From: an uncultured virus (IMG/VR IMGVR_UViG_3300044641_002811)
Taxonomy: Duplodnaviria > Heunggongvirae > Uroviricota > Caudoviricetes
IMG/VR virus record: IMGVR_UViG_3300044641_002811
Strand: one strand, 5' to 3'
Length of the DNA: 20,000 nucleotides
Notes under the pieces: model-generated
The model's database searches: none
Told to the model about the DNA's origin: nothing
What the model saw: only the letters and a program-made list of their open reading frames with translations
Part shown: piece by piece, positions 1 through 20,000 of the stretch
Numbering within the stretch: position 1 is the first letter of the stretch
Layout: each line of letters starts with the position of its first letter
Translations under genes and position numbers: made by a program

Positions 1-233
1 TTATAGTCTGAATCAATAGACTTACGGAAGTTGATAGAATCAGAAAAGAACAGAACAGAATCATCAAAGCATCCGAGATCGGAGGCAATGGTGCTGAGTT
101 CTCGTTCAACGTATTCGTAAGCTTCGCTGAACTTGGAGGTGACGACGATGAGATCGTCCCCAAAGTCGATTTCGGTTTCAGTGGCAGCACAGCATTTATA
201 GACAATGAAATCAGCATCAATGAGAAGGCTCAT
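1..233 (-). CDS. 5'-3' exonuclease (T7 gp6-like), N-terminal part; runs off the window
   Basis: Manual translation from ATG at 233: MSLLIDADFIVYKCCAATETEIDFGDD...FFSDSINFRK. The LLIDAD start and NFRK motif match gp6/FEN-like exonucleases, and the gene follows DNA polymerase as in T7. Confidence 0.85.
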   Translation of the reverse strand, partial: MSLLIDADFIVYKCCAATETEIDFGDDLIVVTSKFSEAYEYVERELSTIASDLGCFDDSVLFFSDSINFRKSIDSDY

Positions 234-367
234 TTCCCTTGTCCTCTGCTTAACTTTCTACCTTTCTTCGGTAGTGAACGTGTGCCGTTGCCTTGATGAG
301 TGTGTTTGAACTTGGCGCGTGATTGAAATTCAATCCGACCGAGTGATGTTTTAGATTTGGTGGCCAT
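230..367 (-). CDS. Small basic hypothetical protein (45 aa, ends in RGQGK)
   Basis: Manual translation MATKSKTSLGRIEFQSRAKFKHTHQGNGTRSLPKKGRKLSRGQGK*. Fills the gap after the polymerase; ATGA overlap with the exonuclease start. Confidence 0.7.
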   Translation of the reverse strand: MATKSKTSLGRIEFQSRAKFKHTHQGNGTRSLPKKGRKLSRGQGK

Positions 368-369
368 AG

Positions 370-1608
370 TTAATGTACTTCGCTCCAATCCATGCCTGAC
401 TTCGCATCAGCAGCGATTGGAACTCTTAGGTCGTAATACTCTCCTGCATGAGCTGCTGCCCACAGGAGTGCAAACTTCAGGTCTTCAACACTTGATGGTG
501 TAGTTTCAAACTGCAGTTCGTCATGAACGAATGCCAGTTGGTGAGCCTCAATGTCGGCTCTGATAATTGCTTCATGGGTCAGAACCATCCACCGTTTGGC
601 GATGACACCAGCTCCACTCTGCAGTAAATAGTTCAGAGCCTTATGCCCCGAGTCAACGCTGATATGCCTACCGTCGATGCTCCTGATATAACCTCGTTCA
701 GCAGCTTTCTTGGTAGCTTCCACAAGCTTCTGAAGGCCAGGAATAGCATCCATGTAAGCTTGACGAATCTCCTTTCCTTTTTGTTTTGCCTTGTCCGGGG
801 AAAGGCTTTGGTCATAACTTAGTCCTATCTTTTGATCGCCTGCCCCATACAAAAACGCATAGGTTACAGTCTTGACTAGCCGTCTCGATATACCTATCTT
901 GTCCGCGTTCTCCTGATGAATGTCGCCGTTGAGAAGAATGTCTCCGTAGCGGCCTCCATCATATCGAGCCAAGTAGTGTGCAAGCATCCGTAATTCAATG
1001 CCTGCGAGATCAGCACCAACCATGACATAGCCAGGACTAGCTCGAAATAACTTTCTAAATTCAGATTCATGCGGAACCTGGCCTAAGTTGGGTTTACGGT
1101 GTGCACATCTATGTGTGCTTGTTGCCACTGAACAGTGGTGATGTATTCGGTTGTTTCTGACCAGCTTTAACCAAGCATTGATGCCTTCCGACAACATGCC
1201 AAGCTGCTTGGTCAGTTCAAGACACCGGAAGAATCGAAGCGAGATCTCCGTGTTGATCTCTTTCAGTACCACTTCATCAATCGTGGCCTTCCCTTTGTCT
1301 GTGAATTGAGTCGGTGTCCAGCCGTAGTGAGTCTGCATTACCCATGCGATGTGATCTCTACTGGTTGGATTCAACTCCTTCAGTCGAGTGAAAGTAGCAT
1401 CTGTGACGTAGCCTTGGGTTTTGTTAGGTCGTCTAGGAGTAAACTCCGACCCCGCAATGAGAGGATGCCGGTCTCGTAGTACTTGACTAAGACCCTCAAG
1501 CTCTCTTCTGAGAGTTGATTCAAGTTCCCATGCAGCAGGCTCATCAAAGTACCATCCATGAAGTTCTTGTGTTGTTAGTATCTGAGCAGCTCTGTGCTCT
1601 AACTTCAC
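370..1608 (-). CDS. polA: Family A DNA polymerase, polymerase domain (T7 gp5-like, C-terminal part)
   Basis: Motif A (GADLAGIELR), motif B (RRLVKTVTYAFLYG), motif C (FVHDE). Start placed at GTG 1608, which overlaps the upstream TGA (GTGA); it could instead be reached by a -1 frameshift. The frame is open from 1695. Confidence 0.93.
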   Translation of the reverse strand: MKLEHRAAQILTTQELHGWYFDEPAAWELESTLRRELEGLSQVLRDRHPLIAGSEFTPRRPNKTQGYVTDATFTRLKELNPTSRDHIAWVMQTHYGWTPTQFTDKGKATIDEVVLKEINTEISLRFFRCLELTKQLGMLSEGINAWLKLVRNNRIHHHCSVATSTHRCAHRKPNLGQVPHESEFRKLFRASPGYVMVGADLAGIELRMLAHYLARYDGGRYGDILLNGDIHQENADKIGISRRLVKTVTYAFLYGAGDQKIGLSYDQSLSPDKAKQKGKEIRQAYMDAIPGLQKLVEATKKAAERGYIRSIDGRHISVDSGHKALNYLLQSGAGVIAKRWMVLTHEAIIRADIEAHQLAFVHDELQFETTPSSVEDLKFALLWAAAHAGEYYDLRVPIAADAKSGMDWSEVH

Positions 1609-2117
1609 CCAGTCAGGTATTTGTGGAAGTGTTTCCAAAGCTTTTTGGTAACGTTGACATCTTGCAGCATGTAATCCTGCATATCCTGAGACCAATCCTT
1701 CCAGTCAGTCGTCTTACCAAAGCATCCTTTGTATTCACCTAATCGGTAGCCGTATGCTTCCAGTGAATGACGTCCATAAAGCTGAAGTGGCATTTGATTC
1801 CACTTTCGCTTTTGATCTGTCTTGAGGATATCTGCGTGATAGAGACGACTGAGAAGGAGTGTGTCTACAACCTCCCCTCTTGGTTCAAACCAAGGGAAGA
1901 GTTTCTTAATGACTGGCAGGTCATAGCCAATGATGTTGTGACCGATAATCCGATCAGCATCCTCAAGCCTCTGTATTGCTTTCGTAATTGGTTCTTTATC
2001 ACCTTGGTCGTTGTATGCCAAGGTTTGATCAGCTTCCTGATCGTAGATACCAACGCAGTGGATGCAGGTAACATCATTGTAAAGTCCGTCAGTTTCAATA
2101 TCAAAGATAAGCATCAT
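1605..2117 (-). CDS. DNA polymerase 3'-5' proofreading exonuclease domain, as a separate ORF
   Basis: ExoI FDIETDG, ExoII GHNIIGYD, HSLEAYGYRLGEYKG and ExoIII YMLQDV are collinear with the T7 gp5 N-terminus. Stops at TGA 1607-1605. Confidence 0.92.
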   Translation of the reverse strand: MMLIFDIETDGLYNDVTCIHCVGIYDQEADQTLAYNDQGDKEPITKAIQRLEDADRIIGHNIIGYDLPVIKKLFPWFEPRGEVVDTLLLSRLYHADILKTDQKRKWNQMPLQLYGRHSLEAYGYRLGEYKGCFGKTTDWKDWSQDMQDYMLQDVNVTKKLWKHFHKYLTG

Positions 2118-2214
2118 TCCAATGCCTGATTACCCCAGCTACAATGAACACGTTTGTAATGGTAATCATCCATTCAAGAAGGTTTAGTCGTTGTAGTAGT
2201 GTTCTGCCAGACAT
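2101..2214 (-). CDS. Small hydrophobic hypothetical protein (37 aa)
   Basis: Manual translation MSGRTLLQRLNLLEWMITITNVFIVAGVIRHWNDAYL*. One probable transmembrane helix; overlaps both neighbours. Confidence 0.55.
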   Translation of the reverse strand: MSGRTLLQRLNLLEWMITITNVFIVAGVIRHWNDAYL

Positions 2215-2326
2215 AGGTCTTATCAATGAACTGTGCTTTCGCTACTGCTTCTGCTGATGCTGGAGTGGGACGCTTCAACTCAGAAGTCAGTTGTTGCGTC
2301 GAACTCGTCTTCTGCTTCTGTTTCAT
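2174..2326 (-). CDS. Small hypothetical protein (50 aa)
   Basis: Manual translation MKQKQKTSSTQQLTSELKRPTPASAEAVAKAQFIDKTYVWQNTTTTTKPS*. Overlaps the primase-helicase 3' end; start uncertain. Confidence 0.5.
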   Translation of the reverse strand: MKQKQKTSSTQQLTSELKRPTPASAEAVAKAQFIDKTYVWQNTTTTTKPS

Positions 2327-3878
2327 AGAATTTACAGGTGGATAGGTCGTAGTTCAGTCGGCACGCGATGCCAACCTCGCCTGAATAGCGATTCTTAAGG
2401 ACTCGCACAGTCGTATCACTTCCTCCAGATGCGCTCTGCTGGTTTCTTTCGAGTGCAATAACTCCGTCAGAGAGTTGTGCAATGGCCGCAGATCCTCGCA
2501 ACTGTCCCAAAGTGACGCGGGCACCCTCTTCATGGTTCTGGTCACTTGATGTACGTCGTAGATGTGAGACAAGAAATAGTGCGATGCCTGTCCTCTCTAC
2601 CAATGAACGCAGACGTGTCATTGTCTGATCAATCATCTTGCGCTCATCACCATCAAGACCACTCAGAAGAATGGACAGGTGATCTAGAAAGACGACCCTT
2701 GTATCAAGACCTGCTGCCAGGTATTCAATTCGGTTGTAGATGATATCAGGATCAAAAGAACCAAAGCCATCGAAAAGAAAGAGATTCCAGTTAGCAAGAG
2801 TTGCTTGATACGCTTCGGTGAGGGTAGATCGGTCATGTTCGCCTAGGTGGAGTGATTTACCGACAGCAGCGGACATCAGTCCGAGAGCTGTACGACGGTT
2901 GGATTCTTCAAGTGCCAAGTAACCGACCCGTTCTCCTCCATTAAGAAGGTTAGTTGCAAGTTCACGGCAGAAGGAAGACTTTCCGATCCCAGATCCAGCA
3001 GTGATCGTGACAAGTTCTCCATACCTGATCCCGTGAAGCTTTTGTTGAAGACCTTCAAATGGGTAGCCATGGTCTGCTGGTGGTGATGGAGTGGTTACAA
3101 CTTCAAGGAGAGACTTCCCATCAACGATCCCATCTGGACGGTAAGGTTTCGCATCCCAAATAGCGCGACGAATCGCTTCAGGGTCATTGGCAGAGAGGGC
3201 GTCAGACGCATCTTTGTAATCACCTTGGAGCGATGCAATCTTGCACTTGCCAGGTGGTAATACGCTTGCTGCCTCCTCCGTTGCCTTACGGCCTGCCTCG
3301 TCATTGTCGAAGAACAGGACAATCTCCTCATAACCCTGCAGCCATTCGTAAGCCCGTTGAACCGACTTTTTGGCCGCAGCGGCACCGCTAGGAAGAGAGA
3401 CCATCGGCCACCCCGACATAACTTCTTGACATGAAGCCGCATCGAGTTCCCCTTCGGTGATAACGACTCGTTTTCCAGTGGCGGGAAACAAATGTTGTCC
3501 AAAGAGTGTCCCAGGAACTTCTCCTTCATAGCTGAATACTTTGTTCCTGGTCTTTACTTTGCAGCCTTTAAGGATTCCAGAGCCGTCGAAATAATGGAAG
3601 CGTAGAATGTCTCCGTCTCGGTAGATCTTGTACTGTTGGCATACCTTTTCGGAGATGCCACGCTTGGGCAATCGTTCTGCTGATCCTTTGAGTTGGACAT
3701 TGGTGGACATGCGATGATTGTGAACAACCTCTTCGGTATGGCCGTAGGTCTGGCAGGCGAAACAAAAAGTGTGGCCATCTGAGTACAAGCTGTTTGCATC
3801 AGATGACCCACAGGTTTCACACGGCAAGTGCCTGATGAACTCGCTTTCGGAGTTCTGCGTAGGCTCGTGATTGGGCAT
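2280..3878 (-). CDS. DNA primase-helicase (T7 gp4-like)
   Basis: Zn finger (CETCGSSD...CFAC), TOPRIM (ITEGELDA, FDNDEAG), Walker A (GSGIGKS), DHLS, LRGS, KNRYSG and an acidic tail. Start moved to ATG 3878; the ORF-track start at 3953 overlaps much more of the upstream gene. Confidence 0.96.
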   Translation of the reverse strand: MPNHEPTQNSESEFIRHLPCETCGSSDANSLYSDGHTFCFACQTYGHTEEVVHNHRMSTNVQLKGSAERLPKRGISEKVCQQYKIYRDGDILRFHYFDGSGILKGCKVKTRNKVFSYEGEVPGTLFGQHLFPATGKRVVITEGELDAASCQEVMSGWPMVSLPSGAAAAKKSVQRAYEWLQGYEEIVLFFDNDEAGRKATEEAASVLPPGKCKIASLQGDYKDASDALSANDPEAIRRAIWDAKPYRPDGIVDGKSLLEVVTTPSPPADHGYPFEGLQQKLHGIRYGELVTITAGSGIGKSSFCRELATNLLNGGERVGYLALEESNRRTALGLMSAAVGKSLHLGEHDRSTLTEAYQATLANWNLFLFDGFGSFDPDIIYNRIEYLAAGLDTRVVFLDHLSILLSGLDGDERKMIDQTMTRLRSLVERTGIALFLVSHLRRTSSDQNHEEGARVTLGQLRGSAAIAQLSDGVIALERNQQSASGGSDTTVRVLKNRYSGEVGIACRLNYDLSTCKFYETEAEDEFDATTDF

Positions 3879-4026
3879 CGTGATAGTCAAACCATTCATC
3901 AATGGCTTTGTAGAATCCTTCGAGAATGGCGTCTGCTGTAGCAGGGTTCTCACCTTCTACATCGGCAAGAATGTCGCCAAAACAATCTGCGTAGTATTCA
4001 GGTGTGCCGTACTTGAGATGACTCAT
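3817..4026 (-). CDS. Hypothetical protein (69 aa)
   Basis: ORF track; co-oriented, with an ATGA overlap with the upstream 49-aa ORF. Confidence 0.7.
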   Translation of the reverse strand: MSHLKYGTPEYYADCFGDILADVEGENPATADAILEGFYKAIDEWFDYHDAQSRAYAELRKRVHQALAV

Positions 4027-4172
4027 TTCTGTTGGTGGAGTGTGTTGATCAGATCTTCGTAACCATCCAAGGCATCCTCGAATCCTTCGATGATGTCGTT
4101 CGATGACGCGTGTTTATCCAGTGCCATGATCAAGTTCATGGCCAGATCCTTGATCAGTTCTAGGTCAGCCAT
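4023..4172 (-). CDS. Small acidic hypothetical protein (49 aa)
   Basis: Manual translation MADLELIKDLAMNLIMALDKHASSNDIIEGFEDALDGYEDLINTLHQQK*. Bridges the endonuclease and the next ORF with overlaps at both ends. Confidence 0.65.
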   Translation of the reverse strand: MADLELIKDLAMNLIMALDKHASSNDIIEGFEDALDGYEDLINTLHQQK

Positions 4173-4513
4173 TCAATAGGGATCGAGTGATAGGCGCAGT
4201 ATTGAATCCCGTTCTTTTCACACCACATTGCGTAGGTGGTCTTTGAACGTTTTTCAATCTTGTTATGAGGAGCCTGAAAGACCATCCGAATGTCAAGATC
4301 CGGATTCGCTTTCTTAACTGCAAGCATCTTGCGGCGATCCTCAGGAGTAAAGTGGCCCTTGGTTTCTAGGTAGACACCATTGGGCAATAGAAAATCTGGG
4401 GTGTAGTTACACTGAAGAATATAAGGAACCTTAGTGGACTCATATTCAAACTTCACGCCCAGGCTCTTCAGCAGATCAGCAACCTGCCTCTCAAGACCAG
4501 AGCGATAGTTCAT
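4160..4513 (-). CDS. Endonuclease I / Holliday junction resolvase (T7 gp3-like)
   Basis: YRSGLE, YTPDFLLPNG, ETKG, PDLDIRMVF and TTYAMWCEK motifs. Confidence 0.95.
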   Translation of the reverse strand: MNYRSGLERQVADLLKSLGVKFEYESTKVPYILQCNYTPDFLLPNGVYLETKGHFTPEDRRKMLAVKKANPDLDIRMVFQAPHNKIEKRSKTTYAMWCEKNGIQYCAYHSIPIEWLT

Positions 4514-5079
4514 CAGAAGTCTTCGTCGCCGTCACTCGTGGTTGCAGTCACATTAGGTTCACCTGTTTTGAATCCTTTGGTCTGACCAAACAGGGCAGCG
4601 ACTTCGGTTTCATCCATGTCACCTGTGTCCACACCAGCACCGTTGCTCAGTGCGACCAGCTGGAGGCCCACCAATTTGACGGAGGTTCCATACGATCCAT
4701 CCGGCATGGTGTAGGGCTTTTGACGGAAGGCCAGCTTTACCTTCGAGCCGCCGTAGATCGGTGTGTTCTCATCGGTGATGGGTGTGCCTTCGGTGTCAAC
4801 CACCGGAGGTTCTTGACCCGGCTTCCACGAGAACTTCAAGACATAGGAATCACTGTCGTGCTCTTCCCAAGGCTCAGGCTTGAGGATGGCCCGCTTGGGA
4901 TTCTTCAGCTTCGATTCCGCCCACTTCAGTAGCTCTGCGCGTTCTTCTTCCAGGCGATCAATCAGCTTGCTGTCAACCACAGCCTTCAGGCCAAACGACC
5001 CAAACTTGGATGGTTTCAGCACCGCTTGATAGCCCTCAAGAACAACAGGCTCTTGTGTGACGTGAATATTCTTAGCCAT
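4513..5079 (-). CDS. ssb: Single-stranded DNA-binding protein (T7 gp2.5-like)
   Basis: PIYGGSKVKLAF and GLQLVAL segments, acidic C-terminus ending in Phe (DGDEDF), syntenic with gp3. Confidence 0.9.
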   Translation of the reverse strand: MAKNIHVTQEPVVLEGYQAVLKPSKFGSFGLKAVVDSKLIDRLEEERAELLKWAESKLKNPKRAILKPEPWEEHDSDSYVLKFSWKPGQEPPVVDTEGTPITDENTPIYGGSKVKLAFRQKPYTMPDGSYGTSVKLVGLQLVALSNGAGVDTGDMDETEVAALFGQTKGFKTGEPNVTATTSDGDEDF

Positions 5080-5100
5080 ATACAATAGTGGATAGGTGGA

Positions 5101-5943
5101 TTAGTTAAAACGCGGGCGCTTGTAGCCCTGATCAAAGCGGGGGAAGAATTCGTCCAGCCCTTTGATGATGAAGTCCATGTTGTACCAACCATCACGGCGG
5201 ACGTTGCCAATCATCATCATGATGGAGGGCACCAAGGCGTTACGCACTTCAGCCGGCAGGTACTGCCATGTCGTGCCCCCTTGCTCCCCCTTGAGGCGGT
5301 TGACTTCTTTGATGACACCAGCTTGAACACGAGAATAGATCCCTTCATTCAGCACACTGGCAAACCAGCGACCAAATCGAGTGGAACAATCCGCTGGTAC
5401 TTCTTTCGCCTTTGGCCGGCCATAGTAAGAGCGGTAGCACTCCAACTGCAGAAGACCCAATGGTCCTTCGTAGGCTTTGGCTGTGTCGGGGAAGGATCGC
5501 AGGATGGAGTTGTTGATCTCCTTCGCAGCCTCCTCGTGCATCAGACCTGCTTCCTTGCGGAGGATCAGATCCAGCGACACACCAATCAGCTTGTCTGTGA
5601 TCTCATCGGCATATTTGCCAGCCTTCGTGTTCTTGCCACGGTAGAGCTTGAGCAGGGACTTGAAGGTGTCTTGGTCCATGGCCATACCTTCTTTGGCTGG
5701 CATGTTTGGCACCTCTACACGAACCGGAGAAATTCCGGCCAAATCGCCGAGATCGCCTGCGCTGCAACGGGTCTTCGAACCGGAGGTTTTTGCCAGCTGA
5801 GCCCTCAGGGAGCGCAGGGACTCACCGCCAGTGTTGCCATACAACGTCTTGGTTGCCCCTGTGATGGAGAAGTGGGGGACACCCTCCACCACCAAGCAGT
5901 CCGTGTTGAAGAATTCCGAGAAGAAAGGGGTGGCCGTCTTCAT
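5101..5943 (-). CDS. Putative P63C-domain (antirepressor-type) protein, 280 aa
   Basis: The C-terminal pattern N..IYSRV.AGVIKEV...WQYL....LDEFFPR resembles the Mx8 p63 C-terminal domain (recognised from memory, not by HMM). ATG lies 1 nt after the RNAP stop. Confidence 0.6.
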   Translation of the reverse strand: MKTATPFFSEFFNTDCLVVEGVPHFSITGATKTLYGNTGGESLRSLRAQLAKTSGSKTRCSAGDLGDLAGISPVRVEVPNMPAKEGMAMDQDTFKSLLKLYRGKNTKAGKYADEITDKLIGVSLDLILRKEAGLMHEEAAKEINNSILRSFPDTAKAYEGPLGLLQLECYRSYYGRPKAKEVPADCSTRFGRWFASVLNEGIYSRVQAGVIKEVNRLKGEQGGTTWQYLPAEVRNALVPSIMMMIGNVRRDGWYNMDFIIKGLDEFFPRFDQGYKRPRFN

Positions 5944-5944
5944 G

Positions 5945-8287
5945 TCAACAAAAGAAATAGGTGGATTCGATCACGGATTCCGGTTCCAGGTCTCCGATGA
6001 TCGGGGGTTCGCTCTCTGCACCGATCTGACGGGCAAAGTCGCGCAGGTAGTCGTGCTCTGCAAACAGGTGCATGTATGTCTCGCGTACCAATGTGGATAG
6101 AACGGACATGTCAGTCGCCCTGCACAGCACGGAGTCGTGGATCAATGCAATCGGTGCATCGAACCGCAAAGTGGACAGGTGGAGCAGCGCTGCATCCAAT
6201 GAATGGATCAGATTTGGGCTCGTTGCATTCTTGTGGTGGTTGAGGTCCACCTTGTCGGTGTCACCTGTCGCCACAGACAACTTGCACTCACCCAGCAGTT
6301 GCAGCTCAATGCGGACCACCTCTTTCTTCATCAACTTTTGGTTGACGACAAAGCCAGAGGGTGTAGTCCACTGCAGCTTTTCTGCCCCGCGCTTGATGGC
6401 ATTGGCCACTTCTTCCTCAATCCAACGCATGACACGCATGGGACCAGGGAAGATCTCCTCCATCGCTGCTCGAACGGCAGCAACGGTTTCCGTTAGGTCT
6501 TCTTTGGAGACCTCAACGCCTTTCTCGGCCAACGCTTCACGGATGTAGGAGCGATTGGAATAGGGTTTGGCATTGTAAGGAATCGTTAAACATGTGCGCT
6601 TGGTGACTTTCCGATCCATGTGGTCTCGAATGGACGCAGGACAGTTTGGTTTAGCGGCTTCGGCCACCACCTTGTACGCATCCTGCGGTTGATCACTCGG
6701 CACCACATTGACCATCTTTGCTGTTGATTTACAGCGACACAGCCCAGCCAGGATCTGGAGTCCTGAGCAGGTGGCGTCTGTGGCCACCATCAGCCCTGTG
6801 AATTGCCGATCCGCTGCAATGACGCAGTGGTAGTACTCCTCACAGGCGGCCAAGAACTGCCATGGTTCATCGGCTACTTCCCACTCAGGTAAACACCCAA
6901 TCGGATCTGTAGCGACACGCGTGATGAGTGTGAGGTTATCCGCCGTCCACTCCAAGCGCTCCGCCATGGTGGCTTTGTCCAAGCCGTAGGTGGTCGCAAC
7001 CTGGAACGACAACCATTGCTCTGCTTCAGGAGTCATGAACGACTCATCGGCAAAGCGCAGAAGAGACTTTCCAAAATCAGTATCCTGCGGGGTCAAGAAT
7101 GCGGGAATTGGATAAGCTCTCCCGCGATAATCCATCGACCACGGACAATGGAAACGCTCAACCTTCTTGAACCGACGCACCGCTTCCATCGTCATGCGTG
7201 TCCGGCATGATCGCTTGAACTCTTGGGCATTCAGGTTCATCGTCTCTGCTGCACGTCTTCGATAATCCTTCCGGCTATCGTAGTTCTCAGCAATGTCCAC
7301 GGGCTTTGGTGGTAGCTCGTGATGCACGATGGGTCTGAACTTCCCAACAGGTCGTTGCAGCCGCTCTAACTCTTCCGCTACCTCCACAATGAAGGGATTG
7401 AGGCGAAAGGCAACCTTCTGAATTTTGTTCAGAAAAGCCAGGGGCACTTCCCCCTGTATAGATGTCGGATCTCCACGGCGTACCAAATCATGACCGCGCA
7501 TCACCTCATTGAGTAGGTAGCCACCAGCGCGTTCGTTGGTCCAATCGTTGGGTTCAATCAACATCGGCCACGCCAACGGCGCGAACAGTTCTGAATCGCT
7601 GATCACCTTGTCTTTGATCGCCAAGAACTCTGGGGTCGGTGCGATGAACTGCATCTTTCTGCGTCCCTCTTGACGCACGATGCGATCAAACCAACCGCTG
7701 CTTTGGATGATGCACTCCAGCAGCCAGCCCCCCAGCTTGACCCGATTTGAGGATCCCCAGCTCTTCCAGGGTTCCACCTCGCAGCGGTTCATCAGGGTGC
7801 GGATCACCACCAGTTTTTGATGGGTGCCGATGGAACGGTGCCAGTAGTTCTGTTTCAGTGTGTTAAGGAGCCCTGGGGCCTTGCGTTCGTAGTGGCGCAT
7901 CTGGCATTCCGCCTCCACCGCAGCACCCACCGCTTCACAGACAGTGGTGACCTGATCGCTGCCTTTCTTGGTGCTGAACACCTTGTCGAAGGTCACCTTC
8001 AGGGCAATGGCCCCGGCGGCTTTGGCGTCTAGGTCCGTCAAGTACTGATGGATTTCCTTGAAGGCGACCCCGGTTTTGCCGCGTTTGATCGCGTACTCCA
8101 CCGTGGACTCGATTTGCGTCACCAGCTTTGGCAGCAGCGCTTCGATGGAGGCGGCGCCATAGACCGTGGCACTCGCGTAGCTCTGGTCTTCGAGCTTGCG
8201 CGTGTTGTCACGCAGCTTTTGGAGCCCGAGTCTGATCTGATCGCGCTCCAGTTGGATTTGCTCATCAATTTGAGCGGGTGTGGGCAT
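5945..8287 (-). CDS. Single-subunit DNA-dependent RNA polymerase (T7 gp1 / Syn5-like)
   Basis: DYRGRAY, motif A DATCSGLQ, motif B RKVTKR...PY, PNLIHSLDA, motif C IHDS, C-terminal YFFC. The 780-aa size fits the compact cyanopodovirus RNAPs. Confidence 0.97.
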   Translation of the reverse strand: MPTPAQIDEQIQLERDQIRLGLQKLRDNTRKLEDQSYASATVYGAASIEALLPKLVTQIESTVEYAIKRGKTGVAFKEIHQYLTDLDAKAAGAIALKVTFDKVFSTKKGSDQVTTVCEAVGAAVEAECQMRHYERKAPGLLNTLKQNYWHRSIGTHQKLVVIRTLMNRCEVEPWKSWGSSNRVKLGGWLLECIIQSSGWFDRIVRQEGRRKMQFIAPTPEFLAIKDKVISDSELFAPLAWPMLIEPNDWTNERAGGYLLNEVMRGHDLVRRGDPTSIQGEVPLAFLNKIQKVAFRLNPFIVEVAEELERLQRPVGKFRPIVHHELPPKPVDIAENYDSRKDYRRRAAETMNLNAQEFKRSCRTRMTMEAVRRFKKVERFHCPWSMDYRGRAYPIPAFLTPQDTDFGKSLLRFADESFMTPEAEQWLSFQVATTYGLDKATMAERLEWTADNLTLITRVATDPIGCLPEWEVADEPWQFLAACEEYYHCVIAADRQFTGLMVATDATCSGLQILAGLCRCKSTAKMVNVVPSDQPQDAYKVVAEAAKPNCPASIRDHMDRKVTKRTCLTIPYNAKPYSNRSYIREALAEKGVEVSKEDLTETVAAVRAAMEEIFPGPMRVMRWIEEEVANAIKRGAEKLQWTTPSGFVVNQKLMKKEVVRIELQLLGECKLSVATGDTDKVDLNHHKNATSPNLIHSLDAALLHLSTLRFDAPIALIHDSVLCRATDMSVLSTLVRETYMHLFAEHDYLRDFARQIGAESEPPIIGDLEPESVIESTYFFC

Positions 8288-8370
8288 GGGCGTCTCAATA
8301 AGAATTGTTTCGTCGGTGAGACTCGATCTTCATCTATCCACATACGGCTGTGTACAACCGTGAGACCCAA

Positions 8371-8393
8371 TAAAAAAGGGCCGGTTGGCCCTG
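8371..8393 (-). terminator. Intrinsic terminator between attP and the RNAP gene
   Basis: Minus strand AGGGCC-AACC-GGCCCT followed by TTTTTA. Confidence 0.75.
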
Positions 8394-8427
8394 ATGAGTG
8401 TGAAATGTGGACAGACCTAGGCGTCAC

Positions 8428-8467
8428 ATTTTGAGTCGAGTCCGTCTACCAATTCCGGCACGCTCCC
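8428..8467 (-). other. Putative attP core: 5' half of tRNA-Leu(CAA), not a full tRNA
   Basis: GGGAGCG TG CCGGAATTGGTAGACGG A CTCGA CTCAAAA T gives the acceptor 5' strand, a Leu-type D-arm, the 5' anticodon stem and the CAA loop. The next bases (GTGAC) do not complete the stem and no T-arm follows. Lies 85 bp downstream of the integrase. Confidence 0.8.
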
Positions 8468-8514
8468 ACAGGGATTCCAGCCGATCTCATTGCTGAGATC
8501 CGCCCTGCGAAATC

Positions 8515-8523
8515 ACCATAGCA
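8515..8523 (-). promoter_or_regulatory. Possible extended -10 element upstream of the tRNA half
   Basis: TGCTATGGT (TGn + TATGGT) about 48 nt upstream of the tRNA 5' end; no convincing -35. Confidence 0.35.
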
Positions 8524-8552
8524 GGCTGTGGCGGGATTGGCGTAGACAACCA

Positions 8553-9470
8553 TTAGATGTTGTTGGCTGTGCTCAAAACGGCGTCCTGTGTGTTATGGAC
8601 GTACCGCTCGGTGGTCTCCACTCGCTTGTGACCCATAGCGGCCTTGACGTGCATCAAGGGTGCACCGGCTGCGATCTGCCACGTCCCGAAGGTGTGACGC
8701 AGTGTGTGGAAGACATACGATTCATCAATGTAGGGATCCAATCGGATCGCCTTGTCCCTCACTTTGTTGAAGTGACGGTTGATGATCTGACGGCTGTACC
8801 ACACCTCACCAAAGACCAGATCCATTGCGTCCTTGCCATGGAGTCGCCGTTGGAGCATCTCCACGATCTTGTCGTTGATGCCCACCTGGCGGTAGTTCTT
8901 GGCCTTGGTCACGGAATCAGGTGTACCACCGATGTGAATGACAGGCTGTTGCGGCCTGAAGTCCACGTCCCTGACCTTGAGTTTGCGTAACTCTGCTTGC
9001 CGTGCTCCGGTATACACCGCTGCACGAATCAGGTCAGCCAACTCGAAGTCACCCCGTTCACAGGCAAGGTTGGTGAGCAACGTCACCTGCTCTTTGGTGA
9101 ACCAGTTGGTGCGTCCTTCCCCTTCCTTGTAGCGTTGAATGACAGGAATGGCGTTGATGTACCCGTCCCTGGCTGCGATCTTGAGGACCATGCTAATCGT
9201 TGAGATGAAACGATTGGCAGAACCATTTGACCAACTGTAGCTGTCTACAGCATCTTGAACCACCGCTTTTATGAACGGTGTGTTGATGATTGTGAGGGCA
9301 GGATCACCAGCGATTTCTTCAAACTGTTTGGCGTGACGAATCACGTTCATACCGTTTGCTGTCTTGGGATCCCATTGCTGGGTCAAGGCATGTTCAAACG
9401 CTTGGCTAAACGTCTTGATCGACGTTTTCTTGGGGATGCGGTCAAGGATGCGTTGGGTTCGCTTATCCAT
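8553..9470 (-). CDS. int: Tyrosine recombinase / phage integrase
   Basis: Catalytic residues all present: R (TGARQAEL), K (TKAK), HxxR (FHTLRH), H (MGH), Y (ERYVH). Confidence 0.95.
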   Translation of the reverse strand: MDKRTQRILDRIPKKTSIKTFSQAFEHALTQQWDPKTANGMNVIRHAKQFEEIAGDPALTIINTPFIKAVVQDAVDSYSWSNGSANRFISTISMVLKIAARDGYINAIPVIQRYKEGEGRTNWFTKEQVTLLTNLACERGDFELADLIRAAVYTGARQAELRKLKVRDVDFRPQQPVIHIGGTPDSVTKAKNYRQVGINDKIVEMLQRRLHGKDAMDLVFGEVWYSRQIINRHFNKVRDKAIRLDPYIDESYVFHTLRHTFGTWQIAAGAPLMHVKAAMGHKRVETTERYVHNTQDAVLSTANNI

Positions 9471-9816
9471 AGAGGGTTGATTCGATTTGTCGGATTAAAT
9501 CGTGGCCTCGTTTGGTTAACCGTAGAGTCAACCTTTTTCTGTCGATAGGGTCTACCTCCTTGGTGATAAGATCCATCCCTGGCTTACCTAGATAATGCTC
9601 ACTTGTCAGTCGAGCAATGTTTCGACTGCTGCTCGCAGTAGTGAGTCCTAAGTCCTCCTCTAATGCTTGCTTGTGGCAATTATCGTGGCTTGCAATGTAG
9701 AAAAAACAAGCCAAAGCTTGGGCTGGTACTGATCGGTCAAGTACCCTCAACAATTCCATGACCCGAAGCATCCGCTCCATGTCTGGATTAGTGCGGGTCC
9801 TCCGTAATGGGTCCAT
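9463..9816 (-). CDS. MarR-like winged-helix transcriptional regulator
   Basis: HTH segment (KQALEEDLGLTTASSSRNIARL) and wing (DPIDRKRLTLRLTKRG) typical of the MarR family; overlaps the int start. Confidence 0.85.
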   Translation of the reverse strand: MDPLRRTRTNPDMERMLRVMELLRVLDRSVPAQALACFFYIASHDNCHKQALEEDLGLTTASSSRNIARLTSEHYLGKPGMDLITKEVDPIDRKRLTLRLTKRGHDLIRQIESTLYG

Positions 9817-9955
9817 GATCCTTGTATTGGATACAGTCCCATTCTAGACGCAGCCTACCGAAGTGGATAATCCATGCAGTGGTGGTACGCCATATGTGCT
9901 GGAAGCTTGCGTCATCCAGCCCCACATATAGGCGACCGAAACTGATTAGCGTCAC
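9788..9955 (-). CDS. Small hypothetical protein (55 aa)
   Basis: GTG start overlapping the upstream TGA, with GGAGG 7 nt upstream. MTLISFGRLYVGLDDASFQHIWRTTTAWIIHFGRLRLEWDCIQYKDHGPITEDPH*; internal FGRL repeat. Confidence 0.55.
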   Translation of the reverse strand: MTLISFGRLYVGLDDASFQHIWRTTTAWIIHFGRLRLEWDCIQYKDHGPITEDPH

Positions 9956-10104
9956 TGATGGGCCTCCGTCCAGGCTGTAGATAGTACAAAGGTATCATCC
10001 ACAAGCTGCTCATGGGCGAGTTTGAACAGCTCATCTCGATGCGGATGCTGCATAATTTGATCTTTGAGTTGAGCGAGGCGGCGCTCAAAGGTGGTTTCAC
10101 TCAT
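9952..10104 (-). CDS. Small early hypothetical protein (50 aa)
   Basis: MSETTFERRLAQLKDQIMQHPHRDELFKLAHEQLVDD...; start trimmed to ATG 10104, which overlaps the end of the upstream gene. Confidence 0.65.
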   Translation of the reverse strand: MSETTFERRLAQLKDQIMQHPHRDELFKLAHEQLVDDTFVLSTAWTEAHQ

Positions 10105-10411
10105 CGGTGACGGTGTGTGGATAGAGGTAGTGGATAGATTCGTCATCAGCCACAACAAACTCAACGTCTGGTGTGTTGATTAACTCGTTGACCTTGGCCT
10201 GAGCAGCATGGTGCTTTTGGTACACATACTCCTTGACCTTCTTGGTCTTGAGGTTTGTTGCACGGATAATGCAACATACAGAACTCGGTAACTCCCATCC
10301 CCCAACCTTCCAAGACATCACTTCTTCAAAGGTGTGAGGAATGAAGTCGCTGTCGTCTGCGTCCTTGTACTCTTGCCAGTTATTTGGATAGTAGGGCTTC
10401 TTACCACTCAT
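10097..10411 (-). CDS. Early hypothetical protein (104 aa) of a type seen in cyanopodoviruses
   Basis: MSGKKPYYPNNWQEYKDA...WELPSSVCCIIR; start trimmed to ATG 10411. Confidence 0.75.
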   Translation of the reverse strand: MSGKKPYYPNNWQEYKDADDSDFIPHTFEEVMSWKVGGWELPSSVCCIIRATNLKTKKVKEYVYQKHHAAQAKVNELINTPDVEFVVADDESIHYLYPHTVTDE

Positions 10412-10559
10412 CAGACTTAAATACTTGGATAGTTTGTGTAGATAACTGAGCACCGGACAATTCATAACAAGCCAAAAGGGCACGTTCTTGATTGGCGGCC
10501 ATGACGTGGTAGACCTGGCCACTGGCTGCTACACATTTGAATTGTTGGAGACTACCCAT
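10401..10559 (-). CDS. Small early hypothetical protein (52 aa)
   Basis: MGSLQQFKCVAASGQVYHVMAANQERALLACYELS...DEW; overlaps the next start. Confidence 0.6.
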   Translation of the reverse strand: MGSLQQFKCVAASGQVYHVMAANQERALLACYELSGAQLSTQTIQVFKSDEW

Positions 10560-10588
10560 ATAATCTGATGGGAGAAAAATAGACAAAC

Positions 10589-10750
10589 CTACTTCTCCGT
10601 ATCAAATGTGAACAGGGAGTCCAGTTCAAGCCAGATAGCGCTCTCAATGTCCTGTTGAAGTAACATGTTCTCTACGTCATGACGACGTAAACCTGCTGTT
10701 ACTCCACGTTCGATACACTCAGACACAATGGCGTAGATGTTGGGTTGCAT
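10589..10750 (-). CDS. Small early hypothetical protein (53 aa)
   Basis: MQPNIYAIVSECIERGV...FTFDTEK, with AAGGA upstream. The longer ORF-track version runs across a terminator. Confidence 0.65.
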   Translation of the reverse strand: MQPNIYAIVSECIERGVTAGLRRHDVENMLLQQDIESAIWLELDSLFTFDTEK

Positions 10751-10797
10751 GAACTGCGTCCTTGCTTTGATGATTGTGAACGTTGGATCTTGGGCAC

Positions 10798-10823
10798 AAA
10801 AAAACACGGGTGTTATCCCGTGT
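10798..10823 (-). terminator. Intrinsic terminator in the early region
   Basis: Minus strand ACACGGG-ATAACA-CCCGTGT followed by TTTTTT. Confidence 0.8.
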
Positions 10824-10832
10824 CTATTGATA

Positions 10833-11018
10833 TCACTGACGATACATGCAATAGGCATCATCAATCAGCGATAGCTTGGCTTCATCAACGCAGCCAATGT
10901 ATTGCAGATGCCTAGACATAGCAGCTGTAGCTGATAGACAGCCAACAGTCGCTAATGTGTAGACACCACAAGCAGCAGCAAAGATACCAAGCTTCTTGAA
11001 CACTTGATGTGCGTCCAT
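10833..11018 (-). CDS. Small early protein with a predicted transmembrane/signal segment (61 aa)
   Basis: MDAHQVFKKLGIFAAACGVYTLATVGCLSATAAM...: basic N-region followed by a hydrophobic stretch. Confidence 0.55.
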   Translation of the reverse strand: MDAHQVFKKLGIFAAACGVYTLATVGCLSATAAMSRHLQYIGCVDEAKLSLIDDAYCMYRQ

Positions 11019-11091
11019 GATTGTTAGCGGTGGAGAATGTACAGAGAGATTGCTAATGCAATCAGTGCAGGGAAGGGAAGGAGAATGGCCA

Positions 11092-11286
11092 TTAGTTTTG
11101 ATGTGAATGCAAAACTTCTTGGACAATCAGATCTTGTTCCATGCGATCCAACTGCACCCACTGCTGCCATGTTGTCAGCTCTTCACTGACACACAGGTTT
11201 GCAACTTTTCTGGCTAGACTATCGTCGATGTTGTATTGAGATCCGATGTAGTACATCAGACCATCGAACGATTCAACGGAAGACAT
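11092..11286 (-). CDS. Early hypothetical protein (64 aa)
   Basis: ORF track; AAGGA 7 nt upstream of the ATG. Confidence 0.65.
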   Translation of the reverse strand: MSSVESFDGLMYYIGSQYNIDDSLARKVANLCVSEELTTWQQWVQLDRMEQDLIVQEVLHSHQN

Positions 11287-11378
11287 GCTGTGTCCTTGGT
11301 GAAGTGAACGAGGGTGAGTCCCTCAGAAAGCCCATCCCACCACATACGGATGCGGACAGAATGGGCAATAGGAGAGAG

Positions 11379-11708
11379 TCAAAGGAATGTGAACACGTAT
11401 CCGTTCTCATTGGCCATGCAGCCAACAAGCTTGAAAGAACCATTGATCTCCGGCACTTGCTTAAGCAGATATTGCCAAGCAGCGTTGAAGTGATTCTCTT
11501 GTGTGTTCAGTGAGTGGTCATACCCAAAGGATTGTGCACGCTGTGTGCGTCCTGGGAATTTGCACTTGATGCGGCCTTCGTTGTACCCAGTCTCAATGGA
11601 CCAAGCCCAACCAGGAGCCATCTTGATGATCTCTTGAATATCAATACCATTCATTGGCTGAGTGGTCTTGATCTGTGGTGCAGCAGTGTTGCTGAACTCG
11701 ATGGTCAT
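11379..11708 (-). CDS. Early hypothetical protein (109 aa)
   Basis: MTIEFSNTAAPQ...GYDHSLNTQENHFNAA...GYVFTFL; start trimmed to ATG 11708. Confidence 0.7.
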   Translation of the reverse strand: MTIEFSNTAAPQIKTTQPMNGIDIQEIIKMAPGWAWSIETGYNEGRIKCKFPGRTQRAQSFGYDHSLNTQENHFNAAWQYLLKQVPEINGSFKLVGCMANENGYVFTFL

Positions 11709-11791
11709 TGTGTGTACCAGAGCGGACAGAGTAAGTAGCACTGTGAAGGCTACAGAAAGGGAGACACATGGTGCGTCCCTGAGTGTAGACA

Positions 11792-11980
11792 TCAAGCGGC
11801 CTCTTCTTCGCTTGCTTCAATCTCTTCTACCCAACGAATTGATAGATCTTCAAGTTGATCTTCATCTATGTATTCTCCAAGGTAGATCTGGAGATCAGAG
11901 ACAAGACCTTCTAGATCATCGTTGTCTAGATAGTATTTGAAAGCAGCGGTCAGATGCACGTCTGTGTACGTGGTCTGCAT
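11792..11980 (-). CDS. First early gene: very acidic 62-aa protein (possible DNA mimic)
   Basis: MQTTYTD...EEIEASEEEAA; 18 D/E against 2 K/R. Confidence 0.7.
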   Translation of the reverse strand: MQTTYTDVHLTAAFKYYLDNDDLEGLVSDLQIYLGEYIDEDQLEDLSIRWVEEIEASEEEAA

Positions 11981-12202
11981 GGTGTTGCGTCCGTGATCAG
12001 GTGGAGCAGTGCGAACACTGCAGAAAGCCTTCACACCGCATACGGACGCGGATAGAAGGCAGAGTGCAATGATCAAACAAAGCGTGTTGCTCCGCTTGCT
12101 ACTGCTTGTGCTCCTCGCGGTCAGAGACCCATGCCGCTAGTCGTCACCACTGGTTGACCCAGTAACGGAGCTACTATTAAGTTGTCGATGTTCGATGGGC
12201 TG

Positions 12203-12231
12203 ACTGTATACCAGAGCGGATACAGCGTCAA
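12203..12231 (-). promoter_or_regulatory. Host sigma70-type early promoter
   Basis: TTGACG-17 nt-TACAGT on the minus strand, upstream of the first early gene. The spacer holds a TRTCCRC-N4-GTA motif. Confidence 0.7.
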
Positions 12232-12464
12232 GGTTGGTGTGCCACTTGTTCTGGTGGCTGCAGATAGGTGATGGATCTGCCCAGCATTCGCGCTGGTTCG
12301 CATCGCCTGGGTGCAGTATAGCTACCGATGTGGATAGGACGTGCTGGAACCGTAATATACTGTCACAATGTGGATGGCAACGGCTGAGATCCGTTGGTAT
12401 GACTGGTGTTACGAGTTCGTATCAAGGGAAGGCAGAACAGATGTGTTCACATGACATACGTCTG

Positions 12465-12487
12465 TTATTGCGAACCATTCTCAATAA
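12465..12487. promoter_or_regulatory. Fur-box-like palindrome
   Basis: TTATTGCGAA-CCA-TTCTCAATAA: 10-bp arms with one mismatch. Confidence 0.45.
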
Positions 12488-12489
12488 GC

Positions 12490-12660
12490 GATGCCTGCGG
12501 CCTATGCTGACGCCTGTTTGGTAGCGTAGCGATACACAACAGCACTAGATTTCCTATCTAGTGGCGCCAATACCCCAGGGAAACCGACCCCACACGGGGG
12601 AATCTGCGTCCCTGTATAGCGGTAATAGGCTTTTCAAATTTCTGCCAAAATTTCATCAAG
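12490..12660. other. Probable genome terminus / collapsed terminal repeat
   Basis: Non-coding stretch where end-of-genome genes (terL, thyX) meet the early genes. Contains the palindromes CACTAGAT-TTCCT-ATCTAGTG (12543-12563) and CCCC-ACAC-GGGGG. Boundaries are inferred from gene order only. Confidence 0.55.
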
Positions 12661-12661
12661 G

Positions 12662-12667
12662 TATAAT
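12662..12667 (+). promoter_or_regulatory. -10 element for the RHH gene
   Basis: Perfect TATAAT about 62 nt before the only plus-strand gene; -35 weak (TTTCTG at 17 nt). Confidence 0.5.
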
Positions 12668-12729
12668 GAGGTGGGCCAGCGTAGTTGGAGCTACCTGACC
12701 CGTGACCAACTCAACCATGGATTGAGCTG

Positions 12730-12933
12730 ATGAACTCATTCTCACGACAACCAAGCAATCAGCAAGGTTTGTCTCCTTTTACAACACCATTAACACGCAA
12801 ACCAAGCCGTGTAACGGTCACCATTCCATGGTCATTACGACAAACATTGGAACAACGAAGTGACAAGGAAGGCAGAAGCCTCAGTAACCTCATCGCTTAC
12901 CTTTTAGAACTGTCCTCTGAGAAGCCTCTGTAA
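12730..12933 (+). CDS. Ribbon-helix-helix (CopG/Arc/MetJ-like) DNA-binding protein
   Basis: Beta ribbon RVTVTIP, helix WSLRQTLEQRS, and EGRSLSNLIAYLLE form a classic RHH pattern. Sits in an otherwise empty gap and converges on the next gene. Confidence 0.8.
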   Translation: MNSFSRQPSNQQGLSPFTTPLTRKPSRVTVTIPWSLRQTLEQRSDKEGRSLSNLIAYLLELSSEKPL

Positions 12934-12938
12934 GCTCC

Positions 12939-13247
12939 TTATTTCTCATCATACGTCTCAACATACCACGGAGCCGTTAGACGCATCTCAGGGAGGTTTG
13001 TAGACGTGTCTGACGGCTTTTCTGTGTAGATTGGAGTGACATAATCAGGTGCAGGTGGTTGAAGCGTTTCCCATTCCTTAATCGCTTCATCCAACTCAAC
13101 CTTCACGCGGTTGTTGATGAGCTTCTCCTCCAACCAAACCAGAAGACCAAGCAGTAGATGATCTACCCATGGGATTTTTGTCTTCCATGCTTTGTACAGA
13201 GCTTTGAACTCATTTAGTCTGAGTCCTTTGACCACATTGCTTTGCAT
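12939..13247 (-). CDS. Hypothetical protein (about 102 aa)
   Basis: ORF track; overlaps the thyX 3' end; start uncertain. Confidence 0.65.
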   Translation of the reverse strand: MQSNVVKGLRLNEFKALYKAWKTKIPWVDHLLLGLLVWLEEKLINNRVKVELDEAIKEWETLQPPAPDYVTPIYTEKPSDTSTNLPEMRLTAPWYVETYDEK

Positions 13248-13861
13248 ACATTCGGTACAAACTGATACAGCAAATCTTGAATCTGACCAGCAATCACAGC
13301 ATGTTCCTTCTGAGTACCATGACCAGTCCTCAGATCACAGTAATGCAACCACGACCTAATCGAACCATTCATGTACAACTTAGTCGGAGCTGCCATTGGC
13401 AACACTTCTCGTGCACACTCCTTAGCTACCCCGGCTGCTACCAGTTCTTTGTAGAGACCATAACAGTCAGAGTAAAGACTACCAATCCTGAACTGGAAGT
13501 GTTTCTTCAACACATCATCCAGATCATCAATGGAGTTCTGACGGTTCTTTTCATCTTGTCTCCGTAGCTCTGGGATACCGGCATGTTTCTCTACCTTGGC
13601 ATACCGTTGAGAGAACTCCTGAAAGGAGAACGACCTATGCCGAAGGATCTGTGCTGCAATACTCCGTGTAGTCTCAATAGACACACACATGTTCACCATT
13701 TCAAATGGAGACCAGTGTTGATGATCAATGAGATACTTAATCAACCTAGCACTTGTCTGAGTGTTGGATTGATTGGAAGGATTAGAGACTCTTGCCATGT
13801 AAGCAATGAGATCTTCTGCATCAGGAGTGATGTGTACAAGTGATGCTTGGTGGATGGTCAT
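13214..13861 (-). CDS. thyX: FAD-dependent thymidylate synthase ThyX
   Basis: ARVS, HWSPFE, ThyX motif RHRSFSFQEFSQRY, ECAREVLP, LR....TQKEH. Confidence 0.96.
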   Translation of the reverse strand: MTIHQASLVHITPDAEDLIAYMARVSNPSNQSNTQTSARLIKYLIDHQHWSPFEMVNMCVSIETTRSIAAQILRHRSFSFQEFSQRYAKVEKHAGIPELRRQDEKNRQNSIDDLDDVLKKHFQFRIGSLYSDCYGLYKELVAAGVAKECAREVLPMAAPTKLYMNGSIRSWLHYCDLRTGHGTQKEHAVIAGQIQDLLYQFVPNVCKAMWSKDSD

Positions 13862-14056
13862 TGGTGGGTAGAATGGTGGTTCTAAGTTGTTGTTATATAC
13901 ACTTGGTGCGGGATGATCTGTTGGTCACTCATTGACCATCTGTATCATCCATCACCAGTCTTTTAGAAGGCAGTGAGGAGGTGGTTAGAAGATTGGTTGG
14001 ATCTGTACTATTGGTACAATCGGGATGTGCTTCCATCGCACATCAGTACTAACAGT

Positions 14057-14096
14057 AAAAGGGGAGGACTAACATCAGTTGATGTTTGTCTTCCCC
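14057..14096 (-). terminator. Long hairpin with T-tract downstream of terL
   Basis: Minus strand GGGGAAGACAAACATC-AACT-GATGTTAGTCCTCCCC-TTTT. Confidence 0.5.
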
Positions 14097-14180
14097 CTTC
14101 GGGGGTCCGGTCCACCCTTCCATTCCCCCTTATTGATGTCGGATCTGCCAAATCCATTGCAGGAGAACGGATTTGAAGGA

Positions 14181-15920
14181 TTAGACCCAAGTTGGTGTTT
14201 GTCTTCCTTTAGACCCGCCCCTGGCCTGTTTTCGTTGGTCTAACGAGAAGCCCATCACGAGGTGATCTGTAGCACTTTGAGGGTCATCAATAAATGCTTC
14301 CAGGAGGTCTTGCCAGTCTTCCATCCGACGTTGTTTGACGGTTTCATAGGCCGAGATGGACATGGCATCAGTGAAGTATTTGACGCCTTGTGCCAGACTG
14401 TCCAATCTGTCGTCATGTTTGACGGCACCCTTTTCACGACACATGCGACTCATCTGGTAGAAGAGCATGTACAGGAGTCGTTCCTCAGGTGCTGCGTCTT
14501 TATTGGAGCTGTAGTCCCATTCCACTACCGACTTGTCAATGATGAGCCGATGCTGGTTCATCACGGGTTCTAGGGCATCAATGATGCGGTCTTCCTTACG
14601 GACATTGGCACGAACTTCTTCTACGTCAATGGCCTGCTTGGTCTGTTGGAGATGCTTCTTGAACAGCTCAGCCACGATGCCATCACCGAAGTTGGTCTCA
14701 ATAAGGAGCTTAGTGACGTTGTACTTCTTACAACCTCTAAGGATATCAAGAAGGGTGTTGTCGCTGTAACCATCACGGTAAGCACGCACTTCATGGACGT
14801 ACAGGAAGCCGTTCTTCTGTGAGATGTATGTCGCTGCTGTCTCGTCAGAACCACGACCAGAGGGGTCTATCGAGCAGATGGTCTCGGTGTATGGACTCCA
14901 TTCCCCTTGGAGTTGCATCGGGGAGTAGAAGTAATCACCCGGTAGGCCAACCGTAGGCAGATCTTTGAGAACATTACGAGGGTCACTGCACCACACAGCA
15001 GCATCCGGCGCTTGAGTCGGATTAACGGAGGTAATGATGAGGTCTGAGAACTTAAGTGGGAACTTTTCTGCATCACTCAACGTAGTATCCAGCATGAACT
15101 GCAACATGAAGTTGCTACGACCCATGGCTGCTTCTCGTTCCAACAGGTCATCGGATTGGAAACGGTCAGGGTCTGTTGGAGACCACTCCTCAGCACCCAT
15201 CTCGATGTCTTCTACGATCTGTGGTGCTAGCAGATTCTCGTATTGACTGAGCTTGTCCTTACGTGGGTAGCGAGCAGGCCAAACAAATGGTCGGTAGTTA
15301 CGTTCGGCTAGCTTTCGGTAGATGGTGAAGGTAGTTTGGGGTGTCCCTAGGTACATAATGCGACTATCCTTCTTCGGTGTGAGGATGGACTCCGCTTCTG
15401 TACAGAGCTGCAAGAGCTTCTCCCGCATCATCTCCGTCATCGAGTTACCAGGCACTTCAATGTCATCGAGAATCATCAGGTCTGCACGAGAACCCGTTAG
15501 CTGACCTGTGATTCCAACTGACTTGACTGAGGGTGCTTGGTGAGGGGAGCAGTTGACATCAAAGCTAATGCGAGACCACCGAGCATCATCCGACTTCGGT
15601 CTTAGATGGCTTAGCCAAGGGGTTTCAATAATTAGCTTCTGAAGAAAGATGGACATGTTATCTGCACGCTCTTTTGAAGCGGAGATGATCATGATCTTCT
15701 TTTCTGGGTTGTTGAAGAGTGTCCACAACACAAAGGCACCAGTGATCCAGCTCTTACCAACTCCTCGAAAGGCTTGGATCTGTAGTCGTTTTGGTCCTAG
15801 TTGGAGGTAATCTGCAATGGCATACTGCGCTCTTGTCGGAGAAGGCAGATCTAGTTGTTGCCACAGTGCTTGAAGAAAGAGCTTAAAATCGCCCCGTAAA
15901 GCCTCTAAAATATCGTTCAC
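14181..15920 (-). CDS. terL: Terminase large subunit (T7 gp19-like DNA maturase B)
   Basis: Walker A QAFRGVGKS, GSRAD, Walker B MILDDIE, LGTPQ, nuclease IDPSGRGSDE, and HDDRLD. GTG start. Confidence 0.97.
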   Translation of the reverse strand: MNDILEALRGDFKLFLQALWQQLDLPSPTRAQYAIADYLQLGPKRLQIQAFRGVGKSWITGAFVLWTLFNNPEKKIMIISASKERADNMSIFLQKLIIETPWLSHLRPKSDDARWSRISFDVNCSPHQAPSVKSVGITGQLTGSRADLMILDDIEVPGNSMTEMMREKLLQLCTEAESILTPKKDSRIMYLGTPQTTFTIYRKLAERNYRPFVWPARYPRKDKLSQYENLLAPQIVEDIEMGAEEWSPTDPDRFQSDDLLEREAAMGRSNFMLQFMLDTTLSDAEKFPLKFSDLIITSVNPTQAPDAAVWCSDPRNVLKDLPTVGLPGDYFYSPMQLQGEWSPYTETICSIDPSGRGSDETAATYISQKNGFLYVHEVRAYRDGYSDNTLLDILRGCKKYNVTKLLIETNFGDGIVAELFKKHLQQTKQAIDVEEVRANVRKEDRIIDALEPVMNQHRLIIDKSVVEWDYSSNKDAAPEERLLYMLFYQMSRMCREKGAVKHDDRLDSLAQGVKYFTDAMSISAYETVKQRRMEDWQDLLEAFIDDPQSATDHLVMGFSLDQRKQARGGSKGRQTPTWV

Positions 15921-15940
15921 GGTAGATTGTACCTAAATAA

Positions 15941-15979
15941 GAAAAGAGAGGCGCTACAGACGCTTGTAGCTACCTCTCC
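15941..15979 (-). terminator. Hairpin plus T-rich tail just upstream of terL (terminator/attenuator)
   Basis: Minus strand GAGAGG-TA-GCTACA-AGCGTC-TGTAGC-G-CCTCTC-TTTTCTT. Confidence 0.5.
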
Positions 15980-15992
15980 GTGCGTTATTGAT

Positions 15993-16859
15993 TTAAGCCA
16001 TGCCTGACTGACGGCGACGACGCATCCGTTCAGCAAGAGTCATGCCTTTTTCCGACTTGTTCGGAGATGCAGGGGAAGCAGGCTTTGCAGGTTCTGCTTT
16101 ACCGCTACCGAATGCCGGACCCATGTATGGCTTACCGTTGGAAGCAACGTACTTCGACTTGTCTTCCGGTTTGGACATTTTCGGTTCAGCCTTACTACCA
16201 GAACCGGTATCACGACCCATGTCCTGACGGAAGCGATTCAGCAGGGGGTTACCAGAACCACCAACTTTGTCGCGGTACTCTTTCGAGCCTTGATAGAGAC
16301 CCTTACCGCCATCACGGTAGGTCTCACTCGATGCAGGAACTTTACCGGCGGGTTGTGGTACGGGTTTAGGAGACGGCTTAGAGGTACTGGAGCTACTACC
16401 AGAGCTGCGAGCAGGTGCAGGACTGCTGGAGCGGCTTGTAGATGGTGCTGGTGTGGGGTTAGAAGCAGGTGGGTTACCTACTCCCTTAAGGCGTTGACGT
16501 TCTTCTTCTATTTGACGATTACGTGCATCGTTGTATTTCTTACTACCTGTTGGTACAGTGTAGCGGTCCTTACCACGACCTTTATAGTCTCTGATTCCTT
16601 GACTTGATAGTGCAGGTTTAGCATCAGGTTTAGCTGTTGGCTTGGATGCCTTTGGCTTCTCTGCGTTCCGCACTTCTTTCGGTGTAAGGCGACGACCACT
16701 CCGAGCATCAACTTTGTCGGAATATGTTAAGTTATCGGTAATACCCTTGCCAATGTAACTTAACTCATTGCCAATCCGCTCTCCAGGACGGACTTCTTTT
16801 CCGGTTGCCGTGTTTATCAGAACATCACGACCGTTCCGACGTACTGTTTTGTATGCCAT
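15993..16859 (-). CDS. Basic, low-complexity (K/R/S/P/G-rich) hypothetical protein, 288 aa
   Basis: ORF track; fills the HNH-terL gap exactly; composition suggests intrinsic disorder. Confidence 0.75.
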   Translation of the reverse strand: MAYKTVRRNGRDVLINTATGKEVRPGERIGNELSYIGKGITDNLTYSDKVDARSGRRLTPKEVRNAEKPKASKPTAKPDAKPALSSQGIRDYKGRGKDRYTVPTGSKKYNDARNRQIEEERQRLKGVGNPPASNPTPAPSTSRSSSPAPARSSGSSSSTSKPSPKPVPQPAGKVPASSETYRDGGKGLYQGSKEYRDKVGGSGNPLLNRFRQDMGRDTGSGSKAEPKMSKPEDKSKYVASNGKPYMGPAFGSGKAEPAKPASPASPNKSEKGMTLAERMRRRRQSGMA

Positions 16860-16861
16860 AT

Positions 16862-17188
16862 CTAGTTAATGTGTGAAAGAATAAGGTCTTCTCTTTGGGT
16901 AATCCCAAATGTTGCTCTCATCCACGAGAGCCAATTATTGCTACCTTTTGCCTGATTACACTTCCAACAACTGGGTACGAGGTTTGAAGCAAGGTCTTCA
17001 CCTCCTTTACATTTTGGTCGTACATGATCGAGTGTAAGTTCTTGTAAGTCATAAGTTTCTCCGCAATAGACACAACGGCACTCAAAGTGCTCCTTAATAG
17101 CGCGTCTCCAAAGACGCTTTGCTTCGGGACTTGTCATTGTGATTAAGTTTTGGAGGTAGTGATCAGGCGTTGGTAGCAGTGGAGTCAT
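16862..17188 (-). CDS. HNH endonuclease
   Basis: CVYCG...TLDHVRPKCKGGED...NLVPSCWKCNQAKG. Confidence 0.9.
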   Translation of the reverse strand: MTPLLPTPDHYLQNLITMTSPEAKRLWRRAIKEHFECRCVYCGETYDLQELTLDHVRPKCKGGEDLASNLVPSCWKCNQAKGSNNWLSWMRATFGITQREDLILSHIN

Positions 17189-17436
17189 GTCGCGTACTTC
17201 TTGCCAGTACGTGGTCTACGTCGATTTGACGAAGGCTTTTCTTTTTTGCCGGTGTTGGGGCCTGTATGGGACGCATCCATACCGTCTCCATTACCGTATG
17301 TACCCAGTTCTCTGTTCAGTTTGTTTGCATTAGTGCGAATCTTGAGCCCATCAGCAGTTTTGTTGTACTCTTTCTGCTGTTTAAGTCGCTTAGCGCGTGC
17401 TTTTGGGTTCTTTTTGTAGTACTCAGAAGTTTTCAT
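17185..17436 (-). CDS. Basic hypothetical protein (83 aa), possibly a degenerate HNH-like fold
   Basis: GNGDGMDASH...SSNR motif; ATGA overlap with the HNH gene. Confidence 0.65.
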   Translation of the reverse strand: MKTSEYYKKNPKARAKRLKQQKEYNKTADGLKIRTNANKLNRELGTYGNGDGMDASHTGPNTGKKEKPSSNRRRPRTGKKYAT

Positions 17437-17438
17437 GA

Positions 17439-17693
17439 TTACCATCCAGACCCATATCTGCCTTCAAGAACTCTTTTTATCGTTCGTGGACTGATATTCT
17501 TGGTTCTTTCGGCAAACTCAAGAATCCGAGGTATGTCGGTGTCGTTCATCTTTTCCCACTCACTGCCGCCAATAAGTGGTGTTCTTGGATATCCTGGCAC
17601 CATTTTGGGAGCAACCTGAGCTGTCTTAGACTTTTCTTTCGACTGTCTAACCTTCAAGCGCTCTCGTCTTTGCTTTTCAGTTTCTTTTGCCAT
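17439..17693 (-). CDS. Hypothetical protein (84 aa)
   Basis: MAKETEKQRRERLK...; ATG 17693 overlaps the end of terS. Confidence 0.6.
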   Translation of the reverse strand: MAKETEKQRRERLKVRQSKEKSKTAQVAPKMVPGYPRTPLIGGSEWEKMNDTDIPRILEFAERTKNISPRTIKRVLEGRYGSGW

Positions 17694-17925
17694 ATAACCT
17701 CGACTGAACAAGTTCTGGGTCTACTTTTGGCATGATCGTGGCTAGTTTCTCTAGTGGATTACCGTCGTATGCGACTCCACTGATATCATTCTTGGCTAAC
17801 CAGTCACATGCAGCCTTTAATTCTTGAGCGGTGGCTTCTCCACTCTTGATTCGCTTGAGGAATTCAGTGGTAACGAGGTTATGTAACTCGTTAAACATGT
17901 CCTCAGTTGCCTTATTCTTAGCCAT
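17677..17925 (-). CDS. terS: Terminase small subunit (T7 gp18-like DNA maturase A)
   Basis: ATEDMFNELH..VT.EFL.RIKSGEATAQELKAACDWL..NDISG; located between the lysis genes and terL. Confidence 0.8.
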   Translation of the reverse strand: MAKNKATEDMFNELHNLVTTEFLKRIKSGEATAQELKAACDWLAKNDISGVAYDGNPLEKLATIMPKVDPELVQSRLYGKRN

Positions 17926-18151
17926 TTCTAAGGACGATCTGATCTAATTTGTTTTCGATGCGGATCATGTGATCCTCCATCTTCTGAAGAGCAGCAGATA
18001 GCTCTTGTTTCTGAACGTAGTTCTCAGCTACGCGAAGTTCTACCTTGTCTACACGGCTATCCACTTCACTGATCTTGGTGTGAAGACGGTTGTGGACTGA
18101 GACAATGGCAGTAAATAGAGCAATACCTGCTGCGACACTTGCTTCAATCAT
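17918..18151 (-). CDS. Putative holin-like membrane protein (N-terminal TM plus coiled coil)
   Basis: Hydrophobic N-terminus then heptad pattern; lies between the endolysin and terS. Confidence 0.55.
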   Translation of the reverse strand: MIEASVAAGIALFTAIVSVHNRLHTKISEVDSRVDKVELRVAENYVQKQELSAALQKMEDHMIRIENKLDQIVLRNG

Positions 18152-19112
18152 TTTCAGACATCAATCGAATGAGTTTCTCGGGGTAGGCTGGGTCGGTTGC
18201 ATAGCCTTCCTTTTGAAGAAGACGCGCGCAGTCTTCACGAGACACTGCTCGGTTGACGCCTTTGTAGTGTTTGTAGTCTCGATACCAACGATCTACCAGA
18301 TAGAAGACACAGGTTTGGAGATCAGGGAAGTCAATAAACCCTGCACGGATCGTGATCCATTTGCCGTTGACGAACTCTTTGGTTTCACGTTCAGTGCCTG
18401 ATCCCTTTAATCCGAATGCGTTCCATTTACCAGAAAAATGCTTCCCGTAGCCTGATTCGAGTGCCCACTGAGCAGCAACTACTTCTGGATACTTTGCTCC
18501 AGCAATCTGTGCAGCAGCTTTAACTCCCTTCCAGGTGTTCTCCACAGCAGCAATAGGTCGTGTCTGCTGCACTGGCCTGAAGGTCATGAACCAACCAGTC
18601 CCTGGACCTTCAACTTCCCAACGCTTTAGCCAGTTACGCCAGGTATACTTAACGCTCTTACCACCACGACCAACAGTTACATAGCCGCCGTTGACGTTAT
18701 CCATCTCACCGTATGGATCGTGGAAGATACCGTGTTCTCCATCGTCACCAATCAGGAGCATCCAGTGGCCACCACCAACAGGTTTGGAGACGTGACCTTT
18801 GTGGAGGATGCCAACAGCAACAGGATAGCCTGCCTTTAGTTCGTTGAGGAGTGTCTGTCTAGTTCCTTTCTGGTAGAAGGAAGCGAAAACACCGTACTGC
18901 TGACAGGCTTTGATTTGACTGGTGGATTGGGTTGTATCACCGTATTTGAGAACAGTTCTCAAGTAATCATCATCTGCATTACTACCCTTCAGAGCATCAG
19001 GACGGAGATACTTGATGGCCATCGCACATGTCGATGAGAAACACATCCGATCTCCGTGACCTGTTGCACTGTCGGTTTGGGGGTAGTACTGCTTAACGTC
19101 GAGCAGTACCAT
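18144..19112 (-). CDS. Putative endolysin: C39-like cysteine peptidase fused to a GH73-like glucosaminidase
   Basis: N-domain MCFSSTCAM (Cys), GGHW (His), HDPYG (Asp). C-domain AAQWALESGYG, NAFGLKG and YATDPAY. Confidence 0.85.
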   Translation of the reverse strand: MVLLDVKQYYPQTDSATGHGDRMCFSSTCAMAIKYLRPDALKGSNADDDYLRTVLKYGDTTQSTSQIKACQQYGVFASFYQKGTRQTLLNELKAGYPVAVGILHKGHVSKPVGGGHWMLLIGDDGEHGIFHDPYGEMDNVNGGYVTVGRGGKSVKYTWRNWLKRWEVEGPGTGWFMTFRPVQQTRPIAAVENTWKGVKAAAQIAGAKYPEVVAAQWALESGYGKHFSGKWNAFGLKGSGTERETKEFVNGKWITIRAGFIDFPDLQTCVFYLVDRWYRDYKHYKGVNRAVSREDCARLLQKEGYATDPAYPEKLIRLMSEND

Positions 19113-19117
19113 GATGT

Positions 19118-19315
19118 TTACTTAAACGTATCTTTAACACGTTGAATCTTGTCATCCTCAGTGCGGTGAGGCTTGATTGCCTCTACACCACGCAGAAGGA
19201 TCTGGACAATGCTGTTCTCTTTGAGCTTGGAAGCACCAATGATCTCAGAGCCAATAAACAGTGCAAAGAAAGCAAGTGCCTCATAGGACACTTTAATACC
19301 AAGAATAGTGATCAT
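19118..19315 (-). CDS. Small membrane protein, holin candidate (65 aa)
   Basis: Hydrophobic N-half (ALAFFALFIGSEIIG...NSIVQIL) and a charged C-tail; immediately upstream of the endolysin. Confidence 0.6.
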   Translation of the reverse strand: MITILGIKVSYEALAFFALFIGSEIIGASKLKENSIVQILLRGVEAIKPHRTEDDKIQRVKDTFK

Positions 19316-19320
19316 TGTTC

Positions 19321-19866
19321 TTAGAAGGTAAGTGTATCGTTACCAGAACCACCGAAGATCGTGTCTCCAGTAATTACAGTGCTGCTGGTAACACCGTCCA
19401 CAACAATGGTGTCATCAGCAGTAGGTGTAGATTCTTCCCAGTTATTGAACTCAGAACCAGTGACATAAGCAGCAAGCTCATCAGTGGTCTCTGTAGCGGC
19501 CAGGAAGGCTTCCTTTTCGTTACTTAGGTAGCGAATGTAGGAACGCCTCTCAAGCACGCTCTGAGGGGCTTGTAGGCCTGTCTCAGAAGCACGGGTGATA
19601 TACCAGTCAGTTTGGGAAAGAATGGATCCAGCGGTAGCTTTAACTTGAGCGGTCCACGTCTTGACAAGTTCAGTGTGGTCTTTTGGATTGCCAACACCCC
19701 AGTAGAACCTTTGGTCGTACAAAGGCTCATCTTCGGTCTCGGTAATACCAAGTGCTGCCCGTTCCTCAGGACTGGATAATCTCAGCCAGTTTGCTGGGTA
19801 CTGAGTTCCATCTTCAGTTGTAAATGCCCGATCTGGTGAAAGGGGCTTGTTGTTAAGGATAAACAT
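19321..19866 (-). CDS. Tail-fibre-associated / assembly chaperone-like protein
   Basis: QYPANWLRL...LGITE, YDQRFYWG and LSQTDWYITR resemble tail fibre assembly proteins; located before the lysis genes. Confidence 0.6.
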   Translation of the reverse strand: MFILNNKPLSPDRAFTTEDGTQYPANWLRLSSPEERAALGITETEDEPLYDQRFYWGVGNPKDHTELVKTWTAQVKATAGSILSQTDWYITRASETGLQAPQSVLERRSYIRYLSNEKEAFLAATETTDELAAYVTGSEFNNWEESTPTADDTIVVDGVTSSTVITGDTIFGGSGNDTLTF

Positions 19867-20000
19867 GATTAGTCTTGTTCTCTAGTGGGGCCGGGGTTAG
19901 TGTGCTCTCCAAAAGATCTTTTTCAGCCTTGAGTGCTGCCCTAATCTGGCAAAGCACATGCTCTTCAGCTTCAGCGTTGCCGGAGTCGATGGCGCGTAAA
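19853..20000 (-). CDS. 3' end of a hypothetical protein (truncated by the window)
   Basis: Open frame LRAIDSGNAEAEEHVLCQIRAALKAEKDLLESTLTPAPLENKTNHVYP* overlapping the next start. Confidence 0.4.
   Translation of the reverse strand, partial: LRAIDSGNAEAEEHVLCQIRAALKAEKDLLESTLTPAPLENKTNHVYP

What the first reader, a model, noticed from the sequence alone, without database searches (positions are those of the whole stretch)
5081..12336. Strand-specific motif TRTCCRC-N4-GTA upstream of early/replication genes: operator regulon or phage RNAP promoter
Seen, on the minus strand: TATCCACtattGTA (5094-5081, 1 nt before the ssb ATG), TATCCACattgGTA (6099-6086, inside the RNAP 3' end upstream of the P63C-like gene), TATCCACttcgGTA (9869-9856, before marR-int, 9 nt above a TAGAAT), TGTCCGCatccGTA (11358), TGTCCGCtctgGTA (11728), TATCCGCgtccGTA (12054), TATCCGCtctgGTA (12222, in the spacer of the TTGACG/TACAGT promoter), TATCCACatcgGTA (12336, 2 nt above a TATACT), plus TGTACACagccGTA (8356, before RNAP). 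I found none by eye at 12.4-20 kb. Chance expectation is about 0.08 per strand per 20 kb at equal base frequencies, though the motif was defined post hoc. Inference A: an operator for the MarR-like or RHH protein that shuts off early genes, int, RNAP and replication, i.e. an immunity regulon in a T7-like phage. Inference B: the phage RNAP promoter, since it shares the layout of the Syn5 promoter ATTGGGCACCCGTAA (xxT-SS-RC-N4-GTA) with CC in place of GG.
Basis: partly seen in the sequence, partly recalled or inferred. Interest (0 to 1): 0.85.

Follow-up and report, generated by a model that had tools for sequence, protein, structure and literature searches.

The report
Operator sites of cyanophage MarR-like regulator
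The repeated one-strand motif is real, and it is most likely the DNA site bound by the phage's own MarR-like regulator at its early promoters, not the promoter of the phage RNA polymerase.

Summary
TRTCCRC-N4-GTA occurs 8 times, all on the minus (coding) strand at the stated places; 200 shuffles gave a mean of 0.06. The 8356 variant is also there.

The window is a T7-like cyanopodovirus of the P-SSP7/S-CBP1 group. Gene order is regulator, integrase, attP-like core, terminator, RNA polymerase.

- In 19 whole genomes the motif family follows the regulator+integrase module. Eight of 10 carriers have 6-9 early-region sites; 0 of 9 non-carriers have more than 2.
- Carriers and non-carriers interleave on the RNAP tree.
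- Predicted RNAP specificity-loop residues do not follow the motif.
- Relatives hold palindromic versions on both strands.
- At the regulator's own promoter the site keeps a fixed 9-nt distance to a TAGAAT-like -10 box in 16 of 21 lineages.
- The regulator has a MarR fold and is a distant homologue of the LUZ100 regulator.

Binding and its direction (repression) are inferred, not shown. This scan reached the same reading earlier on another genome (e1-4373447).

The parts
12323..12336 (-). Site 1 (TATCCACATCGGTA) in the long non-coding left-end leader. TATACT (12320-12315) lies 2 nt downstream.
   Evidence: homologous site in G002
12203..12231 (-). Sigma70-like promoter TTGACG-17-TACAGT. Site 2 (12209-12222) fills its spacer.
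   Evidence: -35, site and -10 position kept in G002
12041..12054 (-). Site 3 (TATCCGCGTCCGTA), about 60 nt upstream of the first early ORF (ATG 11980).
11715..11728 (-). Site 4 (TGTCCGCTCTGGTA). It follows a terminator-like hairpin (11779-11761) and lies 6 nt upstream of ATG 11708.
11345..11358 (-). Site 5 (TGTCCGCATCCGTA) upstream of the ORF starting at 11286. Its downstream leader resembles that of site 3.
9841..9869 (-). Regulator promoter: site 6 (9856-9869), then 9 nt, then TAGAAT (9846-9841). TRTCCA therefore sits at the -35 position with a 17-nt spacer.
   Evidence: same geometry in 16 of 21 distinct regulator lineages by regex and in three more by eye
9463..9816 (-). Gene of the 117-aa MarR-fold regulator (PHROG 9665). 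Predicted recognition helix at residues 60-70.
8553..9470 (-). Tyrosine integrase gene, overlapping the end of the regulator gene.
8444..8459 (-). attP-like conserved core downstream of int. A 13-mer of it (one mismatch allowed) is found in up to 9 of the 9 other regulator-carrying genomes and in 1 of 9 non-carriers (S-RIP2).
8407..8413 (-). Lone left arm TGTCCAC just upstream of the terminator.
8377..8392 (-). Terminator-like hairpin with T run, between int/attP and the RNAP gene.
8335..8356 (.). RNAP-leader site. TGTACACAGCCGTA (8356-8343, minus) overlaps an opposite-strand TATCCAC (8335-8341, plus); together they form an imperfect 22-nt inverted repeat, 48 nt upstream of the RNAP ATG.
5945..8287 (-). 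T7-type single-subunit RNA polymerase gene.
6086..6099 (-). Site 7 inside the 3' end of the RNAP gene (codons L-S-T-L-V). It is kept by codon choice in 6 of 10 regulator-carrying genomes, and also in 2 non-carriers that are sister to this clade.
5081..5094 (-). Site 8 (TATCCACTATTGTA), one base before the ssb ATG. It is built partly from a duplicated copy of the RNAP 3' end.
10117..10136 (-). Two further left arms (CTATCCAC, 13 nt apart) without GTA, near the junction of two small early ORFs. Possible extra site.

Best explanation
The motif is the operator of the phage's own 117-aa MarR-fold regulator, whose gene sits in an operon with the integrase.

In this phage the operator is an asymmetric pseudo-palindrome. 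It has a strong left arm, (C)TRTCC, then AC-N4, then a weak right arm, GTA(Y). This fits a general form T-x-C AC N4 G-x'-A that is a true palindrome in related phages.

Nine sites lie where host-RNA-polymerase transcription of the early region starts or passes:
- three in the left-end leader, one of them filling the spacer of a TTGACG-17-TACAGT promoter;
- two in front of small early genes;
- one at the -35 position of the regulator-integrase promoter;
- one, together with inverted copies of the left arm, between the attP/terminator and the RNA polymerase gene;
- one inside the 3' end of that gene;
- one in front of ssb.

Inferred mechanism: a regulator dimer occupies these sites, blocks the host polymerase at the early promoters, represses its own operon, and limits production of the phage RNA polymerase. 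That would hold back the lytic programme, either as a timed early shut-off or as a silencing state tied to integration.

Shown here: the sites, their placement, their co-occurrence with the regulator+integrase module, and the regulator's fold. Inferred: binding, a dimeric state, and repression rather than activation.
For: 1. Co-occurrence in whole genomes. In 19 whole genomes, regulator and integrase are present together in 10 and absent together in 9. Early-region matches to four variant patterns, either strand:
- Carriers: 9, 8, 6, 9, 6, 6, 6, 8, and also 1 (G007, which has its own variant) and 2 (G008, a truncated contig).
- Non-carriers: 0, 2, 2, 0, 0, 0, 1, 0, 0.
Background in the remaining ~37 kb is alike in both groups.

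2. Co-occurrence in partial loci. In 32 loci with at least 4 kb upstream of RNAP, the 13 carriers have a median of 3 sites (range 1-8). The 19 non-carriers have a median of 0 and a maximum of 1.

3. Carriers and non-carriers interleave on an RNAP neighbour-joining tree.

4. Palindromic relatives.
- S-TIP37: CCTGTGC-N6-GCACAGG on both strands, including upstream of its regulator and RNAP genes.
- G007: TTGCAC-N4-GTGCAA.
- G002: TATCC-N6-GGATA in 3 of 9 sites, with 2 of the 9 in reverse orientation.
- G008: TATCCAC-TT-GTGGAGA.
- G010: TAC-N6-GTA.

5. Regulator promoter. The site lies 9 nt upstream of TAGAAT/TAGAGT/TAGACT in 16 of 21 distinct lineages. L079, L067 and L090 show the same geometry with a variant left arm.

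6. In S-CBP1, G004 and L044 the site fills the spacer of TTGACA-N17-TATTGT/TATGGT. In the window it fills TTGACG-17-TACAGT, and this is kept in G002.

7. Regulator fold.
- A profile of 17 homologues hits 31 PDB sequences, nearly all MarR family; best is 2eth, E 1.8e-4.
- The AF2 model has pLDDT 88.2.
- All of the roughly 35 Foldseek rows shown are MarR-family regulators such as MarR, MexR, MepR, OhrR and SlyA; best E 3.5e-5, TM 0.54-0.69.
- tblastn finds the Pseudomonas phage LUZ100 regulator: 36.7% identity over residues 33-92, E 2e-5.

8. An unbiased motif search returns this motif as the top result in G001 (IC 24.8; top IC of two shuffled controls 22.4 and 22.3). It finds nothing comparable in the 9 non-carriers.
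Against: - In this genome all 8 exact sites and the variant point the same way, and the right arm is only G-T-A. Dyad symmetry is weak here: over 90 unique sites in relatives, position 15 is a pyrimidine in 62% and position 16 is A in 36%. A homodimeric MarR protein is expected to prefer palindromes.
- The link to the regulator cannot be separated from a link to the integrase, because the two genes always travel together.
- Recognition-helix changes only loosely follow the core variants, and L070 is an exception.
- No sigma70-like -10 box at a fixed distance is seen at most sites. TAnnnT at +9 occurs in 11 of 103 unique sites, so promoter overlap is documented for only some sites.
- In the window 4500-14200, sigma70-like matches are not enriched: 4 found against 7.9 expected.
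- Pfam's MarR models are not reached at their cut-off: 15.8 bits against 27.
- Two non-carriers (G006, DSL-LC07) keep the RNAP-internal match.
- No binding, dimer or transcript data exist.
Confidence: 0.72

Rival explanations
1. The motif is the promoter of the phage's single-subunit RNA polymerase. It would be a Syn5-like compact promoter with transcription starting just after GTA, so that the polymerase re-transcribes early genes, its own gene and the replication genes.
For: - Strict co-orientation with the genes: 8 of 8 sites plus the variant, and 51 forward against 1 reverse exact matches in 80 related loci.
- The N4 spacing is specific: TCCRC-N4-GTA gives 73 forward against 14 reverse, while N3 gives 7/17 and N5 gives 15/9.
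- It is compact and asymmetric, with GTA at the 3' end as in the Syn5 promoter, whose +1 follows GTAA (passages of PMC3950665).
- Two sites follow terminator-like hairpins.
- In LUZ100 a phage-specific promoter sits in the same place, between a terminator and the RNAP gene (passages of PMC10134795).
Against: - It is absent from 9 of 9 regulator-less relatives whose RNAPs (67-75% identical) interleave with those of carriers. De novo search finds no replacement motif there.
- Predicted base-contacting loop residues (T7 746/748/756/758 equivalents) are R-E-K-S in this lineage and also in regulator-less G005, which lacks the motif. They differ among phages that share the motif: S-E-R-S, T-E-K-T, N-E-R-K. 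The mapping from T7 is approximate.
- Relatives hold palindromic and reverse-oriented copies.
- GTA is not kept in G002, where GCA, GGA and ACA occur.
- Five of 8 exact sites lie upstream of the RNAP gene and none lies in the late region of G001.
- There is no conserved initiating sequence after GTA.
- The Syn5 promoter matches only 5 of the 10 specified positions, and its two copies lie at non-equivalent places.
Confidence: 0.1
2. The sites are bound by a host transcription factor (for example a CRP/NtcA-type protein) that only integrase-carrying phages exploit.
For: The RNAP-leader site, and the G010-type sites, read GTA-N8-TAT, close to the NtcA box GTA-N8-TAC (consensus recalled from memory; sequences). 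L070 has an exact GTA-N8-TAC in the same place.
Against: - The majority form in this phage reads RTC-N8-TAN in that register and lacks both key triplets.
- The core changes by phage lineage (TCC, TAC, TGC). P-SSP7 (Prochlorococcus host) and S-CBP1 (estuarine Synechococcus host) share the TCC core despite different hosts.
- A host-factor site would not be expected to vanish whenever the phage's regulator gene is absent.
Confidence: 0.05
3. The sites are arm-type binding sites of the integrase (or of an unrecognised recombination directionality factor) used in integration and excision.
For: The motif co-occurs with int as strictly as with the regulator. Three copies (8413, 8356, 8335) lie within about 110 nt of the attP-like core at 8444-8459.
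Against: - Seven of the 8 exact sites lie 1.4-3.9 kb from the attP-like core, in promoters and gene leaders.
- The fixed geometry with a -10 box at the regulator promoter and placement in sigma70 spacers are promoter-related, not recombination-related.
- As recalled family knowledge, arm sites normally cluster within a few hundred bases of the core.
Confidence: 0.04

Closest known systems
MarR-based control module proposed for integrase-carrying ('temperate') T7-like phages, e.g. Pseudomonas phage LUZ100 (PMC10134795, passages read; it cites Boeckman et al. 2022, which is not held and was not read)
   Same: Same gene order: MarR-like regulator, integrase, terminator, RNA polymerase. The regulator and integrase share an operon behind a host-type promoter. 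Regulator sites are proposed next to the RNAP gene. The two regulators are distant homologues.
   Different: Here the sites form a regulon of about nine copies. They also cover the left-end early promoters, small early genes, the inside of the RNAP gene and ssb. The sequence is defined and traced through about 20 cyanophage lineages. In LUZ100 the element before the RNAP gene is a mapped phage-specific promoter, and no such promoter is shown here.
Classical MarR-family repressors with operators at their own promoter (MarR, MexR, MepR, OhrR, SlyA; structural matches)
   Same: Winged-helix fold with terminal helices. There is a site overlapping the -35/-10 region of the regulator's own promoter, and palindromic operators occur in several relatives.
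   Different: The protein is only 117 aa and falls below Pfam's MarR cut-offs. In this phage the operator is strongly asymmetric and always co-oriented with transcription. No ligand or signal is known.
Syn5 RNA polymerase promoter ATTGGGCACCCGTAA (PMC3950665, passages read)
   Same: Short, asymmetric, ends in GTA, and co-oriented with the genes.
   Different: Only 5 of the 10 specified positions agree. Syn5 has two copies, at other genomic places. The Syn5 RNAP is 37% identical. The present motif follows the regulator gene, not the polymerase.
P-SSP7 gene 0.7 (Sullivan et al. 2005, PMC1079782, passages read)
   Same: It is the P-SSP7 homologue of this regulator. P-SSP7 carries the same site 9 nt above a TAGAGT at that gene's promoter, a copy inside the 3' end of its RNAP gene, and two more copies in its early region.
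   Different: It was annotated by analogy to T7 gene 0.7 as 'shutdown of host transcription'. The fold found here is a DNA-binding MarR type. S-TIP37 workers reported finding no homologues of known repressors of lytic infection in T7-like cyanophages (PMC8776855, passages).

Membership tests
MarR-family regulator with its operators (LUZ100-type module of integrase-carrying T7-like phages) | Regulator has the MarR winged-helix fold | tested here: met
   Profile against PDB: 31 hits, nearly all MarR family, best E 1.8e-4. AF2 pLDDT 88.2. All Foldseek rows shown are MarR-family regulators, best E 3.5e-5.
MarR-family regulator with its operators (LUZ100-type module of integrase-carrying T7-like phages) | Reaches Pfam's curated MarR cut-off | tested here: not met
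   MarR_2 scores 15.8 bits against a cut-off of 27. Five of 17 homologues match at E<=1, best 0.0017. There was no hit at E<=0.01.
MarR-family regulator with its operators (LUZ100-type module of integrase-carrying T7-like phages) | Sequence homology to the LUZ100 regulator | tested here: met
   tblastn: 36.7% identity over residues 33-92, E 2e-5. This is weak and partial.
MarR-family regulator with its operators (LUZ100-type module of integrase-carrying T7-like phages) | Gene order regulator-integrase-terminator-RNAP | tested here: met
   the same order holds in 10 of 10 regulator-carrying genomes.
MarR-family regulator with its operators (LUZ100-type module of integrase-carrying T7-like phages) | Site overlapping the regulator's own promoter | tested here: met
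   Site, then 9 nt, then a TAGAAT-type box in 16 of 21 lineages. The promoter itself is predicted, not mapped.
MarR-family regulator with its operators (LUZ100-type module of integrase-carrying T7-like phages) | Palindromic or pseudo-palindromic operator | tested here: inconclusive
   Clear in S-TIP37, G007, G008, G010 and part of G002. Weak in this phage.
MarR-family regulator with its operators (LUZ100-type module of integrase-carrying T7-like phages) | Regulator binds the sites as a dimer | not testable with these tools
There are no binding data.
T7-type single-subunit RNAP promoter (Syn5-like) | Co-oriented with transcription | tested here: met
   8 of 8 exact sites on the coding strand.
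T7-type single-subunit RNAP promoter (Syn5-like) | Motif follows the polymerase (phylogeny, specificity loop) | tested here: not met
   it is absent in 9 of 9 regulator-less relatives with interleaved RNAPs, and the loop residues do not track it.
T7-type single-subunit RNAP promoter (Syn5-like) | Copies ahead of middle and late genes | tested here: not met
   No copy in the late region of G001. Five of 8 lie upstream of the RNAP gene. Syn5 itself has only 2 copies, so this counts for little.
T7-type single-subunit RNAP promoter (Syn5-like) | Conserved initiating bases at a fixed distance | tested here: inconclusive
   At the second base after GTA, 7 of the 8 window sites have a purine. Over 90 sites in relatives the share is only 66%, and no G run is seen.
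T7-type single-subunit RNAP promoter (Syn5-like) | Transcripts start there, dependent on the phage RNAP | not testable with these tools
   Only one RNA run holds 6% of the words, and it is kept as contigs.
Sigma70-type host promoter element | Fixed distance to a -10 box at all copies | tested here: not met
   TAnnnT at +9 in 11 of 103 unique sites, about the regulator-promoter orthologues. At -2 it occurs in 21 of 103, near chance given the fixed TA.
Integrase arm-type sites | Clustered around attP | tested here: not met
   The attP-like core lies at 8444-8459. Seven of the 8 exact sites are 1.4-3.9 kb away.

The most novel reading that the evidence does not exclude
Integrase-carrying marine T7-like cyanophages, including the model phages P-SSP7 and S-TIP37, possess a genuine repressor-operator switch. 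A compact MarR-type sensor would silence the host-driven early promoters and the phage RNA polymerase gene from about nine operators, releasing them in response to a host signal. A nearly invariant Cys47 next to His48 hints at redox or light stress as that signal. This would be the regulatory system reported as not found in these phages. It would tie the phages' transient integration to host physiology.
Probability: 0.25. Interest if true: 0.8.

Novelty: new member of a known kind. Interest (0 to 1): 0.5.

Why it matters
T7-like cyanophages are among the most abundant viruses of Prochlorococcus and Synechococcus. Many carry an integrase, yet lysogeny has not been found. One study of S-TIP37 attributes this to missing regulatory genes (PMC8776855).

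A defined DNA site now links the neighbouring MarR-like gene (P-SSP7 'gp0.7') to the early promoters, to its own operon and to the RNA polymerase gene. The same site family is present in both model phages. That gives a concrete circuit that can be tested with existing genetic tools.

The result also warns against reading this motif as the still-unknown RNA polymerase promoter of this phage group.

My searches of the held library found no paper describing these sites. Boeckman et al. 2022 is not held and may bear on the claim.

Tried and rejected
- **Own genome:** not held. I used the 97%-identical G001 instead.
- **Papers:** the Syn5 JBC paper and Boeckman 2022 are not held. One search was swamped by 'marrow'.
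- **Positional homology with Syn5:** rejected. The Syn5 copies lie at 4929 and 44797.
- **Motif as part of a sigma70 promoter:** rejected. There is no fixed -10 distance except at the regulator promoter.
- **NtcA box reading:** fits only the RNAP-leader type.
- **De novo motif finder**: its noise floor (IC about 22-24 with 6 sites) is close to the signal, so it cannot exclude promoters present in 2-3 copies. It missed the motif in G004 and S-CBP1, where pattern counts find it.
- **Iterative PWM refinement:** drifted in G004 and S-CBP1.
- **Covariation of the recognition helix with the core base:** suggestive only.
- **Conserved Syn5-like promoter in non-coding DNA of 19 genomes:** the search gave the attP-like core and structured elements, but no promoter candidate.
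- **RNA evidence:** one metatranscriptome run, 6% of the words, kept as contigs. I did not lay it, because contigs cannot show starts.
- **Integrated copies in genomes:** 7 loci, all phage-sized or short contigs in MAGs or single-cell assemblies. I did not inspect them for flanking host genes or junctions.
- **Rfam on 8250-13000:** nothing credible.
- **Complex prediction** for a regulator dimer: not available.
- **Maximum-likelihood trees:** two attempts got no answer from the script machine. The tree used is neighbour-joining without support values.

Full report
**What the window is.** All long ORFs lie on the minus strand. Pfam and PHROG hits give a T7-like layout. In transcription order:
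- late genes, including the large terminase (15920-14181) and thyX (13861-13214);
- about 950 nt without a convincing ORF (12938-11981);
- small early ORFs;
- a 117-aa 'transcriptional regulator' (PHROG 9665; 9816-9463);
- a tyrosine integrase (9470-8553);
- the single-subunit RNA polymerase (8287-5945);
- a 280-aa ORF of no known family;
- ssb, endonuclease I, primase-helicase and DNA polymerase.

The RNAP is 78.5% identical to that of Synechococcus phage S-CBP1, 58.7% to P-SSP7 and 37.3% to Syn5. The window's own assembly is not held. The viral contig G001 (44,707 bp, 99% complete) is 90.5-97.9% identical over five blocks.

**The observation.** The exact pattern gives 8 matches, all on the minus strand at the stated coordinates. 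Shuffles gave a mean of 0.06. One mismatch adds the 8356 variant and nothing above 12336. G001 as a whole has 0 forward and 8 reverse matches, all in the same region. The labels 'P63C-like' and 'RHH' found no support.

**The motif in relatives.**
- In 80 loci around related RNAP genes, the exact pattern occurs 51 times on the gene strand and once on the other.
- The shorter TCCRC-N4-GTA gives 73 against 14. Spacings N3 (7/17) and N5 (15/9) are not enriched.
- Many of these loci are related, so these are not independent counts. Sixteen of the 73 are one conserved place inside the RNAP gene.
- Relatives show a longer left flank, A-C-C before TRTCCAC.

**Test of the promoter reading.**
- The Syn5 promoter is followed directly by +1 (passages of PMC3950665). 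Its two copies lie 810 nt into the RNAP gene and 6 nt after the terminase gene, so neither corresponds to a site here.
- I assembled 19 whole genomes of this clade for scanning. Regulator and integrase are present together in 10 and absent together in 9.
- Early-region matches to four variant patterns are 9, 8, 6, 9, 6, 6, 6, 8, 1, 2 in carriers and 0, 2, 2, 0, 0, 0, 1, 0, 0 in non-carriers. Background in the rest of the genome is similar in both groups.
- The two low carriers are G007, which has its own variant, and G008, whose contig is cut in the early region.
- A second set of 32 loci gives medians of 3 and 0.
- On a neighbour-joining tree of the RNAPs (358 ungapped columns, no support values), carriers and non-carriers interleave.
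- Aligned to T7 RNAP, the equivalents of the base-contacting residues 746/748/756/758 are R-E-K-S in G001 and G002, and also in regulator-less G005, which lacks the motif.
- Phages that share the motif differ at these positions: S-E-R-S in G004, T-E-K-T in S-CBP1, N-E-R-K in P-SSP7. This mapping crosses low identity and a two-residue gap, so it is approximate.
- An unbiased motif search finds this motif first in G001 and nothing comparable in the nine non-carriers. It could not have seen a promoter with only two or three copies.

**Evidence for an operator.** In other lineages the same element is a palindrome and occurs in both orientations:
- S-TIP37: CCTGTGC-N6-GCACAGG.
- G007: TTGCAC-N4-GTGCAA.
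- G008: TATCCAC-TT-GTGGAGA.
- G010: TAC-N6-GTA.
- G002: TATCC-N6-GGATA in 3 of 9 sites.

All fit T-x-C AC N4 G-x'-A. Aligned on the homologous promoter of G002, the window's GTATA stands where G002 has GGATA. The site here is therefore a pseudo-palindrome with a strong left arm and a weak right arm.

Upstream of the regulator gene, the site lies exactly 9 nt above a TAGAAT-type box in 16 of 21 distinct lineages. Three more show the same geometry with a variant left arm. This puts TRTCCA at the -35 position with a 17-nt spacer.

In S-CBP1, G004 and L044 the site fills the spacer of TTGACA-N17-TATTGT or TATGGT. In the window it fills TTGACG-17-TACAGT.

Before the RNAP gene, after the attP-like core (8444-8459) and a terminator (8392-8377), the variant site overlaps an inverted TATCCAC, and a further left arm lies at 8413.

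The copy inside the RNAP gene keeps TCC-ACA-TTG-GTA in P-SSP7 and in this phage despite 59% protein identity. That argues for selection on the DNA. However, two regulator-less sisters of this clade also keep a match.

**The regulator.**
- A profile of 17 homologues hits almost only MarR-family structures.
- The model is confident (pLDDT 88.2), with four helices, a wing and a C-terminal helix.
- All Foldseek rows shown are MarR-family regulators, such as MarR, MexR, MepR, OhrR and SlyA.
- Pfam's own cut-off is not reached.
- Homologues occur in S-CBP1, S-CBP3, S-TIP37, P-SSP2, P-SSP3 and P-SSP7 (as 'gp0.7'), in the Syn5-group phages SS120-1, S-CBP2 and S-TIP28, and in Pseudomonas phage LUZ100.

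**Comparison with what is known.**
- The LUZ100 paper describes the same gene order. Citing Boeckman et al. 2022, it describes a model in which MarR sites flank the promoter before the RNAP gene (passages).
- Huang et al. 2015 label the cyanophage gene as MarR in a figure legend only.
- Sullivan et al. 2005 called the P-SSP7 gene 0.7, 'shutdown of host transcription'.
- Shitrit et al. report finding no homologues of known repressors of lytic infection in T7-like cyanophages.
- Searches found no description of these sites. Boeckman 2022 and the supplements of these papers were not seen.
I saw it after forming my reading, and I tested the claim independently.

**What stays open.**
- Binding, dimer state and direction of control are inferred.
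- The strict single orientation here is not explained by a symmetric dimer. It may reflect duplication of promoter-site modules, since sites 3 and 5 share their leaders, or a real need for orientation.
- The link to the regulator cannot be told apart from a link to the integrase by co-occurrence alone. Placement in promoters favours the regulator.
- The promoter of the phage RNA polymerase in this clade remains unidentified.

Noticed in passing
window 8444-8459 (minus), between int and the terminator: A conserved core (GCCGGAATTGGTAGAC and flanks). A 13-mer of it, one mismatch allowed, is found in up to 9 of the 9 other regulator+integrase genomes and in one non-carrier (S-RIP2). It looks like part of a tRNA gene, i.e. 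the attP core. P-SSP7 is reported to share 42 bp with a host tRNA gene downstream of int (PMC1079782).
   Followed up: partly
window about 12310-12270 (minus), just downstream of site 12336: A stretch of about 35 nt is nearly identical between G001 and the much more diverged G002, and it contains a hairpin (CCAGC-GCGAAT-GCTGG). It may be a structured leader or a small RNA made from the first early promoter.
   Followed up: no
window 12040-11981 and 11344-11287 (minus): The leaders after sites 12054 and 11358 resemble each other: GGCTTTCTG, then a hairpin, then an AAGGAC-type ribosome site. This suggests duplicated promoter-leader modules.
   Followed up: no
early regions of G001, G007, S-CBP3, S-CBP4 and G005: AAGGACGCA-like words recur about 10 nt before start codons of early genes: 8 of 9 forward copies of GGACGCA in G001 lie in its early region. 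Probably a shared ribosome-binding context.
   Followed up: no
window 5095-5110 and 5944-5965 (minus): The last bases of the RNAP gene (AATCCACCTAT...) are repeated just before ssb, flanking the 280-aa ORF that only this sub-clade carries. In most relatives ssb follows RNAP directly. The ORF looks like an insertion and has no Pfam or PHROG family.
   Followed up: partly
window 10117-10136 (minus): Two CTATCCAC left arms lie 13 nt apart without a GTA arm, near the junction of two small early ORFs.
   Followed up: no
G001, about 23,005-23,035 of the rotated genome (outside the window): A hairpin with a conserved loop (CACCTCAGAGTCGGA) and compensatory stem changes in 8 genomes, regulator-carrying or not. 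It lies in non-coding DNA that I did not annotate further. Possibly a structured RNA.
   Followed up: no
loci L158-L164 (genome contigs): Relatives of this phage sit as phage-sized or short contigs in MAG bins labelled Pirellulaceae, Ignavibacteria and Chloroflexota, and in Prochlorococcus single-cell assemblies. These are probably mis-binned or infecting phage DNA rather than prophages. L158 has the same length and coordinates as viral contig G002.
   Followed up: no

Follow-up and report, generated by a model that had tools for sequence, protein, structure and literature searches.

The DNA between the integrase gene (int) and the RNA polymerase (RNAP) gene in the stretch analysed here, a window of 20,000 nucleotides, is very probably a phage attachment site (attP), set within a regulator-int-attP-terminator-pre-RNAP module of an uncultured freshwater T7-like cyanopodovirus. 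Such an attP, its origin in the 5' half of a tRNA gene and its place before RNAP are already in print for this phage group, and, judged by its sequence, the site in the window is of the type that has been shown to work in S-TIP37 and P-SSP7. What appears to be new is the conserved anatomy of the arms and the link between a terminator and the int module, which were not found described in the available portions of the related-phage literature. The account given below is built on sequence identity, gene identities and the conservation of parts, all observed here.

The long ORFs of the window lie on the minus strand throughout, and the genes that give the site its setting are as follows.

19112 to 18144, minus strand: lysin gene, combining papain-like peptidase and glucosaminidase parts
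15920 to 14181, minus strand: T7-type terminase gene
13861 to 13214, minus strand: ThyX thymidylate synthase gene, between the terminase gene and the early region
Between the ThyX gene and the 117-aa regulator gene, minus strand: small early ORFs
9463 to 9816, minus strand: gene for a 117-aa winged-helix/MarR-like regulator, overlapping the int start (phrog_9665 'transcriptional regulator', E 5.8e-40)
8553 to 9470, minus strand: tyrosine integrase gene (int), 305 aa (Pfam Phage_integrase, E 3.5e-24; phrog_1, E 5.6e-43)
5945 to 8287, minus strand: T7-like single-subunit RNAP gene, 780 aa (Pfam RNA_pol, E 6e-64; RPOL_N, E 2e-15)
After RNAP in minus-strand gene order: genes for an SSB-like protein, a primase-helicase and a family A DNA polymerase

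By its RNAP, SSB-like, primase-helicase, DNA polymerase and T7-type terminase genes, the window is from a T7-like cyanopodovirus. Its nearest nucleotide matches are the Synechococcus podoviruses S-CBP1 and S-CBP3 (about 70% identity; 72% at the nucleotide level between the RNAP genes of the window and S-CBP1), and the records that match it are cyanophages or uncultured marine phages in 42 of 42 cases. The nearest record of all, a virus contig of 44.7 kb that is 99% complete (G001), is 98% identical to the window over int and attP, and near-identical DNA (at least half of the sampled words) is carried by 13 runs, whose labels are mostly lake or freshwater metagenome. The DNA polymerase appears as two overlapping ORFs on the minus strand (2117-1605 and 1695-370, within 370-2117 of the window), and a similar split or frameshift has been noted in the S-TIP37 record.

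The translation of int contains the catalytic-type motifs TGARQAE, HTLRHTF and MGH..ERY, and its stop codon (TAA, 8555-8553) lies 85 nt ahead of the tRNA-like core described below, beyond which the RNAP start codon (ATG) is found at 8287-8285 on the same strand. The upstream regulator is called MarR-like here after the name of its PHROG, the Pfam MarR_2 profile giving E 0.016 and 15.8 bits, below the cut-off of 27. A gene occupies the same position in S-TIP37, where gp10 is annotated as 'DNA-binding domain', and also in LUZ100 (PMC10134795) and in pelagiphages (Zhao 2018, bioRxiv 10.1101/410191). Within the early region, a strong terminator-like site with a 9-bp stem and then seven T is present at 10802-10825 on the minus strand, and the sites at 10825-10802 and 8392-8371 bracket a four-ORF unit, made up of ORFs of 141 aa and 62 aa together with the regulator and int; a promoter-like site is seen at 10605-10576. 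Two direct repeats of 34 nt (11698-11731 and 12192-12225) are 76% alike and share the minus-strand core TCCGCTCTGGTA(T/C)ACA; one of them overlaps a promoter-like site at 12231-12203 and the other lies just ahead of an ATG.

Between int and RNAP, the parts of the putative attachment site are arranged on the minus strand as follows.

8471 to 8523, minus strand: int-side (P) arm of attP, with a TGCTATGGT box, a hairpin at 8504-8479 and a conserved block ending in GGAATCCC
8428 to 8467, minus strand: attP core, an exact copy of nt 1-40 of the host tRNA-Leu(CAA)
8371 to 8427, minus strand: first part of the RNAP-side (P') arm, with a TCCAC box 16 nt past the core and then a predicted intrinsic terminator
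8392 to 8377 (stem) and 8376 to 8371 (TTTTTT), minus strand: the predicted intrinsic terminator, -11.4 kcal/mol, z -2.3
8288 to 8370, minus strand: terminator-to-RNAP region, which holds the motif CCGTATGTGG at 8347-8338

The initial annotation of this DNA had described the same succession, from the int stop through the TGCTATGGT box, a hairpin, a tRNA half, a terminator and a motif copy to the RNAP ATG, and each of these elements is present at or near the place assigned to it. Its central proposal, an attP made from the 5' part of tRNA-Leu(CAA) and adjoining int, is borne out by a match of 40/40 bases to host loci. The core covers the acceptor, the D arm, the 5' strand of the anticodon stem, the anticodon loop and one further nucleotide, and the exact 40-mer occurs in at least 120 genome stretches, of which 119 of those listed are ordinary tRNA-Leu(CAA) genes. 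ARAGORN called tRNA-Leu(caa) at 16/16 loci checked, with the gene starting at the first matched base in 15/16 and one base earlier in 1/16. In an alignment of the window with nine hosts, identity runs from G1 to T40, after which CGAG follows in the hosts and GTGA in the window; identity through the anticodon loop and a host continuation of TCGAG had been predicted for picocyanobacterial tRNAs, and this is the result that the comparison returned. The piece in the window is a fragment, since ARAGORN finds no whole tRNA there, and an Rfam scan of 8200-8700 at E <= 10 likewise gave no tRNA and two chance-level matches only. It had also been suggested that the 40-mer would indicate the host, which it does as far as the picocyanobacteria and no finer, because the sequence is identical, among the matches listed, in Cyanobium, Vulcanococcus, Synechococcus and some Prochlorococcus records. 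Several metagenome-assembled genomes named Rhizobium, Bradyrhizobium, Klebsiella, Asaia and Acidovorax hold the ordinary picocyanobacterial tRNA-Leu(CAA) locus, and their names therefore look wrong.

A wider comparison was made with a search pattern in which a gap separated the box GGAATCCC from the D-arm of the core, and which matched 76 viral contigs; together with the window and L017, a 5.9-kb contig binned as 'Ignavibacteria' that is a cyanophage attP region, these make 78 sequences and 63 unique regions, of which 61-63 were used per analysis. Four core types are found among the 78, namely the S-TIP37 type (CAG; 53 sequences), the same with another last base (5), the CAA type of the window (19) and 1 further, and in all four the tRNA identity ends at position 39-40. 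Among 50,697 GenBank phage records, S-CBP3 (3 records, which carry no annotation of an attP site) is the only phage with the exact 40-mer. This phage of Synechococcus (host CB0101, Chesapeake Bay) shares with the window the order of int, box, hairpin, core, terminator and RNAP, as S-TIP37 shares the order of parts; S-CBP3 differs in that it is about 69% identical to the window in nucleotides over RNAP and int, and in that its tRNA identity is 2 bases longer.

Several related systems have been described. In P-SSP7, a 42-bp match to the host tRNA-Leu gene lies downstream of int, as stated in the available part of the report (Sullivan et al., 2005; PMC1079782). According to the accessible text of a later study, an attP is present in 11/13 int-bearing T7-like cyanophages and matches the first half of tRNA-Leu, and junction PCR was positive for both S-TIP37 and P-SSP7 from 2 h after infection, with the junctions being lost in int and attP deletions (Shitrit et al., 2021; PMC8776855). 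It has thus been shown by others in relatives that integration requires int and attP. The same text reports that integration takes place during lytic infection and without lysogeny, with no stable S-TIP37 lysogens obtained even under selection; it describes S-TIP37 and four 39-bp motifs, and a supplement legend states that the fitness of the deletion strains was without significant difference (Shitrit et al., 2021; PMC8776855). P-SSP7, S-TIP37 and the window are alike in having int, then an exact copy, 39-44 bp long, of the first half of a cyanobacterial tRNA-Leu gene, then a T7-like RNAP, and S-TIP37 and the window have the flanking block and hairpin in common; the core of S-TIP37 is CAG-type as opposed to the tRNA-Leu(CAA) core of the window, and the window phage, unlike P-SSP7 and S-TIP37, is known from lake and freshwater metagenomes only. 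As far as the available versions go, the terms 'RNA polymerase' and 'terminator' are absent from the main text of the 2021 study, and the name S-CBP3 and the letters of the motifs are absent from that text and two supplements (PMC8776855); integrase and tRNA are not mentioned in Huang 2015 (PMC4646655).

Temperate T7-like phages (the pelagiphage HTVC019P group, Pseudomonas phage LUZ100 and Pasto) also resemble the window, in that a regulator, of MarR type in those phages and putatively so in the window, is found with int just before RNAP. In T7-like pelagiphages, every attP is reported to be situated between int and RNAP, with the phage supplying the 5' part that restores the host tRNA (Zhao 2018, bioRxiv 10.1101/410191); the window has its attP in the same place and would likewise supply the 5' part. 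In LUZ100, the MarR-int operon is strongly terminated right past int and a phage promoter precedes RNAP, and read-through of this terminator is put forward by the authors as the origin of the first RNAP (Putzeys 2023; PMC10134795); here too the window is similar, with a predicted terminator past int and a possible special promoter region before RNAP. The same paper relays, in its available part, that the pelagiphages and Agrobacterium phage Pasto (Boeckman 2022) lysogenize, and summarises the operator model of Boeckman 2022 (PMC10134795). In this respect the groups differ, since the pelagiphages and Pasto lysogenize whereas the cyanophage relatives of the window integrate without lysogeny.

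Replacement of the 5' part of a tRNA is reportedly rare in general, a view attributed to Williams in 2002, and the initial annotation had presented it as the rarer type. For this phage group the description fails, as 5'-part replacement is there the published rule in the text available from two studies (Shitrit et al., 2021; Zhao 2018). The tRNA piece might alternatively be the relic of an old imprecise excision, or a phage tRNA gene in decay, with no present function. Such an origin is extremely improbable, even though neither ARAGORN nor Rfam calls a tRNA here and, in the LUZ100 paper, complete tRNA-Leu genes found near int in some T7-like phages are interpreted as relics of excision (PMC10134795): a relic would be expected to decay, yet 40/40 bases match the host with sharp boundaries at positions 1 and 40, the same boundaries recur in 4 core types and 78 sequences, and deletion of the equivalent S-TIP37 site is reported to abolish integration in the available text (PMC8776855).

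The sequence conservation extends from the core into the arm on the int side. There, the GGAATCCC end of the block lies 3 nt ahead of the tRNA +1 in the window, and across 62 unique relatives the block has the consensus TCTCA..G(agtc).(a)ATCGCTGGAATCCC, ending 2-3 nt ahead of the tRNA +1, the last 8 bases being imposed by the search pattern and the remainder free. The TGCTATGGT sequence (8523-8515, minus strand) falls within a box that is conserved among CAA-type relatives (consensus gctgcta.catg). As a motif repeated across the window it was rejected, with 4 matches at one mismatch or fewer as compared with 3.75 expected and hence no enrichment. The hairpin at 8504-8479 on the minus strand has a predicted energy of -15.3 kcal/mol (z -4.1), and single-sequence folds give a pre-core hairpin of -8 kcal/mol or better in 16/18 CAA-type and 41/43 CAG-type relatives. 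RNAalifold, applied to the 50 nt before the core in 62 sequences, returned 0 pairs and no consensus structure, so that the pre-core element is a conserved sequence block and not a proven hairpin. The block at 8471-8505 (minus strand) and its counterparts in relatives can also be read as TTCTCA, 16-17 nt and TGGAAT, ending 6 nt before the tRNA +1 and near the position of the host TAnnnT box. Read in this way, the block may be a weak promoter that the phage provides for the rebuilt tRNA, against which the G at the second base of the -10 hexamer argues. A resemblance of the pre-core block to a tRNA T-arm was also seen, and this reading was dropped.

On the RNAP side, the segment 8392-8371 has the form expected of an intrinsic terminator, with a G+C-rich stem-loop (a 6-bp stem, 5 of the pairs being G-C, and a 4-nt loop) and then a T-run on the coding strand, and is accordingly treated as a predicted one. 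A terminator-like site past the core is present in 45/61 unique relatives, compared with a mean of 2.1 in shuffles (maximum 7), a few of the 45 being other hairpins farther downstream; a G+C-rich hairpin is present on this side in 60/61 unique regions, compared with a shuffle mean of 32.2, and some relatives have the hairpin without a T-run (L127 and L148, for example). These hairpins lie mostly 25-55 nt past the core, so placed that position is conserved and sequences differ. Across the 61 regions, TCCAC/GTGGA boxes number 105, as opposed to 20.9 expected in shuffles (maximum 34), with peaks at 10-19, 20-29 and 70-79 nt past the core; those of the window lie 16 and 86 nt past it, and the second (GTGGA) overlaps a copy of the CCGTATGYGG motif discussed below. 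Short boxes at fixed arm distances of this kind are consistent with an attP of the lambda type, in which they would be candidate arm sites.

The terminator seems to be tied to the integration module. In four integrase-less relatives, which were picked from the nucleotide match list of the window and are not a random sample, the RNAP gene either abuts the preceding early ORF (S-CBP4, S-SBP1) or follows gaps of 86 and 65 nt (S-B28 and S-RIP1, respectively), and a terminator-like site on the coding strand before RNAP is found in 0/4, the single match in S-RIP1 being on the other strand. Since 4/4 of these relatives are without it, the terminator and a pre-RNAP region of about 85 nt appear to accompany int and attP.

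Between the terminator and the RNAP ATG, CCGTATGYGG is the only recurrent motif that was found. Its exact copies on the minus strand lie at 12045-12036, 11349-11340 and 8347-8338, each 51-56 nt ahead of an ATG, and at one mismatch or fewer there are 4 matches in comparison with 1.32 expected, a number reached in 7/200 shuffles. The motif is kept in near relatives (L130, L144 and L188), and S-CBP3 differs from the window in having no CCGTATGYGG before RNAP. No sigma-70-like site was found by the scan between the terminator and the RNAP ATG, nor a TAnnnT hexamer by eye. One explanation, to be held tentatively and with more doubt than belief, is that CCGTATGYGG is a promoter for the phage's own RNAP, which would amplify its own synthesis from 8347-8338 once a few molecules exist, an idea that follows the proposal for LUZ100 promoter phi1 in the available text (PMC10134795). 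Three exact coding-strand copies at 51-56 nt before ATGs, the same three of which recur in the 99%-complete G001, agree with it, as does the phage promoter reported directly ahead of RNAP in the accessible LUZ100 text (PMC10134795); moreover, the promoter of Syn5 RNAP, ATTGGGCACCCGTAA followed by a +1 G, has the common core C-R-N-CCGTA-W-G, and Syn5 itself has very few promoters, one of them within its RNAP gene (PMC3950665). The likeness to Syn5, however, covers about 8 bases and the CCGTA(A/T)G core only, the 9 upstream bases align only with a gap, and the copies do not appear to match the 15-bp Syn5-type promoter with its +1 purine. In G001, furthermore, no copy stands ahead of any middle or late gene, and one-mismatch matches are at control level. 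The copies also vary in a palindrome- or hairpin-like manner (CGCG/TGCG, CGCA/TGTG, CACA/TGTG), to which an operator or an RNA hairpin is equally suited, and the motif may thus be a phage promoter, an operator of the regulator or an RNA hairpin.

In the proposed mechanism, the tyrosine integrase would carry out strand exchange within or beside the anticodon loop. The 40 identical bases do not allow a finer placing of the crossover, whose position we infer from an identity that runs from the mature 5' end to one base past the loop, as we do the role of the terminator and what the boxes would bind. The phage copy would replace the host 5' part. Since int, RNAP and the tRNA part share one strand, an intact tRNA would form again at the junction on the int side (attR); the junction on the RNAP side (attL) would retain the host promoter together with a dead half of the tRNA, followed by the terminator. 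This geometry, with the tRNA rebuilt on the int side and RNAP behind the host tRNA promoter and the terminator, had been anticipated by the initial annotation and follows from the order and strand of the parts. The module would comprise the MarR-like regulator, int, attP, the terminator and a short conserved pre-RNAP region, in which the terminator would end the regulator-int transcription unit and would shield RNAP, from the early genes in the free phage and from the tRNA promoter once integrated. RNAP would be supplied by leak through the terminator or by an element between terminator and ATG, and not by integration as such.

Resident copies and junctions were sought in several kinds of data. 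An attL or attR junction was found at 0/119 host tRNA-Leu(CAA) loci (among the matches listed), a junction of the phage left side plus core in 0/401 picocyanobacterial genomes, and the int protein in 0/3 host genomes. The resident prophages of a stable lysogeny are thus seen in 0/401 genomes and at 0/119 loci, and no S-TIP37 lysogens are reported in the available text of the corresponding study (PMC8776855). A scan of metagenome contigs gave 0 int-side junctions and also 0 matches to the attP control pattern, and is therefore a null without weight. The contigs of four runs, contigs only, were placed on 7900-9500 to look for junctions. The DNA contigs of two of them (X2 and X3) break at the core, which is expected of a 40-nt repeat shared with the host and so cannot show integration. 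In the RNA-library run X19, a contig of 228 nt (depth 14.2) covers 8428-8605 with 5 differences and continues for 50 more bases, the first 30 of which are the reverse complement of the 3' part of the host tRNA (CGAGCGCC...), right past position 40. The contig resembles attR or an int-tRNA co-transcript, and may also be a chimera in which the assembly joined phage RNA to host tRNA: the X19 contigs come from a k=31 assembly (Logan), and with a 31-mer graph and a 40-nt core the assembler could join phage RNA and mature host tRNA. An RNA library such as X19 may also contain DNA, and this run yielded neither a contig joining the host leader to the core nor one joining the core to the terminator. 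In run X20, record 12 is the host attB. Record 11 of the same run, a 515-nt RNA-library contig, matches the RNAP start and its upstream DNA (8096-8381) with 6 differences, departs inside the terminator and goes on for 224 bases of dissimilar sequence, among them a CTGGAATCC-like box. It was considered as an attL and rejected: it parts from the window at 8381 and is a variant phage, probably a mosaic relative that carries a different module upstream. Parts of the window left uncovered in the RNA runs X19 and X20 are not evidence of silence.

The initial annotation had gone a step further and held that integration disconnects RNAP from the early promoters and by itself works as an off-switch, RNAP being made only by early read-through, the early promoters being moved away by integration and the tRNA promoter being blocked by the terminator. 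This consequence is quite unlikely. The claimed disconnection is not supported, as even in the free phage the path from the early genes to RNAP runs through the terminators at 8392-8371 and 10825-10802, so that RNAP would never be simply connected and 'connected' would mean leak through a terminator. After integration the leak would come from the tRNA promoter, and tRNA promoters are usually strong; a fall in RNAP supply is therefore not implied. The geometry that an off-switch needs is indeed given by the strand and order of the parts, the terminator is conserved, and no sigma-70-like site was found in the scan between the terminator and the RNAP ATG. RNAP moreover abuts the preceding early ORF in 2/4 integrase-less relatives, where it would thus be part of the early unit, and terminator read-through as the first RNAP source is the proposal of the LUZ100 authors in the text available (PMC10134795). 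The conserved motif past the terminator, however, would move with RNAP and stay beside it, no prophage was found in 401 genomes or at 119 tRNA loci (among the matches listed), and S-TIP37 is reported, in the accessible text, to integrate during lytic infection from 2 h with no stable lysogen and with fitness-neutral deletions (PMC8776855). By analogy, these experiments speak against a sufficient off-switch.

The hairpin past the core could instead act on int, with integration changing the 3' end of the int mRNA from the hairpin to a processed whole tRNA, so that the supply of Int differs between the two states; such retroregulation is rather improbable here. In lambda, the order is int, attP and hairpin/terminator (sib/tI), and integration separates int from the hairpin. 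The order of hairpin, attP and int is alike in the window, which fits this explanation; the gene past the hairpin is here the phage RNAP, the core is a tRNA half and, unlike in lambda, no RNase III site or antitermination is known at this site. That the position of the hairpin is kept while its sequence varies is in keeping with retroregulation, and the X19 contig, if real RNA, would be a co-transcript of the int 3' end plus tRNA, but this contig may be chimeric or derive from DNA. No sign of RNase processing was seen, and because a T-run follows the hairpin in 45/61 relatives, the hairpin is most simply a plain terminator.

A more speculative proposal, which is on the whole unlikely, regards the int module as a two-way rewiring device. 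Since attP lies between the conserved terminator and int, integration would swap what feeds RNAP, from the early operon to the host tRNA-Leu promoter, both acting through the same leaky terminator, and at the same time it would swap the end of the int message, with a whole, excised tRNA taking the place of the terminator.

The most abundant viruses of picocyanobacteria include the T7-like cyanophages, and the retention of an integrase by lytic phages calls for an explanation. To these phages the window adds a freshwater member that uses tRNA-Leu(CAA), and across 61-63 relatives the attP is larger and more structured than the published 39-bp core, with a block at the tRNA +1, boxes whose offsets are fixed and a terminator that accompanies the int module. 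The parts of the arms are concrete targets for the genetic system that exists for these phages. If the rewiring proposal were true, the balance of leak would decide whether an integrated genome stays quiet or lyses, which would explain both 'integration without lysogeny' and the presence of the terminator only in int-bearing phages.
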